Source: Candidatus Bathyarchaeota archaeon
GTDB lineage: Archaea > Thermoproteota > Bathyarchaeia > Bathyarchaeales > Bathycorpusculaceae
Assembly (NCBI GenBank): GCA_963767735.1
Contig: CAVYES010000004.1
Span: forward strand, 512,001 to 576,000
Length of the DNA: 64,000 bases
Direction: 5' to 3'
A model generated the notes under the pieces. The model did not search any database, was not told the origin of the DNA, and worked only from the letters and a program-made list of their open reading frames with translations. Each line of letters starts with the position of its first letter. Positions within the stretch are counted from its first letter, which is position 1. The position numbers and the translations under genes are program-made. Shown one piece after another: positions 1 to 64,000 of the stretch.

Positions 1-257
1 CAAGAATCATAATTCAACAACACAAGGTAATATGGGGAAACAAAAAAGGAGTCTAGGTTGCTGAAATGAGGTTCTTAGTCCCGAGGAGGGCGACTTTGAT
101 GACCCAAATTGCGCATATTACCTTGCAACTGATTCTCGAATTATCAATTAAGGTAGATTGGGGATATGGTTTGGGGATTCAATTTTTGGCTTCATAGTTT
201 TTATTATCCACGCCGTTGGGTTATAGTCTATGATTCAGAAAAGCTGGAGGAGCCGTT

Positions 258-716
258 GTGCTATCTAATGTGTTAATTATTGACGATGATGAAGGAACAA
301 GAAACTTGTTTTCTACAGTTTTGTCTGATGCTGGATATTTAGTTGAAGCCGTAGGAAAAGGTAAAGATGCCATTAAATTGTGTAAAGAAGGCCCATTTGA
401 TATTGCCCTCATCGATATTGAGTTGCCTGACATTAAGGGAATTGAGCTCCTCAAAACATTACGAGAGCTTCAGCCCAAAATGGTTAATATAATAGTTACA
501 GGTCATCCATCAATTGAAAATGCCGTGAAATCAGTGAACGAGAAGGCTGATGGGTACCTGTTGAAGCCTGTTAAAATCCCGGAAATGCTGGAAATGATAA
601 AAAAAGTCTTGGCGGAGAAGGCAGACGAATATGTTAAGATGATTAAAATTGTGGAACAAGCTAAAGAATCAACTCCGTTCGTCAAGTATCAATACCCCGA
701 CGGATGGCAAGGATAA
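258..716 (+). CDS. Response regulator receiver protein (stand-alone REC)
   Basis: IIDDD...LIDIELPD...TGH...YLLKP receiver motifs. Confidence 0.9.
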   Translation: MLSNVLIIDDDEGTRNLFSTVLSDAGYLVEAVGKGKDAIKLCKEGPFDIALIDIELPDIKGIELLKTLRELQPKMVNIIVTGHPSIENAVKSVNEKADGYLLKPVKIPEMLEMIKKVLAEKADEYVKMIKIVEQAKESTPFVKYQYPDGWQG

Positions 717-803
717 AAGCAGTATTTTACATTGATTGTGCTTTAGATAAAGAATCATTCTTCACTTTAGTTCTAATTCAATTTTAATGATTAAAAATAT
801 TAT

Positions 804-1253
804 TTATTTTTTGAGATTAGCGTTTGCCATCCATTCATGTCTTAACTCAATATACTCAGCTACTTTTTTCTCGTCAAATTGTATTTTCTTTCGCTGTTCT
901 TTCAATTTACTCTCTATTAGATTTGTTAGTTTTTTAGGGTCAAATGGTTTCACAACATAACCATCTATTCCTTTATTTGCCGCTTCAATAGAATTATTTA
1001 AGGTCGCATTCCCCGTTAGGATTATCTTTATCATGTCAGGCTCTGTTTTTCTAAGTTGACCTAGTAATTCTATTCCTTCCCCATCAGGTAGATGAATATC
1101 TATAAGAGCTAAATTGTAGAGTTGTTTAAAACTTTCATCAACAGCTTTCTTGCCGTTTCCAACGCATGTAACCGAGTATCCTTTATCGGTTAGGATTTCA
1201 GTCAACATTTCCTGCATTTTTTCGTCATCGTCAACCACTAAAATATTTTCCAA
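804..1253 (-). CDS. Response regulator receiver protein (stand-alone REC)
   Basis: VVDDD...LIDIHLPD...LTG...YVVKP; paralog of 258..716. Confidence 0.9.
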   Translation of the reverse strand: MENILVVDDDEKMQEMLTEILTDKGYSVTCVGNGKKAVDESFKQLYNLALIDIHLPDGEGIELLGQLRKTEPDMIKIILTGNATLNNSIEAANKGIDGYVVKPFDPKKLTNLIESKLKEQRKKIQFDEKKVAEYIELRHEWMANANLKK

Positions 1254-1423
1254 TGCCGGACACCTTCAGGTTAAGTTTAGTTATGTGGCATCATTTTTAT
1301 TTCTTATTAATCACTAATCCATTTCAAGCATAATTATTTCTAAGCTTGAGTTTCAATCCGTAAGCCATTTTATAGATGAAATCGTAGGCTTAAATTGCAG
1401 GTTATTGCTAAATAGGCGAGATA

Positions 1424-3313
1424 ATGTTTGAAACCGCTTCAAGAGAGAGTAATGCTGCAGTAATTTCTAACAATCCTATCAGCATCTTGCATGTTGATGG
1501 CGATGACGCGTTTTTAAGCATGGCAAAACGATGCTTAGAAATGCAGGCAAATTTTGAAGTTGAATCAGCCCTGTCTGTTCAGGAAGCACTTGAAATTCTG
1601 AAAACTAGGAAATTTGATGTTATAGTTTCAGATTACCAGATGAATGGGAAAGATGGTTTAGAATTTTTGGAGGAGATAAAAGCCGCTGGAATTACGACAC
1701 CTTTCATTTTATTCTCAGGTAAAGGACGAGATGAGGTTGCCGTAAAAGCGCTGAATTCTGGCGCGTTCAGGTATATAGATAAACGCGGTGCCTTAGATGC
1801 AACATATGCTGAATTGGCATCCTGTATTCTTCAAGCAACACACTACAGTAGAGCTCAAGCGATGCTTAAGGACAGAGAAAGGCGATTTAGGGCAATTTTT
1901 GATTCTTCCATTGACGCGATCTTAGTTCTCAACGATAATGGGGAAATTGTTTACAATAATAAAGCAGCAAAAAACATGATGGATTACGCTAAGGATCAAA
2001 TTGCCAAGGCATTAAACCAGCATTTTAACAAACAATTCGCATCAACATATGAACAAAACATGAATGATGGCTTTAAGCAATTATCCGATGGCAACTTATT
2101 AATGACTGGAAAGACAGTTGAGCTCACCCTCAAGGACAATTTAGGCAAAACGACCGTAGTTGAACTTTCATTTTCTGCTTTCATTGAGAGTGGTCAATGG
2201 TTTGGGGTAAGCATAGTTCGAGATGTAAGTGAACGTAAAAGGCAAGAAAAACTATTAGAGAAAAGCCAACAGACACTGAAAGCGCTTTTTGCCTATAATC
2301 CAGAAGCGATTGTTTTCACGGATAAGAATTTCCGCGTGACTGATGTCAATCGTAGCTTTATTGATCTTTTTGGTTTTACCATTGAAAGTATCAAAGGCAA
2401 GAAACTTACGGATTTTATTGTTCCTGCTGAATTTAAAAAAGAGTCGAAAACTATCGAGAAGTTAATTGCGAAAGGGCAAGTAACCTTCAGTGCAAAACGG
2501 AAAAGGCGCGATGGCACTATTATCGATGTCAGTTTGTCTGGTGGACCATTAGTAGTGAAAGGCAAAATTGTCGGGTTTTTTATGTCATACTTGGATATTT
2601 CCAACTTAATTATAGTTCAGAACGTGTTAGCCAGTGCTCTTTCAAAAGCAGAACTGCTAAACGAAAAAATTACTGTTTTAGGCGGTTTTACAAGGCATGA
2701 TGTCAGAAACAAACTTGGTTTAATTCAGGGTAACCTGTATTTGGCAAGAAAAAAATGCAAAGCCGACTCTAACTTGGAAAAGTATCTTGGAAACATTGAT
2801 GCTTCCATTAAAAATATTTGTGATATTTTTGATTTTGCAAAAACTTACGAAATGATAGGTGTTGAAGAATTAGTTCCTGTGGATATAGGTCAAATGGTTC
2901 AAAATGCGCTTTATCTCTTCTCAGATCTTAAAGGTGTAAAAGTTCAAAACCACTGCATTGGATTTGAAGTGATTGCGGATTCTTTACTTACACAAGTTTT
3001 CTACAATCTTATTGACAACTCATTGAAATATGGCGAAAAAATAAGCACGATAAGCATATTCGCACAAAAACTAGGTGAAAACTCCGTTAAATTATGTTTT
3101 AGGGATGACGGTGTTGGCATAGATAAGAAATTTAAAGACCGCCTATTTGAGAGGGGCTTTGGAAAAGGCACAGGATTTGGGCTGTATTTGATACACAAGA
3201 TATGCGAGGTTTACAATTGGAAGGTAAAAGAGACTGGTCAGCTAGGTCAAGGCGCTCAATTTGAATTTATTATCCCCGTTGAAAAAGTTAAGAGGTTTGT
3301 GGAATCCAGATAA
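1424..3313 (+). CDS. REC-PAS-PAS sensor histidine kinase
   Basis: N-terminal REC (VSDYQM), two PAS domains, H-box RHDVRN, N-box NLIDNS, DDGVG and GTGFGL ATPase boxes. Confidence 0.9.
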   Translation: MFETASRESNAAVISNNPISILHVDGDDAFLSMAKRCLEMQANFEVESALSVQEALEILKTRKFDVIVSDYQMNGKDGLEFLEEIKAAGITTPFILFSGKGRDEVAVKALNSGAFRYIDKRGALDATYAELASCILQATHYSRAQAMLKDRERRFRAIFDSSIDAILVLNDNGEIVYNNKAAKNMMDYAKDQIAKALNQHFNKQFASTYEQNMNDGFKQLSDGNLLMTGKTVELTLKDNLGKTTVVELSFSAFIESGQWFGVSIVRDVSERKRQEKLLEKSQQTLKALFAYNPEAIVFTDKNFRVTDVNRSFIDLFGFTIESIKGKKLTDFIVPAEFKKESKTIEKLIAKGQVTFSAKRKRRDGTIIDVSLSGGPLVVKGKIVGFFMSYLDISNLIIVQNVLASALSKAELLNEKITVLGGFTRHDVRNKLGLIQGNLYLARKKCKADSNLEKYLGNIDASIKNICDIFDFAKTYEMIGVEELVPVDIGQMVQNALYLFSDLKGVKVQNHCIGFEVIADSLLTQVFYNLIDNSLKYGEKISTISIFAQKLGENSVKLCFRDDGVGIDKKFKDRLFERGFGKGTGFGLYLIHKICEVYNWKVKETGQLGQGAQFEFIIPVEKVKRFVESR

Positions 3314-3544
3314 TCTTTGAGGTAGCGCATTTATTTTTGTAATTTTATGGTACTGGGCTGAATTTGGTGAGTCGAAAAATAACCCGCTAGACTTTTTGGA
3401 TCTGAATAGATTAATTTTTAATGTACATTTACTGCGGTTGGTTCTTGGGTAAGCGTTAGCTCCTGTTTTTCTTAGTTTTTCATAAAAAAACAAACGCTTT
3501 TTAATGCAAACGTTGGCTAATATCAAACGAAAAGGGTTCGATAG

Positions 3545-4111
3545 ATGAACGTTGATAGGGTAGTTGTTGGTTTGGCTGGGATGCCTGGATCAGGCAAATC
3601 TTTGGTCGTTGACGCAGCGCGCGAATTAGGATACGCCATAGTTGTTATGGGCGATGTTATTAGGGGGGAAACAGCAAAGCGAGGCTTGGAGTTAACTCCG
3701 CAGAACGTTGGAAAAGTCATGCTTCAACTGCGAGAAGAAGGCGGAAACACTGTTGTTGCTCAGAAATGCATTCCCAAAATTGAAGCACAAGCAAGCAGTA
3801 AAGTTCTTGTTGACGGTTTAAGGAGCCTCTATGAAGTCGATGCTTTTAAGGCGCATTTTGCCCGGTTTAGTCTTGTCGCCGTGCATACTTCTCCCGAAAC
3901 AAGGTTTAACCGCCTTTTCAGTCGTCGCCGAGGCGATGACCCAAGCGGCTGGGAGGTTTTTCACGACAGGGATATGCGTGAGCTTAGTGTTGGTTTGGGA
4001 AATGTGATTGCGATGGCTGAGCAGATGATAGTTAACGATAATAATGTTGAGAAGATTAAGCCTAAAGTTGTTGAGGCTTTGGGGAGGATTGAGGAAAAAT
4101 GGGTGAAGTAG
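3545..4111 (+). CDS. UPF0200 P-loop kinase (archaeal dephospho-CoA kinase-like)
   Basis: GMPGSGKS Walker A, MGDVIR, VDGLRS, RDMRELSVG; paired with UPF0201 gene. Confidence 0.85.
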   Translation: MNVDRVVVGLAGMPGSGKSLVVDAARELGYAIVVMGDVIRGETAKRGLELTPQNVGKVMLQLREEGGNTVVAQKCIPKIEAQASSKVLVDGLRSLYEVDAFKAHFARFSLVAVHTSPETRFNRLFSRRRGDDPSGWEVFHDRDMRELSVGLGNVIAMAEQMIVNDNNVEKIKPKVVEALGRIEEKWVK

Positions 4112-4497
4112 TTGTTCGCGTTGAAGCTGAAATTAGCCCAACCGAAAGCGAAGATAAAGTGAAGACAGCTGTTACTAATGTTTTAGGCAACGCTTCTATA
4201 ACAATTAAGCCTTCAGGCAGATCAAATGCGTTAACGGCTGAAGCTACGGGGCGGGGTTCTCTTGTGAAACTGCGAAATATTCTTTGCAATGACAGGATTC
4301 GTGATGCATCCAGAAAAGCACTTTTTCGCAGTTTGAGAGGGAACACTATTAGTTTTTGTTTAAACAAGCAGGTAGCATTTGCAGGGCACATTTCCTTCTC
4401 AGAGGAAACAGCAGAATCACCCTTGGGACCTATGCGTGTAACGATTGAAACTGACGATCCAGGCCAGCTTATTGAGTGGCTTGCAGAAAAAACTTAG
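4099..4497 (+). CDS. UPF0201 RNA-binding domain protein
   Basis: PTESEDKV, LNKQVAFAG and SPLGP motifs. Confidence 0.85.
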   Translation: MGEVVVRVEAEISPTESEDKVKTAVTNVLGNASITIKPSGRSNALTAEATGRGSLVKLRNILCNDRIRDASRKALFRSLRGNTISFCLNKQVAFAGHISFSEETAESPLGPMRVTIETDDPGQLIEWLAEKT

Positions 4498-4514
4498 CCG
4501 AGAAGGATCAAAAC

Positions 4515-5531
4515 TTGTCTGCGAGGGCTAAAATAACAAAAAACGGCGCAGTTCTGCTTGGCGACAGCGTTGCCTGCGACGCTTTTGACGAGTCAAGACC
4601 CCTGCGTATTGTAACTCATGCGCACGCAGACCATCTGGGCGGCTTACGAAGAAGTTTGAAGTGCTGTGAGAAAGTTTTGATGACCAAAGCCACAAGAGAT
4701 CTTGCGGAGACACTTGACTCAACGCTGAAACTTCGAGAGGCGGCAATCGAGACAATTGAATACGGCAAAACCATCAAGTATGGCGAAGAGCGGATTACGC
4801 TTGTTAAAGCAGACCATATCTTGGGTGCAGCGCAGGTGCTGGTTGAGGATGCTGGCGGAATACGGGTTGCTTACTCTGGCGACTTCAGAATTGATGACAC
4901 TCCCGTTGTTGAATGTGACGTCTTGGTTGTTGATGCAACTTATGGAAGCCCATCATGCAGGCGCTCTTTTGATGTGGATGTGCGTGAACTTTTAGTTACC
5001 ATGATTGAGAAACGTTTGCGCGGCGGCACCGTTTACGTTTTCGGGTATCACGGCAAACTGCAAGAAATCATGCAGCTTCTAAGAAATGCGGACGTCGCTG
5101 TGCCGTTTGTTATGCCCGAGCGGGTTTATCAGGTTACGAAAGTTTGCGAGCAACACGGTATGCGGCTAGGTTGCTTGTCGCTCTCTACAGATGGGGATGG
5201 GCAGGAGCTTTTGGGTGGGAACCTTCCATGCGTCGCTTTTTATCACATGAATTCTCGGGGATACGTGGGTTTGAATAATGCGCGTATCTGCGTTAGCGGT
5301 TGGGAATTCAATTCGCCTTGCAGGCAAATCGGCGACAGGGAATATTTAGTTGCTTTAAGTGACCACTCTGATTTCGACGGTGTAATCGAGTACGTTAAAC
5401 GTTCAAAGGCAAAAAAAGTTATCACAGACAACTATCGGAGTCAGGGCGCAGTTTTAGCCAAGGAAATTCATAAGCGCCTAGGCGTTTCCGCAGTAGCAAT
5501 GCCTAGAAACCAGGGGCAAACAACACTGTAG
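4515..5531 (+). CDS. MBL-fold metallo-hydrolase (exonuclease of beta-lactamase fold)
   Basis: THAHADH, HILGA, YSGDF, DATYG, LSDHSDF; start uncertain (ORF opens at 4476). Confidence 0.8.
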   Translation: MSARAKITKNGAVLLGDSVACDAFDESRPLRIVTHAHADHLGGLRRSLKCCEKVLMTKATRDLAETLDSTLKLREAAIETIEYGKTIKYGEERITLVKADHILGAAQVLVEDAGGIRVAYSGDFRIDDTPVVECDVLVVDATYGSPSCRRSFDVDVRELLVTMIEKRLRGGTVYVFGYHGKLQEIMQLLRNADVAVPFVMPERVYQVTKVCEQHGMRLGCLSLSTDGDGQELLGGNLPCVAFYHMNSRGYVGLNNARICVSGWEFNSPCRQIGDREYLVALSDHSDFDGVIEYVKRSKAKKVITDNYRSQGAVLAKEIHKRLGVSAVAMPRNQGQTTL

Positions 5532-5622
5532 CCATGATGTTGTATGCTGAGGATAAGTTAAAGCTTAAAAGCGAAAAATCAAATTACTCTCTCGACTTAC
5601 ACGTAAGTAAACGGGATTAAAA

Positions 5623-6894
5623 ATGACTAAAACCTCAGTAATCTCAGGCTTCTACAAGCTTACACCCAAGGAGCGTTTAGCAATCGTTAAAGATTTCGCG
5701 GGCTTAACCGACGAGGAAGTCCGCTTACTTGAAGACACAGGTTCGTTGCCTATTGACTTGGTTGATCACATGGTGGAAAATGTTATAGGCGTTTTTCCCG
5801 AGCCATTAGGCATCGCGGGTAACTTCCAAATTAACGGAAAAGACTATTTGATTCCGATGGCTACGGAGGAGCCAAGCGTGATTGCCGCCGCCAGCTACGC
5901 TGCTAAAATGGTTCGCGACGGCGGAGGGTTCCACACAAGCAGCACAGCCCCCGTCATGATTGGGCAAATTCAAGTTGTCGGCATCAAAGATGCTAAAGTG
6001 GCTCAAAAGCAGGTTTTAGATGCTAAAGCTGAGGTTCTAAAGAAGGCAAATGATCAAGACCCAGTTCTGAACTCTTTTGGCGGCGGAGCGAAAGACCTCA
6101 ACGCTAAAATCATCGACACCTCGATGGGTCAAATGTTGATTGTAGAATTGAACGTTGATTGTCGAGATGCCATGGGCGCAAACGCTGTTAACACGATGGC
6201 TGAGGCAGTAGCGCCGCTAATTGAGCAGCTCACAGGCGGCCACGTTTATTTGCGCATCATCTCCAACTTGGCCACTAAACGACTTGCAAAAGCATGGTGT
6301 ACCGTGCCCAAAGAATCGCTTGGCGGAGAAGCCGCCGTGGATGGCATCGCTTACGCCTCGGCTTTTGCAGAAGCTGACCCCTACCGCGCAGCAACACATA
6401 ACAAAGGCGCCATGAACGGCGTAATAGCCGTGGTTCTCGCAACTGGAAATGATCACCGCGCCATCGAAGCCGGAGCGCATGCCTACGCCGCCCTAAAAGG
6501 ACCATACACCAGCATATCAAAATGGACTAAAAACAAAAACGGCGACTTAGAAGGCACAATCGAGCTCCCGATGGCAGTAGGCTTAATCGGAGGAGCAGTA
6601 AAAACCCACCCCATCGCAAGGATCGCAATGAAAATCCTCAACGCCAAATCAGCAAATGAGTTCGCAGAAGTCTTAGCCGCTGTCGGCTTAGCCCAAAACC
6701 TTGGTGCCCTTCGAGCGTTGGCGAATGAGGGAATTCAGCGTGGCCATATGTCTTTGCATGCAAGAAACATCGCCATCACCGCAGGTGCAAAAGAAGAGCT
6801 GGTAGATAAAGTTGCGGCGCAGATGGTTAAAGAGCGAAAAGTTCGAGTCGACCGGGCCAAAGAAATAATAGAAGAACTAACCAAAAAACAATAG
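5623..6894 (+). CDS. mvaA: Hydroxymethylglutaryl-CoA reductase, class II (degradative type)
   Basis: ENVIG, ATEEPSV, DAMGAN, THNKGAMNG, GIQRGHMSLH. Confidence 0.93.
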   Translation: MTKTSVISGFYKLTPKERLAIVKDFAGLTDEEVRLLEDTGSLPIDLVDHMVENVIGVFPEPLGIAGNFQINGKDYLIPMATEEPSVIAAASYAAKMVRDGGGFHTSSTAPVMIGQIQVVGIKDAKVAQKQVLDAKAEVLKKANDQDPVLNSFGGGAKDLNAKIIDTSMGQMLIVELNVDCRDAMGANAVNTMAEAVAPLIEQLTGGHVYLRIISNLATKRLAKAWCTVPKESLGGEAAVDGIAYASAFAEADPYRAATHNKGAMNGVIAVVLATGNDHRAIEAGAHAYAALKGPYTSISKWTKNKNGDLEGTIELPMAVGLIGGAVKTHPIARIAMKILNAKSANEFAEVLAAVGLAQNLGALRALANEGIQRGHMSLHARNIAITAGAKEELVDKVAAQMVKERKVRVDRAKEIIEELTKKQ

Positions 6895-7096
6895 TTTGGG
6901 CAAATAGCCCATTTCTTAAATAAAAGGTGAAAAGGCTAAGTACCCCGCTACCTTCGCTTCTTAAACAGCAGCTTGATGTCCGCCATTCCGATGAAGAAAA
7001 CGGAAACTAACATCTAAAACTATTAGAGGCGAGCCTTCCTCTTTCTTCTCGAGGATAAGTTAGAAAACCCGCTTTTCCCGTAAATAGTCGGTGGTA

Positions 7097-7146
7097 TATT
7101 TGGTTCATCTAGAAAACCGGAGGTTAGGCTTGTGAGCACACACAAA
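7097..7146 (+). repeat. Partial copy (3' part) of the dispersed ~130-bp repeat
   Basis: tatttggttcatctagaaaaccggaggttagg...gcacacacaaa aligns with 8131..8179. Confidence 0.55.
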
Positions 7147-7334
7147 TTTTCATAGCTAATGCACCTGGAAAAAATACTGTGTTGGCTTGTCCATAGCCAG
7201 TTTCGTTGTGATGTAACTCCGATAATCTAAGAGGCGTTCTAGTTGAAAATGGCTGATTTGGCGTCTTGTGGATAGAAAAGAAAGAAAACCAAATATTGCA
7301 AGAGACATTATTACATCAGATAGGAACTTTAAGA

Positions 7335-7628
7335 ATGGACACTCTTGAAGAGCTCAAATCTAAGCTGGAAGCTATTAAACCTGAGCTTAACGCATGTTAC
7401 AAAGTGGAAACTATCGGCATATTCGGTTCGTATTCTCGAGGAGAACAAACAGAAAAAAGCGACTTGGATCTTTTAGTCACATTTTCAGGTCCAATAGGTG
7501 TTTATCGGTTCATTGAGGTTGAGGAGTTCATAAAGAAAAGGTTAGGCGTGAAAGTAGATTTGGTTCAGAAAGGCGCGCTCCTTCCCATTATAAAAGAGCA
7601 AATACTAAATGAGACAGTGCAAGTATGA
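7335..7628 (+). CDS. Minimal nucleotidyltransferase (MntA-like antitoxin)
   Basis: IFGSYSRGEQ..SDLDLLV, VKVDLV; overlaps the HEPN start. Confidence 0.9.
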   Translation: MDTLEELKSKLEAIKPELNACYKVETIGIFGSYSRGEQTEKSDLDLLVTFSGPIGVYRFIEVEEFIKKRLGVKVDLVQKGALLPIIKEQILNETVQV

Positions 7629-7968
7629 AAAAGGACTTTCGAATCTACATCAACCAGATTCTGGAAGCTATCAGCGAAATTGAGGAATTCACAAAAGACT
7701 TAACTTATGAAGACTTTTTGAAAAATAAAATGGCGATAAAAGCCTTATCTATGAATCTGATTCTCATAGGAGAAAACGTAAACAGGTACCTGTAGAAATT
7801 AAGCAAGAATATCGACAGGTCCCATGGACAAGAATGAAGTCTGCACGTAATTTCGTCGCACATGAATATCCCAAAATAGAATTCAAAGAAATGTGGGATA
7901 CCGCAAATTTTGAATTACCACCAATCAAAGAAACGCTACAAAAGATATTGGCTGAGGAATTGAATTAA
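7625..7968 (+). pseudogene. HepT-like HEPN ribonuclease toxin (DUF86), one frameshift near 7785
   Basis: MKKDFRIYINQILEAI...IGENV then shifted frame VPVEIKQEYRQVPW...RNFVAHEY (RX4H motif); absent from the ORF track; indel may be a sequencing error. Confidence 0.85.
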
Positions 7969-8055
7969 ATCTCACAAAAACTATTTTCCCAAAAAATTAA
8001 CTTAAAAATCCTTCATTCCTCCAGGGCTCTACTAATTACTAAAAACTTCACAATA

Positions 8056-8186
8056 GAAAAAGCACTGTTCTGCTTAGAAAGTGCGGAACGTTTCGTTTAT
8101 GCTGAAGTATGTTGAATTATGTTAGGCGTCTATTTGGATCATCTAGTGAACTGGGGGTAGACTGTAGCTCACACGCAAAGTCCTAA
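8056..8186 (+). repeat. Dispersed ~130-bp non-coding repeat, copy 1
   Basis: Aligns end-to-end with the reverse complement of 16109..16241. Confidence 0.9.
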
Positions 8187-8224
8187 AAAACAAAAGATTA
8201 GTACCTATATTGACTTGCGATCTT

Positions 8225-8466
8225 CTATTTAGATTGGCCCTCTGGGAAATCAATCAAAACTTTTGTTTGAGGAATCGAAGTCTGAAGGGTCTTTTTCCCG
8301 ACTAAATCAGCTGGTAAAACAATGCTTTTTTCGCCCGCTTTTATGGTGATTTTTTTGTAGTTCACATAGTCTTGGAATTCTTCGAGGGCTTCTATAATCC
8401 AGTAACCTTCACTTTTAGTTAAACTTTAACCTTGTAGAGTCCTTTGTAGTAGCATAATTTGCTCAT
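8225..8466 (-). pseudogene. Frameshifted tandem paralog of 8565..8837
   Basis: MSKLCYYKGLYKVKV/(missing T near 8422)/TKSEGYWIIEALEEFQD; upstream aaagtaaataaatactc is also duplicated. Confidence 0.85.
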
Positions 8467-8564
8467 AAAAATCTACTATTAATATTGACATCAAAGTAAA
8501 TAAATACTCGCCTGCATGCAGGATGCAATGGGACAACTCTTTCTTAAAAATAAATTTGAATGCT

Positions 8565-8837
8565 CTATTTTTTTTCAGCTTCATCTTCTGCGATCATTCG
8601 TTTAAGCTTCTTCTCCATGTTAAGTTCATATTCGTGCTCTTTAACCATCGGCGGCAAGGTTTTTTGCTTAAACAAAGTGTCCGGCTCTACAATCCGCTGT
8701 TCGCCTTTTTTAACGGTAATTCCCGCGCCTTCAGAGCAATCCTCAAAATTCTCCAATGCCTCAACAATCCAGTAGCCTTCACTTTTAGTTAAAACCTTAA
8801 CCTTGTATAATCCCTTATAGTAGCTAAATTCACTCAC
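8565..8837 (-). CDS. Small conserved hypothetical protein
   Basis: 90-aa ORF with an adjacent paralog. Confidence 0.7.
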   Translation of the reverse strand: MSEFSYYKGLYKVKVLTKSEGYWIVEALENFEDCSEGAGITVKKGEQRIVEPDTLFKQKTLPPMVKEHEYELNMEKKLKRMIAEDEAEKK

Positions 8838-8890
8838 AAAATCACCAATAGTATTTACTTTTGAAAGTAAATAAATACTCTCTTAGAATG

Positions 8891-10234
8891 CTACAGCGGG
8901 TATTCTTTGCTTTTTTCCACCAGCGTCACTTTACCGGCAGCATTTCCCATAAACTTCTTGAATAACTCTGCGTTCTCAGTGTGAACTGGGAAAACCTGTT
9001 TAGCATTTATCTTTCTAAGCGCTGCCTTAAGCTGAAGAGGCATCATGTGCCCCGAGACGTGTACGTGGTACTGCGGCAAACCATAATGGCTAAGCCAATT
9101 GACCAAGCGTTCATAATCAATCTCCATTTCCTCATTGAACGGTTCCGATGCGGAAAGCACATAGCAGCTTCCGGCTACTGGCTGAATATTATTAAGTTCT
9201 TCAAAATCGTAAAAGGAAACGGCTAAAACCATTTTGCACTGCTGCTTCGAAACCTCGAACACATCGAAAATCTTGCCCTCGCCGTCAAAGCGTTCAATTA
9301 ATTTGGTCTCCCACTTTTCATACCGCTTCTTCGACTTTCGAAAAATTAATATTCCATCATCATCCAACGCTGGAACCTGCAAGTGCATGTCTTTGTGAAG
9401 TGCATCCAGCAAATAGGCTTGTTTTAGTGAAACAGCCAAGCACCGATTATTCTTCTTGGCAATTCGATAAAACGTATTGAAGCGGTCAACATCCGAGTAG
9501 CCAAACTCTGCAAGCAGGATCCCGTCAACTTGTGATGAAATCTTGTCCAGTTTGGTCTCCACTTCCACTTCGTTGGAAACTGTTGCTCCTGTCATGTTGG
9601 TGGCTTCAGTCACAATTGCCACAGGCTCAACTTCCCGAGCTTTTTCCACAAATTCTTGAGTCATCTCTGGCTTGGCACCATGATCTCGAAAATCACCCGT
9701 GTAAACTATTGTGCCATTTGAAGTGTGAATCAGAAAGCCGTAAGCGCCCGGAATTGAATGGTCAACATGGATTGGCTCAACGACTACATTATCAACTTTG
9801 ATTTTGTTGCCCGTCCTAAAAACGTTAAAGTTGATGTCTCCGACATCGAATTCCAAATCAGCACGCCGAGTTTCGCTTAGGGTTCGCAGAATAGTTTGGG
9901 TTGTTTCGCCGCAGTAGACGGGAATTTCCCGTTTAATAAATGACAAATACGCCGAATGATCAAGATGACCATGAGAGAGGAATATGGCGTTTGTTTCAGG
10001 CGGGGTTTGGTCAAACTTGTATATTCCCTGAATTTGAGGTAAGATTCCGAGTTCTTGCAGGCTTTTTTCGTTTTTAGGTGAAAGGAACGGAGGCGAATAA
10101 AACTTTTTTTTAGCGGTAAAAGACATGCCGAAATCAAAGAAAACTTTAGTGTCTTTGTCTTGAAGCAGGATTTTGTTCCCGCCAATCTCATTAACTCCGC
10201 CGTAGAAAGTTAATGTTGTCTGGTCTTTTACCAT
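8891..10234 (-). CDS. RNase J-like MBL-fold metallo-hydrolase
   Basis: GGVNEIGGN, SHGHLDH, VDHSIPGA, YTGDFR, HVSGH, PVHTE. Confidence 0.85.
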   Translation of the reverse strand: MVKDQTTLTFYGGVNEIGGNKILLQDKDTKVFFDFGMSFTAKKKFYSPPFLSPKNEKSLQELGILPQIQGIYKFDQTPPETNAIFLSHGHLDHSAYLSFIKREIPVYCGETTQTILRTLSETRRADLEFDVGDINFNVFRTGNKIKVDNVVVEPIHVDHSIPGAYGFLIHTSNGTIVYTGDFRDHGAKPEMTQEFVEKAREVEPVAIVTEATNMTGATVSNEVEVETKLDKISSQVDGILLAEFGYSDVDRFNTFYRIAKKNNRCLAVSLKQAYLLDALHKDMHLQVPALDDDGILIFRKSKKRYEKWETKLIERFDGEGKIFDVFEVSKQQCKMVLAVSFYDFEELNNIQPVAGSCYVLSASEPFNEEMEIDYERLVNWLSHYGLPQYHVHVSGHMMPLQLKAALRKINAKQVFPVHTENAELFKKFMGNAAGKVTLVEKSKEYPL

Positions 10235-10240
10235 GCGTTT

Positions 10241-11956
10241 TCACTTTGGAGCTTCTGTTTTTTTGAGGACGTTTGAAATAACTGAAATAATATTCCACAT
10301 TGTGAATATACTAAAAATCCGCGTGTACTTAGGAGCTCCGGCTTTTTTGATTACGTTGACCTCTCCGCCAGCCGTCAAGTAGCCATTGATGAACGCTTTT
10401 GCAATTGATTCAGCTTTAATGGCGCCATTAAGGGGTTGAAGGTAATGCCCCGAATAATACAGAAACACAGCGACATCCCACGACTTATCCCCCTTATCGT
10501 CTTGAGCTGCCTGCTCAAAGTCAATCATATAGATAGTGCCATCAGGTTTAACCAGCATGTTTTCCGGCTTGGAATCTCCTAAAACGACATTATGTGAATG
10601 AACCTTAGCAAGTAGTTCGCCTGCTTTCTCTATGATAGCAAGTTCCTCTTTGCATGTTTCTCGCTCTGTAGCTGTGGCTATGCGTTTGATACTTTGGCTA
10701 AGGCTTTCTCCTTCAATGTATTCCATGAAAATTAAACGCTCAGCATTGCTTACATGCAAAATCTTTGGAACCTTAAACCCTTCACTAAGCAAAAGTTCAC
10801 TTATCGCGCACTCCTTCGCAAGTCTAGCCTGGGCTGTAATGGCTAAAGGTTTTGCGCGTCTTGTACCAAGAGACCATATCGTTAACGGGAACCATTTGAA
10901 TCCAGACCAATCCTTAAAGCGTTTTGCCAGTACCTTCCTTTCAGCGCCATGCCCACGAACATTAATCAAGTAGACATCATTTAGCATTCCGCCGATGGGT
11001 TCAACTTCAACGTCTTCGCTTGGGTCTTTCAAAAGCATCTTTTGAACATATCCTTTAATGTCGATTTTATCTGCTAATGAAATCAACCCTTCTGAAGTTT
11101 GAAAGAAAACGTATTTTTGAGGATCTATAAATAGGTAGGATGAATCAGGCACTTTTCTCCAATTAATCTTTTGAGACTTCACGAAATCCTCAGTATTTTG
11201 GGAAATAATATTTATTAACTGAGGAAAAGTCCCGAATAATGATGTGAAGATTCTTCTTGGAGCGTTTTTTGACAAGTTAAGCAGTTTGATTATTGGATCC
11301 TGGCATTCTACTAAAAATCGCTTTGACATCCTTACGTAACCATTTGAGAAATAAATTTTTTCTTCCGCTTCTAGTTGCCTTAAAGCGTTATTGTAACTGA
11401 TTAAGTTTTCAGCTTCATTTAATGTAAGTCCCTTAACTAGGTCTTCGGCGTTATAGCTAAGTAAAGGGAAAATTCGGATTCTGTTCAAGAGCACCTCATA
11501 CATGAAGTATTGCGGTTTAATTTGAAAATGCTGCGTAAGCTCAGGAAAACTGGAAGCTAAATTTTGGAGTAACTCCAAAATTAAACGTTTCTTTAACGTC
11601 ACTTCTTTACTCATTAAATAGTCTTCGCCATAAAGAGGAGAGTGGGGGAAAATTAGTTTACTTGCAATGGCTTCGCCCAGAAGGCCTATTCCGATGTCTC
11701 GCTCGAAAATCCATTGATCAACCGCAAGAACAAAAATGGTTTGTTCATTGAATGTTTTTATGTATCTCATTATTCTTGGTTGAAAATTTTTGATTACAAG
11801 CATTACGTCGATTATTGTTTTCTCATTGATTGTTTTGTTTGAATAGTTGTCAACGTGGGCTATAGCGGTGATACTTGCGGAGCCTGCGACATGTCTACAA
11901 AACTCGAGTATTTGGTTATTTAATTCATCGTTTGTGAGGTTGCTAATTTGTTTCAA
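10241..11956 (-). CDS. Protein kinase-like phosphotransferase (Bud32/RIO/Kdo-like C-terminal domain) with long N-terminal region
   Basis: FMEYIEG, HNVVLGDSKPENM, MIDFEQA. Confidence 0.75.
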   Translation of the reverse strand: MKQISNLTNDELNNQILEFCRHVAGSASITAIAHVDNYSNKTINEKTIIDVMLVIKNFQPRIMRYIKTFNEQTIFVLAVDQWIFERDIGIGLLGEAIASKLIFPHSPLYGEDYLMSKEVTLKKRLILELLQNLASSFPELTQHFQIKPQYFMYEVLLNRIRIFPLLSYNAEDLVKGLTLNEAENLISYNNALRQLEAEEKIYFSNGYVRMSKRFLVECQDPIIKLLNLSKNAPRRIFTSLFGTFPQLINIISQNTEDFVKSQKINWRKVPDSSYLFIDPQKYVFFQTSEGLISLADKIDIKGYVQKMLLKDPSEDVEVEPIGGMLNDVYLINVRGHGAERKVLAKRFKDWSGFKWFPLTIWSLGTRRAKPLAITAQARLAKECAISELLLSEGFKVPKILHVSNAERLIFMEYIEGESLSQSIKRIATATERETCKEELAIIEKAGELLAKVHSHNVVLGDSKPENMLVKPDGTIYMIDFEQAAQDDKGDKSWDVAVFLYYSGHYLQPLNGAIKAESIAKAFINGYLTAGGEVNVIKKAGAPKYTRIFSIFTMWNIISVISNVLKKTEAPK

Positions 11957-12087
11957 TTGAGTCTTCCAATATAGAATTAACTGTGGATATATTTAAAACA
12001 CGGTTGTCAAAAGTTGGCAAGTAACTTTTTGGGTAAATACCAAAGCCAAGAAAAGGCTACTTTCCTCCCGAAACGCCCTTATTTTTC

Positions 12088-12522
12088 TTAGCGCATTTGT
12101 AATGCTAAGTGGTTCGTTTGTGCACTTATCCCTTTCTTAGCTATCATAGCTACACCCGGCTGGGCAGACGGCTCCATAGTTTCTGTGTTTGTTTGTGTTC
12201 CTATTTTTCGGCATATCAAGTTTAGAGACTCTTCAGTGAAGTTCAGCATGTTTTGTCCATCGCTTGTCAAGCTGTAAATTTTTCTTGGCCTATCAAAGTT
12301 CATGTTCCACTCGCTTTTTACGAAGCCTTTCTTTTCAAGAGTATTTAGCAGGGGATAGACGGTGCTTGGGCCGAAGTATACGCCAAAGTTTTTGCGGGTT
12401 TTGGTTATTATTTGGTATCCGTGCATCGGTTGTCCGCTTAGAAACTGCAGTATTATCAGGTCTAGTAGGCCTTTGGTTAGTTTGGTTGAAACCTCTTTTT
12501 GAGAATTTATCGCTTTTAACAT
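12088..12522 (-). CDS. PadR-family transcriptional regulator
   Basis: PMHGYQI, GPSTVYPLL, RPRKIYSLT. Confidence 0.9.
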   Translation of the reverse strand: MLKAINSQKEVSTKLTKGLLDLIILQFLSGQPMHGYQIITKTRKNFGVYFGPSTVYPLLNTLEKKGFVKSEWNMNFDRPRKIYSLTSDGQNMLNFTEESLNLICRKIGTQTNTETMEPSAQPGVAMIAKKGISAQTNHLALQMR

Positions 12523-12762
12523 TTTTCTCTTTCTCCTCAAGTGTTTATCTGTCGAACAGTTTTGCTGTTCTACGTATATACAATATGTCCTTTTTCGGAC
12601 ATATCTTGAGTATGTAATATTAATAGACGCTAATATAAAGCTTCATACATAACCTAAGCATACACTAACATACCAACGCAATATGCAATAAAGCAAAATT
12701 AACGCAAACTAAATAAATCGAAACGTAAAACAGTCCCTATTATCGCCGACAGGAAAGAAACT

Positions 12763-13095
12763 ATGTCTGAAAGATACAGAAAAGAAATTGTACAACACAT
12801 AATCAGAAACTTACTTGACATGCAACTTTTACGAATAGTACAAGCTCAACCAACATGGGGATATAACATCAAAAAACAAGTAGAAGCAGATTTCAGCATA
12901 AAACTAAGACATAGCGCACTCTACCCCGCGTTAAACTCTCTTGAGCAAAGAGGGTTTCTTGAAAGCAAAAAGCAGCAAAAAGATGGGCGTTCCCGCAAAG
13001 TCTACGCCATAACCGAAAACGGCAAAACTTACCTACAAACCTACTACGATATACTTCAAAGTCAATGCGGCAGTGAAACTGTAAAAACCAGTTAA
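12763..13095 (+). CDS. PadR-family transcriptional regulator
   Basis: TWGYNI, SALYPAL, RSRKVYAITENG; divergent from the other PadR. Confidence 0.88.
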   Translation: MSERYRKEIVQHIIRNLLDMQLLRIVQAQPTWGYNIKKQVEADFSIKLRHSALYPALNSLEQRGFLESKKQQKDGRSRKVYAITENGKTYLQTYYDILQSQCGSETVKTS

Positions 13096-13226
13096 GCTTA
13101 ACCTGCGTTGTTCCTAAGAAAATTTTGTTTTTGAATCATTTTGTACACGTTAACTGCGTAGTCAATGGATAAGCATGAAAAAGCTTTTATTCTAAAAAAG
13201 ATGACAAGGAATCAGAGGGAAAAGCG

Positions 13227-13895
13227 ATGAATTTAGAATCAAGCAAGACCTTGGGCGGCGTTGGAGCGATACTAATCTTAATAGGTTCATTGGTTTCCAC
13301 CTATACTTTTGGTGTTCTTGATCTTATTGGCGTAATAATGGTTTTCATTGCACTGAACGGTTTAGCGAACTATTATAAAGAAAGTGGCATATTTACTAAC
13401 GCGATTTACAGCCTCGTTGCAGGTATAGTAGGCGTAGTAGTAGCGGTTGCGGCGGCTCTCTACATAATTTTTGACACATCCCTAGTTACAAACCTGATTC
13501 GAGATGTTTATCCGACGTGGAACGGCAGCTGGTCAACAATTTCATCATTACGCGGTATGACCCCAACCACTTCAAATATACCCATGGGCGATGTTACATC
13601 AGCATTAGGGGCGATATTTTTAGTCGTAGTGGTTCTATGGGTTTTCGCTATTGTCGCAGCGTTCTTCGCCAGACGATCACTCAAAACACTTTCATCAAAA
13701 GCAAGTGTAGGCTTATTCTCAACGGGTGCCTTACTGCTTATAATTGGTGCATTTCTATTAATAATTTTCATAGGCGCTATTCTAATGTGGATCGCAGTAC
13801 TGTTAATTGCAATCGCCTTCTTCCAAATAAAACCGCAACCCGAACAACCCATGACAACAATGACTCCTCCACAATCAACACCGATGCCAACTTAA
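13227..13895 (+). CDS. DUF996 family membrane protein
   Basis: KTLGGVGAIL N-terminus, multiple TM helices, IAIAFF C-terminus. Confidence 0.8.
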   Translation: MNLESSKTLGGVGAILILIGSLVSTYTFGVLDLIGVIMVFIALNGLANYYKESGIFTNAIYSLVAGIVGVVVAVAAALYIIFDTSLVTNLIRDVYPTWNGSWSTISSLRGMTPTTSNIPMGDVTSALGAIFLVVVVLWVFAIVAAFFARRSLKTLSSKASVGLFSTGALLLIIGAFLLIIFIGAILMWIAVLLIAIAFFQIKPQPEQPMTTMTPPQSTPMPT

Positions 13896-14220
13896 AACCC
13901 AAAAAAACTCCATTTTTTTATTTTTTGTTTCTACAGCAAAGCGCTTATTTTCACGTGGATTGATCTCATGCGGGAGAGCTTGGATGAAAAGAGGCGAAGC
14001 GAGAGCTCTGTTGATTGGAAATATTGTTTCTAGCTTCATAAATCCTAAATGTTAAAGCGCCAATTTTTCAGTGAAAATTCATGTTGACTATTCCCATAGA
14101 GGTTCTGCGGTTAGACGCAGAAAATGCAGCAGCCACATTGCAAGAAAAGAAACTGGCAATAGCGAATATACATTGCGTTTCAGCACCATTTGATCTATCT
14201 ATCCTCAGGATGAAATAAAT

Positions 14221-16056
14221 ATGAAGAAACTACAAATCATAATAATCGCATTTCTAATTTCGTTATCAATCTGTGCATTCGCAAGTATGCAAGTCAAAGC
14301 TGATCCTTGGTATCAAGTGTCTTTCATTCAGACTGGAATAAGCAGCGAAGCTGGTTCTAACACTGTTCTTACGGTGGGAGAAGAAACGTACGCTTGGAAT
14401 ACTTTGCCCACTAACCTTTGGGTTGATAATGGAACAACATTTACTTGGTCATCTACTGTCGCAGGCAATTCAGGTGAGCAATTTGCTTTGACGAGCGATG
14501 ACGGCGGTCTTACTTCGCCCATAACAGCCTCAGGAACAGAGTCGGCGACTTACACGACTCAGTACCAAGTGACTTTTGATGCTTCAAGCAACGTTAAAGG
14601 GGACAGTTCCGCTACTATCGTGACTGTCAACGGGGTTTCTGAGACCGCGACAAGTTTGCCTTATAGCGTGTGGGTTGACAGCGGCAGTTCAGTTACGTAT
14701 AATTTTGCGAGTCCAGTGGCCAGTTCTTCAGCGACCAATACTCAGTATCGTTGGGGTACCACGAGTGGGCTTGATACGTCTCAGTCCGATATTTTGACTG
14801 TTACGGTTGCTGGCACGGTTACTGGCAACTACGTGACTCAGTATGATTTGCAGTTTGCTCAGTCAGGTCTCGATAGTTCGGCGCAGGGTGATATCGTCTC
14901 CGTCACCGTGGGAGCTAACCCAACGGTCAACCTAGTTCAAAGCCAGTTCCCCTACGACTTTGGCTACGTGGACCAAGGCACGACTATAACGTACACTTTC
15001 ACCTCTACGGTCGGCAGCTCTAACAGCGGTGAGCAGTTTGTTCTTACTACGCCAGCAGCTACACCTGCATCAGGTTTTTCTCTTGATGGAGCGACTACCG
15101 TTACTGGCACCTACCAAACTCAGTTCTTGGTGACTTTTGTCGCGAGTCCTTCTGGTAGCGGGTCAACGTCTCCTGCCGGCACCAATGTTTGGGAGAATGC
15201 CGGTACTCTTTCCTTAACAGCTACACCTAACGCCGGTTACACTTTTTCCACTTGGTCGTCTAACACTGAATCAATCACATTTAACAATGCTAATTCTGCT
15301 TCAGCAACAGCGACGATAGGCGGAACAGGTACCATCACTGCGACTTTCGCTATTAACACCTACACGATTACGGTTACTCAGGGGTCAAATGGTCAGATTT
15401 CTCCTGGTACAAATTCTGTTAATTATGGCGCTACTGCGAGCTACATCATTACGCCTGCCACTAACTATTTCATTGCAAGCATAACTGTTGATGGTTCTTC
15501 AGTAGCGGTTACTTCATCTTTGGGTCAAACAGTTGGCTTCACTAATGTTCAGGCTGATCACTCGATCACTGCAACTTACGCGCCAAACAACTATAGGCTC
15601 ACAGTATACACAAATGGTCAAGGCTCAGTAACTCCTGGCAACGGAACCTACCCATACGACACTGTGGTTAATTTGACAGCGACAAGCGCGGACGGCTGGA
15701 CTTTTGAAGGCTGGAGCAGCGAAGCTACCGGTCTAACAACCACAGTTAACATGAGTGCGGATCAGACGATAACCGCCGATTTTATGCAAAATCTTCCAAC
15801 AACTCCTACGCCAACTCCGACTCCAACATCTACGGTTAGTCCCACACCTGCACCAACCCCAACGCCAACAACCCCGTCTACACCTACAAGCACCCCTACC
15901 GCAACAGCTAAACCGCCTGCAGCAACCCAGACGCTTTTACTTGCGGCAATGGGTCAATTCCTCCCTGTCATAGCGGCTGTAATCATCCTCGGAGCCATAA
16001 TAACAGGGTTGCTCTTTCAGAAAAGAAAACGCCCAAACATAATCGTTCTAAGTTAA
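14221..16056 (+). CDS. Secreted, membrane-anchored cell-surface protein with beta-sandwich/InlB B-like repeats and PT-rich linker
   Basis: Signal peptide, repeated Y-x-TQY-x-VTF units, TPNAGYTFSTWS and GWTFEGWS repeats, Pro/Thr stalk, C-terminal TM plus basic tail. Confidence 0.8.
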   Translation: MKKLQIIIIAFLISLSICAFASMQVKADPWYQVSFIQTGISSEAGSNTVLTVGEETYAWNTLPTNLWVDNGTTFTWSSTVAGNSGEQFALTSDDGGLTSPITASGTESATYTTQYQVTFDASSNVKGDSSATIVTVNGVSETATSLPYSVWVDSGSSVTYNFASPVASSSATNTQYRWGTTSGLDTSQSDILTVTVAGTVTGNYVTQYDLQFAQSGLDSSAQGDIVSVTVGANPTVNLVQSQFPYDFGYVDQGTTITYTFTSTVGSSNSGEQFVLTTPAATPASGFSLDGATTVTGTYQTQFLVTFVASPSGSGSTSPAGTNVWENAGTLSLTATPNAGYTFSTWSSNTESITFNNANSASATATIGGTGTITATFAINTYTITVTQGSNGQISPGTNSVNYGATASYIITPATNYFIASITVDGSSVAVTSSLGQTVGFTNVQADHSITATYAPNNYRLTVYTNGQGSVTPGNGTYPYDTVVNLTATSADGWTFEGWSSEATGLTTTVNMSADQTITADFMQNLPTTPTPTPTPTSTVSPTPAPTPTPTTPSTPTSTPTATAKPPAATQTLLLAAMGQFLPVIAAVIILGAIITGLLFQKRKRPNIIVLS

Positions 16057-16108
16057 AAGAAGGCAAAAAGTCCTTATCTATTTTATTTATTTAGTACTTG
16101 GCTTCTAA

Positions 16109-16241
16109 TTAGGGCTTTTGTGTGTGCGCTACATTCTACCCCCCGGTCTGCTAGATGCTCCTATTAGATGCCTAACATGATTCAACATAGTTCAACATAG
16201 ACGAAAGGTCCCGCACTTTCTATGCAGAACAGTGCTTTTTC
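16109..16241 (-). repeat. Dispersed ~130-bp non-coding repeat, copy 2 (inverted)
   Basis: Reverse complement aligns with 8056..8186. Confidence 0.9.
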
Positions 16242-16512
16242 AACATGGATGCGTGTTTTTTACTTGCTTTTTTATAGGTGTGCTATTGCATAAGAGACGA
16301 TTGTTAACACGCAAAGTGCGATGCATATGGGTGCCCCCGCTTTTCTTGAAAAAATCGTCGCGTAATATTCCGAAATCTCAGTCTTTAGGGCCGATTTGAG
16401 CCCTCTAAAGCAACGTCTTACCCTAAAATCCACTGGACTCTACCTTCTCCAAGCCAATTAGAAAAGTTGCTCCTAATAAATTTCGTTCCGCACCTGTAAT
16501 ATGGCTGAAAGC

Positions 16513-16719
16513 TTAAGATTTCATTTCACGCTTGTTTTGCGTTCGAGCTAACAAAGCACCTGATATGCCTAAAACAAAACCTAGTAACTCTAAACCCGCG
16601 GTGGCACCATCGTATGGGGCTTTTAAAGCAAAAAATTCAATCCCCAAATAGATTAGGACTGCCGAACCAACTGCAAAAAGAAAAAACCCCGCCAATCTTA
16701 AACGTCTCATGATGTGCAC
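16513..16719 (-). CDS. Small two-TM membrane protein
   Basis: Two hydrophobic helices, basic termini, TTTAAG TATA-like box upstream. Confidence 0.6.
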   Translation of the reverse strand: MHIMRRLRLAGFFLFAVGSAVLIYLGIEFFALKAPYDGATAGLELLGFVLGISGALLARTQNKREMKS

Positions 16720-16806
16720 GAACTTTGTATTAGTTTGAACCTAGCTTAAAAAATTTTATTCTCAAGAAAGTAGAGGACTATGAAGCCAACCGTGGGGAAA
16801 GGTCTT

Positions 16807-17127
16807 TCATTCTGTTATGTATTTGACCTGCTTTTGGAGTTTGAACGCTAAGTAAAGGTTTAGAATCACCGCAAGTATGAGTAAAATCAGACCAAAATTA
16901 AAGTCATTAAAAACTAGAATATCATATCCTGCTTTTGTACCGCCAAACTGGATGGATACGGGAAAGTGAGAGTTTACTGCTACCTGATACATCCCATTTA
17001 ACCCTGAATATTCAGCCCAATTCCAAAGCAAGTATAATGCAATAAAAAAAGCGTTAGATAAAACCATTAACTTGAATTCTTTTTTGAGCATTCCTGACCA
17101 ACTTGAAATAATATGTTTATTATCCAA
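16807..17127 (-). CDS. Small two-TM membrane protein
   Basis: Shares N-x6-Y and N-x-[PG]-L-x5-A-x3-N motifs with two repeats in 17592..18395. Confidence 0.7.
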   Translation of the reverse strand: MDNKHIISSWSGMLKKEFKLMVLSNAFFIALYLLWNWAEYSGLNGMYQVAVNSHFPVSIQFGGTKAGYDILVFNDFNFGLILLILAVILNLYLAFKLQKQVKYITE

Positions 17128-17261
17128 TTGGTTACTAACCGCTTTTATGACTTATGATTAGAACGATTGTACTTAAAATTAAAACGTGCTAGACGGTTGG
17201 TACACCCTACTGTGGGAAAAGGTCTTACTTACCAATTACGGTTTTTTCGATAGGGTTGCAA

Positions 17262-17510
17262 CTAGGCATCATTGTCAAAATAATGAAAACCTAACTCCCT
17301 TAATCCAAGAACAATAAGCACAATTCCAAGAATCGCGAATGTTACGGCAATAACAATTGCGAACCATACAGGTACGGTGTTTGCAGGTAGGGTGCTTGCA
17401 TATGTAAAACTACTAAACATTTCGCTATATATTCCGAGACCGATTCCAATAAGCAGTAAAGCGATTCCTATAATTAGTATTATTTCACCAAAGCCTTTGT
17501 TACCCAACAA
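17262..17510 (-). CDS. Small two-TM membrane protein
   Basis: Two hydrophobic helices; AAAAACTTAAA promoter-like element upstream. Confidence 0.6.
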   Translation of the reverse strand: MLGNKGFGEIILIIGIALLLIGIGLGIYSEMFSSFTYASTLPANTVPVWFAIVIAVTFAILGIVLIVLGLRELGFHYFDNDA

Positions 17511-17591
17511 TCAATCCCTGTCGGTTTTAATTAGTAATACCTTCCTACATTCAGGTTTTAAGTTTTTGTATCGCTTGACGTGGGAAAAGCT

Positions 17592-18395
17592 CTACAAATG
17601 GTTGATACTAACTTGCTTAATGACTTTAATCACTATCAACACGTTCAGAATTAATGCTAAAGCAAAAATGAGTAAAGGCATATTGATGTATGTTAAAGTA
17701 TCGCTGTAATTTATTGTGAAGGAACTTACCCATAAACCGTAATGTGAACTTATTGTGTGTCCATTTGTCATGTCATACCATACAAAATCTTCCAGCCCAA
17801 TGTAGGCAACTATCAAAAGAAAGTTAAGCAAAATAGCCATCGGCACATTCAACCAACCACTTCTTGGGTTGATATTGCCCGAGTTTCTGCTTTTTAGCGT
17901 CATTATAGAGATGAAAACGATATTTACAATACATGCTGTTATGAAAAAGCATAGAGGTGTATTTTGGAAAAAGAAAGTACCCGTACCAGCACCCGATAAT
18001 GGGAAATAGTAAAAAGTATTTATCAAAAAGTTGTATGTCGGATAGTATCCACTAAAATTAATTACACCTTCCATGTTAAACCATGCCAAAGCATCAAACG
18101 ATATATAGAGAATAAGCAATAGGATATTGAGAAAAATAGCCCCTTTAAGCCAATCACTTAGTTCGTCACTTTTCAAAGTTTTCTTTATGGTGTTTGTTAT
18201 AGCAGTAAAGCTCAGAAGAATAAGGAAGCTACCTATTGCAATGCAAATTAGACTTCCGAAGTAAAGTAAAAATGCAGAAAATAAGTTATAGGGTTCAGCT
18301 CCGGGCAGTAATGCTTCATGCAAAAATAGACTCCCAAATATAATGATAACTATTCCCGCTGTTGTAAATTGAGCGTTGATTTTCGGCAGTTTCAT
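17592..18395 (-). CDS. Six-TM membrane protein built from three two-TM modules
   Basis: Internal duplication (W..AI.LN.LL...YI..; N.PL..F..A.I.N). Confidence 0.75.
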   Translation of the reverse strand: MKLPKINAQFTTAGIVIIIFGSLFLHEALLPGAEPYNLFSAFLLYFGSLICIAIGSFLILLSFTAITNTIKKTLKSDELSDWLKGAIFLNILLLILYISFDALAWFNMEGVINFSGYYPTYNFLINTFYYFPLSGAGTGTFFFQNTPLCFFITACIVNIVFISIMTLKSRNSGNINPRSGWLNVPMAILLNFLLIVAYIGLEDFVWYDMTNGHTISSHYGLWVSSFTINYSDTLTYINMPLLIFALALILNVLIVIKVIKQVSINHL

Positions 18396-18615
18396 GTTGT
18401 CACTTGTTCTCTTTTTTTAGAATAAAAGGCTATTCGTAAAAGTTCCTTGACTGGCATTAGTCAAACTTTCTTGACTGATAGGGATCAGTATACACTTGCT
18501 TGGGAAGAGGTTAAGTTATTTCTGATAGTTTGACAGGTGGATAAATAAAAAAGTCCAGAATGTGCTTAATCTGTCTCTCAAGCACTTTTTTCAACAGTTT
18601 TTGGAGGTGAAAAAA

Positions 18616-18864
18616 ATGCATAAACAAAGAAATTGCAAAATCTGCAAGTCAGACTTCGCAATAGTTTTACTTTTCATGAACCATTGCAATCACATGCCTT
18701 ATGTAGAACTAATCGAGAGATATGAAAAATACATCCCACGTCTGAATTTATATAATATCTCTACCCATTTCAATAGACACATGGAGCAAAAAGATATCAT
18801 TGAAGATGAAGCTTGCAAAAAACGTTTTGACAAAGAAAAGCAAGAACCGCAAGCTAACGATTAA
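18616..18864 (+). CDS. Small CxxC...HxxxH putative zinc-binding protein
   Basis: GGAGGTGA RBS, CKIC and STHFNRH motifs. Confidence 0.65.
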   Translation: MHKQRNCKICKSDFAIVLLFMNHCNHMPYVELIERYEKYIPRLNLYNISTHFNRHMEQKDIIEDEACKKRFDKEKQEPQAND

Positions 18865-18996
18865 GTTTAGGCACTGTCAAAAAATTGAATAATTGTCCAT
18901 GGAAGATTTAAAGCATGAGCAAAGCTCCGCTGGCGAGAATCGATACCCCAACGTCTCTAAAAGATATCTGATTGAACTACAAAAATTTTCATCGAA

Positions 18997-20613
18997 CTAC
19001 CATTCAGCGTTGCCAGCGTTGCCTGTCTTTCGTTTTTTAAGCGTAAGCGCAACTGAAGCGGAGGCTGCTAATATGATGACCAGCGACAAGGTTACTGCTG
19101 AGGGAAACTCTGGAATGGTAGGCGTTGAAGAAGGCGTTGATTGAGTTATTGGAGTTGAGGTGGGTGTAGAGTTTGGAGTTGTTGTTGATGTTGGAGTTGC
19201 AGTTGGTTGGGAGGTAGCAGCTGGTGCAGTTGTTGGAGTTGCGGTTGATGAAGGAGCAGGTGTTGGTGTTGGAGACGGCGTTGAAGTAGGGTTAGTTGCA
19301 AATGTTGCTGAGATAGTTGTTGCACTGTTAACATTTTTGACAGTGTAGGAACTTACCGAACCAATCGTAGTTCCATTAACTAAAACGGTGGCTATGCTGT
19401 AGCCACTATTTGCTGCTATATCGAAAGTTTGACTGCCACCATAGTTGAGGCTGATAACTCCACTTGGAGAAATGCTGCCGCCGGTGCCTGCACTGGCTGT
19501 AATGAAGGTTGGTGCTTCAGCGTTCGGTGTGGTCAAAAATGGACTGTACGTGACTACCCCTAAGTTAAAATCTTTGTAGTAGTCATAGATTGTTTGGCTT
19601 ATTGCATCTGGGTCTGTTGTTCCCCACCAGTTGGAGGTTGCGTTAACGTTGGAGTTGAAGGTTAAGTAAATGTTATAGTATTGGTTGCCGTAAATGTTGT
19701 TGTTTGTAAGTATCGTTACTGGAGCACCGCACACTGAAATTCCATAGGAATTGCCAGAAACAGTGTTGTAAGTCACGTCGCAAACGTAAGATGACGTTTC
19801 GCCACTGCTAATGACGATACCTGCGCTGCCGCCGGATGCAGGGTTAAACGCTTGGCTTCCTTGACTGTCCGTGATGACGTTTAGTGTGACGGTGGCTGTC
19901 CCTGAAAAAATTGACAAGCCATTAATTATGATGCCTACTGGGTCATTATACAGGATATTACTAAATATAGTGGGGGAGCATGTGATTGCTGATGAGGTTC
20001 CGCTGACGAAAATTCCCCAGTCACTATCTGAAATCAAATTTCCATTTATCGTTGGTGTACCAGCGCTAATGTCTACCCCATAATAATAACTTGAGATAGT
20101 ATTATCACTAATTATCGGGGAGCCACCTGAAATTAGGATGCTGGATGAACTGTCGGCGATGTTAACAGAAGTGCCTTGCATAATATTGTCGCTTATGTTT
20201 GCTGAGCTGCTGATAGAAAGAGTTGAGCTTACAATTGCATCCTGTATTATGCAACCTGCGCCTGTAGATTCTATCCAGTTAGTGCTGCTTTGCGTAAAAG
20301 TGATTTGTCCACCATTAAAAGTGATTGGTTGGGCATTGGTTCCGATTGCTTGTAACGTTCCGTTTACTTCTATGTAGTAGCTACCCAGATTCACAGTAGT
20401 TCCTACATCAATTGTCAAGGTTACACCGTTATTTACGAGAACATTTCCCGTTAATGTGTATGGACTGTTTGCTTGTGTCCAAGTAGTGTTTGATGTTATT
20501 ATGCCCGTGACGTTTGTGCCACTTTGAGCTGTACCAAAATGAGCAGTGCCGACAAAAGTTAATCCGCTAATCATAACGGCTATCAAGAACGCGCTCAACA
20601 GCAACTTTCTCAT
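18997..20613 (-). CDS. Parallel beta-helix (NosD/pectin lyase-like) surface protein with PEF-CTERM sorting signal
   Basis: Signal peptide MRKLLL, TTWT..NSPY, NxI repeats, NWWG, Pro/Thr stalk, IPEFP + TM + KKRK. Confidence 0.85.
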   Translation of the reverse strand: MRKLLLSAFLIAVMISGLTFVGTAHFGTAQSGTNVTGIITSNTTWTQANSPYTLTGNVLVNNGVTLTIDVGTTVNLGSYYIEVNGTLQAIGTNAQPITFNGGQITFTQSSTNWIESTGAGCIIQDAIVSSTLSISSSANISDNIMQGTSVNIADSSSSILISGGSPIISDNTISSYYYGVDISAGTPTINGNLISDSDWGIFVSGTSSAITCSPTIFSNILYNDPVGIIINGLSIFSGTATVTLNVITDSQGSQAFNPASGGSAGIVISSGETSSYVCDVTYNTVSGNSYGISVCGAPVTILTNNNIYGNQYYNIYLTFNSNVNATSNWWGTTDPDAISQTIYDYYKDFNLGVVTYSPFLTTPNAEAPTFITASAGTGGSISPSGVISLNYGGSQTFDIAANSGYSIATVLVNGTTIGSVSSYTVKNVNSATTISATFATNPTSTPSPTPTPAPSSTATPTTAPAATSQPTATPTSTTTPNSTPTSTPITQSTPSSTPTIPEFPSAVTLSLVIILAASASVALTLKKRKTGNAGNAEW

Positions 20614-20692
20614 GGTATTCCACAGTCTATTACTGTCTTGTTCTGGTTTATTATTTGTGGATGAATCCTCTACTTGCGTTTCTGAAACAAAT

Positions 20693-20752
20693 ATTGAGCA
20701 GCAAGATATTCGTGAAGTTGAAGCATTCAAAGCGAAATATGAACCCGATTAA
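20693..20752 (+). pseudogene. Fragment matching the C-terminus of 18616..18864
   Basis: IEQQDIREVEAFKAKYE vs MEQKDIIEDEACKKRFD. Confidence 0.5.
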
Positions 20753-20843
20753 TGAAAGATTAGCAAATCTCTACCAAAGAGCTCCCTTGAGTTAGTCTAC
20801 GAGATAGCAAGCGGCAAACCTGTGGTAAACAAGTGAATTTTCT

Positions 20844-21011
20844 TTAGTTGTTGCTATGTTTTTGCTCTGAACGCTTTAATCTCTCTTCAAGTCTTCTTTC
20901 CCGTTCTTTTCTCTCAAGCTCAACCAACGGAGCCATCGCAAGAACAGTTAGGTCCCGCTCAATTCTCTTGAAAAAGTTCATGGAGCTTTTCTCCTTTCTC
21001 CTCTGAAACAT
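20844..21011 (-). CDS. Small charged hypothetical protein (55 aa)
   Basis: MFQRRKEKSSMNFFKRIERDLTVLAMAPLVELERKERERRLEERLK..., below the ORF track cutoff. Confidence 0.35.
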   Translation of the reverse strand: MFQRRKEKSSMNFFKRIERDLTVLAMAPLVELERKERERRLEERLKRSEQKHSNN

Positions 21012-21104
21012 CTAACGATTTCATGTTTTTAAGCCAAGTTTCTTAAATTGAAATATATCGTGAACTGGAACATCCCGCTTAAGCCCTCAATTGATGAATG
21101 TTGA

Positions 21105-21281
21105 TACATCAATGGAGTACTTGATACAACTGCAGGAGCCTCGCCAACTGCGTTAACACAAGGGGATACTGCAACAATAGCCACCGCAGGTCTCGCAAAC
21201 TACGCTCAAGAAAGCACAATTACAATTAAAGTAACCACGCAAGGCGGTACATACAGTCAAGTAAACGAACAGGTTCCTTAA
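21105..21281 (+). pseudogene. C-terminal fragment resembling an archaeal type IV pilin globular domain
   Basis: YINGVLD...LTQGDTATI...TITIKVTTQGGTYSQV*; no N-terminus or class III signal peptide. Confidence 0.5.
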
Positions 21282-21376
21282 GTAAATTAATCGCTAAAGA
21301 AAAAAACGATAAACACGAAAAATCCCCTATATTATATTATGGGGAAAAAATTGTGTGAAATCTCAAAATCTACCCT

Positions 21377-21448
21377 TTAGCGTTGTCAGCTTTTGCTTAT
21401 CTTTCTTTTTCTAAACGTAAGCACAACTGCAACGGAGCTTGCTAATAT
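21377..21448 (-). pseudogene. Remnant of a surface-protein C-terminal anchor, paralogous to the tail of 18997..20613
   Basis: ILASSVAVVLTFRKRK vs ILAASASVALTLKKRK; similarity visible at DNA level. Confidence 0.7.
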
Positions 21449-21461
21449 TCACAATGTTAAA

Positions 21462-21511
21462 AGACTGGGACGCTGTTTTATCAGCGGGGGATGATGTCGC
21501 CGTCCCAGTCT
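21462..21511. other. Perfect 11-bp inverted repeat enclosing a smaller hairpin
   Basis: agactgggacg...cgtcccagtct. Confidence 0.6.
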
Positions 21512-21651
21512 GATAGGGAAAGATGAAGAAGTAAAGTTGACAGACCCCAAACAGTTTAGAGTCTATTTGCCTGTATGATTAGCGCCAAAATGCCATTATT
21601 ATATTAGTGCTCACTAACTAAGTAGTACCCGTTTACTGGTGCATCTGAAGA

Positions 21652-21909
21652 ATGACTAAGATCAGAAAAAGTGCTGTTCAAATTCGATTTGAAATACTGG
21701 AATATCTGTTCTTTAATTCAAAACCTCAGCTACGCACCGTGATTTGGCGGAAATCAACAAACGTCTCCTATGACGATTTTTTGAAACATTTGGCTTTTCT
21801 TGAAGAGAGAAAACTGGTTAAGGAAACTGCAGATGGTTACAGTTCGTTAACGGATGAAGGAAGAAAACTCTACGTTGAACTGCGCAAGTCGTTGCCTTCG
21901 ATACTTTAA
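21652..21909 (+). CDS. Winged-helix DNA-binding protein (archaeal HTH_45-like)
   Basis: RKS..QI..EIL, NVSY..F.KHL.FL, LTDEG. Confidence 0.8.
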   Translation: MTKIRKSAVQIRFEILEYLFFNSKPQLRTVIWRKSTNVSYDDFLKHLAFLEERKLVKETADGYSSLTDEGRKLYVELRKSLPSIL

Positions 21910-21980
21910 GCGGTTCTAGTTCATCTTTGGTGCATCAGGTATAAAAACTCAAGAACGCTGAATAAGGACGGTAAGAAAAA

Positions 21981-22331
21981 TTGACCAGTGAACGTAGTGA
22001 GGAGAAGGTTTACCCCGTCAGGTCTCTACATGACTTTTTGTCTGAGTTAGATAAGGAATGGACGAAGTTTCGAAATGGCACTCTTATTGGGCTTGGTTCT
22101 TCAGTTGTTTTGTTCTTGGTTGTTGTTTTTTTGATTTTGAGAACTAGGCATTTTGGGTTGGGTTTGGTAGGTTTTATTCTTTTGATTCTTGCAGCAATCG
22201 TGATTGCTTACAGCATTTACGCGATGTATGCTCAATACCGGTTCTTGAACAGGTGGGAACGGCGAATCGGGTTGCTTGTGCATATGGAAGAAGAAATGTT
22301 ATCTGAAAAACTAGATGAAGCCAAGGCTTAG
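21981..22331 (+). CDS. Two-TM membrane protein
   Basis: Two hydrophobic helices. Confidence 0.7.
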   Translation: MTSERSEEKVYPVRSLHDFLSELDKEWTKFRNGTLIGLGSSVVLFLVVVFLILRTRHFGLGLVGFILLILAAIVIAYSIYAMYAQYRFLNRWERRIGLLVHMEEEMLSEKLDEAKA

Positions 22332-22419
22332 TGTACATTTAAGGTGCACATCAGAAGTGCGGCTTCCTTTTTAAACACTCCAACAGAGTTGTTGATATCA
22401 AACAGTTGGAGGAAAAAAA

Positions 22420-22923
22420 ATGGTAAATTTAAAAAATAAAAATAAAGTAGTTTTGGCAGCGATGGCTGCTTTTGCAATATTGTTGATGATTGCAGTACCC
22501 TTTGTCGGTGCTCAACCCGTTTCAAACGGCGCAGTTGGGAGTGTTAAGACTATGAAAGCGCAGGGCTTTGCTTACCAAGAAATCAACGGTCAAACCGTGA
22601 AATATCAAGCGAACTTCGCTTTGATGCTTCAGCAAACATCCACTATCAGTGTACCCAAGGAATTTGATGTTGCGGGCGGAACAATAGTGGTAAACGGTGT
22701 AACTTACACGATGACAAGCGGAAACGGCGTTGTACGACCAGACAGACACATTTTCATGCTGCAGGCTCAAGGCACAAGCCTCGACGGACAAGCAGTAACA
22801 CTGAAACTTGAAGGTCGATACTTCTGGCTGGGTGGACAGCTATACGTCGCCAGAATAGGAGCTAAACTGCAAACAGACAACGGCAACTACTTGTTACTAA
22901 TGCGCGCAGCAATACGAGTGTAA
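22420..22923 (+). CDS. Exported beta-rich hypothetical protein
   Basis: GGAGG RBS, signal peptide, T-rich terminator-like tract downstream. Confidence 0.75.
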   Translation: MVNLKNKNKVVLAAMAAFAILLMIAVPFVGAQPVSNGAVGSVKTMKAQGFAYQEINGQTVKYQANFALMLQQTSTISVPKEFDVAGGTIVVNGVTYTMTSGNGVVRPDRHIFMLQAQGTSLDGQAVTLKLEGRYFWLGGQLYVARIGAKLQTDNGNYLLLMRAAIRV

Positions 22924-23376
22924 TAACGCACTCGACATCTGTTTTCTTTCTTTGTTTTCTCTTATTTTTTGGTTTCTTAAATTAACATAAGGAACTTAAT
23001 CGCCATTACAGCCAACTACACGATTCTTCTTCTGCAAAATCACATTGAAACTTACCCTTTGAGTCAACGGCAAGAAACAATGTCTCCTTTAGGGGAATTC
23101 AGAAAAGCAAAAATTTCCTTGCACTAGTGGTTGTTCCAAAATTAGTTTGCAAAGTACCTGATGCGTCTGGATATGGCCACCGAGAAGAACATAAGATTTT
23201 GAGAGAGCGGAGTTAAGGGAAGGGAGCGTTATCCATCTCTGGGCAAGGTTCATTCCGAGAGTCTTTCCCGTCTGGCTATTAATTTATCTATTTGCTCTTA
23301 GCAAATTATAATCATATCGCTCCCTTTGGACAAGGTGTTGTTAAGAACGCTAATAACGATAAATGAGTGTAGTCCC

Positions 23377-24434
23377 TTGAAAGAAAAACCCAATGTTTTA
23401 ATCGTTGGTGCGGGGGCAATCGGTTTAAGCATAGCAGGCTGGATTTTTCCTAACAATGAAAACTTGACTCTTCTAGCACGAGGCGAAAGCATTGCTGCAC
23501 TTAGAAGATATGGGTTACGGCTTTACAAAATAGGTCAAGAAGCAACAACTGCTCCAATGCCGATAAAAGTAATTGAATCACTAGACGAGATTCCGCCTCC
23601 AGACATTATAATCATTACCGTGAAAAACTATGATCTCGATGGAATAGCACAAACGCTTCGGCAACAGCTTGGAAATTTCCAGCCAATTGTTGCTAGCCTT
23701 CAGAACGGCTTAGAAAACCAACAGATACTACCCAAGTATTTTTCTAGAGCAATATACGGTGTTGTTTGCTACAACGCATGGCGAGACGGTTTCGGGAAAG
23801 CCACATATGTAAAACGAGGATACCTAATTATTGGAACCCCAAACAATGACCTACAACTCGAACTTAAAAGCGTTAAAAACGCTTATATCCCGGATTAGAA
23901 TGCTTTATCACCAATCGTTTACAAGATGCAGTTCACAGCAAGCTAGCAATTAACCTCATAAATGCTTTAATGGCACTAGTAGGATTCCGAAAACGATCAG
24001 TCGAGTCTGAAAAGATTCTTGTGCACATGACTACAAGACTTCTAGGTGAAGGAATCCAAGTGCTTCAAGCAGCCGGGTTTAAAGAGCATAAGCTGGGCAG
24101 CCTGCCCTCTTGGAACGATATCCAAATAGCAGTCAACATGCCAGAATCCCCCACAAATCCACTTCATGACTTCATCGTCAACAGAATCGGACCAACCAGC
24201 ATGACACAAGACGTATTCAGCGAAAAACCAACCACAGAACTAGAATCATTAAGCGGATACATGCTTGAATTAGCCCGCAAAGTAGGTGTTTCAATGCCAA
24301 TTAACCAAGCAATCTATGAGATTGCAAAAGAACAATTCCGTCCCAGCTTTCGACCCATCCCAGAAATTGACCTTTGGGAAATGATAAACAACAAAATTCT
24401 CGACTCAAAAGAAGCTCGCGATAAAAAAATCTAA
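23377..24434 (+). pseudogene. panE: Ketopantoate reductase (PanE/ApbA) family, split by a 1-nt deletion near 23883
   Basis: VGAGAIG, TVKNYD, SLQNGL; shifted frame gives HSKLAINLINAL...TSMTQD...TELESLSG. Confidence 0.8.
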
Positions 24435-24820
24435 AGGGTTAACAGTTTAGCTATATCGTTTTCCTTGTCGTATACCCATCTGTTGGCTTCGGGAGAAAAA
24501 ATAATATATTGCAATTCAACCCTTTTAAAAATACTTTGGTTAATCTGCCTTCTCTGCAAAAAACTATTCAGCTCTTCCTTAGTGGGTGTTTGGATCATGA
24601 CTTATCCTGCGACATCTTCCATACGGTGATTATCGACTCATCGTTCAACCAACAAAGAAATGCATTTTATCTCGGTTCTCTTGCGGCACCTGGGGGTACC
24701 GGGATTCTTTCCGTGAGAATAGAATATTAACGACGAGGGAAGTGTTCCCCACGGGATTTTTATAGAACACGAGTCAACAGTCTTAAATCGTTATTGCTGT
24801 CTATTCTATTCTGTTAACAA

Positions 24821-25300
24821 ATGACACAATTATTAGACTGGAGCAAAACTGTAGTGCCTCAGCGTCACGAATCTGGTTGTGTTCCAACAGGCTATGAGTG
24901 GATAATTCGATATTTGAAGATTCAAGGAGTGAATCTTGTGACCTTTCAGGAGGATTTTGACCTTGGGCAAGATAATAGTTTTGACTCTGTTTCAGCTAAG
25001 ATTAGAAGTGTGTATTCTATAATTAACATTAAAGTGGAAAGTTTCATTAAGGGAATAGATAAAGTGGATCGGATTAAATCCCTTTTAGAAGAGCAAAAGC
25101 CTTGTCTGATTTCATTAGCTTTAGGCAACGGTCAGGGTTGGCACATAATGCCCGTTGTGCGCATCGATGAAACTATACAACTGATACATCATGCGGATGC
25201 AGATGGACAATGTACTTGGGTTTTTCCTGTTGCAGAAATCGTTTGGAGACATGATTACTTGCAAGGTGGACATGATATATCGTGGGTTGAACCTCTATAG
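24821..25300 (+). CDS. Papain-fold/C39-like cysteine peptidase candidate
   Basis: PQRHESGC (Q-x5-C), GWHIMPV and a downstream Asp. Confidence 0.55.
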   Translation: MTQLLDWSKTVVPQRHESGCVPTGYEWIIRYLKIQGVNLVTFQEDFDLGQDNSFDSVSAKIRSVYSIINIKVESFIKGIDKVDRIKSLLEEQKPCLISLALGNGQGWHIMPVVRIDETIQLIHHADADGQCTWVFPVAEIVWRHDYLQGGHDISWVEPL

Positions 25301-25392
25301 GTCCCTAATTATCTGTAACTAAATCGTTTAGTGAAAGAATAAGCTTTGTCACTCTATCAAATCATCTGAAAATGTATCCAGTATTTGGGTCT

Positions 25393-25842
25393 CTATGCTT
25401 GACTTCCGAACTTTTTCTTCATGCATTCGTCACAAAAATTGTTCTTGAACTTTCTTATCCGTTTGGACTGGAAGAGTTTTCCACAACCACTGCACTTTAT
25501 TTGATTGACCACTTTTGGCTCAAGCAGTTTAAGTCTCCGCTCTATCTCAGCTTTAATTTCAGAATCATCCTCTCTCTCCCAAGCAGCTTTCAACAAAGAC
25601 ATAGCTTGTTCCAAGCTTTTGTCTCCAAATAACTTAAGGAAAGCACTATCTACCTTCCCTTTTCCGAATTGTGAAGGTAACATACAAACAAAATTTTGAG
25701 GATAACTTTTAGACTTACTCGAGTCAACTACAGCGAAGCGAAAGCTCTTTCTCGAATAATTATCATCATCCGCATAATACTCGAAAACTTGTAGCTTAAT
25801 ATCCAAGTTGATAAACCTTGAATGGAAGAAAAGACCGGTCAA
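25393..25842 (-). CDS. Hypothetical protein with C-terminal CxxC...CxxC zinc ribbon
   Basis: CSGCGK...FCDEC; true start probably downstream of the ORF start. Confidence 0.7.
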   Translation of the reverse strand: MTGLFFHSRFINLDIKLQVFEYYADDDNYSRKSFRFAVVDSSKSKSYPQNFVCMLPSQFGKGKVDSAFLKLFGDKSLEQAMSLLKAAWEREDDSEIKAEIERRLKLLEPKVVNQIKCSGCGKLFQSKRIRKFKNNFCDECMKKKFGSQA

Positions 25843-25930
25843 GTTAATATCTGTGTCTAAATAAATGAAGCCATCAAAAATAGTGTAGTTTCATCAAGTT
25901 TTGGTTTCTGTGTAGTAGATTTTAAAAAGT

Positions 25931-26386
25931 TTAGAGAGTAGGTGGATTTTTCTTAAGAGAGTCACGCATTTCTCTTATAGTTTCTTTTTCATTTTTGGTT
26001 TTTAAATTTTCCTTTTCGTTTTGTTCGTTTACTTCTTTGTTGTGTTGGTCAACTCGATTATTGACAATTTTTACCAACTGCATAACTAATTTAATATCTT
26101 CTTGGAGCTTCTTTGGATTAGTAATAATTGAAATTGTATCCCCTTGCGAACTATTTGGATAGTTAGGTTCAACTATCGGGAAAGAATCATTTGGTTTTGT
26201 CAGTACAGCTACTAATGGTTGAGGGGTTTTTTTCAATTCCTTTTCAAATAACTCTTGCCAATCCTCTTGCGGAATTCTATCTAAAGGCAATTCAACAAAA
26301 AAGGTATCTTCTTCTGTTGACAGTTTGGTTATTTTCAACGTTTCAGGGTCAATTGGTTTCAGATTTGTTTTCTCAATCATGTTCAC
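25931..26386 (-). CDS. Hypothetical protein with coiled-coil C-terminus
   Basis: 151-aa ORF, TATA-like element upstream. Confidence 0.6.
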   Translation of the reverse strand: MNMIEKTNLKPIDPETLKITKLSTEEDTFFVELPLDRIPQEDWQELFEKELKKTPQPLVAVLTKPNDSFPIVEPNYPNSSQGDTISIITNPKKLQEDIKLVMQLVKIVNNRVDQHNKEVNEQNEKENLKTKNEKETIREMRDSLKKNPPTL

Positions 26387-26582
26387 TTATGGCTAACCCT
26401 CAAGCATATGAGCTTGAATCCGCCTTTAAGTTTTTGTATAAACCCAGCATAGCAATCCATCTCCCCTTTCAGCTTCCAGTTTTCCAAATCTTTCAAAAAT
26501 TAAGCTGATAATCAAATGAACATGTTTTTCACTACGCACATATCGTTAATTCTGATTTCAGATTAACATTAAGACGATTGGT

Positions 26583-26876
26583 ATGAGGCGCTCCAAACTA
26601 GAAATGTATGTTGATATTCTTCAGGTCTTAGCACAAAGAGGACCGCTAAAACTAACACATGTTATGTATAAAGCGAACGTTAACTGCAGTGTCCTAAAAG
26701 AGTATCTTGATTTCCTCTTAAAACAAGGCTTGGTTGAAGAACGCACAATCAGAAAACAACGAATAGTTTACGCTGTTACACAACGTGGAATAACCGTTCT
26801 GAAATACTTCAAAGAACTAAAACAGGTACTGCCCATAATGGAGGAAGCACGAAACCAAACAGCAATACCTTCCTAA
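26583..26876 (+). CDS. Winged-helix DNA-binding protein (HTH_45-like)
   Basis: MRRSKLE..DIL...THVMYKANVN...YL..L. Confidence 0.88.
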   Translation: MRRSKLEMYVDILQVLAQRGPLKLTHVMYKANVNCSVLKEYLDFLLKQGLVEERTIRKQRIVYAVTQRGITVLKYFKELKQVLPIMEEARNQTAIPS

Positions 26877-26920
26877 AATCCCAGTTCCCCTGGTAAGAAA
26901 AATATATTTGTGTGAGGGAT

Positions 26921-27121
26921 TTATTTCTTTAATTGTTTAACTTTTTCCCATGGAACTTCTATTTTTACTTCTTTTCCATTTTCATCTTTGCACGTTATAG
27001 CCATGGTTTCTTTTCCATTTACGTCATGCTTTATTTCAAAATTTGCTTTATCGCGTTTTTTGTTAACAATTACTTCAATGGTTTCGACTATTCCAACTTC
27101 TTCCTTTTGTTTTTTTGACAT
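26921..27121 (-). CDS. Small Lys-rich hypothetical protein
   Basis: MSKKQKEEVG...VPWEKVKQLKK. Confidence 0.5.
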   Translation of the reverse strand: MSKKQKEEVGIVETIEVIVNKKRDKANFEIKHDVNGKETMAITCKDENGKEVKIEVPWEKVKQLKK

Positions 27122-27287
27122 AACCTTTTCACCATTATAATTGTAATTAATAGTCTGCTTAAGAGTTTTTTCTTGCATTTCGGATTAGCGTTATCAGGTC
27201 AAGGTGAAAGGTGTCTGGCAGTAACTTTTCTGGCAGGTTACTGAGTGGACAAATGCTTAAAAAACAATCATTATGTAATAGCTCTCT

Positions 27288-27560
27288 ATGACAGAAGATG
27301 TTGTTAACCTAACTTCTCAAAGGATAATGTTGATTATCAAAGAAAAACTGAAAGAGACTAAAGGTGAATGCATCGACTATTGTTTAGAACATATATTTGA
27401 TGAATGCGAACTACCAAAACTTAAACTAAAACTGCATATAGCTTGCAAAGGAATCTGTACTAGCCAAGTAGTAAGTGACTGTCTTTCCCTTGAGCACATA
27501 CGCAAAATTCATGTTATAATAGAAGAGTTCGCCAAACAAAACAAAATAAATATTATGTAA
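27288..27560 (+). CDS. Cys-containing hypothetical protein
   Basis: 90-aa ORF with CTTAAA box upstream. Confidence 0.5.
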   Translation: MTEDVVNLTSQRIMLIIKEKLKETKGECIDYCLEHIFDECELPKLKLKLHIACKGICTSQVVSDCLSLEHIRKIHVIIEEFAKQNKINIM

Positions 27561-28042
27561 AAAAGTGTCTGATTATTTTTTTCATTGTTTTCTGCTTGCA
27601 TTTTGTTTTAGTGTTTTCCACTTATTATGTTCTTCAAGTTGTATTCCCTTGCCTATGCTTTTCTTGTTTCGGGTTTCATGTGGTGTAATTTAGTTATGAT
27701 AAAGTTGGTAACGCTGAAGGATTACTGTTGTATGTTCTTAGTTGTATGTAGAAAAATCAGGTTCCTACTTCCTTGAAATTTGAGCTGGAAATTTTATCTT
27801 CTGTATTTACTTGTGGTTGCTTCTTTGAAACAACATAAATCTTATATCTTACTATTAGTGATGTATTCAAAGACTGCATGAAACATCGAGAGGTATAAAA
27901 TGAATAGTCAATCTGAACATAGCAAGCTAAAGCCTGATGGTAGCGTTGTTCCAATAGTTTTGACGCTAAACGACGGGCTACTTGAAGCAAGAAAAAAATC
28001 TGCAAACGAACCAATTTACATTGACCATTTATAAAAAGCTGT

Positions 28043-28252
28043 TTAACTCTCGAAAATAACCAAATAATCTTTGTTTTCTTCTGCTGAGAATTTATTTTTG
28101 AGAAATTGTTTTACTGCTTGAAGGTCATAATCGCCTTTAATTTTCAATTGGTAAATATCTGGAAATCTGTGTTCAATACTAACAACTGTAGGGCTAACAA
28201 GTTGGTTGACACTTAAGTTTTTCAGAAGGGCAACAGACTCTTCTCTATTCAC
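28043..28252 (-). CDS. Small 'NRxEAV' family protein
   Basis: GTG start, NREESVALLK...YQLKIK...LVIF; similar to the 32326 and 32637 genes. Confidence 0.65.
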   Translation of the reverse strand: MNREESVALLKNLSVNQLVSPTVVSIEHRFPDIYQLKIKGDYDLQAVKQFLKNKFSAEENKDYLVIFES

Positions 28253-28614
28253 TTGCTTCCCCCAAGTCCCTAATGGACGTACAAAACTAATAACACTTTG
28301 CTGAAAAATTGTGTAAATAAACGTTACACTGTCAGGCAAATTTGCATTGTAAAACGCATTTACCTGAAACCATTAAAATCTATGCTGAAATGTCTTTGTT
28401 TGCTCTATTTTACTTAGTACAGACCTTTAGTTTACAGAAATTAAAGTAATCTGTTAGAAATATTATGTGAAATAGTTACGCTTACCAAAATCATAATTCA
28501 TCTGAACTGCCGACTTGTTAGTTTTAAGGAATTTGATTGTGTAATAAGCGGAAAGTTTACAAAAGCGTATATAAACCGCTCCAAGCCCTTGGAAAAATCT
28601 GGAGAGAACGGAAA

Positions 28615-28797
28615 ATGCTTAAAATAATAGTCAACAGCGATACTTGTAGCGGATGCGAAACCTGCGTAAACTCTTGTCCAGTGGGCGTCTACGAAATGAG
28701 AGACGGCAAATCGTCCCCAGTCAACGTAGATTGCTGCTTAGTCTGCAGAGGCTGCGAAATCCAGTGCCCAACTGACTCCATTCAAGTAATTGAATAG
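28615..28797 (+). CDS. 2[4Fe-4S] ferredoxin
   Basis: CSGCETCVNSCP and CLVCRGCEIQCP. Confidence 0.92.
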   Translation: MLKIIVNSDTCSGCETCVNSCPVGVYEMRDGKSSPVNVDCCLVCRGCEIQCPTDSIQVIE

Positions 28798-29075
28798 TGC
28801 CAACTCAACTTCCTTAAAGTTTGAGCTCGAAAACCCAGTTTCAAGAAAATCCTTTCAATTTTCGACATATTAGTGCAGACGAAATCAGCTTTAAATTAGT
28901 TGAAGTCTTGAATGCATAGGTGCGCACGACATTAGTGAAAGAAGAAGTTAGGATGGTGACGTTTTGGCTGTGAATGATAGCAAGTGTTCCTGCGGGGAAA
29001 ACGCCACTGTTTTCGAGAACAACGAGAAGTTCTGTAGCAAATGCTACTTGAAAAATAAAGGCAGGCGCTAACCTG

Positions 29076-29519
29076 ATGTTTGACGAAAACACAGAAGATG
29101 CAATATGTGAGGGAGGCAAGTCAGTGGAAACTAAAAAAGCTGAAGACAAAGCTGGTCCAAAAATAGCCACAAATATTCTGAGAATTGTGTCCACCAATAA
29201 TGCCTTCTACTTCTTCACAGATGTTGGACAGTACACTGATAGATGTTCATCCTGCCTTGCAGATTTTTGTAACACAATACAAACGATAGATGTCAAGTCA
29301 GTAGAGTTCCACTTTAGGCGTGGAGACTTTGCATTATGGATAAGCGAAACCTTGGGAGACAACGAACTAGCAAACGAAATTGATAGAGTTAGCAAGGTTA
29401 GCAAGACAATTCGAGGAGAAGAACTCAGAACAACAATACATCAAACCGTAGATGCACGTTTGATTAAACTGAAAAAACTCCAAGCTTCCGAAGAGCCTTA
29501 TCTAGAACGAGATGAATAA
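29076..29519 (+). CDS. DUF5752 family protein
   Basis: AFYFF..G.YT...SVEFH..RGDF..WI...LGD.ELA. Confidence 0.75.
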   Translation: MFDENTEDAICEGGKSVETKKAEDKAGPKIATNILRIVSTNNAFYFFTDVGQYTDRCSSCLADFCNTIQTIDVKSVEFHFRRGDFALWISETLGDNELANEIDRVSKVSKTIRGEELRTTIHQTVDARLIKLKKLQASEEPYLERDE

Positions 29520-30055
29520 GCACATCGCGATTTTATCCAAACTTATAGCTATCTCTGAACTCTAAATTTCCTTGAATTTTTTAGCTGGTACCGCTTTATC
29601 TGCTGATATTACATAGTACATGGTTTATAGTAAAGAAGTTTGGTTCACTATCCAAACGTTGATTCTGGTTTAACTTCATTTTGGTAATGTACGACTTTCT
29701 TAGAAAGAAAATAAATTGCTGTACAAGAAACGGTTTTGAATGGAGAAAGAAAAAATTACTGTGAATCCTTAATTGAGTGACTATCGAAACTTAGCTGGAT
29801 TAAGGATGGTTGAGCCCTCCCAGACGTGAGGTAGTTGGAACATAGAGTGGTCAAGAGTTTGTTTCCTTGGGAATATTTAGAACTCCATGCCGATCCTTAT
29901 GTAGCAATCGTTTACTTCTTAATTGCTTAGTTAAGCTCACGAAACTACAATAAAGCTGTTTAAGAAAGTTCTAAGATGGGGTTAACTGAAAATAGGTGTA
30001 TTTTTATATTTCTAGGTGCGGTATCTTTGGTAATTTAAACGGGTGAAGCCTACTC

Positions 30056-32285
30056 ATGTCATCAGACGTTTTAGCGGGTGGAAGGGCGAAGGCTCTTAGC
30101 GGCGATCGGAAACAGTTTGACATGTTTTTCAATAAGATGCTGGATGGCTTTGCTTATCACAAGATTGTTGTTGACAAATCGGGTAAGCCAATTGATTATG
30201 TTTTTCTTGAGGTTAATCATGCTTTTGAAGAAATGACGGGGCTCAAGGGAGAGCGAATTATCGGCAAGAAAGTAACGGAAGTTCTTTCTGGAATTGAGAA
30301 AGACCCTGCTGATTGGATTGGAGTTTACGGGAAAGTTGCTTTAACGGGCAAGTCACTTCAGTTTGAGAATCATGCGATTCCTTTAGGTAAATGGTATAAA
30401 GTCTCGGCTTATTGTCCAGAGAAGGGCTATTTTATTGCTTTATTTGAGGACATAACTGAGAGCAAGAAAGCTGAGCACGAGCTTTGGCAAGCAAAGAAAG
30501 ATTGGGAACGAACTTTTGATAGCGTCCCCGACTTTGTGGCTATTCTTGATAATCAGTTTAGAATCGTGCGGGCTAATCGAGCCATGGCGCAACAGCTTGG
30601 AGTAACTCCCGAAAAAGCCATCGGACTCTTCTGCTACCAGTGCGTTCATGGATTAGATAGTCCCCCTGCTTTTTGTCCACACGCACAAACAGCGAAAGAT
30701 GGAAAAATACATCAAGCTGAGGTGTATGAACCCCGCCTCGGAGGAGATTTCTTAGTAACTACGACTCCTTTAAAGGATGAGCAAGGGTGCTTGGTTGGGT
30801 CAGTCCACGTAGCGAGGAATATTACTGAGCTCATGCAGCGAGAACGAGAAATTGAAAACGTAGCAAAGTTTCCTTCTGAAAATCCTAACCCTGTATTTCG
30901 CATAGATGGAAAAGGCACAATTCTGTTCAGCAATGCATCTGGAGCTTCCGTTTTGACGGCATGGAGCAGGCGGATTGGTGAGCGTTCTCCTGAATACATA
31001 AGCAAAGCTGTTGCCGAGGCTTTAGCATCTAATAGAAGGATTGAGGTAGAAGAAACATATGGAGATACTGTATTTTCGCTATTGTTTGTTCCTATCACTA
31101 GGGAAGGGTACGTAAATATTTACGCAAATGACATTACGGAGCGTAAGAAAGCTGAAGAAGTGATAGTGGCATCTGAGAAGAAGTACCGTAGACTTTTTGA
31201 GACTTCGCAAGATGGAATAATGGCTAGGGATTTAGAGGGGCGGATGATTGACTGCAATCAGGCTTATTCGAGGATGATAGGCTACTCAAAAAAAGAACTC
31301 ACAAATGTATCCGCTACTGACCTTTTGCCCGAAAAATGGTGGGGACAGAGGGAAAAAATCGTAAAGGAGGTCTTGGAGACTGGGGGTTCAATTGTTTTTG
31401 AAAGAGAGTATCGCAGGAAGGACGGCGTCGTCTTTCCTGCTTCAGTTAGGACTTGGCGTCTAACAGATGAGAAAGGGAATATGGTTGGTACGTGGTCTAT
31501 GGTTCGGGATATTACGCAGCAGAAGGAACTTCAAGAGAAACTGCAACGGCACACAACACATCTAGAGCAACTTGTTGAAGAGCGCACTCAACAGTTGAAG
31601 GATTCAGAGCGGTTGGCTGCTATTGGAGCTACTGCGGGTATGGTTGGTCATGATATTCGTAATCCTTTGCAAGCAATTATTAGTGACGTGTACTTGGCTA
31701 AAACTGAGTTGGCTTCGATTCCTGAAAGCGAAGAGAAAAAGAATACCTTAGAAAAGTCTGGAGGGAATTGAAAAGAACACTGAGTACATTAACAAGATTG
31801 TGGCTGACCTGCAAGACTTTGCCCGACCGCTTAAACCTAATGCTGAAGAAGCCGACTTAAAAATCATAATTGAAGTTTTATTGAAAAAGAATGGTTTGCC
31901 AGAAAACATTAAAGTAACCTTTAAAATAGAAGCTGAAGCTAGGAAAGTTGTGGCTGACTGTTCTTACATTAATCGCATCATGTATAATTTGGTGAATAAT
32001 GCTGTTCAAGCGATGCCAAATGGCGGCAAACTGACTATACGTGTCTTCAAAGAAGCAAACGACACCATAATAACAGTAAAGGACACAGGAGTTGGCATAC
32101 CCGAAAAACTAAAAGGCAAGCTGTTTACTCCAATGTTTACGACTAAATCAAAAGGTCAAGGTTTCGGCTTACCTGTTGTTAAGCGAATGACTGAAGCTTT
32201 AGGAGGCACCGTAAGCTTTGAGAGTCAAGAAGGCAAAGGAACAGCATTTATGGTGCGTTTGCCTCCAAAAACAATAAAACGGTAA
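30056..32285 (+). pseudogene. Multi-PAS sensor histidine kinase, split by a +1 frameshift near 31755
   Basis: Four PAS domains, H-box GHDIRNPL; removing one A from gaaaagt restores LESLEGIEKNTEYINKIVADLQDFARP and the HATPase (NLVNNA, DTGVG, GQGFGL). Confidence 0.85.
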
Positions 32286-32325
32286 ATGGATTTACTAATA
32301 AATAAAGCTAAAAATGTTTGCTCTT

Positions 32326-32601
32326 TTACTTTTTAGGACGGTAAATGATAGCTACATCTTCTCCATGTCTATTAATCAAGGATAAAGCACAGTTGTACTT
32401 TTTAGCGACCTGTTGCATGCAATCTTGTGTTTCTTTGTCAATAGGTACTTTGATGTGAACTTGATAACCTTCCGAAAGCAACCCCGCAGCATTAGGCGGC
32501 ATCAAAGAAAGATACTGACCATCAAACAATGTGCATTCTTCAAAAATTTCCCTAAGCACCAAAACTGCTTCTTTGCGATTCAGAGTAACACCCATAAGCA
32601 C
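32326..32601 (-). CDS. Small 'NRxEAV' family protein
   Basis: NRKEAV..LREIF...GYQVHIK...IIYRP; possible CTG start at 32583. Confidence 0.75.
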   Translation of the reverse strand: MLMGVTLNRKEAVLVLREIFEECTLFDGQYLSLMPPNAAGLLSEGYQVHIKVPIDKETQDCMQQVAKKYNCALSLINRHGEDVAIIYRPKK

Positions 32602-32636
32602 TAACTATTAGGGTCTCTAAAAAAGGTTAAGTTAGT

Positions 32637-32921
32637 TTATTTCTTCTCAGGTCTGTAAATGATAACTAAACCTTCTTTTTCTTTTTCCAAAGCTAACCCA
32701 TACTTATCAGCAACATCGCACAGAATGTCTATTTGATTTTCTTTGTTAAAGTTTGTTTTTACGAGAACTTGATAACAATTCGAAAGCAAATTTTCAAAAT
32801 TAGGATTTATCAGAGAAATGTACTGAAAATGAAACAGCGTGGACATTTCAAAAATATCCCTCATAACTTGGACTGCTTCATTTCGATTCAGAAAAACACC
32901 AATAAATTCAAAGGTAACCAT
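32637..32921 (-). CDS. Small 'NRxEAV' family protein, tandem paralog
   Basis: NRNEAV..MRDIF...YQVLVK...IIYRP; possible CTG start at 32891. Confidence 0.75.
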   Translation of the reverse strand: MVTFEFIGVFLNRNEAVQVMRDIFEMSTLFHFQYISLINPNFENLLSNCYQVLVKTNFNKENQIDILCDVADKYGLALEKEKEGLVIIYRPEKK

Positions 32922-32985
32922 TAATAAAAATATTTTTATGATTTTCTGTATTAACACAGGTATAGTACCGTACCGAGGCTGTAGC

Positions 32986-33228
32986 ACTCATGGACCTCAA
33001 CAGTTCAGGAGAGCCTACAGGAAACGGGTTGCTGTTGAGCAGTTTTTGGCAGACTCAAGAACCCGGCAAGTCTCACACAGCATAATCTGAGAGGATTAGC
33101 CAAAGTAACGTTTCATTCTTAACTCTGCGTCCTAATTATGCTTCTCACAGCCCAAGCAGCTATCAACACGCACAAATCAAACAAAGCCAGAAGCATCAGA
33201 TACTTCGCAAACTGATTTCGCAACAGCC
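32986..33228 (+). mobile_element. 3' remnant of a DDE transposase gene with a possible IS end
   Basis: THGPQQFRRAYRKRVAVE/fs/GRLK...HNLRGL...KARSIRYFAN*, then tttcgcaacagcc. Confidence 0.75.
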
Positions 33229-33266
33229 ACGAGCGCCAGCTTGTTGCTAATTCGATTTCTTTGCGT

Positions 33267-34335
33267 TTACGTTTCTTTGCCCTTACCTCGCGAGCATAGT
33301 GATTGACCGCGCTTTTTCGGCCTGCCTAGCCTCAACGCAACCACCCCATTGAGCAACATGGCGATCATGCACAGCAACGCATGCGTAGCTATTCTTTCGA
33401 GACCTCTAGCCCTATGCCTTTCAAGACAAAGTTGCTCCTTCTGCCTCGAATTCACCCGCTCAACCTCGCTTCTCTGCTTGTAGAGCTGTTTCTCTAAGCT
33501 GGGACCATGCGTTCTGAAGTACTTGTCCGCCCGCAGCACATTAACTTCTTTGTTCTGGTTGGCCGGATACGGAATCACCGCCTTAACACCGCAGACTGAA
33601 AGCTGATCTCTTAGTTTTCTGCTCGAATACTGTGAATCTGCAGTGAACGTTTTAATTCGGTGCTCGCTTATGTTCCATGCCATGCGAAAAAGGGCTGAAG
33701 CATGCTTCTTCTCGTTATCGTTCGCAGGCGCAGCGATCACAGCGAGGGGCAACTCTGACTTAGCATCAGTGAGTATGTGCAGTTTATAGCCGAGCTCGTA
33801 GGTTTTGCCGTTTCTGCCAACTCTGGATTCTGGATCAGACTTTCCGCGACTGTTCTCGTGCGGGTCACGCCGACTGTACGCCTTTACGAACGTAGCGCCC
33901 GAGTCCACCGTTTCGCCGCTTATCACACCGCCCCTTAATAATTCCTTGATCAGTTTGTTCATGATTATCTGAAGCCTTCTGTTTCCGACACGCTTCTTAA
34001 ACCGTGACAACTGAGACGGATGATAGGGATTTTCTTCAGCTTCTATGCCGCAGAGCTCCCTCAAATTATCGTCTTTCCATAGCCTACGGCACAGTTCTCT
34101 CTCGCTGGGGATCTGCTGGAGCCGTTTAACGATAAGTGCTTTGAAGATGCCCATGGGTTTTCTCGGTGGTCTGCCTGGGCTATTTTCCTTGTGGTATGCT
34201 TCCTTGACGACTTTTTCTATGTCATCTGAGTTTAGTTTGGACAGGATATGGTATATGAAAATTGCTCCGCCGCCTACAGGTGTTCTTCCACAAGCATCAC
34301 AAGGTCTGAATAAATCAACCGTATAAACACATAGA
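33267..34335 (-). mobile_element. Degenerate IS5/IS1182-like DDE transposase
   Basis: GRPP, SERELCRRL, PSQLSRF, GYKLH, ADSQY, YKQRSEVER; frame open upstream to ~34335 without a standard start; first catalytic Asp appears as Gly (SGAT); C-terminal frameshift. Confidence 0.85.
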
Positions 34336-34636
34336 ATTCAACCGTTAAAAAAACAAATGCTCAAACTACATTTTAGCACAGTAGAGACTATCTTGAAAGT
34401 AAATCGGGAATATGAGAACAGAGCCCAAAATGTTAGAACACATATTCATATAATCTTTCTAATGCTGGCGCGACCTTTCTTGTTTCATTGTGATGCTCCT
34501 TTTAGCTTCAAGCATCAAGGTGAAAATGCATAATTGGCTTGGATATGATGTTCCAAATTTCGGAATATTCCAAAATTGGTAACATTAAAGATATTCCCGA
34601 AAACAGTTGAGAACATAAGAAAGAAGAGACAAAGCA

Positions 34637-35029
34637 ATGAGGACGTTTCTGAGTAGAGACCAAATTAAAATACCTACTTTCACCTCAAAGTGGCTAGCCT
34701 ACTCCTATGCCTTCTTGGTTGTTGCGGAGTTTTTGGATGGTTTGACAACTAAGATTGGCTTGAATTTAGGGCTTACTGAAGTTGGAACGTATGCAGAGGG
34801 AGTTTTAGGTAACTATGGCTTTTGGGGTTTGATGGCTTGGAAATACAGCATTGTCGCTGCTGTGGGGGCGTTGATTTTCTTATTTTATTATGGAGTGAAG
34901 AAGTATTATCCTACACGTTTGAAGCTTGTCAGCGTCATTCTGACTATTGGCTTCTTAATTGCAGGTATAGCTTCAGTTCAGGTTGTCGTAAACAACGTCC
35001 ATCAGATTGAGCTTGCCCTACATCCTTAA
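34637..35029 (+). CDS. DUF5658-like membrane protein
   Basis: FLDGLTT..GL..G..E, K in second TM, VV.NN C-terminus. Confidence 0.65.
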   Translation: MRTFLSRDQIKIPTFTSKWLAYSYAFLVVAEFLDGLTTKIGLNLGLTEVGTYAEGVLGNYGFWGLMAWKYSIVAAVGALIFLFYYGVKKYYPTRLKLVSVILTIGFLIAGIASVQVVVNNVHQIELALHP

Positions 35030-35324
35030 CATTTTATTCAATAAAACACTTTAACTTTCACAGAAGGGATAGTCCCAAAACTGCAATCTCGCATAAGCCT
35101 TTGGTTTTGAGATAACTGTAGAGCGTATGGCAAATGTGGATGTAGCCGCACAGTCACACATACCCCTAAAGCATTTAGCAACCCACATATTTCTTGAAGC
35201 GAAAATGATATGAAAAAGACGCTGATTTCTTGGGCAAAGAAGTTATTTTTGAGCTGAGTAAAAAAGTTGTATTGGTATCTTGAGTGGCAGTAACTACCCA
35301 TTCATCATTGTCAAGCATATCGCT

Positions 35325-35470
35325 GGATACTTTAACAATTACTATCATGGCTATGCACCAGAGAATTGCCAACAGCTAATTGAGAAGTTAGGATTGACAA
35401 CTGAAGAACCGAAGAAGGCGAAGGCTAAAAACACCGTCAAACAATCACAATTAGGCCCATTTTTTAGCGA
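35325..35470 (+). pseudogene. C-terminal fragment of a DUF72 family protein
   Basis: GYFNNYYHGYAPENC..L.EKLG resembles the DUF72 C-terminal motif. Confidence 0.55.
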
Positions 35471-35718
35471 AACTTTTCACCCATCGGGCACTCTAAGGGT
35501 AATTTGTCTTGGCTATACATTAGCTCAATCCAACAGGTATAGCAGAAGTAAATTTGGCATTTGGGGCAGTGTTAAAGCCTCCGCCGATCATTTTGCGGCA
35601 ATCGCCGCAAAGTCGGGACAAATTTATCATAGAAAATAAATGTTAAGCAATTAGTTCAAAAAGACAGCGTTGAAACTGCTCTTTAAAACCGCAGAGACAT
35701 AAGCGAAAGTAAGGGGTT

Positions 35719-35832
35719 TCAAAAACTTACTTCGGTTAGCGTGTTTTTGTGGTTCCTCATTCTATGCTCTCTTAGGTCCTTCGGATTAGGCAATTCAACT
35801 TTGCATATTGGGCATCGGTATGTTACAATCAT
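35719..35832 (-). CDS. C2H2 zinc-finger microprotein (37 aa)
   Basis: GAGGCGG RBS; MIVTYRCPICKVELPNPKDLREHRMRNHKNTLTEVSF. Confidence 0.75.
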   Translation of the reverse strand: MIVTYRCPICKVELPNPKDLREHRMRNHKNTLTEVSF

Positions 35833-36297
35833 CGAAATGTCCGCCTCAGTTTTGAGAAAAGATTTTCTTCATAAATAAGCCTTACAGACATAAGCTATAT
35901 AGATGCTATTTTTGACTTTAAACTATGAAAATAACTCTTATTTGATTGGAGTCACTTAACTAAAAAACATGTGTACTCTAATAATGCTTGAAAATCCATG
36001 CAAAAACAGCGATGGAAAACAGTTTAAAAGTGATTCAACTGGCGTACGAGAATGCTTTAAATCTGAACAACAAAGACAAGCTCCAATACTTGTTTAAGCA
36101 ACGCTTCAAGAGCGGGTTTGCTGCTTTCGATCTGCGTGACTTTGGCCTTTAAATCAGCCATTTATTCTTTAGTCACTTAAATTTCTGTGCTTAAGAATTA
36201 GCCATGAAAATGGATTTTTTGATTAGTTTAAGTGACTTAAACTTCAGCCTATTTTTGTTAGAGACATGTAGCACGTGCTTCTGATTCGATGCCCCGT

Positions 36298-36525
36298 CTA
36301 AACTTGGTTTGCTTTGCCGATGGCGCAGTAGTACGTTTTTTTAAGTCCGTACTTAACCAAGACTGGACATGAAGGACAGATGCACCCGGTAGTCTTGATT
36401 TGTTCTTTTGCTTTTCCCCTAGCACAGAAAAGTGTGTCAGTTAAATTTGAATCCTTGTAGGTAGGGCAAGTTGGGCATGTACATAATTTCACGTTTTCTT
36501 CGTTATCAGGTATAGAAATTGACAT
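36298..36525 (-). CDS. DUF2769 family Cys-rich protein
   Basis: CTCPTCPTY...LFCARGK...CICPSCPV...YYC. Confidence 0.85.
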   Translation of the reverse strand: MSISIPDNEENVKLCTCPTCPTYKDSNLTDTLFCARGKAKEQIKTTGCICPSCPVLVKYGLKKTYYCAIGKANQV

Positions 36526-36715
36526 TTACAATCAATTGAAAGATAAGCGCAGCCCAATTAATAACTATTAGTGAATAGGTTCAGTCAACAACAAAACATG
36601 TGACTGATGAATTCTCTGACTGTTTTTTGCTGATTCTGAGTCACGACCAAAAAACGTTAATTACCATTGATAGACTAGTAAAGAGAGAAAGAATAGCGAG
36701 TGGAGGTGGAAAACA

Positions 36716-37042
36716 TTGACTCTTGTTAAAGTTGCTGAAATTTCAGAGATATCTCTGGGACAAATTAAGCCTGTAAAGGTTGCAGAAAAACAAGTTTTGA
36801 TAGCCAACGTAAACAACATCTATTACGCCATCGGAAATATTTGCACACATATGGGCGACGACCTTTCAAAAGGAACGTTAGAGGGAAACACAGTGACATG
36901 CCCCAAGCATAAGTCAAAATTTGACGTCACAACAGGCAAAGTCATTTCTGGTCCAAAAGTTCCTTTAATACACCCAAAAATCAAAGATGAACCTGTTTAT
37001 TCAGTAAAGGTTGAAGGGAAGGATATTCTAGTCGAACTTTAG
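36716..37042 (+). CDS. Rieske-type [2Fe-2S] ferredoxin
   Basis: CTH...CPKH...FDVTTG; GGAGGTGG RBS. Confidence 0.9.
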   Translation: MTLVKVAEISEISLGQIKPVKVAEKQVLIANVNNIYYAIGNICTHMGDDLSKGTLEGNTVTCPKHKSKFDVTTGKVISGPKVPLIHPKIKDEPVYSVKVEGKDILVEL

Positions 37043-37200
37043 TAGTTACTGGATTTAAGGCTGACTTCAACTCTGTTGGAAGAGGGCGTTTATTTTAGTA
37101 GGTAGCGCGGATAGAACAAAAATGGCAATACTCTGTTGTTCTTGATTGAACTTGAGCTATACGATAGCATTTTCTCTTTTGAGGTCCTCATCGCTGTATT

Positions 37201-37270
37201 CGACTTTTTTTGACTTTTATCGACTTTTTTTGACTCAACCTGCAAACGATTTAAGCTTTGCTTCAAAAAA
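37201..37270 (+). repeat. 10-bp-period microarray plus conserved 35-bp element, copy 1
   Basis: cgactttttt/tgacttttat/cgactttttt/tgact then caacctgcaaacgatttaagctttgcttcaaaaaa. Confidence 0.85.
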
Positions 37271-37450
37271 CCAGCCTGAAACAAAAGAAACAAAAAATTA
37301 AGCAAGAACTCCCCTCACTTCAGCTTGTAAAAGTGGTGTCATCTGAAACGACACAAGTAATGTCTAACCTTTCTAGCTAACGGAAACTTGAACAATTCTT
37401 TTCTTCAAAAAGACACATAAGGACACAAAAATACATCCTGCTATATTCCT

Positions 37451-37545
37451 CTACGCGATTATTTGCGATTAAACGCGATTATTCTCGATTATTTGCGATT
37501 ATTCTAGATTCAACCTGCAAACGATTCAAGCTTTGCTTCAAAAAA
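37451..37545 (+). repeat. 10-bp-period microarray (6 units) plus conserved 35-bp element, copy 2
   Basis: Six 10-mers ending in gatt, then caacctgcaaacgattcaagctttgcttcaaaaaa (1 mismatch to copy 1). Confidence 0.85.
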
Positions 37546-37783
37546 GCAACCCAAAACAACCAGAACAAAAAAAGGCTTTGGCAATTCAAGAACCTTATCA
37601 TAATCTACTCAAAATGAACTAATAAAATTAAAGTGCCGTTGAAGCCTGGTGATTTACAGCACGTATATAAGCTGGCGCTTAAAATATTAAATTAGGCGCA
37701 TCAAGAGTCGCAAAAGCTCTCTAAATTGCCCAGTTTTGATGTTTCACAAAAAATAGCCAACAATTCAGAGGTTATTTAACTTC

Positions 37784-39955
37784 ATGTATGCAGCAAATAA
37801 TCAAGAAAACGAATCTCCTAAGCTTCCTCCACGAATTGGCAGATTATTCGAGCTTGCCAGTAACCTGTGGTGGAGCTGGCATGAGGAAGGAAGACAGCTT
37901 TTTCGCTCCTTAGATTACGCTTTTTGGCGAACCAGCGAACATAATCCGGTCAAGCAGCTGTGCAGTATCAGTATGGATAAGCTGGAGGCAGCGGCAAGAG
38001 ACCCGTCTTTTCTGGAACTCTACGACACAGTAATGTCAAAGTTTGACGAAGAAATGACAAGAGGCCACAACTGGTGCGGCAAAACAAACCCAAGCAAACC
38101 TGATGGGCAAGTCGCTTATTTCTCAGCCGAGTATGCACTCCACGCTTCGCTACCTATTTACGCGGGAGGCTTAGGCGTTTTAGCAGGAGACATATGTAAA
38201 GAAAGCTCGGACCGCGGGCTACCCCTAGTCGCTGTCGGATTCATGTATCCTCAAGGCTACTTTCGCCAGCGCATATCTTCCGAAGGCGACCAACAAGAAG
38301 ACTACCTGCAACTGAACTTTAACGATGCACCTATCTCCCCTTGCGCTTGGCCCTACAGGTGCGGACCTCTTATCCCGATTCAACTCGCTGACCGCCAACT
38401 GTATGTTAAGGTGTGGCAGGTGCATGTTGGCCGCGTTAGCTTGTACTTGATGGATACTAATGTTGATGAAAATAACCCTCAAGATAGGATGTTGTCAGCC
38501 CGCCTGTACACAGCCGACCAAGAAGAACGTCTACGTCAACTAATTGTTTTAGGCGTAGGCGGAGTGCGGACACTGCGCGAGCTTCATGTAGAACCGGTTG
38601 TGTGGCATGCTAACGAAGATCACACGGCTTTCATGATGCTTGAGCGTCTACGGTTAGAACGGGCGAACGGAGCCTCTTTGGAAGAAGCCATCGAAAACGT
38701 ACGCAGATGCACCGTTTTCACCACTCACACGCCAGTTCCAGCCGGTCACCATGTCTTCAGCTTTCAATTAATGGACCGCTATTCACGTAACCTCTGGGAG
38801 CCCCTTGGAATTGACAGAGAAACTTTCCTGAAGCTGGGACAGTATGAAGGCTTTAGTCCAGAAAAATTCAACCTTACAGCCTTTGCGCTTCGTCTATCAG
38901 GACAAGCTAACGCCGTATCCAAACTGCACGGCAAAGTAACGCGGCGAATGTGGCAGGTCCTTTGGCCCGGCAAGACCGAAGATCAGGTACCGATTATATC
39001 AATAACAAACGGTGTCCATTTGCCAAGTTGGCAAGCGCCAGAAATCAGGGGGCTCTGTGAAAAGCACCTGGGTTCTGAATTGCTTCAAAAAGAAGACGAC
39101 GAAGAATATTGGAAATGCGTAGATGATATACCAGATGAAGAATTGTGGCAGGTGCGTCAAACATTAAAAACCCGATTGATACATACAATTCAAGACAGAG
39201 CGCAACAGCGTTGGATGCAAGGGGCAGCAACCACTCAGCAAGTGATCGCTATGGGTTCACTACTGGATCCCTACGCTTTAACCATTGCTTTTGCTCGCCG
39301 ATTCACCGAATACAAACGACCACAACTAGTTCTATCTGACATCGAACGGCTAAAACGCATAATAACAAATCCAGAGAAGCCTGTGCAAATAATTTTTGCA
39401 GGCAAATCCCATCCAGCTGACTACCAATCAAAACAGCTTCTCAAACAGGTATACCACGCAGTTTTGGACAGAGGATTCCAAGGGCGCCTTGCTTTTGTTG
39501 AAGACTACGACCTTGATGTGGCACGAGAACTTGTCCGAGGCGTCGATGTTTGGCTCAACATGCCACGACGGCTGCAGGAAGCATGCGGAACCAGCGGAAT
39601 GAAAGCTTCGATGAATGGTGTACTCAACTTCAGCGTTCGCGACGGATGGTGGGATGAAGCCTACAACGGCAAAAACGGGTGGGCAATCGGCGATTCCGTG
39701 GGAAGCAGCCCAGAGGAAGAAGACAAAAGAGACACCGAATCACTCTATAACCAACTAGAAAACGGAATCGCACCTATCTACTACAACCTAGACCGCAAGG
39801 GTGTACCGCACCAATGGATAAAATTCGTCAAAGAAGCAATAAAAACCGTCACGCCTGCTTTTAGCGCTTGCCGAATGATGAAAGAGTACACCCAACAGAT
39901 GTATTTGCCTGCTGCCGGACAGCAAGAACCAAAAAGTAATCCGGTTGAGGGATAA
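37784..39955 (+). CDS. glgP: Alpha-glucan (glycogen/maltodextrin) phosphorylase
   Basis: NLWWSW, YAGGLGVLAGD, FTTHTPVPAGH, ARRFTEYKR, EACGTSGMKA (PLP lysine). Confidence 0.95.
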   Translation: MYAANNQENESPKLPPRIGRLFELASNLWWSWHEEGRQLFRSLDYAFWRTSEHNPVKQLCSISMDKLEAAARDPSFLELYDTVMSKFDEEMTRGHNWCGKTNPSKPDGQVAYFSAEYALHASLPIYAGGLGVLAGDICKESSDRGLPLVAVGFMYPQGYFRQRISSEGDQQEDYLQLNFNDAPISPCAWPYRCGPLIPIQLADRQLYVKVWQVHVGRVSLYLMDTNVDENNPQDRMLSARLYTADQEERLRQLIVLGVGGVRTLRELHVEPVVWHANEDHTAFMMLERLRLERANGASLEEAIENVRRCTVFTTHTPVPAGHHVFSFQLMDRYSRNLWEPLGIDRETFLKLGQYEGFSPEKFNLTAFALRLSGQANAVSKLHGKVTRRMWQVLWPGKTEDQVPIISITNGVHLPSWQAPEIRGLCEKHLGSELLQKEDDEEYWKCVDDIPDEELWQVRQTLKTRLIHTIQDRAQQRWMQGAATTQQVIAMGSLLDPYALTIAFARRFTEYKRPQLVLSDIERLKRIITNPEKPVQIIFAGKSHPADYQSKQLLKQVYHAVLDRGFQGRLAFVEDYDLDVARELVRGVDVWLNMPRRLQEACGTSGMKASMNGVLNFSVRDGWWDEAYNGKNGWAIGDSVGSSPEEEDKRDTESLYNQLENGIAPIYYNLDRKGVPHQWIKFVKEAIKTVTPAFSACRMMKEYTQQMYLPAAGQQEPKSNPVEG

Positions 39956-39959
39956 AAAG

Positions 39960-41159
39960 ATGGAAAAACAAAATAATTTTGCAGAAAAGTTTTTTGAAAG
40001 TGCAGACGCCTTTATGATTGCCATCGGCAGCGACGAAGTCGTAACCGACGTGAACAAAAAGGCATGCGAAATTCTTGGATATTCAAGAGCCGAGATTAAG
40101 GGTAAAAACTGGTTTGACAGCTTTGTTTCAAAAGCAAAAAGGGAAGATGCTAGACGGTTTTTCCACGATATGCTACAGGGTTCTCTTAGTCATGTACATT
40201 CTGACTATATAGTTATTACTAAACGAGGCGAAGAGCGGATATTTAGCTTTCATAACATAATCGTCAGCGACGAAAAAGGTAACACTATTGGAATGCTCAG
40301 CTCAGGAGACGACGTTACCGCGCTTAGGCGGAAAGAAACAGCTTTAAAAGAGGTGGAGACCCGTTTGCAGATTTCGTTGGATTCCATGTTTGAGGGATGC
40401 CAAATTATCGATCATGATTGGCGCTATGCGTACGTGAATGAGGCAGCAGCGAAGCAAGGAAGAAAAACCAAAACGGAATTGTTAGGTTACACGATGATGC
40501 AGGCTTATCCGGGCATTGACAGAACAGAAGTGTTTAGCCATCTTCGGAACTGCATGACAAATCGTGTTCCTCACCAAATGGATAATGAATTCACTTTTCC
40601 AGATGGATCCAAAGGCTGGTTTGAGCTTCACATCGAACCTGTCCCCGAAGGGGTCTTAATTTTATCAATGGATATCACCAAGAACAAGGAGACAGAAGAG
40701 GAACTGAACAGATATCGCTACAGACTTGAAGAGGTAGTTGCACACCGCACTGCGGAATGCTCAAAGGCAAACGAGGAACTTACCCGAGAAATTGAAGAAC
40801 ACCAAAAGATGGAAGAAGGGCTTAAACTAAGAGCCATAATCTTAGACAACGCAAGAGAAGCCATATTTCTCATGAATACTAAAGGCGACTTTGCATATGC
40901 AAATCAGGCAGCATCAAAAACATACGGCTACAGCCTTGACGAATTCCTCAATATGAATATTCGTTCACTTTTGCAGCCTAAAGATGTACCCACAATCGAA
41001 TCGCTTCTAAAAGATATTATAGAAAAAACACTGGTTAGCCACGAAATGGTTCATGTACGAAAAGACAAATCTCCAATTCCAGTAAAAGTTAACCATAGCT
41101 TGGTAAAAACGCTTCACGGGCAATTTATCGTCGTTGTTATCCGCGAAATCACCGCTTAA
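39960..41159 (+). CDS. PAS-PAS-coiled coil-PAS protein without output domain
   Basis: Three PAS folds and an LEEVVAHRT helix; ends after the third PAS. Confidence 0.8.
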   Translation: MEKQNNFAEKFFESADAFMIAIGSDEVVTDVNKKACEILGYSRAEIKGKNWFDSFVSKAKREDARRFFHDMLQGSLSHVHSDYIVITKRGEERIFSFHNIIVSDEKGNTIGMLSSGDDVTALRRKETALKEVETRLQISLDSMFEGCQIIDHDWRYAYVNEAAAKQGRKTKTELLGYTMMQAYPGIDRTEVFSHLRNCMTNRVPHQMDNEFTFPDGSKGWFELHIEPVPEGVLILSMDITKNKETEEELNRYRYRLEEVVAHRTAECSKANEELTREIEEHQKMEEGLKLRAIILDNAREAIFLMNTKGDFAYANQAASKTYGYSLDEFLNMNIRSLLQPKDVPTIESLLKDIIEKTLVSHEMVHVRKDKSPIPVKVNHSLVKTLHGQFIVVVIREITA

Positions 41160-41179
41160 CCGCGCAACACCAAAAATCG

Positions 41180-42637
41180 CTAATATTTTATAATTAGTGT
41201 TGTGCCATTTTCATTTGTCAATGTATAGATGACAGCTATTTCGTTGGATATGCCGTTTCCAGGATTGGCGAATGATGTTTGGGGCTCGAAGTGTTCGGTT
41301 TGGTTTTGATTAAAGTTAGGCATCTCGTTTCGCAATGCTTGATTGGGCGGTGCAATATTTTGCAGGTTTGGGTTTTGGAAACTGTAAATTTGACCGAGCA
41401 TCGGGTTAAACGTTAGGTTGGAGCTGATTACGATCATGTGGGTGCCCGATAAGTCTGTGCTGAAGCCTTTCACATACGCTGCCTCAGTTAATACGGTTTT
41501 AGAAGTGACGTATCCAGATTGAATGTTAACTAAGGCACAAGTGGTAGCAACACCAGCCACAATTATTACGCATGTTAGAAGAATTGCAGCTATTAGCTTG
41601 CTGGATTTGGGTCTCTTTGGTTTTATGGATGTTAGCTGGTTTATGTTTTTTAGCCGCAGGTTTATTTTTGGGTGACCAGACAGGATTTGGGGTCTATGAA
41701 TGATTGGTGAGGTTACTAAAAGGTTTGAGGTAACTCGAATTAACCTGCCTTCACCCGGCAAGCTTTGCAGAGCCTTGGTGATTTTTGTTAATGCATTTGC
41801 TAAGCTTTCCGGTTTTTCCAGAAGTTTTGCTCCGTTTTCATCTGCCAGCATTTCTCTTTCTCTTTGACTGTTGAAAAAAGCAAAGTATGCCAGAGGGTTG
41901 AAGAATGAGATAGCCGTCAAAGAGTTTGATAGAGCCTTGAATAAGAAATCGTGGTTTTTGATGTGGGCAAGTTCATGAGACGCAACAGCCAATATTTCCT
42001 CTTTATCCAAAATGTTCAGTAGCCCTATGGTGAAGACAAGCTTCGTTTTGCCTCCATTTCCCATGGTGAAAGCGTTGGGGCGCAAGTCTTCAATGAGCGC
42101 CACTTGCGGAGTTGAAATGGATAGTTTCCTGGAGATGGTAGCTATTTCTGTTTGAAGCCACCCATACTCGTTTGAGTCAAGGTTGATTACGTGTAGGAGT
42201 CTAGACGCTATCCAATCACCCATCACTATAGTTGTGACAGCGTAAATTCCTCCTATCGCTAAGCCGGTTAAGCAGAGGATTCCTGTCATTGAAAAAATCT
42301 GATTTGTTGAAAGCGCCACAAGCGTGATTGTCTGCGATAAAGGCGGCTGCATCAGGTGGAAGGGGCCAAAAAGTGCGGGTGCCTGAGGAGCGGGAATGCT
42401 GAACGACCCGATTAAACGGGAAGAGACCGCCTGTATCGCAGTTTTGGGCGGAAATGAAAGCATAACAAAGAGTGGAGCAACAATTGGAATTAGGTAAATC
42501 AGGCTTTTGGCTCTACTGCCCATAAAAGGGCAACATTTCACCACGATTTTTATGCAAACAAACGATACGGCCAAAGCTATAACTGAATAGTAAAAATACG
42601 GTTGAAAAACCTGAACCAGAACGTCTTCAAAGTTCAC
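41180..42637 (-). CDS. BlaR1/M56-M48 family membrane zinc metallopeptidase
   Basis: TM segments, PNAFT, HELAH, NPL, E..ADE, HP. Confidence 0.88.
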   Translation of the reverse strand: MNFEDVLVQVFQPYFYYSVIALAVSFVCIKIVVKCCPFMGSRAKSLIYLIPIVAPLFVMLSFPPKTAIQAVSSRLIGSFSIPAPQAPALFGPFHLMQPPLSQTITLVALSTNQIFSMTGILCLTGLAIGGIYAVTTIVMGDWIASRLLHVINLDSNEYGWLQTEIATISRKLSISTPQVALIEDLRPNAFTMGNGGKTKLVFTIGLLNILDKEEILAVASHELAHIKNHDFLFKALSNSLTAISFFNPLAYFAFFNSQREREMLADENGAKLLEKPESLANALTKITKALQSLPGEGRLIRVTSNLLVTSPIIHRPQILSGHPKINLRLKNINQLTSIKPKRPKSSKLIAAILLTCVIIVAGVATTCALVNIQSGYVTSKTVLTEAAYVKGFSTDLSGTHMIVISSNLTFNPMLGQIYSFQNPNLQNIAPPNQALRNEMPNFNQNQTEHFEPQTSFANPGNGISNEIAVIYTLTNENGTTLIIKY

Positions 42638-42670
42638 TTCAACCCCCCCTTCAAAGTAGCCATATTAATT

Positions 42671-43120
42671 TTAATTTTTATTCCGTTTAATTTTGCTGAG
42701 TTGTTCTCGGAGCGCTTTGCGTTCTCCTTCTTCCATGTTGGTTTCTTCGATTAAGCAGCTGGTAACGGCTTCACCGAAATTTCCAATCAAGCTTGCGAGA
42801 ACCTCGCGGACAGCTGATTTTTGAAAATTCTGTTTTCCAAGCTTAGGCCAGTAGACATAGTAGAGTCCGCCTCTTCCTTTTTCGATTTTCCTGTCCAGTA
42901 AGCTTTTCTCGAAGAGTCTGTCCATGGTGGACATAACGGTTGTGTAAGCTATTTTCTTGGTCTTGTTTAGTGCAGAGTAGATTTCTCTGACTGTTATGGG
43001 TGTTTTTTTTGAACCCCATATTGCCTCCATAATGTTGGATTCCAGTGGACCCAGAAAGGCTTCTAATGCTTTGCCGTCTAAGTTGTATTGTGAGAATTCT
43101 GGTTTTTTCTCTTCAGTCAT
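42671..43120 (-). CDS. BlaI/MecI/CopY family repressor
   Basis: LGPLE..IM..IW, TVREI, AYTTVMSTMDRL.EK; alternative start at 43135. Confidence 0.9.
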   Translation of the reverse strand: MTEEKKPEFSQYNLDGKALEAFLGPLESNIMEAIWGSKKTPITVREIYSALNKTKKIAYTTVMSTMDRLFEKSLLDRKIEKGRGGLYYVYWPKLGKQNFQKSAVREVLASLIGNFGEAVTSCLIEETNMEEGERKALREQLSKIKRNKN

Positions 43121-43134
43121 GGCTTCCGACCACA

Positions 43135-43153
43135 TTACTATCCTCTATAGTAG
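43135..43153. promoter_or_regulatory. Putative BlaI operator 1
   Basis: TTACTAT-cctct-ATAGTAG between the TATA-like box and the repressor start. Confidence 0.75.
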
Positions 43154-43235
43154 CTCTTTAAGCTTTCGAAAACAAAACACGCCGCTTTCTCCAACTTGAT
43201 TCACCAAAAAAAGAAAGCGGGGGAGCTTGCCATTC

Positions 43236-44465
43236 CTATGCAGATGTTCCTGTGCCTGAAGGGGCAGGTCGTGCGCCAAGTACAACGGATATGTTCACGG
43301 TTTGATTGTTTCTTACAATTGTTAAGCTAACGGTTTGTCCAGGCAACGTGTATTCTTCCAGGTATGAGGATAGGTCGTCTCCGTTTCTGACTCTTGACCC
43401 ATTAATTGCTGTTATGATGTCGCCGCCTATGGTTATGGTGTTTCCGTCTATAGTAGCTTGAGTGGTGCCTGCTTTGAGACCTGCGTTGTCTGCGGGTCCA
43501 CCCGTTGTAACTTGCTGAATTAAGACGCCGTAATTGACGCTTACTCCCATCTGGTTAGCGATGTCATAAGTCATGTCTATCGTGCTTATCCCCAAGTACG
43601 GGTGCTCAGTGTATGTACCAGTCGAAGCTAAGTCTTGAACTTCTCTAAGTATCGTGTTTGAGGGTATGGCGAAGCCTAAGCCCACGGAGTTATCGACTAT
43701 GGCTGTTGTTATACCTACGACTTGACCTTGGTCGTTGAGTAAGGGTCCGCCTGAGTTGCCTGGGTTAATAGCGGCGCTTGTTTGGATGATGTCAGCTATG
43801 TCGTACCCGTTTGTGGTGTCTTCAGTGATTGTTCTTCCCAAGGCGCTGACTATGCCTGTGGTCATTGACCCTGATAACCCGTAGGGGCTGCCGATTGCTA
43901 TGACCGAGTCGCCGACCTGTAGGCTTGATGAGTTAGTGATTGTTAGTGGGACTAGTTCGCTTTGTGGTGCGTCTGTTGAAAGTACCGCTAAGTCTGAGTA
44001 GGGATCTGAGCCTAGCACTTTAGCTGTGTATGTGTTTCCATCTTGGAACGTAACCGTGATGTTTACGCCGCTATCTACTACATGGTAATTTGTAACTATG
44101 ATGTCTTGGCTGTTGAGGTCATAGGTGAAACCTGAACCTTGGACTTGTGAGTATTCAGTTTGGCCGAATATGCTGGTTTCTGGTTGGAAGTCTTCGACGA
44201 CTACTACTGATGGCGCCACTTGCCGGTATATCTGTGAAAGTGACGCATTATCGGGCAATGTAGCGTCAGTTTGAGCGGTAGAAACGGCTGAATCGGTTGA
44301 GGCAGCTGAGGTGGTTGGGGTTTGGTTTAATGAATTGTTGTTAGTGGCGGCTGGGTGACCTATGTAATATCCTGCTGCTCCTGCTGTTATGCTGGCTACG
44401 ATGAGTATTGTGGCTATGAAAATGGCAAGTTTGGTTTTTTTGGGTTTTGGAGTTGGGTTTTCCGT
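43236..44465 (-). CDS. HtrA/DegP-like serine protease with PDZ domain and N-terminal TM; apparent ACG start
   Basis: TNYHV, DLAV, GNSGGPL, GGDII; frame open upstream through a TM helix to ACG at 44465, after an AAGGAG RBS. Confidence 0.88.
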   Translation of the reverse strand, partial: TENPTPKPKKTKLAIFIATILIVASITAGAAGYYIGHPAATNNNSLNQTPTTSAASTDSAVSTAQTDATLPDNASLSQIYRQVAPSVVVVEDFQPETSIFGQTEYSQVQGSGFTYDLNSQDIIVTNYHVVDSGVNITVTFQDGNTYTAKVLGSDPYSDLAVLSTDAPQSELVPLTITNSSSLQVGDSVIAIGSPYGLSGSMTTGIVSALGRTITEDTTNGYDIADIIQTSAAINPGNSGGPLLNDQGQVVGITTAIVDNSVGLGFAIPSNTILREVQDLASTGTYTEHPYLGISTIDMTYDIANQMGVSVNYGVLIQQVTTGGPADNAGLKAGTTQATIDGNTITIGGDIITAINGSRVRNGDDLSSYLEEYTLPGQTVSLTIVRNNQTVNISVVLGARPAPSGTGTSA

Positions 44466-44493
44466 TTGTTTTGTCTCCTTGTAAAGCTTTGTT

Positions 44494-44512
44494 CTACTAT
44501 CTTTGGTAGTAG
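44494..44512. promoter_or_regulatory. Putative BlaI operator 2
   Basis: CTACTAT-ctttg-GTAGTAG downstream of the htrA TATA-like box. Confidence 0.75.
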
Positions 44513-44529
44513 CTTTGTGAATATAAATG

Positions 44530-44548
44530 TTACTATTGTGACTAGTAG
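44530..44548. promoter_or_regulatory. Putative BlaI operator 3
   Basis: TTACTAT-tgtga-CTAGTAG upstream of the htrA TATA-like box. Confidence 0.7.
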
Positions 44549-44637
44549 CCGCCTTTTAATGCTTTTTTGACTAGTTCATTATTGCCCGCGGGCAAACAAG
44601 CTCTAACCAAGATCGGCGATTCTGTTTTTGATAGCAG

Positions 44638-44656
44638 CTACTACCTTAAATAGTAG
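44638..44656. promoter_or_regulatory. Putative BlaI operator 4
   Basis: CTACTAC-cttaa-ATAGTAG overlapping the CTTAAATA box of the ArsR-type gene. Confidence 0.75.
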
Positions 44657-44699
44657 CTATGTAATAGATAAACAAGGAAACTCACAGGAGCACCTATAC

Positions 44700-45074
44700 A
44701 TGATAAACAACAATCAATCAGTAAGACAATTAATAGGCTGGCTAATCGCGGGAACAAAAGGCGGCAAAACCCGCGCCAAAATAATCAAAATACTAAAAAA
44801 TTCCCCACAAAACTCAAACCAACTAGCCACGCTCCTCAAAGTAAACTACAAAACAATTAGACATCACATCGCGATTCTGGAGAAAAACAAATTAATCATC
44901 TCCGCTGGAACCCACTACTCCACCGCGTATTTTCTCTCGGAACTAATGGAAGAAAACTACGCGCTATTCGAAGAAATAACAAGCAAGACCAAAGATACGA
45001 AAATAAGGTCAATTCGAGTAATAAATAAAATAATCCTTAAACCTTGCCTTCAACCTTCTCCTAATTTGTCGTAA
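44700..45074 (+). CDS. ArsR-type winged-helix regulator
   Basis: WLIAGTKGG.TRAKII...N.NQLA..L..NYKTIRHH. Confidence 0.88.
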   Translation: MINNNQSVRQLIGWLIAGTKGGKTRAKIIKILKNSPQNSNQLATLLKVNYKTIRHHIAILEKNKLIISAGTHYSTAYFLSELMEENYALFEEITSKTKDTKIRSIRVINKIILKPCLQPSPNLS

Positions 45075-45133
45075 TCTTTAATAATGAAACGGTTCCAACC
45101 TAAACCGAAGGGAAGAAAACGCCGAACGTTGAA

Positions 45134-45271
45134 ATGCGCTGTCCTAAATGCGGTTCTCCAGAGGTAGAAAAAACCAAAAATCAAGAGTGCCACTGTAGCA
45201 GATGTGGCGCAATATTTTATTTTGTTACCCCAAAATGCGGTTCTTCCGATTTTGAAAGATACAAACTTTAG
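45134..45271 (+). CDS. CPxCG zinc-finger microprotein (45 aa)
   Basis: MRCPKCGSPEVEKTKNQECHCSRCGAIFYFVTPKCGSSDFERYKL. Confidence 0.75.
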   Translation: MRCPKCGSPEVEKTKNQECHCSRCGAIFYFVTPKCGSSDFERYKL

Positions 45272-45372
45272 CTTTTAGCTTTGCAGAATTTGTGAATTGG
45301 GAAAACTTAAATACGATTTCATATTAGTGGGAAATGAAAGAAACACTGAAAACATAATTGTTGGTAGGCCAG

Positions 45373-45888
45373 ATGTTTGGAAATCGTGAAGGAATGCATC
45401 GACGGTTACAGGGGTTAATTGAGAAGTTCCGCCAAAAAGGAGCCACAAGTCCGGAAAAAGCCATGACTATTCAGGAGTTGGGGTTGCCGCCGCGTTTTGA
45501 AGAAGCTATGCATCGGAGACTTGGTCAATCGGGCATTTTTGTTGAAACAAACGGCAAGTACTACCTCAATGAAGAACGGCTTAAACAGATCCAAGACCAA
45601 CGTACCAAAATGGGGCCTGGCGGTGGAGGAGGCGGTGGCTGGAATAGCGGGGGATCATCAAGCTGGTACCGTTTTGCCGGGCTTTTTCTTATGCTGCCGA
45701 TTGGCATAATCATTGCGCTTGTGCTCTTTTACTTTGTAGCCTTCAGAGGAGGAGGATATTTTCCAGGTGAATTCCTTGTTATTTTGCTGGTTATCGTCTT
45801 AGTGTTGTTTGTGGTCCGAATGCTTTTCTGGAGGTCAAGAAGGCGGTATTGGCGTGAACAGTGGCAAAAAAACCAGCAGTTAGGATAA
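45373..45888 (+). CDS. Membrane protein: soluble N-domain, Gly linker, two C-terminal TMs
   Basis: Hydropathy pattern; CTTAAATA box upstream. Confidence 0.75.
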   Translation: MFGNREGMHRRLQGLIEKFRQKGATSPEKAMTIQELGLPPRFEEAMHRRLGQSGIFVETNGKYYLNEERLKQIQDQRTKMGPGGGGGGGWNSGGSSSWYRFAGLFLMLPIGIIIALVLFYFVAFRGGGYFPGEFLVILLVIVLVLFVVRMLFWRSRRRYWREQWQKNQQLG

Positions 45889-46191
45889 CCTCATGGTCAG
45901 ATCCGCTATTGGAGTTTCCTCTTTTCTCGAATTGCTGCTTTGTGCCTATTTGTATTTGAAAAAAGGTTTTTAGAATTTTATAGGGATCATTTTTCTATAC
46001 CTTTTTTCCAGAGAAGCCCAAAAAACTTCAGGTTATCATGGTGGTGGACTACCGTATTCGGACTGGTGAGCTTCTGCTATTCACTTCACTCCGATTCGTT
46101 TTGCTCCAAGAGTCTAGCAGCATTGACTTGTTTTCTTTGAATAGACGCTTGTCGTTTTCAACTTTTCTTTTTTAGCTCTTGGGATTAACAG

Positions 46192-46375
46192 TTATTGAAG
46201 TTTGAGAACCAGAAATGAGTTATCTCCCGAATCAATGGCCTTAATCGATTGCGTTCCAGCAGTGTTCAATGTGACATCAAATTTGTGCAAACTCTTATCG
46301 GTTGCTTGAAATTTGTATTTTTTAACTGGAATCGTGGCACTTTGATCGCTTGAAGTTACCTCAACTGTAAAGGGG
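46192..46375 (-). pseudogene. Fragment of an Ig-like surface-protein repeat
   Basis: TVEVTSSD..A.IP..Y.F...D...H.F.VTL.TAG.QSI.A.D; truncated at the hairpin repeat. Confidence 0.55.
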
Positions 46376-46514
46376 TCCCCCCAAAATTGGTCAGAATTGA
46401 CCAATGGAGAATTGAAAATTAAGACTAAAAAAGACTAAAACTGAACCCATTTTCAAAAGGGTATCCCCCCTAAATTCCTCAGAATTGAGGAATGGAGAGG
46501 TGTAAATTAAGATT
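46369..46514. repeat. Two tandem ~58-bp units, each with a perfect 8-bp-stem hairpin
   Basis: attggtca-gaat-tgaccaat and attcctca-gaat-tgaggaat in otherwise near-identical units. Confidence 0.85.
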
Positions 46515-46731
46515 TGAAGCAAAAGCAAAATCAATCAAACAATAAGGCATGGTTGAAAAGCAGAAACAAAAAAAACTTTGGCGCAATATCTCCAAATAAA
46601 TGGATAATCAATGCTTGAAGAAAACAGAGACACGGAAAATTCAATTGAACAAAACTCAACACGTTAATTTTTAGTAATTTCGTTATTTGACGATAAATCC
46701 TCTGGTGCTAGTGCTCAGACCGAATTGAGAG

Positions 46732-46806
46732 TGGGCCGGACCGGATTCGGACCGGCGACCTTCTGCACGTCAAGCAGATGTCCTAACCAGGCTAGACGAC
46801 CGGCCC
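46732..46806 (-). tRNA. tRNA-Val(GAC)
   Basis: Cloverleaf GGGCCGG/CCGGCCC, anticodon arm TCTGC-TTGACGT-GCAGA; T-loop reads TCCGAAT. Confidence 0.93.
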
Positions 46807-47003
46807 ACGGGTCTTATGTTTTTTACAGTGTTTTCTTATTCAGGCGCTTCGTCTTTTCGGCTATATTGCATATTCAAAATTCCCGCTTGTATTAATCTAT
46901 TTCTTAAGTTGAGCGGGATCGAACTATATAGCCTAACAGTCATTTACGACGACAGCAGTTTTAAGGGGCTTTACATGTATATGCCTTATAAACGGGATGC
47001 ACC

Positions 47004-48254
47004 ATGGCGACCGACGAAGTGCTTTCTTTACTTGTTGATTTCATTAACAAGAACTCTAACGTTGGTGACGCCCAATGGGACCAGAGGATGAGTCCACGGC
47101 TGCCTTTTAATCCGTACTCCAAAAGTTATGAAGAGCGGAAAATAGTTGCTCACTACTTTTTACTGGTTGCATCCATACTTGATGATGCGGTGGTAGGTTA
47201 CCCTGAAAACGCGAGAATGTTGCTTTCGTATTTCCATGAAGCTTTGGGCGACAGTTTTTTGGATATTAAAAAAGCACATATTTTTGAAGAAGAAATCGTG
47301 AAATCAGATTTTTATTATGATTTGGGTCCAAACAAAAAAGCGGCAGCCGAAATCATGGCATCCGTCAACACGTTTGTCAAAACTAATGCGGAAAAAAATT
47401 TGCTAAAATATTCTCAAAGATTTAGTAAGCCCAAGGATTTCGTTGATAACTTGGCACAAAACATCAATGCCTTTGGCGGACCCCGCGTTGATAAGGCGTG
47501 GATTTACATGCGGTGGATGGTGCGGCCTCAACCTGACCTGCACATCTATGACCACCTTTTGCCAGAAGACCTCTACGTTCCATTGACCAAAGAAAACGCC
47601 AACGTAGCAGCGAGCTTTGGGATAATAGACTCAGCTTCGCCATCGCTATGGCGAGACGAACACACCGCTGCAATTGCAAGACAAAAAATAACAGACTTTG
47701 CAAAAAAGCTCTTTCCCAAAGACCCCGCGAAGGTTGATTATCCCTTCTCCCTCTTAGGCAGATGGCTTAGGAAAAAAAAATTAAACCGGTACACGTTGAA
47801 AACTGCACTTGATTTTCTTGACCGAATGCAAAAGATCACTGGTCAGTCCCAAGCTTATTACCAAAAGATGAGCCGTTACAAAAGTGGATGGGAGAAAAAA
47901 ACCGCTCTGACTCTTTTAAGGATGCACATTGCTTTTGGTTATGAAACCATTAGTTTCCCTTTGCCGAATAATGAAATTTACACGCCCGATTTCATTTTGG
48001 AAAAAACTGTTCAGGGGAGAAAAATTGTTCTTGAACCCCATTTCGAAATGACTAAAAAGCAAGCTCGCAAATATGCATTATTCAAACGAACTTACGGTCA
48101 CCGGTTCCTCTTAATACTTCTGCTGAAAAATGATTTAATTTCTTTGTATCATCAGCGAAAAATATTGACTGACGATGTGTGCGACGATGTTTGGCCGATT
48201 GAGTTTATTCATTTGTTGGCTGAGAAAATACGAAGAGGCACCTACGGCGAATAA
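47004..48254 (+). CDS. DUF2400 (TIGR02757)-like protein fused to a T7 endonuclease I-like PD-(D/E)xK domain
   Basis: YMRWMVR...DL...VPL...DPAKVDY; C-terminal YKSGWE...F.YE...YTPDF.L...IVLEPH. Confidence 0.7.
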   Translation: MATDEVLSLLVDFINKNSNVGDAQWDQRMSPRLPFNPYSKSYEERKIVAHYFLLVASILDDAVVGYPENARMLLSYFHEALGDSFLDIKKAHIFEEEIVKSDFYYDLGPNKKAAAEIMASVNTFVKTNAEKNLLKYSQRFSKPKDFVDNLAQNINAFGGPRVDKAWIYMRWMVRPQPDLHIYDHLLPEDLYVPLTKENANVAASFGIIDSASPSLWRDEHTAAIARQKITDFAKKLFPKDPAKVDYPFSLLGRWLRKKKLNRYTLKTALDFLDRMQKITGQSQAYYQKMSRYKSGWEKKTALTLLRMHIAFGYETISFPLPNNEIYTPDFILEKTVQGRKIVLEPHFEMTKKQARKYALFKRTYGHRFLLILLLKNDLISLYHQRKILTDDVCDDVWPIEFIHLLAEKIRRGTYGE

Positions 48255-48444
48255 TCCCTATAACAACATCTTTTGTCCTAGTTTAACTCCTTTGGGATCA
48301 TCCTAATTTAACTTTTAAACCACAACAGGCTCCCCCCACTACTATTAACAGCCAACTTCAACAAGTAAAAAGCAAACACAAGCCTTTCTCAGCTAAACTG
48401 AACGCGTTAATTAAGCAGCATAGCTTTGTATTGCTGACGGCGCA

Positions 48445-48822
48445 ATGGTGCAGGACAATTTCAAACCGGTGGTAGTCTGGCTTATACTTAATGGAAAAAC
48501 AGAAGAAGCGCTTACACTGCTAGCAAAAAACTACAAAGTTAACGTTCCCACCCTAAAAGTAGGCTTACCGAAAGGACACAAAATTAAAGCGTTCGGATGT
48601 TACACCAACAAAAACGAAACCATTTCAGTGCTAAACAGCGATATATTGGCAAATCCCTTTGTGATTATCCACGAGTTCTATCATCATCTACGAAGCAAAG
48701 GCGTAGATAAAATGCATCGGGGCACGGAGAAAAACGCTGACAAATTCGCAGTTGAATTCCTGCGTGAATATGAAATGGCAGCAAAAAGGGCTCAGCAGAT
48801 TACTCAAAATTTTCGTCTTTAG
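48445..48822 (+). CDS. Small zincin-like metallopeptidase domain protein
   Basis: IIHEFYHH followed by E..ADKFA. Confidence 0.7.
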   Translation: MVQDNFKPVVVWLILNGKTEEALTLLAKNYKVNVPTLKVGLPKGHKIKAFGCYTNKNETISVLNSDILANPFVIIHEFYHHLRSKGVDKMHRGTEKNADKFAVEFLREYEMAAKRAQQITQNFRL

Positions 48823-49228
48823 AATCTTCGCCTATTGGGTTAGTAATTGTTATTGGCAATTTCTCAGCGTTGCAATCATATGCTGCAATGCAGCCTTTCC
48901 CTTCAAATGGGTACCCTACAATCATGAGGATTCTCCCAAAAAAGTGATTCATGTCCACGTGGCTTGGTGAAATATTTCCTGAGGGATGAGAATGCACCGT
49001 GCCTACTAGCGAGAAATCTCCTGAAAACATGTACGGGTTAAAATTGGCAAACCCGCGTCCATGAGCAGCGAAAGGAGCCAAAACTAGATCCGTTATTTTG
49101 ATGACGCCTTTGCTTTTTTTGCCCCTTAAGAGCAGAAAACTTTCCCGCGGGTAAAGCTGCTTAGCACCATTGTAAATGGTATCCAATATATCCTGGGGAA
49201 CCTCAACAACTATTGATTTTGATGCCAT
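48800..49228 (-). CDS. JAB/Mov34/MPN metalloprotease family protein
   Basis: YPRE, GTVHSHPSG...PS..D. Confidence 0.9.
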   Translation of the reverse strand: MASKSIVVEVPQDILDTIYNGAKQLYPRESFLLLRGKKSKGVIKITDLVLAPFAAHGRGFANFNPYMFSGDFSLVGTVHSHPSGNISPSHVDMNHFFGRILMIVGYPFEGKGCIAAYDCNAEKLPITITNPIGEDSKDENFE

Positions 49229-49380
49229 GCCAAGAAAAATGGCAGTAGTTAGTTAATTACTTTGCTTTAAAACATACTAGTTCTTCCAATTGCTGCTACA
49301 AAAGCATCTTCGTAAAAAAATACGCGCAAACATTTTATTGAGGTAAGAACAGAATTAGCCAATTGGCGCTGGGAAATCGC

Positions 49381-49495
49381 GCCGGGATAATGCTTCGACA
49401 ATTGTTGGGCATCCCGATGGCAGAGTGGTTAACGCGCGGGCCTTGAGAGCCCGTGGATCGCAAGGTCCGCATGGGTTCGAATCCCATTCCCGGCG
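49381..49495 (+). tRNA. tRNA-Ser(TGA) with a 30-nt BHB intron at position 8/9 (49389..49418)
   Basis: Acceptor GCCGGGA/TCCCGGC-G, anticodon arm CGGGC-CTTGAGA-GCCCG, long variable arm, GGTTCGAATCC; canonical BHB at the intron junctions. Confidence 0.92.
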
Positions 49496-49878
49496 CCCTT
49501 TTTTCCAATTTTTCTTTTTCAAAAAGGCTCTGGATCTTTAGTTCCCGTTTGAAAATGAAGCCATAGCTTGCTAGTAAATTGCTTTTTCAATCGATTGGTT
49601 ATCTCAAGGGCTTGATTTGGAGGGAAATTGGAGCAAAGCTTTTAAGAATTGTGTAGATAAAAGAACGTTAACAGGGAAACGATGGGCTTAAATGGTGAGA
49701 TTAAATGTTATGAGGTTCGACACTGTGAGAGGGGCACAGGAGTTTCTGTTTAAAAAGTCAGGTTACAAAGTTTTCTTTTTTGACCCTTATCTCTACGCTG
49801 ACCTCAAGAGCCCAGAAAAACACTTTGGTTTCACATTTATTTCCGATAAAACCTATAATTTAAGGATATAGAATAAGC

Positions 49879-51072
49879 ATGATTATTATACTTGATTATT
49901 TAATTTCGGTGATTTGGCTTTCTCCTCTTCTATACCTGTTCATCTTAGGGTTTGGCGTTCTGTTTAACAGGACAAGAAAGACCGCTCTCTTGAAACAGAA
50001 AGGTGAGGTTGATAAAAAAGTTGACAACATTATCTTTCAGATACCAACGATTGGTAACGTCAAGTCAGTAAATAAAATATTGGAAACAGTAAAAAACTAT
50101 GCTTTGCCTATGCCCGTGGAAACCTGGGTAATTATTGAAGATTCGGATACACATAAACCTGAATACGTATGCGATAGGGTAGTTGTTGTGCCTCCAGATT
50201 TTGAGTGTGAAGACTTGTACAAAGGTCGGGCGTTAGAATACGCTCGCAGGTTAAGACAAAAATTAGTTGATGAAGGCAAACTGGGACCAAACTACTTATT
50301 GCTTCAAGGTGACGATGATGCGGTGCCTAGCCTTGAGTTTATAAAAGAATGCTTAACCGTTCAAGCTGACATTATGATTGGGACAATTACTCCACAAGTA
50401 AACGGCGTATGGAACACTATTCTCGACTACGAACGTTGTGTTGCATGCGGGATCTTCTGCAATTTTTTTACAAATTTGGGGCATCCGCTGTGGGCTCATG
50501 GCGAAGGAACCTGCATGAGTGGTCAAGTAGACAGGAACGTTTCTTATGACATAAGCACATTTACCCATAATACTAAGCACAAGTTGATACTCAACGAAGA
50601 CTCTTTCTACTTCCACAAAGCTGCAGTAATGGGTTACAGTATATTTAATTCGGAAGAAAAAATTTTAATATTGCCGCCATTAACTTTTGCCGATGCAGTA
50701 ACACAGAGACGCAGATGGGTTTGGGGGCAAATAGCAATTTTAAAGCAGAAAATGCTGCCTCTTCCAAACAGAATTAGGCTGAGCATAATTGGCTTCTCAG
50801 GATTATGGCTATTCTCCATTGGAATGTTAGGGCTGCCACTGTATTATTTAGGCGTCGTTCAAATACCCGCAGTGCTCTTGCCAGTTCTTTTTACAACTTT
50901 AGGCATATGGCTTGCAATTAGAGCCTACACCATTGGAAAATGCATGGGCTGGAAACACGCTATAGCAGGCACTGCAGCAAGCTACATAACAGTGGCAATG
51001 AATTTTATTGTTCATGTAATTGGACTTGCTAAGGGAGATCCAAAAAAATTCGAAGTAATCCGCAAAGAATGA
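49879..51072 (+). CDS. Glycosyltransferase family 2, membrane-bound
   Basis: KGRAL, GDDD, NED, QRRRW, C-terminal TMs. Confidence 0.88.
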   Translation: MIIILDYLISVIWLSPLLYLFILGFGVLFNRTRKTALLKQKGEVDKKVDNIIFQIPTIGNVKSVNKILETVKNYALPMPVETWVIIEDSDTHKPEYVCDRVVVVPPDFECEDLYKGRALEYARRLRQKLVDEGKLGPNYLLLQGDDDAVPSLEFIKECLTVQADIMIGTITPQVNGVWNTILDYERCVACGIFCNFFTNLGHPLWAHGEGTCMSGQVDRNVSYDISTFTHNTKHKLILNEDSFYFHKAAVMGYSIFNSEEKILILPPLTFADAVTQRRRWVWGQIAILKQKMLPLPNRIRLSIIGFSGLWLFSIGMLGLPLYYLGVVQIPAVLLPVLFTTLGIWLAIRAYTIGKCMGWKHAIAGTAASYITVAMNFIVHVIGLAKGDPKKFEVIRKE

Positions 51073-51140
51073 TCGCCAAAAACTTGTCAATTATGAAAAA
51101 AGACAGCTTGAATTAGCCAGGAATTCTGTACGGTGCTGTT

Positions 51141-52104
51141 CTATTGTTTCTCGCTTTCTTTTTTTCCTATTAGTGGCAAGCGTCGTTTTTGTATTTCTGG
51201 CGTGTTGATTATTTCAAGTATGGTTAATGTGACAACCGCATATATTGGAAGCCAATCGTAGGGGTACATCAGCGATATGGTTGTTCCATTCATTTCACCG
51301 TGCAAGAATGAAAATCCTATTCCATAGTAGAAGAAAAAAGGCAAATTTGTAACAGCAAGAAACGAGACAGCTCCCACAAGAAACGGAAATATACTTTTTC
51401 GGTTGTACCATAAAAGCAGCGGCAGCACAAAAAGCGCAGCACGCGGATCAAATGAACCAAATGCAAATAGCAATGCTGAGAACCAAGGTCTTTTAGTGAA
51501 TCCAAAGTACAACGCTCCTAGCAATAAGGTGGTTTGAAGTACGTGGGCATTGCCTAAGACATAACCAGCGTAGTAACTGGGGGAGAAGGACTGGGGATTC
51601 AAGCTAAAGAACCGGAACAAGAGTAGGTTGAGTGCGTCTTGATTTATTGGTGGCGTAGGGAGTGGTTGTATCAAAATAATGATAGCTGCTATAGCGGCGA
51701 AAACATAGTTTTTGTCTTTAGCCATTTTGTAAACAAAAAAAGCCAACGCTGGAATCAAAGCAAGCTGTAATAAGTCAAAAGCAGTAAATGCATTTTGGTA
51801 ACTTAAGGCTAGAAACGGCGCAAACAGAATCAGGAACGAAGGAGCATACTTGAAGGTTTGCGGAGCCGGTTGAATCTTGTAATCTCCAGGTTGAACAGCA
51901 CCCCAATAGATCGTAGTTGGATTATGGAACAAGCGCCATTCTCCAATGTAGTATGCTGAGAAATCTCTCGCCCATGTAGTCGATTCTGGCTTAAATGTTT
52001 CAGGGAATGCAAGGCAAAAGGTGATTGCGTTCAACGCCACGGCTATGAGGATGACTAAAATGATTTTCTGTTTCTGGGCAAGCTTGATTTATTTTCTTCT
52101 CCAT
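51141..52104 (-). CDS. GT-C fold membrane glycosyltransferase (GT87/DUF2029-like)
   Basis: RDFSAYY, FKYAP.F..LF.PF, many TMs; the ATG at 52104 needs a 1-nt correction, otherwise start at 52040. Confidence 0.7.
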
Positions 52105-52424
52105 CTTCCATTGCGAAGAGCAGGGCTAGAGCGATTTGTTTGATTAACAATTTATTTTTTGCCCAACTACACTTAAACGCTTATCACGCATTTTAAAACG
52201 TGCGCCAACATTTTAGCCTTAATGGCTTTGATTTGAGACGAACCTTAACAGAACCTTGATAGTACCTGATTGCTTTTTGTATAGAACACGCTTCTTATTT
52301 TCAATGAGTAGCTCTGTCGCTATCAGTATTTCATAAAAACATTTTTCTTTACTTTATCCACGCGCGTGCCCAGACGAATTTTGCCTTTCAAATAAATTAG
52401 TTGTTCTTTGGCCGCCGTTTTTTC

Positions 52425-52874
52425 CTAGTACTTGACGCTTAGGTAGAGTAGTACAGATAATGCGACGAACTCGAATAAGCCAGGCAGAAACTCGAATGGC
52501 CCAAGCCCATATGCTCTAAATCCAAATGGCGCTGAAATAAAGGGACTTGACGTCACATTTTGCACTAGAAAGACTAAAGCAAAAATTACAAGTCCGATTG
52601 TGAACTGAGAGCGAGTTTTAATATAGATATTAACGTAAATTATTGCTAAGATTGCTAAGAGCGCTATGTTGATCGTAGAAATTATTGTATTTGCAACATA
52701 AAAATACTCGAAGTCGCCCGGAATAAAACGGGGCGATGGGGCTCGTATTTGCTGAAACCCCGGAAGATGCTGCTGACGCAAATATAGTGCCCAAAAAGCC
52801 GCAAAAATAGCAACCGCTGCCAGTATCACAACAATTAAGCCATATCTTAACCGTCTATTCATTTGTTTCTCCAT
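52425..52874 (-). CDS. Four-TM membrane protein co-oriented with the ArsR-type regulator
   Basis: IY..IY.KTRSQFTIGL..F motif and TM helices. Confidence 0.75.
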   Translation of the reverse strand: MEKQMNRRLRYGLIVVILAAVAIFAAFWALYLRQQHLPGFQQIRAPSPRFIPGDFEYFYVANTIISTINIALLAILAIIYVNIYIKTRSQFTIGLVIFALVFLVQNVTSSPFISAPFGFRAYGLGPFEFLPGLFEFVALSVLLYLSVKY

Positions 52875-52893
52875 CTTGCCAGTTCTCCTTTTT

Positions 52894-53196
52894 CTACTTT
52901 TTCCCGATTTTCTTCATAATCTCCTCAAATAGCACATAATTCTCCTCCATGGTTTGCGTCAAAAAATAGGTTGCTCCATACCTGTCGCCGACAGAAGTAA
53001 TTATTTTGTTTTTTTCCAGCACTTCAAGGTGATGCCTCATCGTTTTGTAATCCATCTTCAGCATAATCGCCAGTTGATTTGCGTTCTGAGGCGTTTCTTT
53101 TAATGCTTCAATTATTTTGGCACGGGTTGGTCCGCCTCGCGTTCCTGCGATAAGCCATCCAAGCAAGTATTTCAACGAGCGGATATTTGCAGACAT
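52894..53196 (-). CDS. ArsR-type winged-helix regulator, paralog of 44700..45074
   Basis: WLIAGTRGGPTRAKII...NANQLA...DYKTMRHHL. Confidence 0.9.
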   Translation of the reverse strand: MSANIRSLKYLLGWLIAGTRGGPTRAKIIEALKETPQNANQLAIMLKMDYKTMRHHLEVLEKNKIITSVGDRYGATYFLTQTMEENYVLFEEIMKKIGKK

Positions 53197-53420
53197 TCGT
53201 AGACTCCGTGCATGAAGAGATTCTTTGTCACTCTTAATCTGGCTGAAGTAATAAATGTGTTCTTTTAAAATGCCAAGTCACTATAAGCATAGGCTAAAAT
53301 TAGGTACCAATTTAACGCTATATTAAATCATTTAATAATTAATGGCTTTAGGGGTAAAGAGTTGAAAAAATAACGTATCTTCTGTTCATTTTAAAGAAAA
53401 AAGGGAGAATAGTTGGGAGG

Positions 53421-54080
53421 TCATGGACTGCTAGTGGATTGTATATTGAATGGCAATACCGCAGTTGCTGTTGTACCTGTTGAATTGGTGGCTTGGTAAC
53501 CAACCATCTCGTTGAGGTTGAAGCTTGTGTTGCTGAACACGTTGCTTTCTAGTACTAGTAGAGTTACTGTTTGTCCTGAGGTGGCGAATGCGCCATTGAA
53601 GAGGGTAGATCCGCTTATGACTTGACTGCCTATGTTCCATTCACTCGGAATCTGAATGCTGACTTGACCTGAACTAGTGTCTAACAATAGAAGTCCTCTG
53701 GTTTCTGTGACGACTGAACCTGAAACTGATGCTATTGTAGCGTTCTGCAGGAACTCTCCTGAGAGTTGTGGACCAAATGTTTGTCGTCCATGCATCCCAT
53801 GCATCATTCGTCCTTGGAACCCGAAGCCGCCTTGGACTGCGAAGTTGCCTGGGAATGTAAAGTTACCTGTGAACGTAAAGTTACCTGTGAACGTAAAGTT
53901 ACTTGGAATCATTGGTCCGCCTGGATTACATGCGATCTGTGAAGGCTGAACGTCTACCTGTGGAACTGCGCTGTTGACTGCAGGAGTATTTGGGGATGCG
54001 GAAGCGCTAGCAAAGAGGACAGCTCCGACCACGCACAGCATGACTCCTATGACTGCGATTGTTATAAGGCTCTTTCTCAT
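53421..54080 (-). CDS. Exported hypothetical protein with NFTFTG repeats
   Basis: Signal peptide, 18-bp tandem repeats, Gly/Met/His-rich stretch. Confidence 0.75.
   Translation of the reverse strand: MRKSLITIAVIGVMLCVVGAVLFASASASPNTPAVNSAVPQVDVQPSQIACNPGGPMIPSNFTFTGNFTFTGNFTFPGNFAVQGGFGFQGRMMHGMHGRQTFGPQLSGEFLQNATIASVSGSVVTETRGLLLLDTSSGQVSIQIPSEWNIGSQVISGSTLFNGAFATSGQTVTLLVLESNVFSNTSFNLNEMVGYQATNSTGTTATAVLPFNIQSTSSP
53841..53902. repeat. In-frame 18-bp tandem repeat (about 3.5 units)
   Basis: gaacgtaaagttacctgt units. Confidence 0.85.
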
Positions 54081-54227
54081 GGTTTGTTGTATCATCTCCG
54101 CATATGGCTGTCCCCAAAAAGCTATTAAATCTTTTACCAATCTTTTACCCTAATCAAGCCCTATTTCCTCCGAAGTCAAGTTTTGATGTTTCTATGAAGC
54201 TAATTGGATTTTAAAAAAAACTCTGAT

Positions 54228-54539
54228 TTAAATTCCGTCTTCGGGAAATATCAAATCATCGTCTTTATCAGCGTTAAAAAACAAATCAGCTTCTTTATCA
54301 TCTACTGATTTTTCTTCACTTTTCTCAATGTTTGTTTCTTGCTGCCGACTTGCAATTTTCTTTCCGCACTTAACGCAAAAAGTAGCTTCGGGCGGATTCT
54401 CAGCGTCGCAGTAGCTACAATAAACTTTTGGCTGTGGCGTATTTTTTGATTCTTTCCTTAACTTGCGAATTGAATAAGCAAGCAAACCTATCCCAATCAA
54501 AATGAAGACGATTGCAATGAGCCCTTCCCACAACTGCAT
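54228..54539 (-). CDS. TM-anchored zinc-ribbon protein
   Basis: N-terminal TM, YCSYC...FCVKCG. Confidence 0.8.
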   Translation of the reverse strand: MQLWEGLIAIVFILIGIGLLAYSIRKLRKESKNTPQPKVYCSYCDAENPPEATFCVKCGKKIASRQQETNIEKSEEKSVDDKEADLFFNADKDDDLIFPEDGI

Positions 54540-54839
54540 AAGGCCATTTCCTTAAGGCTCTCATTGACTAGTTCAGTTTAAGTTTTTCGTTTTTTTAATT
54601 ATCTGTACCCATCTATATTTTAAAAGCAAAATTTGTTTGCTGCTTTTTGAATTATGGTTGGATTTGGGTGAGATTTTGAGAAATTGTTTAATAAGACTTT
54701 ATCAATAAGCATGAAAAGGCAATCAAGACGAGAGGAGAAAATAAAGTAAAGGCCATAAGCCCAATTGACTGCCCAAATAAAATTCCCATTCGATTCTCTC
54801 TTGGTTGCCTTTCAAAGTAAAATCTGAAAGGTATGAAAT

Positions 54840-56327
54840 ATGGGTATAGTAAGTAGAGCGGTAAGAAATATTTCAAGAAGAAAAATGCGAGCGCTACTAG
54901 TAATAATCGCTTTAGGCTTTGCCTTATCAATTATGATTTCAATTCCTGCAGGTGTTTTGGCTAACGAGAAGACAGCAAACACTGTGGCATCAAACTTAAG
55001 TGACCTAATTAATCAAACTGGCGCCACAATTAACCAAACATTAACTCAAATTGACTGTAGTCTTGCGCCAAGCTTTTCAGGGTTCGGTTTCACTCCTCCA
55101 AGCGGCACGTCTGGTGGTACCGGAACGTATAGAAGCGGCGGTTACGGAGGAGGCGGATCCGGTGGCAGCGGCTTTACGCCGGGTCAATTTGGCGGCGGCA
55201 CTGTAGGCGGCTATTTTGGTGGCGGTGCATTTAACGGCGGACAAGCTACGCCTATGAACGAGAGCCTGTACAATGATATTAACACCAGTATATCTGGGGT
55301 TTCAGCTGTCGAGCCTATACTGCAAGCTTCTGAAGGAAATAACGTAACAAGAAACTTGGATTTTAATGGATATTCACGTACTATTACAACCCTCGATGTC
55401 ACATACACGATTGAAGGGGTCCCGTTGACTTCCGATCTTGTGAACAATTATCCGATTCTGCCTACAAACATAACTGCTGGAAGTAATTTACAAGCGGGCG
55501 ATAGCGGAGATGTCTTGCTTAGCGAAAACAACTCAGCATACTTCGGAGCAGGTGTAGGCGATTCAGTTAGCATTTTAGGTCAAAGCTTTACGGTGGTAGG
55601 CATCTACAGTCCATCATCAGTTTCGGACACGCAAACGTTATACATGAATCTATCTGACGCCCAAGAAATAACTAACAATACCGGATACATAACTAGTCTC
55701 ACAGTCTTCGCGCAAAACAGTGGTGATGTTTCTGCAGTGGCTAGCGCCATAAGTACACTACATCCCGAGCTTACAGTTACTACAGCTCAAAGCCGCGAAA
55801 GCGCACTTCAAACCGAGGAATCGACCTATAATACTGAACTCGCAAGCGCGAACGCATCGGATAATACAACAAATTCAACTGCAATAGAAGAAATCGTAGT
55901 AGTGGTTTTAGCAACAAGCTTGATAGTGTTATTCGTAATGCTCTACACCGTCAAGGAGCGAACCAAAGAGATTGGCACGCTTAAAGCAATAGGCTTTAGC
56001 AACTCTACAGTCATGAGCCAATTTATGCTCGAAGGCATCCTCTTAAGCATAATCGCAGGTGTAGTTGGTATTGCAATTGGCATGGTGGCAGCACCCACAA
56101 TTGCACAATATCTGCTTCCGCCCGTTGGCGCGGCACCAAGGGGAACGGCGGGAGCTGCGATCATTTCAGGCACCTCGAGATTCGGTGGATTAGCAGTGGC
56201 GACATTGACGCCCGAACTTGTACTGTTAGGTTTTGGTGTAGCTATATTACTTGGGACTTTAGGCAGCCTGTATCCAGCGTGGAGAGCAGCAAAAATAAGA
56301 CCAGCAGAGGCAATGAGATATGAGTAA
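54840..56327 (+). CDS. MacB/FtsX-like ABC transporter permease
   Basis: RN..RR..R..L, ERTKEIGTLKAIG, YPAWRAAKI.P.EAMR. Confidence 0.9.
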   Translation: MGIVSRAVRNISRRKMRALLVIIALGFALSIMISIPAGVLANEKTANTVASNLSDLINQTGATINQTLTQIDCSLAPSFSGFGFTPPSGTSGGTGTYRSGGYGGGGSGGSGFTPGQFGGGTVGGYFGGGAFNGGQATPMNESLYNDINTSISGVSAVEPILQASEGNNVTRNLDFNGYSRTITTLDVTYTIEGVPLTSDLVNNYPILPTNITAGSNLQAGDSGDVLLSENNSAYFGAGVGDSVSILGQSFTVVGIYSPSSVSDTQTLYMNLSDAQEITNNTGYITSLTVFAQNSGDVSAVASAISTLHPELTVTTAQSRESALQTEESTYNTELASANASDNTTNSTAIEEIVVVVLATSLIVLFVMLYTVKERTKEIGTLKAIGFSNSTVMSQFMLEGILLSIIAGVVGIAIGMVAAPTIAQYLLPPVGAAPRGTAGAAIISGTSRFGGLAVATLTPELVLLGFGVAILLGTLGSLYPAWRAAKIRPAEAMRYE

Positions 56328-57186
56328 GACAGTATTGCAATCAGATAAACCAGCACCACAACCACTACAATCAGCATCGCAAGCAGGTAAACCAGTGCTG
56401 CAATTGGAAAACCTGAGCAAAACGTACACGCTTGGCAAACGCGAAGTTCCAGCCTTGGCAAATCTGAATCTTACAGTAAACGCCGGCGAGTTTGTGGCTA
56501 TCATGGGTCCATCAGGCTCGGGCAAAACTACGCTATTAAATGTTATCGGCTGCATTGACAAACCAACCAAAGGCAAAGTTTTATTGGACGGCATTGATGC
56601 TTCAGCGCTTCCGGAAAATCAGCTATACAAGATTAGAAGAGACAAAATGGGTTTTGTATTTCAAACCTTTAATCTGTTGCCATATCTAAACGCTAGAGAA
56701 AACGTCGAGTTACCCATGGAAGGACGAGGCAAATCGAAAGCTGAACAAACACAAAGAGCAAAGGAGCTCTTAGCCATGGTTGGTCTTTCAGGAAGAGAAG
56801 AACACCGCCCCCAACGACTCAGCGCTGGAGAGCAGCAAAGGGTAGCTATTGCACGCGCGTTAGCAAATAATCCCGCTATAATCCTTGCGGATGAGCCTAC
56901 AGGAAACTTGGATAGCCAGAATAAGCAGGGAATCATCAAGCTGCTGGGAAACCTTAATCTCAACCAAGGTACCACAATAATCATGGTCACCCATGACAGT
57001 CAAGCTGCACGCAATACAGAGCGAATGCTTCTGCTCAAAGACGGAAAAATAGTTAAGGAAATGCAAGGTTTACATGCAAATAAAAAGAACCAGACATGCC
57101 CACACTGTGGAAGCCGCATTCAAGCCACTGACGATAAATGTCCAGCCTGCAAAAAACCGATTTATGCAAGCGATGAACTCTTCTGA
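56320..57186 (+). CDS. ABC transporter ATP-binding protein (LolD/MacB-like) with C-terminal zinc ribbon
   Basis: GPSGSGKT, LSAGEQQR, ADEPTGNLD, VTHD; CPHCG...CPAC tail. Confidence 0.92.
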   Translation: MSKTVLQSDKPAPQPLQSASQAGKPVLQLENLSKTYTLGKREVPALANLNLTVNAGEFVAIMGPSGSGKTTLLNVIGCIDKPTKGKVLLDGIDASALPENQLYKIRRDKMGFVFQTFNLLPYLNARENVELPMEGRGKSKAEQTQRAKELLAMVGLSGREEHRPQRLSAGEQQRVAIARALANNPAIILADEPTGNLDSQNKQGIIKLLGNLNLNQGTTIIMVTHDSQAARNTERMLLLKDGKIVKEMQGLHANKKNQTCPHCGSRIQATDDKCPACKKPIYASDELF

Positions 57187-57244
57187 CCTAAAATGCAAAG
57201 ACAACAACTTCCAAAAACTTTTTTTAAATTTATGAGGATTTACT

Positions 57245-58483
57245 ATGGAAACTCCATCTTCGCCTAGCCCAACGGTTAATTCATTCCAGGCGCCTCAAAA
57301 AACCCCAAAAACAAAGCGCTTTTCAGTTTTTATTATTGTTTTTCTTCTGATTGTGGGTTTGGTTGCTGGCGGTTTAATCGGGTACGCGGTGACTATTTCA
57401 GATTTTAACGGGAAACTCAATAGCATTCAAGCTCAGCTGAATGGTTATTCTCAAAATGCAACTTATTATCCAAACGCAACATTCCTATTAGGCACTAATG
57501 TTTCTCTTTCGAATCTTTATTCACAAGTTCAATCGTCAGTAGTTATAATTCAAGATGTCGTACCCGAATATGGCGGTTTCTTTGATACTCTAATAGGATA
57601 CGCCGAGCAGCAAGGTTCAGGATTCATAGCTTCAATAGACAATCAATTGGTCATCGTAACCAACGACCATGTCATAGCAGACGCAACTAATGTCACCATA
57701 AGCTTCGCAGATGGCAGCAGCTACCCCGCGCAAGTGCTGGGTTCAGACCAACTATCTGACCTTGCAGTGCTTTCGATAACTCCCATGCCTGGCGGTTTGA
57801 CGCCGCTGCCGCTTGTTAGCTCCAGTACTTTGCAGGTGGGAGAACCCGTCGTCGCGGTAGGTTCACCTTACGGCTTACTGGGAACATTAACCACAGGCGT
57901 CATCAGCGCGTTAGGTAGAACAATCACTGAATCAAGTGAAACCGGAAGTACTGGTCCAACAATCTCAGATATAATTCAAACAAGCACCGCCATTAACCCG
58001 GGCAATTCAGGCGGTCCGCTTCTTAGTTATGCGGGCGAAGTCGTCGGCATAACAACTGCAGCTGTGTCTAGCTCCACTGGTTTAGGCTTTGCAATTCCAT
58101 CAGATACAATAATGCGTGAACTCAGATCACTGGTGACAACTGGCTCATACAATGAGCATCCAACCATTGACGCCACGCTAACCGACATGAACTACCAGAT
58201 TGCTCAAGCCATGGGAACCACCTTCACCTACGGATCACTCGTGGAAAGCGTTTCAGCGCAGAACGGACTTAAAGGCGGCACAACCCAAACCACAATTTTA
58301 GGCTCACCAGTAACAATAGGCGGTGACTTAATCATAGCTGTCAACGGAGTAAGAATAACCAATACTGACGACCTGCTATCTTATCTGGAGGAAAACACGC
58401 TGCCAGGCCAAACAGCCAATTTCACAGTTGTGCGAAACGGGCAAACACAAACAATCTCAGTAACCATTGGAAACTTATCATAA
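57245..58483 (+). CDS. HtrA/DegP-like serine protease with PDZ domain
   Basis: TNDHV, DLAV, GNSGGPL; paralog of 43236..44465. Confidence 0.92.
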   Translation: METPSSPSPTVNSFQAPQKTPKTKRFSVFIIVFLLIVGLVAGGLIGYAVTISDFNGKLNSIQAQLNGYSQNATYYPNATFLLGTNVSLSNLYSQVQSSVVIIQDVVPEYGGFFDTLIGYAEQQGSGFIASIDNQLVIVTNDHVIADATNVTISFADGSSYPAQVLGSDQLSDLAVLSITPMPGGLTPLPLVSSSTLQVGEPVVAVGSPYGLLGTLTTGVISALGRTITESSETGSTGPTISDIIQTSTAINPGNSGGPLLSYAGEVVGITTAAVSSSTGLGFAIPSDTIMRELRSLVTTGSYNEHPTIDATLTDMNYQIAQAMGTTFTYGSLVESVSAQNGLKGGTTQTTILGSPVTIGGDLIIAVNGVRITNTDDLLSYLEENTLPGQTANFTVVRNGQTQTISVTIGNLS

Positions 58484-58693
58484 CAAAAGGTCCACCCTAA
58501 TTTTTAAACAAGAAAAACCCCAATTAGAAATAAGCCTCGCCCCACCATTTACACGCATTTCCTTGGTAGTAAAAGACAACAGGCAATTCTTTTCGAAAAT
58601 TACTAAGGTCAGCCGAATTAGCAGTTGCCATTTTTAAGTGAGAAAGGTAGTAATCGGTATTTTTATAAGTTTAACGTTTGAAATAATTGGTTC

Positions 58694-59479
58694 ATGCAAG
58701 CTGAATTTGGAATAATCGGTGGAACAGGTCTCTATGACCCTAAGCTTCTCAAGAATGTTCAGGAAGTAACGGTTGAAACTCCCTACGGTAAACCTTCAGA
58801 CGCCATAACTGTTGGCGAGTTAGAGGGTAAATGTGTGGCTTTTCTGCCAAGACACGGAAAAAAACACACAATCAGACCCACGGACATCAACGTTAGAGCC
58901 AACATCTTTGCGTTAAAGAAGCTTGGCGTGAAACGAATTCTTGCGCCATCAACCGTTGGATCCTTAAGGGAAGAATATCATCCGGGCGAAATCGTCTTCT
59001 GCGACCAATTCATCGACCGAACCACAAGGCGAGAACAATCATTCTACACCGAGAATCAGGTATGCCACATATCTGTAGCTGAACCCATGTGTCCCGAGCT
59101 AAGACAAAACATAATTGCCGTCGCAAAAAGCATGGGCGTAAAAATGCATGAGACTGGAACTTACGTGTGCATTGAGGGACCGCGGTTTTCCACCAAAGCA
59201 GAATCAAAAATGTATCGACAGTGGGAAGCAGACGTTGTCGGCATGACGCTGGTTCCTGAATGTGTTCTGGCAAGAGAAGCAGAAATATGCTACGCGTCGA
59301 TTTCAACCGTAACCGACTATGACGTTTGGAAGGACCATCCAGTCAGCGTTGACGAAGTCGTCAAGATAATGAAGTCAAACATCGAAAACGTAAAACGAAT
59401 AATAGCTGAAACAGTGGCTAAACTGCCAAGTGAACGAGCCTGCAAATGCAACGAAGCCTTAAAAGGAGCCATAGTTTAA
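58694..59479 (+). CDS. mtnP: S-methyl-5'-thioadenosine phosphorylase
   Basis: IIGGTG, PRHG, EGPRFST.AES, GMT..PE..LARE, TDYD. Confidence 0.93.
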   Translation: MQAEFGIIGGTGLYDPKLLKNVQEVTVETPYGKPSDAITVGELEGKCVAFLPRHGKKHTIRPTDINVRANIFALKKLGVKRILAPSTVGSLREEYHPGEIVFCDQFIDRTTRREQSFYTENQVCHISVAEPMCPELRQNIIAVAKSMGVKMHETGTYVCIEGPRFSTKAESKMYRQWEADVVGMTLVPECVLAREAEICYASISTVTDYDVWKDHPVSVDEVVKIMKSNIENVKRIIAETVAKLPSERACKCNEALKGAIV

Positions 59480-59493
59480 AGGAGAAACAAAAA

Positions 59494-60039
59494 ATGAGCA
59501 AGAAAACTGCCGAATTGGATCTTAAGTTAAAAGTTCGAAGAATACCCGAGTTTAAAGGCGTGGTTTTCTGGGATATCACCCCCCTTTTGAAAGACAAGAA
59601 TTGCCTTCACCGTTCAATTAAACAGTTAGCAGACCATTACAGGGGAAAACCAATTGACGTGGTGGTCTCAAACGAAGCTAGAGGTTTCATAGTTGGCGCA
59701 GCTGTAGCTTACGAGTTGGGCGTAGGTTTTGTTCCTATACGCAAGAAAGGCAAGTTGCCTTCCAAATGCGTTGACCTCACCTACAAAAAAGAGTATGAGT
59801 CTGACACTATCGAAATTCATGAAGACGCCATCGAAAAAGGCCAAAACATTTTGCTGATTGATGATTTACTTGCCACTGGCGGCACCGTGAAAGCGAATAT
59901 TGAATTGGTCGAAAAGTTAGGCGGCAATGTGGTAGGCTTAGGCTTTTTGATTGAATTGGGTTATTTGAATGGCAGAAAAATGGTAGGCAACAAATACGAT
60001 GTGTACTCGCTTATTCAATTAAAAACACCAAAAGGCTAA
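59494..60039 (+). CDS. apt: Adenine phosphoribosyltransferase
   Basis: F.DITPLL, EARGF, RKKGKLP, LIDDLLATGGT. Confidence 0.93.
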   Translation: MSKKTAELDLKLKVRRIPEFKGVVFWDITPLLKDKNCLHRSIKQLADHYRGKPIDVVVSNEARGFIVGAAVAYELGVGFVPIRKKGKLPSKCVDLTYKKEYESDTIEIHEDAIEKGQNILLIDDLLATGGTVKANIELVEKLGGNVVGLGFLIELGYLNGRKMVGNKYDVYSLIQLKTPKG

Positions 60040-60374
60040 AACTCATTTTCCGGGCTTGGCTTTTTAAGAAGGTACAGGTTAAGCCTCAATTCTTTTCCTC
60101 CACGAGGCGACAAAAATTAGTGCGAATGGGCTCGGTTTGCTTTCTTTGTGCCTTCTGAGGAAAAAGCAGGTTTCCGCCAAGCCCCAGCTTCTTCAGCTGC
60201 ATGCACCAATGATGCTGGCGATGTTATATTGATTTGTTGGAGGTGCTATACAGCAACCCAGCTTTAATAGCTGTGCTTCGAAAATTTAAGGTAGTTATGC
60301 GTGGGAATTGTTTGGAAAACGTTTTCATTGATTTAGGTGCCCAAATAAACGCCGTCTATCCTGAAGGGGAGATA

Positions 60375-60611
60375 ATGAAGCTTAAAAGAAACGCTTTCGT
60401 TTTCATAAACGCTGAACCTAACGCGGGCAAAAGCACATTTGATGATTTGAAAAAAGTTGAAGGCGTAAAAGAAATGTGTCTTTCAAATGGCGCTTACGAT
60501 TATGTTGTAAAAGTCAGCGGCGAATCCTTAGATCATCTTCGAGAAATCATCTGTAAGCAAATAAAGAATTTGAGCAACATCAAGTTAACTTTGACTTTAA
60601 TGGTAATTTAA
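60375..60611 (+). CDS. Lrp/AsnC ligand-binding-domain protein
   Basis: AFVFIN.EP...GVKE....G.YD.VVKV. Confidence 0.75.
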   Translation: MKLKRNAFVFINAEPNAGKSTFDDLKKVEGVKEMCLSNGAYDYVVKVSGESLDHLREIICKQIKNLSNIKLTLTLMVI

Positions 60612-60639
60612 CTTCTCAGCGCAGAGTAAACCAAGGTTT

Positions 60640-61020
60640 TCAGGTTTCCAACTCTAGGTACTTCTGCAGACTATAAGCGAACTCAACAAAATTCAACTCG
60701 CCATTTTCTGGAGTATACAAGAAGTCCTTGTATTTTGCGTGAAGCCGCTCGACTATTTTTATTTCAAGTAGTTTTGCAACTGGACCAAAGATTTTCTCGA
60801 TGGCTCTAGCAAAATCTTTAATTTCATAGGGAATCTCGTTTTCATTTATGCCGTAATAATTTTTTAAGTGACGGTAAATGGCTTGCTTGTTGACGTCGCC
60901 TAAACCTGAGAGAATATCGTCTATTGCCTCCGATAGTTGTGTTTCAAAAATAATTTCAGACGGTTGGTTCTCGATTAAAAACGATATGGGAGTACTTAGG
61001 TCAGTTTGAGTTTGCATCAA
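60640..61020 (-). CDS. Conserved hypothetical protein (NitrOD5/DUF3227-like)
   Basis: EAID..LS.LG.....IY.HL...Y.I...EIP.....F..A.E.IFG..AKLLE..IV. Confidence 0.65.
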   Translation of the reverse strand: MMQTQTDLSTPISFLIENQPSEIIFETQLSEAIDDILSGLGDVNKQAIYRHLKNYYGINENEIPYEIKDFARAIEKIFGPVAKLLEIKIVERLHAKYKDFLYTPENGELNFVEFAYSLQKYLELET

Positions 61021-61435
61021 TTTATCAACTCTTACCTTTTTTGTCTCAAGGGTAACACAACTGTATCGTAATATTTAATATATAAATGTTGACAAAACGT
61101 TGAAAAAAGTAACAACTGTAGAGCACATATTCAAGTGCTACTAATTAGTGAGTTATGAGTAAAGAACAAACCGGGACTTGGCGTATTTTAGTTTTCAGCC
61201 ATATTGAGGGATATCTCTTTACGATGTTGTATTGACTTTTTTGATATGTTCGTTTAAATGTTTCCAAAACATGTAGCGACTTCGCCACGGTTCACCGTCA
61301 CAATAGGGACAACTAAACGTTGGCTCTCTCAATCAGCCATCACACCTTAACTTTAAAAAAGTATCTCATGCGCGATATATGAGTATGTGGCTGCAAAGGA
61401 ACTACAACGAAAAAATCGGCGAATCTTCAATCTTC

Positions 61436-61978
61436 CTATTTTGATAGAACGGACCTTGTGGTTCGCAAATAAACTTGAAAATCATTATCAGAGAATAAAA
61501 CGAAAATAACTTTCTCAAGCTTATCTTCTTTTTCCAAAAAATCTTTAACGGTTTTCACGGCTATTAGACTGGCGTCTTCAATGGGGTAACCATATGCTCC
61601 AGTGCTGATTGATGGAAACGCAATTGTCTTAAGTCCTTTGGTAACAGCAAGCTTTAACGAGTTTTTGTATGCTTGCTTCAGTAGTTCAGCTTCAACATGG
61701 AATCCTCCGAGCCACACGGGCCCGACCGTGTGAATGACATATTTGGCTTTTAAGTTGCCGCCTGAAGTAATGACTGCTTTTCCAGTTGGAAGACCATCTG
61801 GCCATTCCGTTGCCCTTATGCGTCGGCATTCCTCCAGAATCACAGGTCCGCCTTTGCGATGAATTGCCCCATCCACTCCGCCGCCGCCCATAAGTGATGA
61901 ATTTGCTGCGTTCACGATCGCGTCTGCTTCGATGTCTGTGAGGTCTCCTTTAATTAGTTGCAAGCGTGGCTTTTCCAA
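61436..61978 (-). CDS. Macro domain O-acetyl-ADP-ribose deacetylase
   Basis: GDLT, AIVNAAN..L.GGGGVDGAIH, HTVGP, AFPSISTG.YGYP. Confidence 0.93.
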   Translation of the reverse strand: MEKPRLQLIKGDLTDIEADAIVNAANSSLMGGGGVDGAIHRKGGPVILEECRRIRATEWPDGLPTGKAVITSGGNLKAKYVIHTVGPVWLGGFHVEAELLKQAYKNSLKLAVTKGLKTIAFPSISTGAYGYPIEDASLIAVKTVKDFLEKEDKLEKVIFVLFSDNDFQVYLRTTRSVLSK

Positions 61979-62014
61979 CTTGAAATTCCATGAGCATTAT
62001 TTCACTCTTGTTTA

Positions 62015-62668
62015 CTATATAACTATGCTAATGACTGAAGCTATGGCTGATCCCATAAAGTATGCGCCGAAACCTATGAAAACGGCCACGCAAAAAAGCG
62101 TTATTCCTATTCTTACCTTCTGGTTCCAGCGTTGAGACCAGAGTTGCTGTGATTTAAAAATCGCGAGTGCTATAACCGTGTAAAATGACAAGTCGCAGAG
62201 CCAATGCACTCCAGCAAACAGTGAAAAGCCTATTATCCCGAATAGTTGAGCGTTAAGAATCAGAGCTGTACCTATAGTTAACCACCAAAGGATAAAACCT
62301 GCGTTTACCGCGGTTGTATAAATTCCTGCTAGCACTGAATCTCGACTGGAACTAACAGGAGCATCCTCAGTTTTATTTCGTTTCCTAAACGTTTGAACAC
62401 CCATCAAAACCATCAATAAGCCGCCGACTGCTTCCACCGAAACCTGAACAAAACTCGGAATCTTAAATTGGCTTAAAACGAAAAAGATTGCAAGCATCAA
62501 TGGAAACTCAACTATTCCGTGGCCCACGGCGATTAATGCGCCTGTAGCTTTACGTTTAGTAGCTTTTTGAATAGTGACCGCGAATAATGGTCCAGGCATT
62601 AAAACGCCTGACAGCGAAATTAAAAAAACCGAAGCTAAAAACAAGTATTCGTTAGTGATAAAAGCCAT
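62015..62668 (-). CDS. LysE family transporter
   Basis: SG.LMPGP, GHG..E, N..F.LWW. Confidence 0.85.
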   Translation of the reverse strand: MAFITNEYLFLASVFLISLSGVLMPGPLFAVTIQKATKRKATGALIAVGHGIVEFPLMLAIFFVLSQFKIPSFVQVSVEAVGGLLMVLMGVQTFRKRNKTEDAPVSSSRDSVLAGIYTTAVNAGFILWWLTIGTALILNAQLFGIIGFSLFAGVHWLCDLSFYTVIALAIFKSQQLWSQRWNQKVRIGITLFCVAVFIGFGAYFMGSAIASVISIVI

Positions 62669-62691
62669 AGACCCTTAACTGCTCCTCCACA

Positions 62692-63300
62692 TCAATGCTT
62701 CCTTCCCACGGTTATTAAGAGAATCCGTGACCACCGCCATGGCTCTTGCTGTAACTCAACACTTAACTCTGCTTGCGTAAACATTTCGCGTATTTTTCCG
62801 GGATTGTTAAATCTGAAATGGCGAACGAAAAGTGATAACCAATGTGGAATTGTGATATCGGCCAGCAAAAACATTCCTTGCGGTCGTAAAACACGCGCGA
62901 TTTCGCTGATGCCCTTAGCTTGATTTGCCCAATGGTGAAATGAAAGGGTGCTAAAGGCAAGGTCAACGGAGGCATCCGGCAGAGGCAAGGCTTCAGCCAT
63001 AGCAACATGAAATTCTGCTTCTGAGAAAAGCTGAGTTGCCTGCTGTATCATTTTCTCGGCTGCATCAACACCAACCAAACGGGAATTGGGCCATTGTTGC
63101 TTGGCTTTTCTGAGAAGTCGTCCCGTTCCGCAACCCACATCCATAATGACTTCTGGGCTGCTTTGATTCTTAGCTAATTTTAAAACTCTTCTCTGCACCC
63201 TATCAAAAAAATAACTCTGGCTACTTGCAGTCTCATAAGTTGCTGCTCTGCGGTTGAAATGTTCAACATCAGGGTTCTGCTGCTCTGATCCCATGCTCAT
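62692..63300 (-). CDS. Class I SAM-dependent methyltransferase
   Basis: DVGCGTG, AEALP, FHHW, RVLRP.G. Confidence 0.9.
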   Translation of the reverse strand: MSMGSEQQNPDVEHFNRRAATYETASSQSYFFDRVQRRVLKLAKNQSSPEVIMDVGCGTGRLLRKAKQQWPNSRLVGVDAAEKMIQQATQLFSEAEFHVAMAEALPLPDASVDLAFSTLSFHHWANQAKGISEIARVLRPQGMFLLADITIPHWLSLFVRHFRFNNPGKIREMFTQAELSVELQQEPWRWSRILLITVGRKH

Positions 63301-63400
63301 TTCCTTAGGTAAATTGAAACAAACGTTTACCTTGCTTAAGTATTGTGGTTAATTAGCCTTTTCAGGTCTGGTTGTATACAAAAGCATCACCAAAACAAAG

Positions 63401-63958
63401 TTAATCGCATCTTTTCCCCTTCAGAAGCCGCGTCTGCATCTCCACGATTTCACCGCTGTCTTTCGCCAACGAGTAATTGTCTAGCAAAACGTTGTTCAGC
63501 TCGAAAAACGTGTGTCCCCAAGTGAAAATCGACAAAAGCTCTTCAGCTTCATTCTTGAAACCCGCAATATACAAGGCGGCAGCGATGGCTTCAGCGGTAG
63601 TTAGCTTTGTAAGTTTGCCATAATTAACAGGGTTGCCCGCAATCAAGATTGGCAAGCAGCGGCTGGTTCCTTTAACGTGTTTTCCCATAACTTTCTGGGC
63701 ATGTTCCCAACTGCAGTCCAACGCCGCCAACCCAAATTGCTCAAGCCGTTCCCTGTCTGCTGGAGAAAACGCAATCTTGCCGAAAGGGTTCAGGACGATG
63801 GCTCGCTTTGGCAAAAACCTTGCCTTAGTGACTATCCTAGCTAGTCCCCGACGTTTCAGCCTTAGCGCAGTGTTTTTTTTAGGGTCATCCTGCGCTGCAT
63901 GATAAATGTTAATCCTTACGGGGAAAGCTGGTTTTTGAGCAGCAGAGTTATTTTCCAC
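63401..63958 (-). CDS. tsr3: 16S rRNA aminocarboxypropyltransferase (DUF367)
   Basis: DDPKKNTA, DCSW, R.LP.L.AGNPVNYG...KLTTAEA, F.WG.TF. Confidence 0.92.
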   Translation of the reverse strand: MENNSAAQKPAFPVRINIYHAAQDDPKKNTALRLKRRGLARIVTKARFLPKRAIVLNPFGKIAFSPADRERLEQFGLAALDCSWEHAQKVMGKHVKGTSRCLPILIAGNPVNYGKLTKLTTAEAIAAALYIAGFKNEAEELLSIFTWGHTFFELNNVLLDNYSLAKDSGEIVEMQTRLLKGKRCD

Positions 63959-64000
63959 TTGGATTACGCACCTTCAAGTGACTCATAGGATCTTCCAAAA

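Follow-up and report, generated by a model that had tools for sequence, protein, structure and literature searches.

A conserved junction module bounds cassette-like units of small membrane protein genes in Bathyarchaeia

Organization of the membrane protein array

The array studied here lies in a 64,000-nt stretch of a Candidatus Bathyarchaeota genome (the window). It comprises four genes (P0001 to P0004), candidate promoter modules of two kinds (P1 and P2) and four copies of a junction module, M (Table 1). None of the four array proteins received a name from Pfam or NCBIfam, nor did the protein atlas offer a helpful lead on P0001. Profile comparison identified the array genes as distant paralogues; BLASTP among the four proteins gave no significant match, and the link between P0003 and P0001 came from profile comparison alone. 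The P0003-family profile matches residues 79-174 of P0001 (hhalign probability 92.6%, E 4.5e-7). P0003 itself belongs to a genus-wide family with P1 upstream, and P0004-type genes stand behind the same M-plus-P1 junction in other genomes. The ATG at 17091 is the more likely start of P0003, and that at 16710 the more likely start of P0004. A second genus genome carries a DNA copy of P0002 with 83% identity, and the motif is absent from the surroundings of that copy. P0001 is an accessory gene, with 8 homologues among 5.8 billion proteins and with its family present in only 3 of 120 genus genomes; the genes beside the motif are accessory. Rfam found two tRNAs only in the window, and between 15900 and 18700 it gave no match of any kind, even with E allowed up to 1.

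Table 1. Features of the array, with positions in the window
Feature	Position	Strand	Description
P0004	16513..16719	-	65-68-aa protein, two-helix hairpin
Promoter module P1	16733..16760	-	AATAAAATTTTTTAAGCTAGGTTCAAAC; upstream of P0004; diverged copy of the genus-wide 20-mer
M copy 1	16770..16809	-	core AGACCTTTCCCCAC at 16792-16805, then GGTTGGCTTCATAGTCC; profile E 4.1e-6
First motif string	16790..16809	-	TGA-AAGACCTTTCCCCACGG; 3' of ORF 16807-17127
P0003	16807..17127	-	106-aa two-helix membrane protein
M copy 2	17195..17225	-	core AGACCTTTTCCCAC at 17212-17225, then AGTAGGGTGTACCAACC; profile E 1.1e-8
Second motif string	17210..17227	-	TAA-GACCTTTTCCCACAG; 36 nt past the TAG of ORF 17262-17510
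Coding-tail remnant	17226..17252	-	TATCGAAAAAACCGTAA..; orphan, between P0002 stop and M copy 2
P0002	17262..17510	-	82-aa protein, two-helix hairpin
Third motif string	17579..17594	-	TAG-AGCTTTTCCCACG; 3' of ORF 17592-18395
M copy 3	17580..17593	-	core only (AGAGCTTTTCCCAC); overlaps the P0001 TAG
P0001	17592..18395	-	267-aa membrane protein; N-terminal two-helix hairpin and two P0003-like units
Promoter module P2 of P0001	18420..18475	-	distal palindrome GTCAAGAAAGTTTGAC at 18460-18475; proximal AGTCAAGGAACTTTTACGAATAGCCTTTTATTC at 18420-18452
M copy 4	18479..18512	-	degenerate (AACCTCTTCCCAAGCAAGTGTATACTGATCCCTA); array head, no upstream gene
Fourth motif string	18499..18513	-	TAA-CCTCTTCCCAAG; no preceding ORF

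The P1 20-mer recurs across the genus, with 58 matches in 34 of the 120 genomes; the reversed control gave 0. P2 contains a 54-bp stretch that recurs at five other places of the genome, and it is common to the P0001 paralogue, the G115 copy and the JGI copy. The two modules are equally conserved. M stands about 30 nt upstream of either, and its end lies 25-40 nt from P1 or from the P2 palindrome. P1 does not depend on the presence of M: among 31 unique P1 sites, M (at most 3 mismatches) was found at 8, indel variants were recognized by eye at 5-7 more, and about 16 had none. At one P0001 orthologue, P2 follows directly behind the stop codon and M is absent. Each unit of the array is preceded by P1 or P2 and a TATA-like box, which supports the proposal of the first-pass annotation that these are single-gene units, each with its own putative promoter.

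Sequence and distribution of the junction module

M is about 45 nt long with a 14-nt core, AGACCTTTYCCCAC, and its consensus is T-AGACCTTTTCCCAC-rgtt-GGGTGTAyCCaCCCTCT. The four motif strings listed by the first-pass annotation were all recovered by the sequence check at their coordinates on the minus strand. Its remark that a gene stops about 35 nt before 17210 (36 nt as measured) and that no ORF lies ahead of 18499 was also borne out. The motif is real, with three good copies and one degenerate copy at gene junctions. The rest of each spacer had been called unrelated, which is wrong: sites 1, 2 and 4 are followed by a GGGTGTAyCC-type extension and by P1 or P2. The core of copy 1 begins 5 nt past the TGA of P0003. 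Copy 2 is the top-scoring match of the module profile in the whole genome. Copy 3 is without the downstream extension, and at its position the P0001 orthologues and paralogue retain only ACCTTTTC or nothing. The fourth site matches a longer module known from other junctions, in which CCTCTTCCCAAG is followed by GTGTATAC, CCCTA and GTCAAGAAAGTTTGAC.

The second site is preceded by 36 nt in which the coding tail (..YRKT..) that stands ahead of M elsewhere survives as a decayed copy. The remnant is similar to CATCGAAAAACCGCTAA.., the sequence that codes for ..HRKTA.. ahead of M at C4:339650, at C6:124629 and in many relatives; one extra A puts the remnant out of frame.

The two strands of the 3.04-Mb genome together contain the string CTTTYCCCAC 31 times, and three of these occurrences fall within 800 bp on one strand. 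Allowing one mismatch, the motif was counted 15 times in the window where 8.2 were expected, a count that one in 100 shuffles also attained; by this count alone, the excess over chance is not significant. Across the genus, AGACCTTTYCCCAY has 52 exact matches, spread over 34 of 120 genomes, and its reversed control has 9; several of the 52 matches form same-strand clusters with gene-sized spacing. The genome of the window holds 5-6 copies of M by module profile, and the other genus genomes hold 0-5 exact copies each. A further copy had been suggested at 24745. This site shares only TTCCCCACGG and is missed by the module profile; as TTYCCCAC occurs 204 times in the genome, the site is read as chance. 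A blastn-short search of the four junctions against the genome gave just short chance words. In the literature, the motif strings were found solely in unrelated animal and plant papers, and searches on Bathyarchaeia genomic islands and surface proteins and on Bathyarchaeota integrons and attC gave nothing on the M system.

Association of the module with gene 3' ends

A total of 79 M sites have one mismatch or none; at 49 of them, a same-strand ORF of at least 60 codons ends within 40 nt upstream, compared with 9% of random positions. M overlaps the stop codon at 25 of those 49 sites. The stops of the 49 M-linked ORFs are TAG in 33 cases, TAA in 12 and TGA in 4; the genome-wide share of TAG is 21%. 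The genes upstream of M are same-strand genes for membrane or surface proteins, often with their TAG provided by M, and M is always co-oriented with the adjacent genes. Intact M is also found at array heads, beside divergent regulator genes and with no same-strand gene upstream, so a pure 3'-end role leaves those copies unexplained. The most economical function for M would nevertheless be that of a 3'-end element specific to the cassette family.

Exchange of units between species

Comparison of relatives shows that whole units have moved. A 566-nt block running from M to M is 96.1% identical between G125 and G128 with unrelated flanks, and its edges lie 1 nt from the left M and 14 nt past the right M; the core loci of the two genomes are 78.1% and 86.9% identical. 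For G117 and G118, identity is 93.0% and 86.0% in the two halves of the cassette and 73.3% and 79.3% in the core loci. The pair G118 and G125 is discordant in the other direction, with 75.5% for the cassette and 87.6% and 91.1% for the core loci. The yardsticks were the HMG-CoA reductase and RNA polymerase B loci; HtrA was dropped as multi-copy.

Breakpoints of homology were also counted. Among 20 inter-genome matches, 18 of the 76 internal ends lie no more than 20 nt from M; the expectation was 1.3, and none of 1000 simulations gave more than 7. These counts carry an ascertainment bias, as the loci were chosen by the motif, and some of the 20 pairs are near-duplicates (e.g. one MAG versus G125). 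On the left side of P0001, breakpoints were found at P2 as well, which fits recombination at any shared module. Gene order among the relatives is variable rather than fixed. The earlier suggestion that the motif marks the boundaries of units thus agrees with the strain comparison, in which homology breaks at M and units have moved between species. On this genomic evidence it is clear that M-bounded units behave as cassettes that have been transferred between species.

Some units are associated with viral genes. On an IMG/VR contig, a terminase large subunit is adjoined by P1, an M-like site and a two-helix gene of 76 aa, and in G092 one array adjoins a terminase. In the window, PHROGs gave no match for the 8 scanned ORFs near the array.

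Proposed mechanism and comparison with known systems

The explanation favoured here, with moderate confidence, is that the units are moron-like expression cassettes in which M is a family-specific 3' boundary element and also a short shared patch for recombinational shuffling. It builds on the anatomy of the array, the genus-wide distribution, the association with 3' ends, the homology breaks located at M and the interspecies transfer, all of which are established by the results above. The array would be a row of self-contained cassettes for small membrane proteins, each running from P1 or P2 through one ORF and usually to M. M would be part of the upstream gene's 3' end, where it overlaps or closely trails the stop, often gives the TAG and carries a short U-tract; most likely it terminates or insulates transcripts between tightly packed same-strand units. 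Since M and the promoter modules are the sole sequences common to otherwise unrelated neighbours, they could serve as crossover points. Recombination there would insert, delete or exchange whole cassettes within genomes, between species of the genus and via their viruses, probably by general or short-homology machinery and with no dedicated enzyme. Some observations speak against this explanation. The identical core at the crossover is about 15 nt long, or about 28 nt with the extension, which is short for ordinary homologous recombination. The T-run of M is short as well, and CCCAC, its best-conserved part, shows no genome-wide enrichment past stops.

Phage morons are transcribed as independent units, each from its own promoter to its own terminator, and have spread horizontally among phage genomes (PMC3594210). 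The present cassettes resemble that description in being single-gene units with a promoter-like module and a 3' element, placed between unrelated neighbours and horizontally exchanged, and some copies adjoin viral terminase genes. They differ from morons in their long chromosomal arrays, in one family-wide junction sequence and in two family-wide promoter modules; moreover, their promoter and terminator activity is predicted from sequence.

The lpl cluster of Staphylococcus aureus is another parallel. Its envelope-protein paralogues contain a highly conserved nucleotide patch that acts as a recombination site (Tsuru and Kobayashi 2008, PMC2568036). Both systems have tandem envelope-protein paralogues in a genomic island, with a patch that defines the evolutionary units (PMC2568036); in the present array, P0001 contains a P0003-like unit and breakpoints fall at the conserved patch M. 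The lpl patch lies inside the ORF, so that half-genes and the intergenic region move together (PMC2568036), whereas here the patch lies at the junction and whole genes move with their putative promoters. Unlike in lpl, the patch is common to unrelated gene families and the exchange crosses species.

Bathyarchaeia are abundant and uncultured, and the regulation and variation of their cell surface is almost undocumented. There is clear evidence that ready-to-express genes for small membrane or surface proteins cross species at M, P1 or P2, sometimes beside viral packaging genes. In these soil and peat archaea, the swapping of units at M looks like envelope diversification, which is probably modular and under virus pressure. 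The 3' junction module M and the promoter modules P1 and P2 provide three conserved, sequence-defined signals, which could be used as natural boundary and promoter parts for later genetics in Bathyarchaeia.

Alternative explanations

M could instead be the site of a dedicated site-specific system, in which a trans-acting recombinase, encoded by the genome or possibly by a virus, moves promoter-bearing cassettes at the 14-nt core. Such a site would be like integron attC/attI in function and unrelated to them in sequence. This reading is unlikely, but it accounts for several features of the junctions. The sequence left of the core tracks the upstream gene and that on the right tracks the downstream gene, which places the exchange point inside the identical core of about 15 nt. 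M flanks mobile units on both sides and also heads arrays that have no upstream gene, cassette and core-genome identity are discordant in the three genome pairs, and half-modules are found behind P0001 copies. The core is also trailed by short overlapping inverted repeats (CCCA-N4-TGGG and TGGGT-N2-4-ACCCA). Against it, P2 is a breakpoint place as well, and there are merely 0-5 copies of M per genome. PF00589 proteins occur in all five genomes searched (16 in G000), none of them adjoining an array; the nearest lies about 55 kb from the array in G000 and about 30 kb in G125, and there is none on the array contigs of G112 and G001. In these five genomes, every array is thus free of tyrosine recombinases for about 30 kb around it. 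A scan of 39 window ORFs, which covered the first 48 kb and not the 19 ORFs past 48.4 kb, found no recombinase either.

The attC sites of integrons are imperfect palindromes, 57-141 nt long (R''-L''...L'-R'), with a single-strand fold and a conserved GTTRRRY, and integron cassettes are mostly promoterless and are expressed from a common promoter. The present cassettes have promoter modules of their own, and M is conserved as a 14-nt sequence and probably not as a fold. No stable attC-like fold of M was found for 25 of the 74 unique instances in 90-nt stretches (z-scores -2.1 to +2.0, mostly near 0). GTTGGGT, which is like GTTRRRY, stands behind the core in many copies of M, yet it is not conserved: its GTT varies, and GCTTGGG, AGATGGG, GACTAGG or GGCAAGG are found elsewhere. 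The integron analogy of the first-pass annotation therefore fails on three counts, namely the missing adjacent tyrosine recombinase, the lack of a stable fold in the instances folded and the promoter-bearing cassettes. What does resemble integrons and integrase-less attC arrays (PMC9668308) is the organization into single-gene units with a conserved site behind the ORF, often overlapping the stop. In both, units are reshuffled and transferred and arrays are possible without an adjacent integrase. Clusters of attC sites without integrase are common in archaeal MAGs (PMC9668308), which favours the site-specific reading. If a dedicated enzyme does act at the junction, this would be an archaeal and viral gene-capture system of a new, hitherto undescribed kind, working like an integron for ready-to-express envelope genes but made of unrelated parts.

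It is quite unlikely that M is an operator or upstream activating site, at which a bound regulator would co-regulate all array promoters. The fairly constant 25-40 nt between M and P1 or the P2 palindrome would suit such a role, as would the partly palindromic extension. At 3 of the 4 loci with an ArsR-type wHTH membrane regulator gene, intact M lies between this divergent gene and the first array promoter. However, no M lies close to the homologues of this regulator in the window's own genome, M is missing from about half of the P1 sites, and P2 can directly follow a stop where M is absent. The best-conserved stretch of M is asymmetric, goes with stop codons and always points in the direction of the genes, and the M at C4:339650 is convergent with no same-strand gene downstream. 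The perfect palindrome GTCCAG-N4-CTGGAC at array heads is the more likely operator. A Cys-HTH regulator family was also considered as a partner of M and ruled out; it occurs in 73 of 120 genomes compared with 34 for M, which indicates no specific link.

Very unlikely is the reading of M as a functionless leftover, i.e. the 3' flank of a duplicated ancestral gene that was carried along by tandem duplication. The array genes are indeed distant paralogues, and the preceding coding tail ..HRKTA.. is common to three M copies of the genome. M is also facultative: it is present at 2 of 5 own-genome genes that end in a membrane anchor and an HRKT/KRKT-type tail, the five having been picked by eye from 14 regex matches. 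But the core is identical at 13-14 of 14 positions behind unrelated tails (..HRKTANLSK, ..ETKQTPS with a 14-nt spacer, ..VKHFKPPIK, P0001 and P0003). It is kept across species with core loci 73-91% identical while the flanks diverge, it exceeds its reversed control genus-wide (52 versus 9), and homology blocks stop at M.

MITE and REP-type repeats are present in many copies, are not linked to gene ends, and have either terminal inverted repeats or duplicated target sites. M was rejected as such a repeat, with 0-5 exact copies per genome, co-orientation with genes, a tie to stops and no visible terminal repeats. M was also rejected as a coding sequence or recoding signal; several copies contain stops in the candidate frame, and no PylS scored above the cut-off in the genome.

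That M is the ordinary transcription terminator of the organism is hardly credible, although M follows stop codons and contains a T-run, and although CCTTTT is enriched 2.25-fold past stops: after 1364 long ORFs of the genome, runs of T5-6 are enriched 2.8-2.95 fold whereas TCCCAC (0.71) and TTCCCA (0.68) are depleted, few of the 31 CTTTYCCCAC sites follow long ORFs, and the genome has only 5-6 copies of M (0-5 in the other genus genomes). The shared terminator offered by the first-pass annotation as the simpler alternative is thus rejected as a genome-wide signal; T-runs are the general signal. M does share with the aCPSF1/FttA U-tract terminators of archaea a short U-tract just past the upstream stop codon (PMC8716108). 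In contrast to them, its T-run is short (T4, or T3 in copy 1) and is flanked by the conserved CCCAC and a partly palindromic extension, which are outside the genome-wide signal; with its low copy number, M was also rejected as an oligo-U intrinsic or FttA-dependent genome-wide terminator.

Public RNA data amount to one contig from one metatranscriptome run (197 nt, depth 4.3), which spans 16741-16937; the parts of the array that it does not cover are uninformative. Against a boundary role of M, it crosses M copy 1 and ends only past the T6 of the next promoter, but it may stem from DNA. In favour of that role, the T4 run is kept in all four P0001 copies, in three of them just past the stop and in the in-genome paralogue inside a run-on frame.

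Junction module and array genes

The array comprises four small-membrane-protein ORFs (P0001 to P0004), arranged head to tail on the minus strand of the window (see table). The profile of the P0003 family aligned to residues 79-174 of P0001 (probability 92.6%, E 4.5e-7), and the array genes are distant paralogues. A search of 5.8 billion proteins gave 8 homologues of P0001, which is present in 3/120 genomes of the genus; the array genes are accessory genes.

The four junction strings quoted in the first-pass annotation were all located where it had placed them, and three of them contain the core AGACCTTTYCCCAC with no more than one mismatch. The 3.04-Mb source genome has CTTTYCCCAC at 31 positions, three of them within 800 bp on the same strand; the count of the one-mismatch motif over the window (15 versus 8.2 expected) is alone not significant. 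A similar site reported at 24745 has only TTCCCCACGG in common with the array sites and is not detected by the profile of the junction module (M). The genome has 204 occurrences of the shorter word TTYCCCAC, and the site at 24745 was treated as chance.

Searches with AGACCTTTYCCCAY gave 52 matches in 34 of the 120 genus genomes, versus 9 for the reversed pattern, and several of the matches cluster on one strand at gene-sized intervals. Alignment of 74 unique copies yielded the consensus T-AGACCTTTTCCCAC-rgtt-GGGTGTAyCCaCCCTCT. A long form of the motif was found in 14 stretches when one genome per species was scanned (185,579 species), and their titles are almost all Bathyarchaeota or uncultured archaeon. 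What the first-pass annotation quoted is the core of a module that is longer and occurs genus-wide. Copies 1, 2 and 4 in the window conform to this module, with a diverged promoter-like module P1 after copy 1 and the second such module, P2, after copy 4; the claim that the rest of each spacer is unrelated thus does not hold. Folding of 25 of the 74 instances gave z-scores in the range -2.1 to +2.0, most of them close to zero, and no evident folded element.

Features of the window and of related loci
Feature	Position	Strand	Remark
P0001	17592-18395	minus	267 aa
P0002	17262-17510	minus	82 aa
P0003	16807-17127	minus	106 aa
P0004	16513-16719	minus	68 aa
M copy 1, core	16792-16805	minus	
M copy 2, core	17212-17225	minus	
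M copy 3, core	17580-17593	minus	
M copy 4	18479-18512	minus	degenerate
P1 sites	window 16733-16760; source genome contigs C8:265808-265827, C4:319697-319716; loci L078-L107		
P2 sites	window 18420-18475; source genome C4:79317, C4:161439, C8:252995, C6:109597, C6:112928		
Operator-like half-site	18553-18560		TTCTGGAC
RNA contig	16741-16937		197 nt
P0001 paralogue	source genome C4:337781-338595 (L003 1501-2331)		
Interrupted 148-aa gene	L071 2778-3039 and 4192-4492		genome G117
Viral contig	L114, 17-2520		IMG/VR
ArsR-type regulator genes	L051 14852-15694; L077 4271-5149; L072 2190-3152; L063 7147-8142		
Cys-rich HTH + membrane protein pair	L003 3-1267 (source genome C4:336283-337547); L051 12122-13674; L053 5974-7403		
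Dispersed repeat	16109-16241	minus	~110 nt
Ketopantoate reductase ORFs	23326-23898; 23970-24434		ApbA N-domain; ApbA_C domain

Junction modules and gene ends

A same-strand ORF of at least 60 codons ends within 40 nt upstream of M at 49 of the 79 sites taken from the collected loci (at most one mismatch), compared with 9% for random positions. The stop codon overlaps M in 25 of these 49, and TAG is the stop in 33, versus 21% of stops genome-wide. The upstream genes are of several unrelated kinds. They encode beta-helix or repeat surface proteins whose C-terminus has a membrane anchor and ..RRHRKTANLSK; small two-helix proteins with ..ETKQTPS at the end and a conserved spacer of 14 nt behind the gene; a family of 148 aa whose last residues are ..VKHFKPPIK; and P0001 and P0003. 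Between the P0002 stop and copy 2 lie 36 nt in which the ..HRKTA.. tail survives in decayed and frame-shifted form, and comparable orphan tails lie upstream of M at other loci. Intact copies were also found at array heads without a same-strand gene upstream, which complicates a simple 3'-end reading of M.

The sole RNA evidence is one contig of a peat metatranscriptome (depth 4.3), which runs from P0003 across copy 1 into the next promoter, where it ends just past the T6. It hints weakly at transcription of M and at a failure of copy 1, in which the T-run is broken, to halt the transcript.

Most P0001 homologues terminate at the same place as the window copy. In the paralogue within the source genome, AAG is aligned to the TAG stop, and its ORF thus continues through the M core (..KTFSKKPD).

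Cassette boundaries and transfer

Similar arrays with M at consecutive junctions are present in other genomes, and the 148-aa gene is flanked by M left and right in several genomes, where its neighbours differ. For example, the genus genomes G125 and G128 share a 566-nt block (96.1% identical) between unrelated flanks; its left end is 1 nt from one M, and its right end lies 14 nt beyond the other. At each core the right side tracks the downstream unit and the left side tracks the upstream gene, which places the exchange point in or at the core. The identity of the 148-aa cassette is discordant with that of the HMG-CoA reductase and RNA polymerase B loci in three genome pairs: 96.1% against 78.1% and 86.9% (G125/G128), 75.5% against 87.6% and 91.1% (G118/G125), and 93.0% and 86.0% for the two cassette halves against 73.3% and 79.3% (G117/G118). 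Cassettes thus move from one species to another. The 148-aa gene copy of G117 is interrupted by ~1.15 kb of extra DNA; the G118 copy is contiguous.

Breakpoints of homology fall at the motif: 18 of 76 internal homology-block ends lie within 20 nt of M versus 1.3 expected (maximum 7 in 1000 random placements). The count comes from 20 matches between genomes (length at least 200 nt, identity at least 80%), with the caveats that the loci were picked by motif and that some pairs are near-duplicates. P0001 behaves likewise: its paralogue (85% DNA identity) and the orthologues have the promoter and gene in common, and homology breaks off at P2 on the left side and within M on the right. M is missing from one orthologue, in which P2 follows straight after the stop.

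IMG/VR holds one occurrence of M and one of P1. On the contig with P1, the module comes after a gene for the large terminase subunit (phrog_979, E 4.9e-80); behind P1 lie a gene for a two-helix protein of 76 aa (C-terminus ..KTKHTPS), one for a secreted protein of 197 aa, and a site resembling M. A terminase gene also lies divergently beside one chromosomal array, in genome G092. Of the window, 8 ORFs were scanned against PHROGs, and none matched.

M might be a family-specific 3' boundary element doubling as a recombination patch, a reading to which we give about an even chance. The units resemble phage morons, in which a single gene carries its own promoter and 3' element and spreads horizontally (PMC3594210). 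Their shuffling is like that of the S. aureus lpl cluster, in which a conserved patch supplies the recombination site (PMC2568036); in the archaeal arrays, unlike that cluster, the patch is at the gene junction, so whole expressible genes move.

That M is instead the site of a dedicated site-specific system seems doubtful. In its favour are the very short identical core at the crossover and the copies at array heads, and attC clusters that lack integrases are known from archaea (PMC9668308). Tyrosine recombinases are present in all five genomes tested, and none adjoins an array there. A scan of 39 ORFs of the window, up to 48 kb, yielded none either; a DDE transposase is encoded 15 kb away.

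Promoter-like modules, regulators and alternative roles considered for the junction module

P1 (AAAATCTTTTAAGCAAGGTCAAAAC) or P2 (the palindrome GTCAAGAAAGTTTGAC, then AGTCAAGGAACTTTTACGAATAGCCTTTTATTC) begins ~25-40 nt after M. The P1 20-mer CTTTTAAGCAAGGTCAAAAC has 58 occurrences (at most one mismatch) in 34/120 genomes and 0 for the reversed control, and is near-invariant among species whose core loci are just 73-91% identical. P1, a promoter by sequence prediction, is always upstream of small two-helix membrane protein genes. Their products (L079-L107) have two shapes, ~70-aa hairpins and ~100-aa P0003-like units; most share the C-terminal tail ..(K)ETKQTPS, and they are unnamed in family libraries. 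In a set of 31 P1 sites chosen independently, about half have no M, and M was ruled out as an obligatory promoter part. P2 has a second GTCAAG repeat besides its palindrome and occurs at five further places in the genome. P1 contains GTCAA half-sites too, so that a single regulator may serve the whole set.

Membrane regulators of the ArsR type (280-330 aa) join a winged-helix domain to a membrane helix and a domain on the outside. In 3/4 loci holding the gene, it is divergent from an array head, where M is intact. A perfect palindrome (GTCCAG-N4-CTGGAC) lies between regulator gene and array head, ~25 nt upstream of M; the window has one half-site only. This palindrome, and not M, looks like the operator at array heads; an operator role of M is improbable. 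Three arrays also contain a gene pair for a small, Cys-rich HTH protein (..KLAH.IF.KLIPE.KT) and a membrane protein that begins M..R.RGWLP.E; the HTH family is present in 73/120 genus genomes.

A functionless relic is quite improbable, and M as a coding or recoding signal was rejected. The shared terminator offered earlier as the simpler alternative fails as a genome-wide signal, and an ordinary terminator is hardly credible: after 1364 long ORFs T-runs are 2.8-2.95 fold enriched, whereas TCCCAC (0.71) and TTCCCA (0.68) are not, and the source genome has only 5-6 copies of M.

Other features of the window

A dispersed repeat without a match in Rfam lies between the array and a 611-aa surface protein gene. 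Its 17 genome copies, at 74-85% identity, are spread over contigs C2 and C4-C8 and have conserved blocks including ..ATGTTGAAAGTGCGGGAC..TATGTTGAATCATGTTTGGCGTCTAATAGGA..CATCTAGTAGACCGGGGGTAG... Ketopantoate reductase is encoded by two adjacent ORFs, and the gene is either split or broken.

Follow-up and report, generated by a model that had tools for sequence, protein, structure and literature searches.

A leader element complementary to the 3′ acceptor strand accompanies the acceptor-proximal intron of tRNA-Ser(UGA) genes in Bathyarchaeia

The sole tRNA-Ser(UGA) gene found in the 3.04-Mb assembly of the source genome was interrupted after tRNA nucleotide 8 by an intron and carried, just upstream of its first exon, a short leader element, which we have designated L, that was complementary to the 3′ acceptor strand of the same tRNA. 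Introns so close to the acceptor stem create a folding conflict, since the splice motif and the most stable helix of the tRNA compete for the same bases; to our knowledge, the resolution of this conflict has not been addressed so far. Judged from comparison with orthologs and from predicted folds, L is probably a cis-acting folding helper with a function. Introns in acceptor-stem regions are noted in the literature (PMC12397907, PMC5829648). Non-canonical BHB introns, those in acceptor regions included, are known; L is new as far as we found.

The tRNA-Ser(UGA) gene and its leader element

All positions are those of the window, by which we mean the whole 64-kb stretch of DNA analysed. Reading of the sequence between 49200 and 49700 revealed a class II tRNA-Ser gene with the anticodon TGA; a G73 and a long variable arm are typical of tRNA-Ser. 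The gene and its surroundings contained the following features.

49333..49340, + strand: TATA-like box TTTTATTG, with AAACA just 5′ of the box
49365..49375, + strand: leader element L, GGCGCTGGGAA, from sequence reading, RNA fold and wobble pattern
49376..49380, + strand: spacer ATCGC between L and exon 1
49381..49388, + strand: exon 1, GCCGGGAT, tRNA nucleotides 1-8, matching the contiguous intronless orthologs
49389..49418, + strand: 8/9 intron of 30 nt, from comparison with intronless orthologs
49419..49495, + strand: exon 2, nucleotides 9-73, with the anticodon TGA, the long variable arm and the T arm
49381-49382 with 49420-49421, + strand: exon-side helix, G1-C11 and C2-G10
49383-49386 with 49413-49416, + strand: BHB central helix, C3-G6 with CCCG
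49387-49389 and 49417-49419, + strand: BHB bulges, A7-U8-a and a-u-G9
49390-49395 with 49407-49412, + strand: intron-side helix, ATGC with GCAT plus two U.G pairs
49471-49487, + strand: T arm of exon 2
49487..49497, + strand: target of L, TTCCCGGCGCC, comprising T65, the 3′ acceptor strand, G73 and two trailer C
49488-49494, + strand: 3′ acceptor strand TCCCGGC, followed by the discriminator G73 at 49495
49499-49504, + strand: run of six T, adjoining the gene on its 3′ side

The borders of both exons and of the intron followed from intronless relatives, in which GCCGGGAT runs straight into GGCAGAG, such that exon 1 plus exon 2 corresponds to their contiguous genes. Once the intron is removed, GCCGGGA (49381-49387) pairs at 7/7 positions with TCCCGGC (49488-49494) to give the acceptor stem. 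The T-run is likely to be an archaeal terminator and, as it follows directly after the gene, the 3′ trailer would be very short. The Rfam RF00005 match (49416-49489, 37.1 bits against a threshold of 29) was limited to model positions 6-65 because the intron displaces the 5′ strand, and ARAGORN reported a tRNA-Ser with the anticodon tga at 49414-49494, with a wrong 5′ end at 49414. The hidden exon 1 escapes such standard finders, which would mis-annotate this gene. A tRNA-Val(GAC) gene of the window (46731-46806, - strand) was uninterrupted and ordinary, matching with 58.5 bits over the full model.

An hBHBh′ motif is defined by outer helices of at least 2 Watson-Crick pairs on the exon and intron sides, according to a footnote of PMC7714728. 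The intron fits this definition, having two 3-nt bulges with a 4-bp helix between them and both outer helices. Alignment of 26 intron-bearing genes showed the central helix to be invariant in 26/26, and in the intron-side helix both-sided changes were found in 3 pairs. By these sequence features the intron is an archaeal BHB (hBHBh′) intron and a predicted substrate of the splicing endonuclease. The motif engages nucleotides 1-6, which have the intron end as well as G10 and C11 as partners and can therefore not pair with the 3′ acceptor strand.

The preliminary description had proposed an 11-bp pairing between the leader and the 3′ acceptor strand, a TATA-like box upstream of it and an 8/9 BHB built on nucleotides 1-6, and each of these was borne out. 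GGCGCTGGGAA pairs antiparallel with TTCCCGGCGCC through 10 Watson-Crick pairs and one U.G pair (T49370 with G49492), the box is read as TTTTATTG at 49333-49340, and in the BHB C3-G6 pair with CCCG while G1 and C2 pair with C11 and G10. The core of L, GCTGGGA (49368-49374), reproduces the 5′ acceptor strand apart from C3, which is replaced by T. Beyond this core, GGC at the 5′ end of L pairs with G73-C74-C75 and its last A pairs with T65. The minimum-energy RNA fold of 49360-49500 joined exactly L and its target (-67.7 kcal/mol, z -3.89). An exact-seed repeat search did not list the pair; the G.U pair leaves no exact seed of 6. The wobble-tolerant pattern for 11-mers able to pair with 49487-49497, GGYGYYGGGRR, had 2 matches on both strands of the 64-kb window, namely the leader and, trivially, the complement of the 3′ strand itself, against a shuffle mean of 0.47 for the same window and strands. 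Arithmetic from this mean puts the chance of a match on the right strand within ~30 nt upstream of this tRNA at ~1e-4. In a control within the same genome, Ser(UGA) was the only one among ~33 tRNAs with a parsed T arm to have a second perfect upstream complement.

Boxes of the AAACATTTTA type were located 31-39 nt before L in intron-bearing orthologs and ~39 nt before nucleotide 1 in intronless orthologs. TTTTATTG is likely to be the archaeal promoter of the pre-tRNA, and with the spacing usual in archaea the transcript would start within a few bases of 49361-49366. If so, L, which begins the 16-nt leader and lies at or within a few bases of this predicted start, would be the extreme 5′ end of the transcript. 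Metatranscriptome contigs from four runs came mostly from intronless relatives and held no intron-spanning joint and no start or strand information. One unspliced contig from a close relative has its first base within exon 1, at 49383, and extends 104 nt beyond the gene; it may represent DNA or read-through.

Distribution and conservation of the leader element

BLAST searches covered 41 relatives and then 401 genomes of the same order; the named members of the group are Candidatus Bathyarchaeia or Bathyarchaeota MAGs and Candidatus Bathycorpusculum. Across the 401 genomes the orthologs were mostly intronless and a minority had the 8/9 intron. A pattern for the intron junction matched 28/401 genomes, and its reversed control matched 0. 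One of the 28 matches (L113) was not a tRNA, which leaves 27 real genes, and L was present 2-8 nt upstream of exon 1 in all 27, which belong to three families. A further intron-bearing gene (L192), one of 61 named syntenic loci, also had L. When 127 distinct Ser(UGA) genes were parsed in one scheme, a perfect upstream copy was seen in 22/22 genes with the 8/9 intron and in 0/105 without it, 2 of these 105 having <25 nt of upstream sequence in the parse. Five two-intron genes and one truncated locus fell outside the parse, being below its BLAST threshold or lacking a T arm, and were read separately. The upstream copy was also absent from genes that have an anticodon-loop intron only (e.g. L029, L030 and L194). 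Orthologs with two introns (L103, L111, L112 and L119-L122) combined the 8/9 intron with an anticodon-loop intron of 10 to ~37 nt.

Outside the order, a class-wide pattern search gave 2 matches in ~170 genomes, against 3 for the reversed-pattern control; this pattern fixes much sequence, and diverged introns would escape it. Another family of the order (L091-L097) has a second Ser-like tRNA gene that is heavily interrupted and starts with GCCGGGGT before diverging. It had no obvious upstream copy, and could be a counter-example or a different architecture.

Intron-bearing and intronless genes in genomes of the family adjoin the same two small protein genes. On a tree of these flanking proteins (35 loci, 4 of them intron-bearing) the intron-plus-L state required 4 changes, at least 3 of which were forced by well-supported branches. 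This does not prove independent evolution; 14 nt separate L from the intron, and an exchange of entire alleles is conceivable. In the window, exon 2 (49419-49495) showed 100% identity to its counterpart in another genus of the family and ~94% identity to that of its own genus (loci L037, L038 and L032), a pattern that hints at allele exchange between species at this locus. As L lies <60 nt from the intron, their co-occurrence could partly reflect linkage.

The sequence of L itself was compared in the 26 measurable intron-bearing genes. L paired with TCCCGGC at 7/7 positions in 23 of them and at 6/7 in 3; the latter belong to one genus and have GCCGGAA, with one A.C, preceded by GGT or GGC. The variants GCTGGGA, GTCGGGA and GCCGGGG differ by C>T or A>G exchanges, each of which leaves a wobble pair in place. 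The substitutions seen, C2>T, C3>T and A7>G, retained pairing, the sole exception being G6>A in the one genus. Counted over the seven positions of the core, the paired sequences numbered 26, 26, 26, 26, 26, 23 and 24/24. In 15/26 genes the L helix was extended by 3-5 further pairs into G73-C74-C75(-A76), against an extension of at most 2 by the flank of the real exon 1 in all 26.

Alignment of the 26 precursors showed the core columns of L to be 85-100% conserved, a level of conservation like that of the exons, and gave no consensus in the spacer, the upstream flank or the intron loop; the spacer between L and exon 1 varied among orthologs in both sequence and length (2-8 nt). The 3′ acceptor strand was identical in 26/26 genes and the changes in the core of the L helix were one-sided. 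Two-sided covariation was absent from this core among the 26 genes because the 3′ strand never varies, and the only double change of the helix affected one outer pair in one genome. With the core kept, the flanks diverged and changes mostly neutral for pairing, L is probably under selection. Conservation in these alignments is the stronger argument against an explanation by kinship or linkage.

Predicted folding and a second case in tRNA-Arg(CCU)

When the window precursor was folded with its leader, the minimum-energy structure placed L on the 3′ strand and exon 1 on the intron end. Without the leader, exon 1 took the 3′ strand and the intron was reduced to a mere hairpin. The mean probability of the BHB central helix over 26 orthologs (four central pairs) was 0.87 with the leader and 0.03 without it. 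The preliminary description had proposed that the leader frees exon 1 for the BHB, and had suggested folding with and without the leader and co-occurrence with the intron as checks. The central helix was predicted at >0.5 in 25/26 orthologs with the leader and in 0/26 without, and the co-occurrence (27/27 orthologs with the intron, 0/105 parsed genes without it) points the same way; on comparative and thermodynamic grounds the core of the proposal is thus a well-supported hypothesis, and the proposal as a whole is supported in part. Native leaders exceeded the mean of composition-preserving shuffles in 26/26 orthologs (0.87 against 0.44). Because shuffled G-rich leaders already reach 0.44, part of the predicted effect is owed to G-rich composition. 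The minimum-energy fold of the window precursor was shifted by one pair from the ideal BHB.

After splicing in silico, nearest-neighbour energies still favoured L on the 3′ strand in 22/26 orthologs, by 3.5-9.6 kcal/mol; exon 1 won in 3/26 and 1 was a near tie. In these models, the exchange of L for exon 1 would have to be aided by tertiary tRNA contacts, modifications or an enzyme.

The same layout was found at another tRNA gene of the genome. tRNA-Arg(CCU) (G000:C6:581916-582039, locus L129/L131) has a 30-nt intron at 9/10 and the exon 1 GGGCGAGTA. Its leader contains GGACGGG 3-6 nt upstream of exon 1, which pairs at 6/7 positions with its own 3′ strand, CCCGCCC; the A.C mismatch was invariant. 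The pattern for the 9/10-intron junction matched 15/246 genomes of the family, and the leader element was present in 15/15. In another set, of 29 parsed Arg orthologs, the element was found in 5/5 with the 9/10 intron against 0/24 that were intronless or had a D-loop intron; several of the latter kept the same promoter and had a decayed element. The leader raised the BHB probability in 10/12 Arg genes and failed to do so in 2. By sequence and model, Arg(CCU) would be an independent second case of the layout, with a weaker predicted effect on the BHB.

The octamer GG[C/T]GCTGG occurred in 209 copies in 6.09 million positions. Of the 45 tRNA hits, exactly 3 had a copy in the 150 nt before them, namely Ser-UGA (window 49365-49372), Arg-CCU and Leu-UAA (G000:C9:60070-60300, locus L130). 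tRNA-Leu(UAA) was rejected as a third case: its intron is in the D loop and its leader motif ignores changes in the acceptor stem.

Proposed mechanism, rival explanations and known systems

The likeliest mechanism, which we hold to be somewhat more probable than not, is that L acts in cis as both a decoy and a splint for the 3′ acceptor strand. As a near-copy of the 5′ acceptor strand plus GGC, the decoy would capture the 3′ strand together with G73-C74-C75, and the captured strand could then no longer pull exon 1 out of the BHB. During cutting and ligation the L helix would prevent the 8-nt exon 1 from parting from the tRNA body. Following ligation, exon 1 would displace the decoy by strand exchange and the leader would be cut off, presumably by RNase P. 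That splicing should precede RNase P, as the preliminary description had it, would be a logical order within this model.

The genome has two genes with an endonuclease domain (open frames of 172 and 211 aa, in the regions G000:C2:237-482 and C4:496874-497128), which from their sequences would fit a two-subunit enzyme; the two-subunit type is reported to cleave non-canonical introns (PMC5829648). An Rpp30 homologue was present (82 bits, G000:C2:213553-214173) and the HARP family scored below the cut-off. Searches of the 95%-complete assembly with the archaeal and type-T models for RNase P RNA (Rfam RF00373 and RF02357) gave no match; RNase P is probably present with an RNA that escaped detection and may be divergent or unassembled.

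A different view would be that L is a functionless relic, left by a ~13-nt tandem duplication at the start of the gene and carried along by linkage to the intron allele, with the differences between species due to exchange or loss of whole alleles. The similarity of L to exon 1 does exceed the 7-mer (GCGCTGGGAAAT compared with GCGCCGGGATAAT), which fits such an origin, and a syntenic locus with a patchy distribution of alleles, the identity of the window exon 2 to that of another genus and the absence of two-sided covariation are also as a relic would have them. However, L was kept across three families while spacer, flank and intron loop diverged beyond alignment, and its changes were biased towards those neutral for pairing. 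Moreover, 15/26 genes gained an extension that matches nucleotides 73-76 and is absent from exon 1, and a second tRNA, unlike Ser(UGA) in its acceptor sequence, carries a matching element of its own that has decayed in orthologs with the intron elsewhere. We consider a relic unlikely for these reasons. We also think it distinctly unlikely that L serves mainly some purpose other than enabling the BHB, either as a block on RNase P, 3′ trimming or CCA addition until splicing or as a binding or start-site element common to a few tRNA genes. Genes without an acceptor-proximal intron lack L yet need the same end processing, and outside the clade of the window L reads GCCGGGA, which does not contain the octamer and still tracks the 3′ strand. 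The restriction of the octamer to Ser-UGA, Arg-CCU and Leu-UAA among the 45 tRNA hits would suit such a role, as would its constancy in Leu, which has a D-loop intron and a changing acceptor stem, but the octamer is largely expected from complementarity to CCGGCGCC or CCGGCACC. The position of L at the predicted transcript start and its pairing with nucleotides 73-75, which are substrates of end processing, also speak for a role of this kind.

L might instead be an alternative 5′ exon or splice site that pairs with the intron end and is joined to exon 2, which we regard as very improbable. Like exon 1, its core (TGGG or CGGG) would be able to pair with CCCG, and two genomes (G248 and G341) have an L that matches exon 1 fully, T8 included; T8 is nevertheless missing after L in 24/26 genes, mostly replaced by A, C or G, whereas U8 of exon 1 is kept in all. 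The intron-side helix of the BHB lies directly 3′ of exon 1 and has no counterpart after L, and exon 1 joined to exon 2 gives what intronless orthologs have as their mature sequence. L as a true exon was rejected for its missing U8 and missing intron-side helix. Complementarity by chance, without meaning, has a negligible probability: the shortness of the arms and their absence from the exact-seed search results would suit it, but only ~1e-4 matches were expected at the site and the ortholog counts, with L in 27/27, refute it.

If the decoy works as proposed, L would be a compact natural cis-acting RNA switch that orders processing steps, and also an annotation signature for hidden 5′ exons such as this one, the 5′ end of which ARAGORN and Rfam misplace. 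More tentatively, and with rather less than an even chance in our estimate, leader decoys could be a general, selected archaeal solution wherever a BHB intron borrows the 5′ acceptor strand, folding the splice site, splinting exon 1 and enforcing splicing before end maturation. A general solution of this kind would amount to a folding chaperone encoded in RNA, by which the steps of tRNA processing are put in order, and it would explain the persistence of introns at positions where they destroy the acceptor stem.

The intron shares with archaeal BHB introns the two 3-nt bulges around a 4-bp exon-intron helix and the class of enzyme. It differs in that the Ser(UGA) intron has a conserved companion outside the mature tRNA, whereas the sources covered describe the motif and the enzyme. 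No leader element that pairs with the mature tRNA to free an exon strand was found in the passages covered (PMC4090602, PMC3293823, PMC4033280, PMC12397907, PMC3728597, PMC3218864, PMC7714728, PMC3241643), and one may be mentioned elsewhere.

There is a likeness to split tRNAs, of Nanoarchaeum equitans and others, and to permuted tRNAs, in which sequences outside the tRNA also pair to hold a splicing-competent structure. Leader-trailer helices there build the BHB and hold the halves together (PMC4090602, PMC4033280, PMC3293823); such a helix belongs to the BHB itself and is cut away by the endonuclease, and the tRNA is encoded by separate or permuted genes. In contrast, the parts of the Ser(UGA) gene lie in colinear order between a single promoter-like box and a single T-run, and L, 5 nt upstream of nucleotide 1, pairs with nucleotides 65-75 and touches neither bulge. 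L pairs with a part of the mature tRNA, away from the cut sites, and would have to be removed by another enzyme. A leader-trailer helix of the split or permuted kind was rejected on the grounds that the gene is colinear and the L helix does not abut the BHB. A synthetic RNase P riboswitch (PMC7897497) is similar in that the processing step that can take place depends on alternative pairings of its 5′ leader; it is an engineered system that acts on RNase P in response to a ligand, whereas L is natural and ligand-free and would act on intron excision.

Direct repeats made by integrating elements likewise place a second copy of the end of a tRNA gene beside the gene (PMC3293823). Such repeats measure tens of bases and lie on either side of an inserted, integrase-bearing element; L, a copy of 7-11 nt, is separated from the original by 2-8 nt, and the two copies share the 5′ side of the intron with no insertion between them. 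With only a 2-8-nt spacer between two copies that both precede the intron, duplication of a target or attachment site was rejected as well.

Elsewhere in the genome, a tRNA-Met-like gene (G000:C5:383415-383570) has a long insertion after the anticodon arm. It also has an apparent intron inside the 3′ acceptor strand, located after TCC and before CGGCACCA.

Follow-up and report, generated by a model that had tools for sequence, protein, structure and literature searches.

A tRNA-Ser(UGA) gene in a Bathyarchaeota genome with a predicted bulge-helix-bulge intron between positions 8 and 9 and a conserved leader complement of its 3' end

Non-canonical introns of archaeal tRNA genes are usually viewed as self-contained bulge-helix-bulge (BHB) cassettes able to sit anywhere in the gene. 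A locus in the window analysed here, a stretch of 64,000 nt from the genome of a Candidatus Bathyarchaeota archaeon, raises the question of how such an intron could be spliced when its BHB borrows the acceptor strand, an arrangement in which the acceptor stem no longer keeps the exons together. The interval 49381-49495 very probably represents a functional gene, the only one for tRNA-Ser(UGA), with a protein-spliced intron between positions 8 and 9 and a leader strand that would act as a stand-in for the acceptor strand or as a tether. Genes of this kind carry a second conserved element, which lies outside the tRNA.

The gene lies on the + strand of the window (49381-49495) and is interrupted directly after U8 by an insert of 30 nt. 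The preliminary description of the locus had placed this insert at 49389-49418 in a tRNA-Ser(UGA) gene, and each of its coordinates proved correct. Exon 1 (49381-49388, +) comprises tRNA positions 1-8, GCCGGGAT, as delimited by the sequence, by intronless orthologues and by ARAGORN on the spliced product. GCCGGGA (49381-49387) is the exact complement of TCCCGGC (49488-49494), and U8, G9 and G73 correspond to 49388, 49419 and 49495. Past the insert, the class II tRNA continues normally with GGCAGAGTGG. Exon 2 (49419-49495, +; positions 9-73; ARAGORN, Rfam and sequence) contains the anticodon TGA (49444-49446), a long variable arm, the 3' acceptor strand (49488-49494) and G73 (49495), so that the gene has the serine anticodon, the long variable arm, the 7 bp acceptor stem and the G73 of a class II tRNA-Ser. 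It is followed in the sequence by a trailer, CCC, and a run of six T (together 49496-49504, +), the latter presumably an archaeal terminator. The third D-stem pair, 12:23 (49422 and 49433), is A.C in this genome and its genus and A-U, U-A or G-C in other families.

Standard tRNA finders had been expected to truncate the gene, and they did: ARAGORN reported only 49414-49494, with a poor acceptor stem, and the Rfam tRNA model matched only at model positions 6-65 (37.1 bits). When the insert was removed by coordinate, ARAGORN called a full-length tRNA-Ser(tga) with a 7 bp acceptor stem; the sequence supplied ended at 49494, with C replacing G73, and the full-length call was unaffected. Excision at the bulges therefore restores a canonical tRNA, as judged by ARAGORN and by the intronless orthologues, and the junction that had been predicted, GCCGGGAT followed by GGCAGAG..., is the same as the uninterrupted 5' end of syntenic tRNA-Ser(UGA) genes in the same genus.

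Pairing of the 5' acceptor strand with the 3' end of the insert can produce a 3-4-3 BHB, with a central helix of 4 bp, two opposite bulges of 3 nt and flanking helices h and h'. All of the parts proposed earlier are present. The core (49383-49419, +; sequence, centroid fold and alignment) consists of a central helix CGGG/CCCG (49383-49386/49413-49416), a 5' bulge ATA (49387-49389) and a 3' bulge ATG (49417-49419); it is flanked on the same strand by an outer helix GC/GC (49381-49382/49420-49421) and an inner helix ATGCTT/GGGCAT (49390-49395/49407-49412), which contains two G.U pairs. In an alignment (A1) of 30 insert-bearing genes, which are related sequences and not independent ones, all 60 cells of the outer helix (2 bp) and all 120 of the central helix (4 bp) were paired, three of the latter by G.U. 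Eight of the nine aligned pairs of the inner helix, which has 6 bp in this gene, change on both sides. Over the same 30 genes the whole named structure was 89.1% paired, against at most 48.9% when the partners were slid by 1-3 columns, the observed covariation score was reached by none of 500 shuffles, and the bulge columns were free of gaps. On the strength of sequence, folding, alignment and the lack of the insert at this locus in same-genus genomes, the 30 nt at 49389-49418 (+) are very probably a BHB intron between U8 and G9.

The exact register of the BHB is not fixed by thermodynamic folding models alone. With the leader left out, the cloverleaf acceptor stem forms and the BHB does not; with the leader included, a helix between the leader and the 3' end forms together with a BHB-like hairpin. 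The minimum free energy (MFE) structure with the leader has a 3-4-3 form in a shifted register (central GGGA/UCCC), from which splicing would yield a product with two extra bases, and the centroid structure has the 3' bulge AUG as first reported, but a helix of 5 bp. An A7:U pair could extend the central helix to 5 bp in 27 of the 30 genes. An AT repeat at both junctions makes 6/7, 7/8 and 8/9 inseparable by the sequence of this gene, and it is relatives with 3' bulges such as TGG, TAG and AAG that permit only an 8/9 junction. At two loci of other families (L013 and L024) an insert in the same position has TGG and TAG as its 3' bulges, and there only 8/9 restores the tRNA. The register reported first (49383-49386/49413-49416) is favoured because intronless orthologues carry the junction that it predicts. 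The archaeal splicing endonuclease EndA cuts after the second base of each bulge, which fits the junction in the orthologues.

Related genomes were searched for the same intron, as had been proposed, and it was found both within the order and in other orders of the class. In a DNA search of 40 relatives, most genomes of the same genus were matched only from query position 36-38 onward, and at those loci the gene is uninterrupted and starts with GCCGGGATGGCAGAG or GCCGAGRT...; the same-genus loci L003-L012 and L014-L023 read GCCGGGAT or GCCGAGRT followed directly by GGCAGAG. The intron-bearing gene and the intronless genes of the genus are flanked by the same ORFs, and this is therefore a difference of presence and absence at one locus. 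A pattern search of the order matched 43 of 401 genomes, and reading of the matched strings placed the 8/9 insert in tRNA-Ser(UGA) in 34 of the 401, from families f1, f6, f7 and f9; the remaining matches fell by chance in coding sequence or reflected another 5' insert, in a different tRNA-Ser. Of the 88 genomes sampled in the genus, only 2 have the insert. A pattern search across the class matched 48 of 401 genomes, other orders included. Column identity was 1.0 for exon 1, 0.90 for the D arm and 0.43 for the middle of the intron.

The genome encodes the proteins that splicing of such an intron would need. There are two EndA paralogues, in the regions C2:237-482 and C4:496874-497128, each with PF01974 and PF02778, which are 28% identical; the His of the E-H-APY motif in one is replaced by Thr in the other, and by sequence the pair would be compatible with one catalytic and one structural subunit. 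A two-subunit splicing endonuclease is assigned, in the text of the review PMC4090602, to lineages rich in non-canonical introns, and the EndA pair of this genome would be consistent with that enzyme. An RtcB-type ligase is encoded (589 bits), as are the RNase P proteins Pop5 and Rpp30, side by side at C2:213161-214173. The RNase P RNA models RF00373 and RF02357 gave no match in the genome, which at 95% completeness is not evidence of absence; this RNA may be divergent or unassembled.

A conserved leader element that is absent from the preliminary description lies upstream of the gene. It is a stand-in strand at 49365-49374 (+; GGCGCTGGGA), identified by folding with the leader, by duplex energy and by comparison of loci. 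Its segment GCTGGGA (49368-49374) mimics the 5' acceptor strand and GGC (49365-49367) pairs with G73, C74 and C75; in the fold with the leader, 49365-49374 pairs with 49488-49497, including a pairing of CC (49496-49497) with the leader GG. A linker, AATCGC (49375-49380, +), which is poorly conserved and resembles the first intron bases, separates it from +1. Insert-bearing loci have such a near-copy of the 5' acceptor strand, 7-13 nt long, at 0-10 nt upstream of +1, and the bases before the copy, GGC here and commonly TGGT or TGGC, complement G73 and CC(A).

Duplex energies were calculated between 25 nt of leader and 11 nt of 3' end. The value for this gene was -22.0 kcal/mol, with a median of -18.9 kcal/mol (range -23.2 to -15.6) for insert-bearing loci (n=30) and a median of -4.5 kcal/mol (range -10.2 to +0.2) for loci without the 8/9 insert (n=25), so that the two ranges do not overlap. 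The tRNAs called by ARAGORN in the same genome (n=42) had a median of -4.2 kcal/mol and a best value of -13.5; this strongest complement among the ordinary tRNAs belongs to tRNA-Asp(GTC) at C4:437525-437602, with the leader GGCGCT. A duplex of -15 kcal/mol or stronger was found at 42 of 57 distinct insert-bearing loci, including all 33 of the same order. Across these 42 loci the stand-in positions 1'-7' were paired in 290 of 294 cells, and position -1 pairs with G73 in 36 (C-G in 15, U.G in 21). Column identity was 0.89 for the stand-in 7-mer, against 0.51 for the linker and 0.50 for the region upstream. By this sequence measure the stand-in strand is conserved as strongly as a tRNA exon.

All five further loci examined, of family f17, have a GC[CT]GGGG copy that matches their own G7:C66 acceptor pair, L223 has an A at -2 facing T74, and L071 and L072 combine a CTC trailer with AG/GAG in the leader. 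An A.C mismatch occurs in the stand-in strand at three loci. Support for the helix consists mostly of conservation and of one-sided changes compatible with G.U, with little two-sided covariation, because the 3' strand of the tRNA is invariant within the order. The helix between leader and 3' end is continuous and without bulges, and the BHB lies elsewhere, unlike the helix of a split or permuted tRNA. The idea that this helix is a second BHB, from which EndA would remove the leader, was likewise rejected on the lack of bulges. The intronless loci L003-L023 have a leader motif of their own, (A/G)TGTTGA, at 10-15 nt upstream of +1; its pairing with the 3' strand is weak and rich in G.U (-3 to -10 kcal/mol), and it may represent a stand-in strand that has decayed, or else an initiator element.

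The reading preferred here is that the leader acts as a stand-in and tether strand, which on balance seems probable by a modest degree. In the precursor, the 5' acceptor strand would pair with the last intron bases and not with the 3' acceptor strand, giving a BHB with C3-G6 paired to CCCG in the central helix, bulges A7-U8-A and A-U-G9, and G1C2 paired to G10C11 in the outer helix. Since this BHB requires the 5' acceptor strand, the precursor cannot form its acceptor stem. The two-subunit splicing endonuclease would cut after the second base of each bulge and RtcB would join U8 to G9; these cleavage and ligation steps are drawn from the sequence, the relatives and the gene content. Left to itself, the G+C-rich acceptor stem of 7 bp would be expected to out-compete the 4+2 bp of the BHB, as in the leader-free fold, and the cut exon of 8 nt would be held by only two base pairs. 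The leader strand would occupy the 3' strand, so that the intron is not displaced from the 5' strand, and would tie the leader and the 8 nt exon to the body of the tRNA from cleavage until ligation. After ligation, the adjacent true strand would displace the leader, and RNase P would remove it. In the RNA spliced in silico the leader helix is still the MFE structure, and its release would therefore need a further step.

A serious rival, though an unlikely one, is that the intron is real and the upstream copy is a neutral relic, a scar of tandem duplication or recombination that dates from the gain of the intron-bearing segment and is tolerated because RNase P removes the leader. The spacing of the promoter lends it weight. 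A promoter-like A/T box, AAACATTTTAT (49328-49338, +; recognized by its form and by comparison of loci), which we take to be BRE/TATA-like, has counterparts in 31 of 34 insert-bearing loci at 36-46 nt (median 44) upstream of the stand-in strand. At loci without the insert, a box was found in 17 of 28, at a median of 43 nt (range 41-68) upstream of +1. The copy thus lies at the distance from the box that +1 has in intronless genes, and in insert-bearing genes the box is a median of 57 nt from +1. None of the 17 intronless genes with a box has that insert-bearing spacing (16 at 41-45 nt and one at 68). A distance of 13 nt separates the stand-in strand from +1 in 18 of 31 loci. The linkers are similar to the start of the intron, and the copy and linker of L053 together equal mature positions 1-12. 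From these sequences, the copy looks like the ancestral 5' end or a 13 nt tandem duplicate. No strong leader complement was present in the 25 intronless loci measured; as intronless loci lack both that spacing and a strong complement, the intron and the copy appear to have been gained or lost together.

Direct repeats of tRNA 5' ends are also known from element integration, which adds to the case for a relic: in the text of PMC3293823, repeats of tRNA 5' fragments from integrating elements are described for the Caldiarchaeum tRNA-Thr. As in that description, the locus studied here has a copy of the tRNA 5' end upstream of the gene and on the same strand. The copy differs from the repeats described there in its small size (7-13 nt) and in its separation from the gene by 0-10 nt without an intervening element, in being conserved across families and orders, and in a complementarity that reaches G73-CCA. 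An att-type direct repeat, in which a tRNA fragment of tens of bases flanks an integrated element with a recombinase gene, is likewise not what the locus contains, with a copy of only 7-13 nt and a linker of only 0-10 nt before the gene.

Several observations argue against a neutral relic. The copy has stayed conserved across families in which the linker and the upstream region have drifted, and the complementarity runs past the duplicated part to G73, C74, C75 and A76. Position -1 alternates between C and U, and A:U or G.U variants occur at -2:74 and -3:75. Pairing is retained in four of the five kinds of change found in the 7-mer (C to U twice, A to G).

A further observation bears on both readings. 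Fifteen of the 57 insert-bearing loci have only a weak leader complement (-6.9 to -14.4 kcal/mol), as a relic would allow, and all of them belong to family f35 (genera g149, g160 and g186). An 8/9 intron can therefore exist without a strong stand-in strand. In this family of another order (L198-L213), tRNA-Ser(UGA) has three inserts, at 8/9, in the D loop and in the anticodon region. The leader pairs there with the D-loop insert instead of the 3' acceptor strand (-9 to -15 kcal/mol), through compensatory pairs (GCGGGTT:AACCCGC, GCAGGTT:AACCTGC, TGCGG:CCGCA and CAGGGGT:ACCCCTG). That the leader of this copy-free subclade pairs and covaries with another downstream segment is a point against the neutral relic, and it is consistent with a tether that has a different partner.

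It is improbable that the main role of the helix between leader and 3' end is that of a checkpoint, which would keep the CCA end and the RNase P site masked until the intron has been spliced out. The helix covers G73 and the encoded CC(A), as a mask should, and its predicted persistence after splicing would delay maturation of the ends. In f35, however, it is the D-loop insert that the leader pairs with, and the 3' end stays free, which suits tethering better. No result here separates the checkpoint from the tether, and both may hold.

Very improbable is a reading in which the upstream copy is the true 5' exon, with an intron of about 44 nt extending to G9 and the proximal GCCGGGAT being intronic. 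Mature positions 1-8 would then read GCUGGGAA, against GCCGGGAU with the proximal exon. The copy does sit where the ancestral 5' end would be relative to the promoter box, and at L050, L051, L053 and L070 it is GCCGGGAT, with the same mature RNA under both readings. However, the base after the copy is A or C at most loci, not U8, and U8 is near-universal in tRNA; the copy has U.G or A.C pairs that were never seen in intronless orthologues; and around the copy no 3-4-3 BHB with a neighbouring inner helix is possible, as against 30 of 30 aligned genes for the proximal strand.

Public RNA runs shared only small fractions of their words with the locus; four of them were examined (X1, X2, X3 and X6), and contigs were obtained only of relatives. 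X1 gave a contig of 218 nt from a close insert-bearing relative (a base left out at 49400 and T>G at 49418), which may derive from DNA. The X2 contig belongs to an intronless relative whose exon 2 is identical and whose flanks differ, and spliced reads of the gene studied here would be indistinguishable because of that identity. From X3 came a single contig of 97 nt that starts at 49418/49419 right after adaptor letters; this would fit a free 5' end of exon 2, and as a single contig it shows nothing. No joints were reported from any of the four runs, and X6 yielded no contig. A disrupted pseudogene that retains its insert could likewise give RNA runs with no sign of splicing and only truncated, low-scoring calls by standard finders, but this is hardly credible for the sole tRNA-Ser(UGA) gene found in a 95%-complete genome that encodes the splicing machinery, with invariant exons (exon 1 identity 1.0) and an insert and BHB conserved with covariation across families and orders.

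The proposed tethering leader can be set beside several known arrangements. In archaeal rRNA precursors, the processing stems formed by leader and trailer carry BHB motifs. As in these, a 5' leader pairs with the 3' end of a precursor that EndA processes; the rRNA BHB lies within the stem formed by leader and trailer, whereas the leader stem of the tRNA gene has none. According to the text of PMC4090602, split tRNA halves in Nanoarchaeum equitans and Caldivirga have a leader and a trailer that complement each other. Both there and here a flank that is not part of the tRNA pairs within the precursor and would hold the pieces for EndA and the ligase. The flanking helix of split tRNAs, as described there, is part of the BHB and joins two transcripts, whereas the leader helix proposed here would act in cis and outside the BHB, mimics an acceptor strand and would need later displacement.

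The intron itself belongs to the non-canonical BHB introns, a known class. Those described in the text of PMC4090602, from Thermoproteales, Thaumarchaeota and others and including an intron at 3/4, are likewise short, spliced by proteins and of 3-4-3 form. The present intron is like them in lying at a position other than 37/38 and in a genome with two EndA subunits, and several tRNA genes of this genome have more than one intron or introns close to an end. The review text names positions 3/4 and 20/21 up to 59/60 'etc.'; 8/9 is named neither there nor in the running text of the other papers searched. Compared with the introns named in that text, the present one differs in its position, in a BHB that consumes the 5' acceptor strand and in the conserved leader complement of the 3' end. 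The occurrence of tRNA introns in acceptor-stem regions is mentioned in the text of a 2025 paper (PMC12397907), and tRNAscan-SE 2.0, as its description states (PMC8450103), extends candidates by 60 nt to catch introns close to an end. Literature searches on leader or acceptor mimics and on Bathyarchaeota tRNA introns returned no description of a leader complement of a tRNA 3' end.

If the leader is functional, it offers a rule for locating and annotating introns close to tRNA ends in genes such as this essential one, which finders miss; a testable mechanism by which exons of 3 to 8 nt could survive splicing; and a system in which an intron is present or absent at a single syntenic locus, suited to the study of its gain and loss in a little-studied class of archaea. 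The chances are about even that the dependence is a general one, in which introns that consume the acceptor strand (8/9 in tRNA-Ser(UGA), apparently 3/4 in tRNA-Ser(CGA) and about 9/10 in tRNA-Arg(CCU)) rely on a leader stand-in or, in one subclade, on pairing with a second intron. If so, the precursor would contain a cis-acting RNA chaperone and tether, which would explain both the persistence of introns inside acceptor stems and the loss of the leader copy along with the intron.

Other loci were noted in the course of the analysis. Loci of tRNA-Ser(CGA) type (L073-L076, L044 and L045) start with a full GCCGGGG(T) copy, which is followed by ...GTTGCC, a hairpin and CAAC/CAGC-AA/AT-GGGGTGGCAGAG. 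Read by hand, they would have a BHB intron at 3/4 with an exon of 3 nt, GCC, and the first GCCGGGG as a leader stand-in; MFE folds did not reproduce this hand-drawn BHB. For the tRNA-Arg(CCU) gene at about 581908-582040 of contig C6, which is not in the window, the Rfam match is confined to model positions 10-63. Upstream of the match lies GGGCGAGT and then an insert of about 30 nt with a terminal CTCG that pairs with C4-G7. This insert resembles the 8/9 intron and would lie at about 9/10; an A6.C67 mismatch would occur in the acceptor, and GGACGGG with GGTG further upstream folds onto the 3' end, CCCGCCCGCCA.

In a tRNA with anticodon CAT (C5:383415-383560) there is an insert in the anticodon region, and the 3' acceptor strand appears to be interrupted by a second one of about 30 nt (TCC, insert, CGGCACCA), which contains TCGGCG. 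The tRNA-Leu(TAA) gene at C9:60118-60180 has a D-region insert, and a TGGT in its leader abuts +1 and complements A73-CCA. Elsewhere in the window, 46731-46806 on the minus strand is an ordinary tRNA-Val(GAC), and an ORF of 416 aa at 47004-48254 on the plus strand has DUF2400 proteins, mostly from Bathyarchaeota, as its nearest protein clusters.
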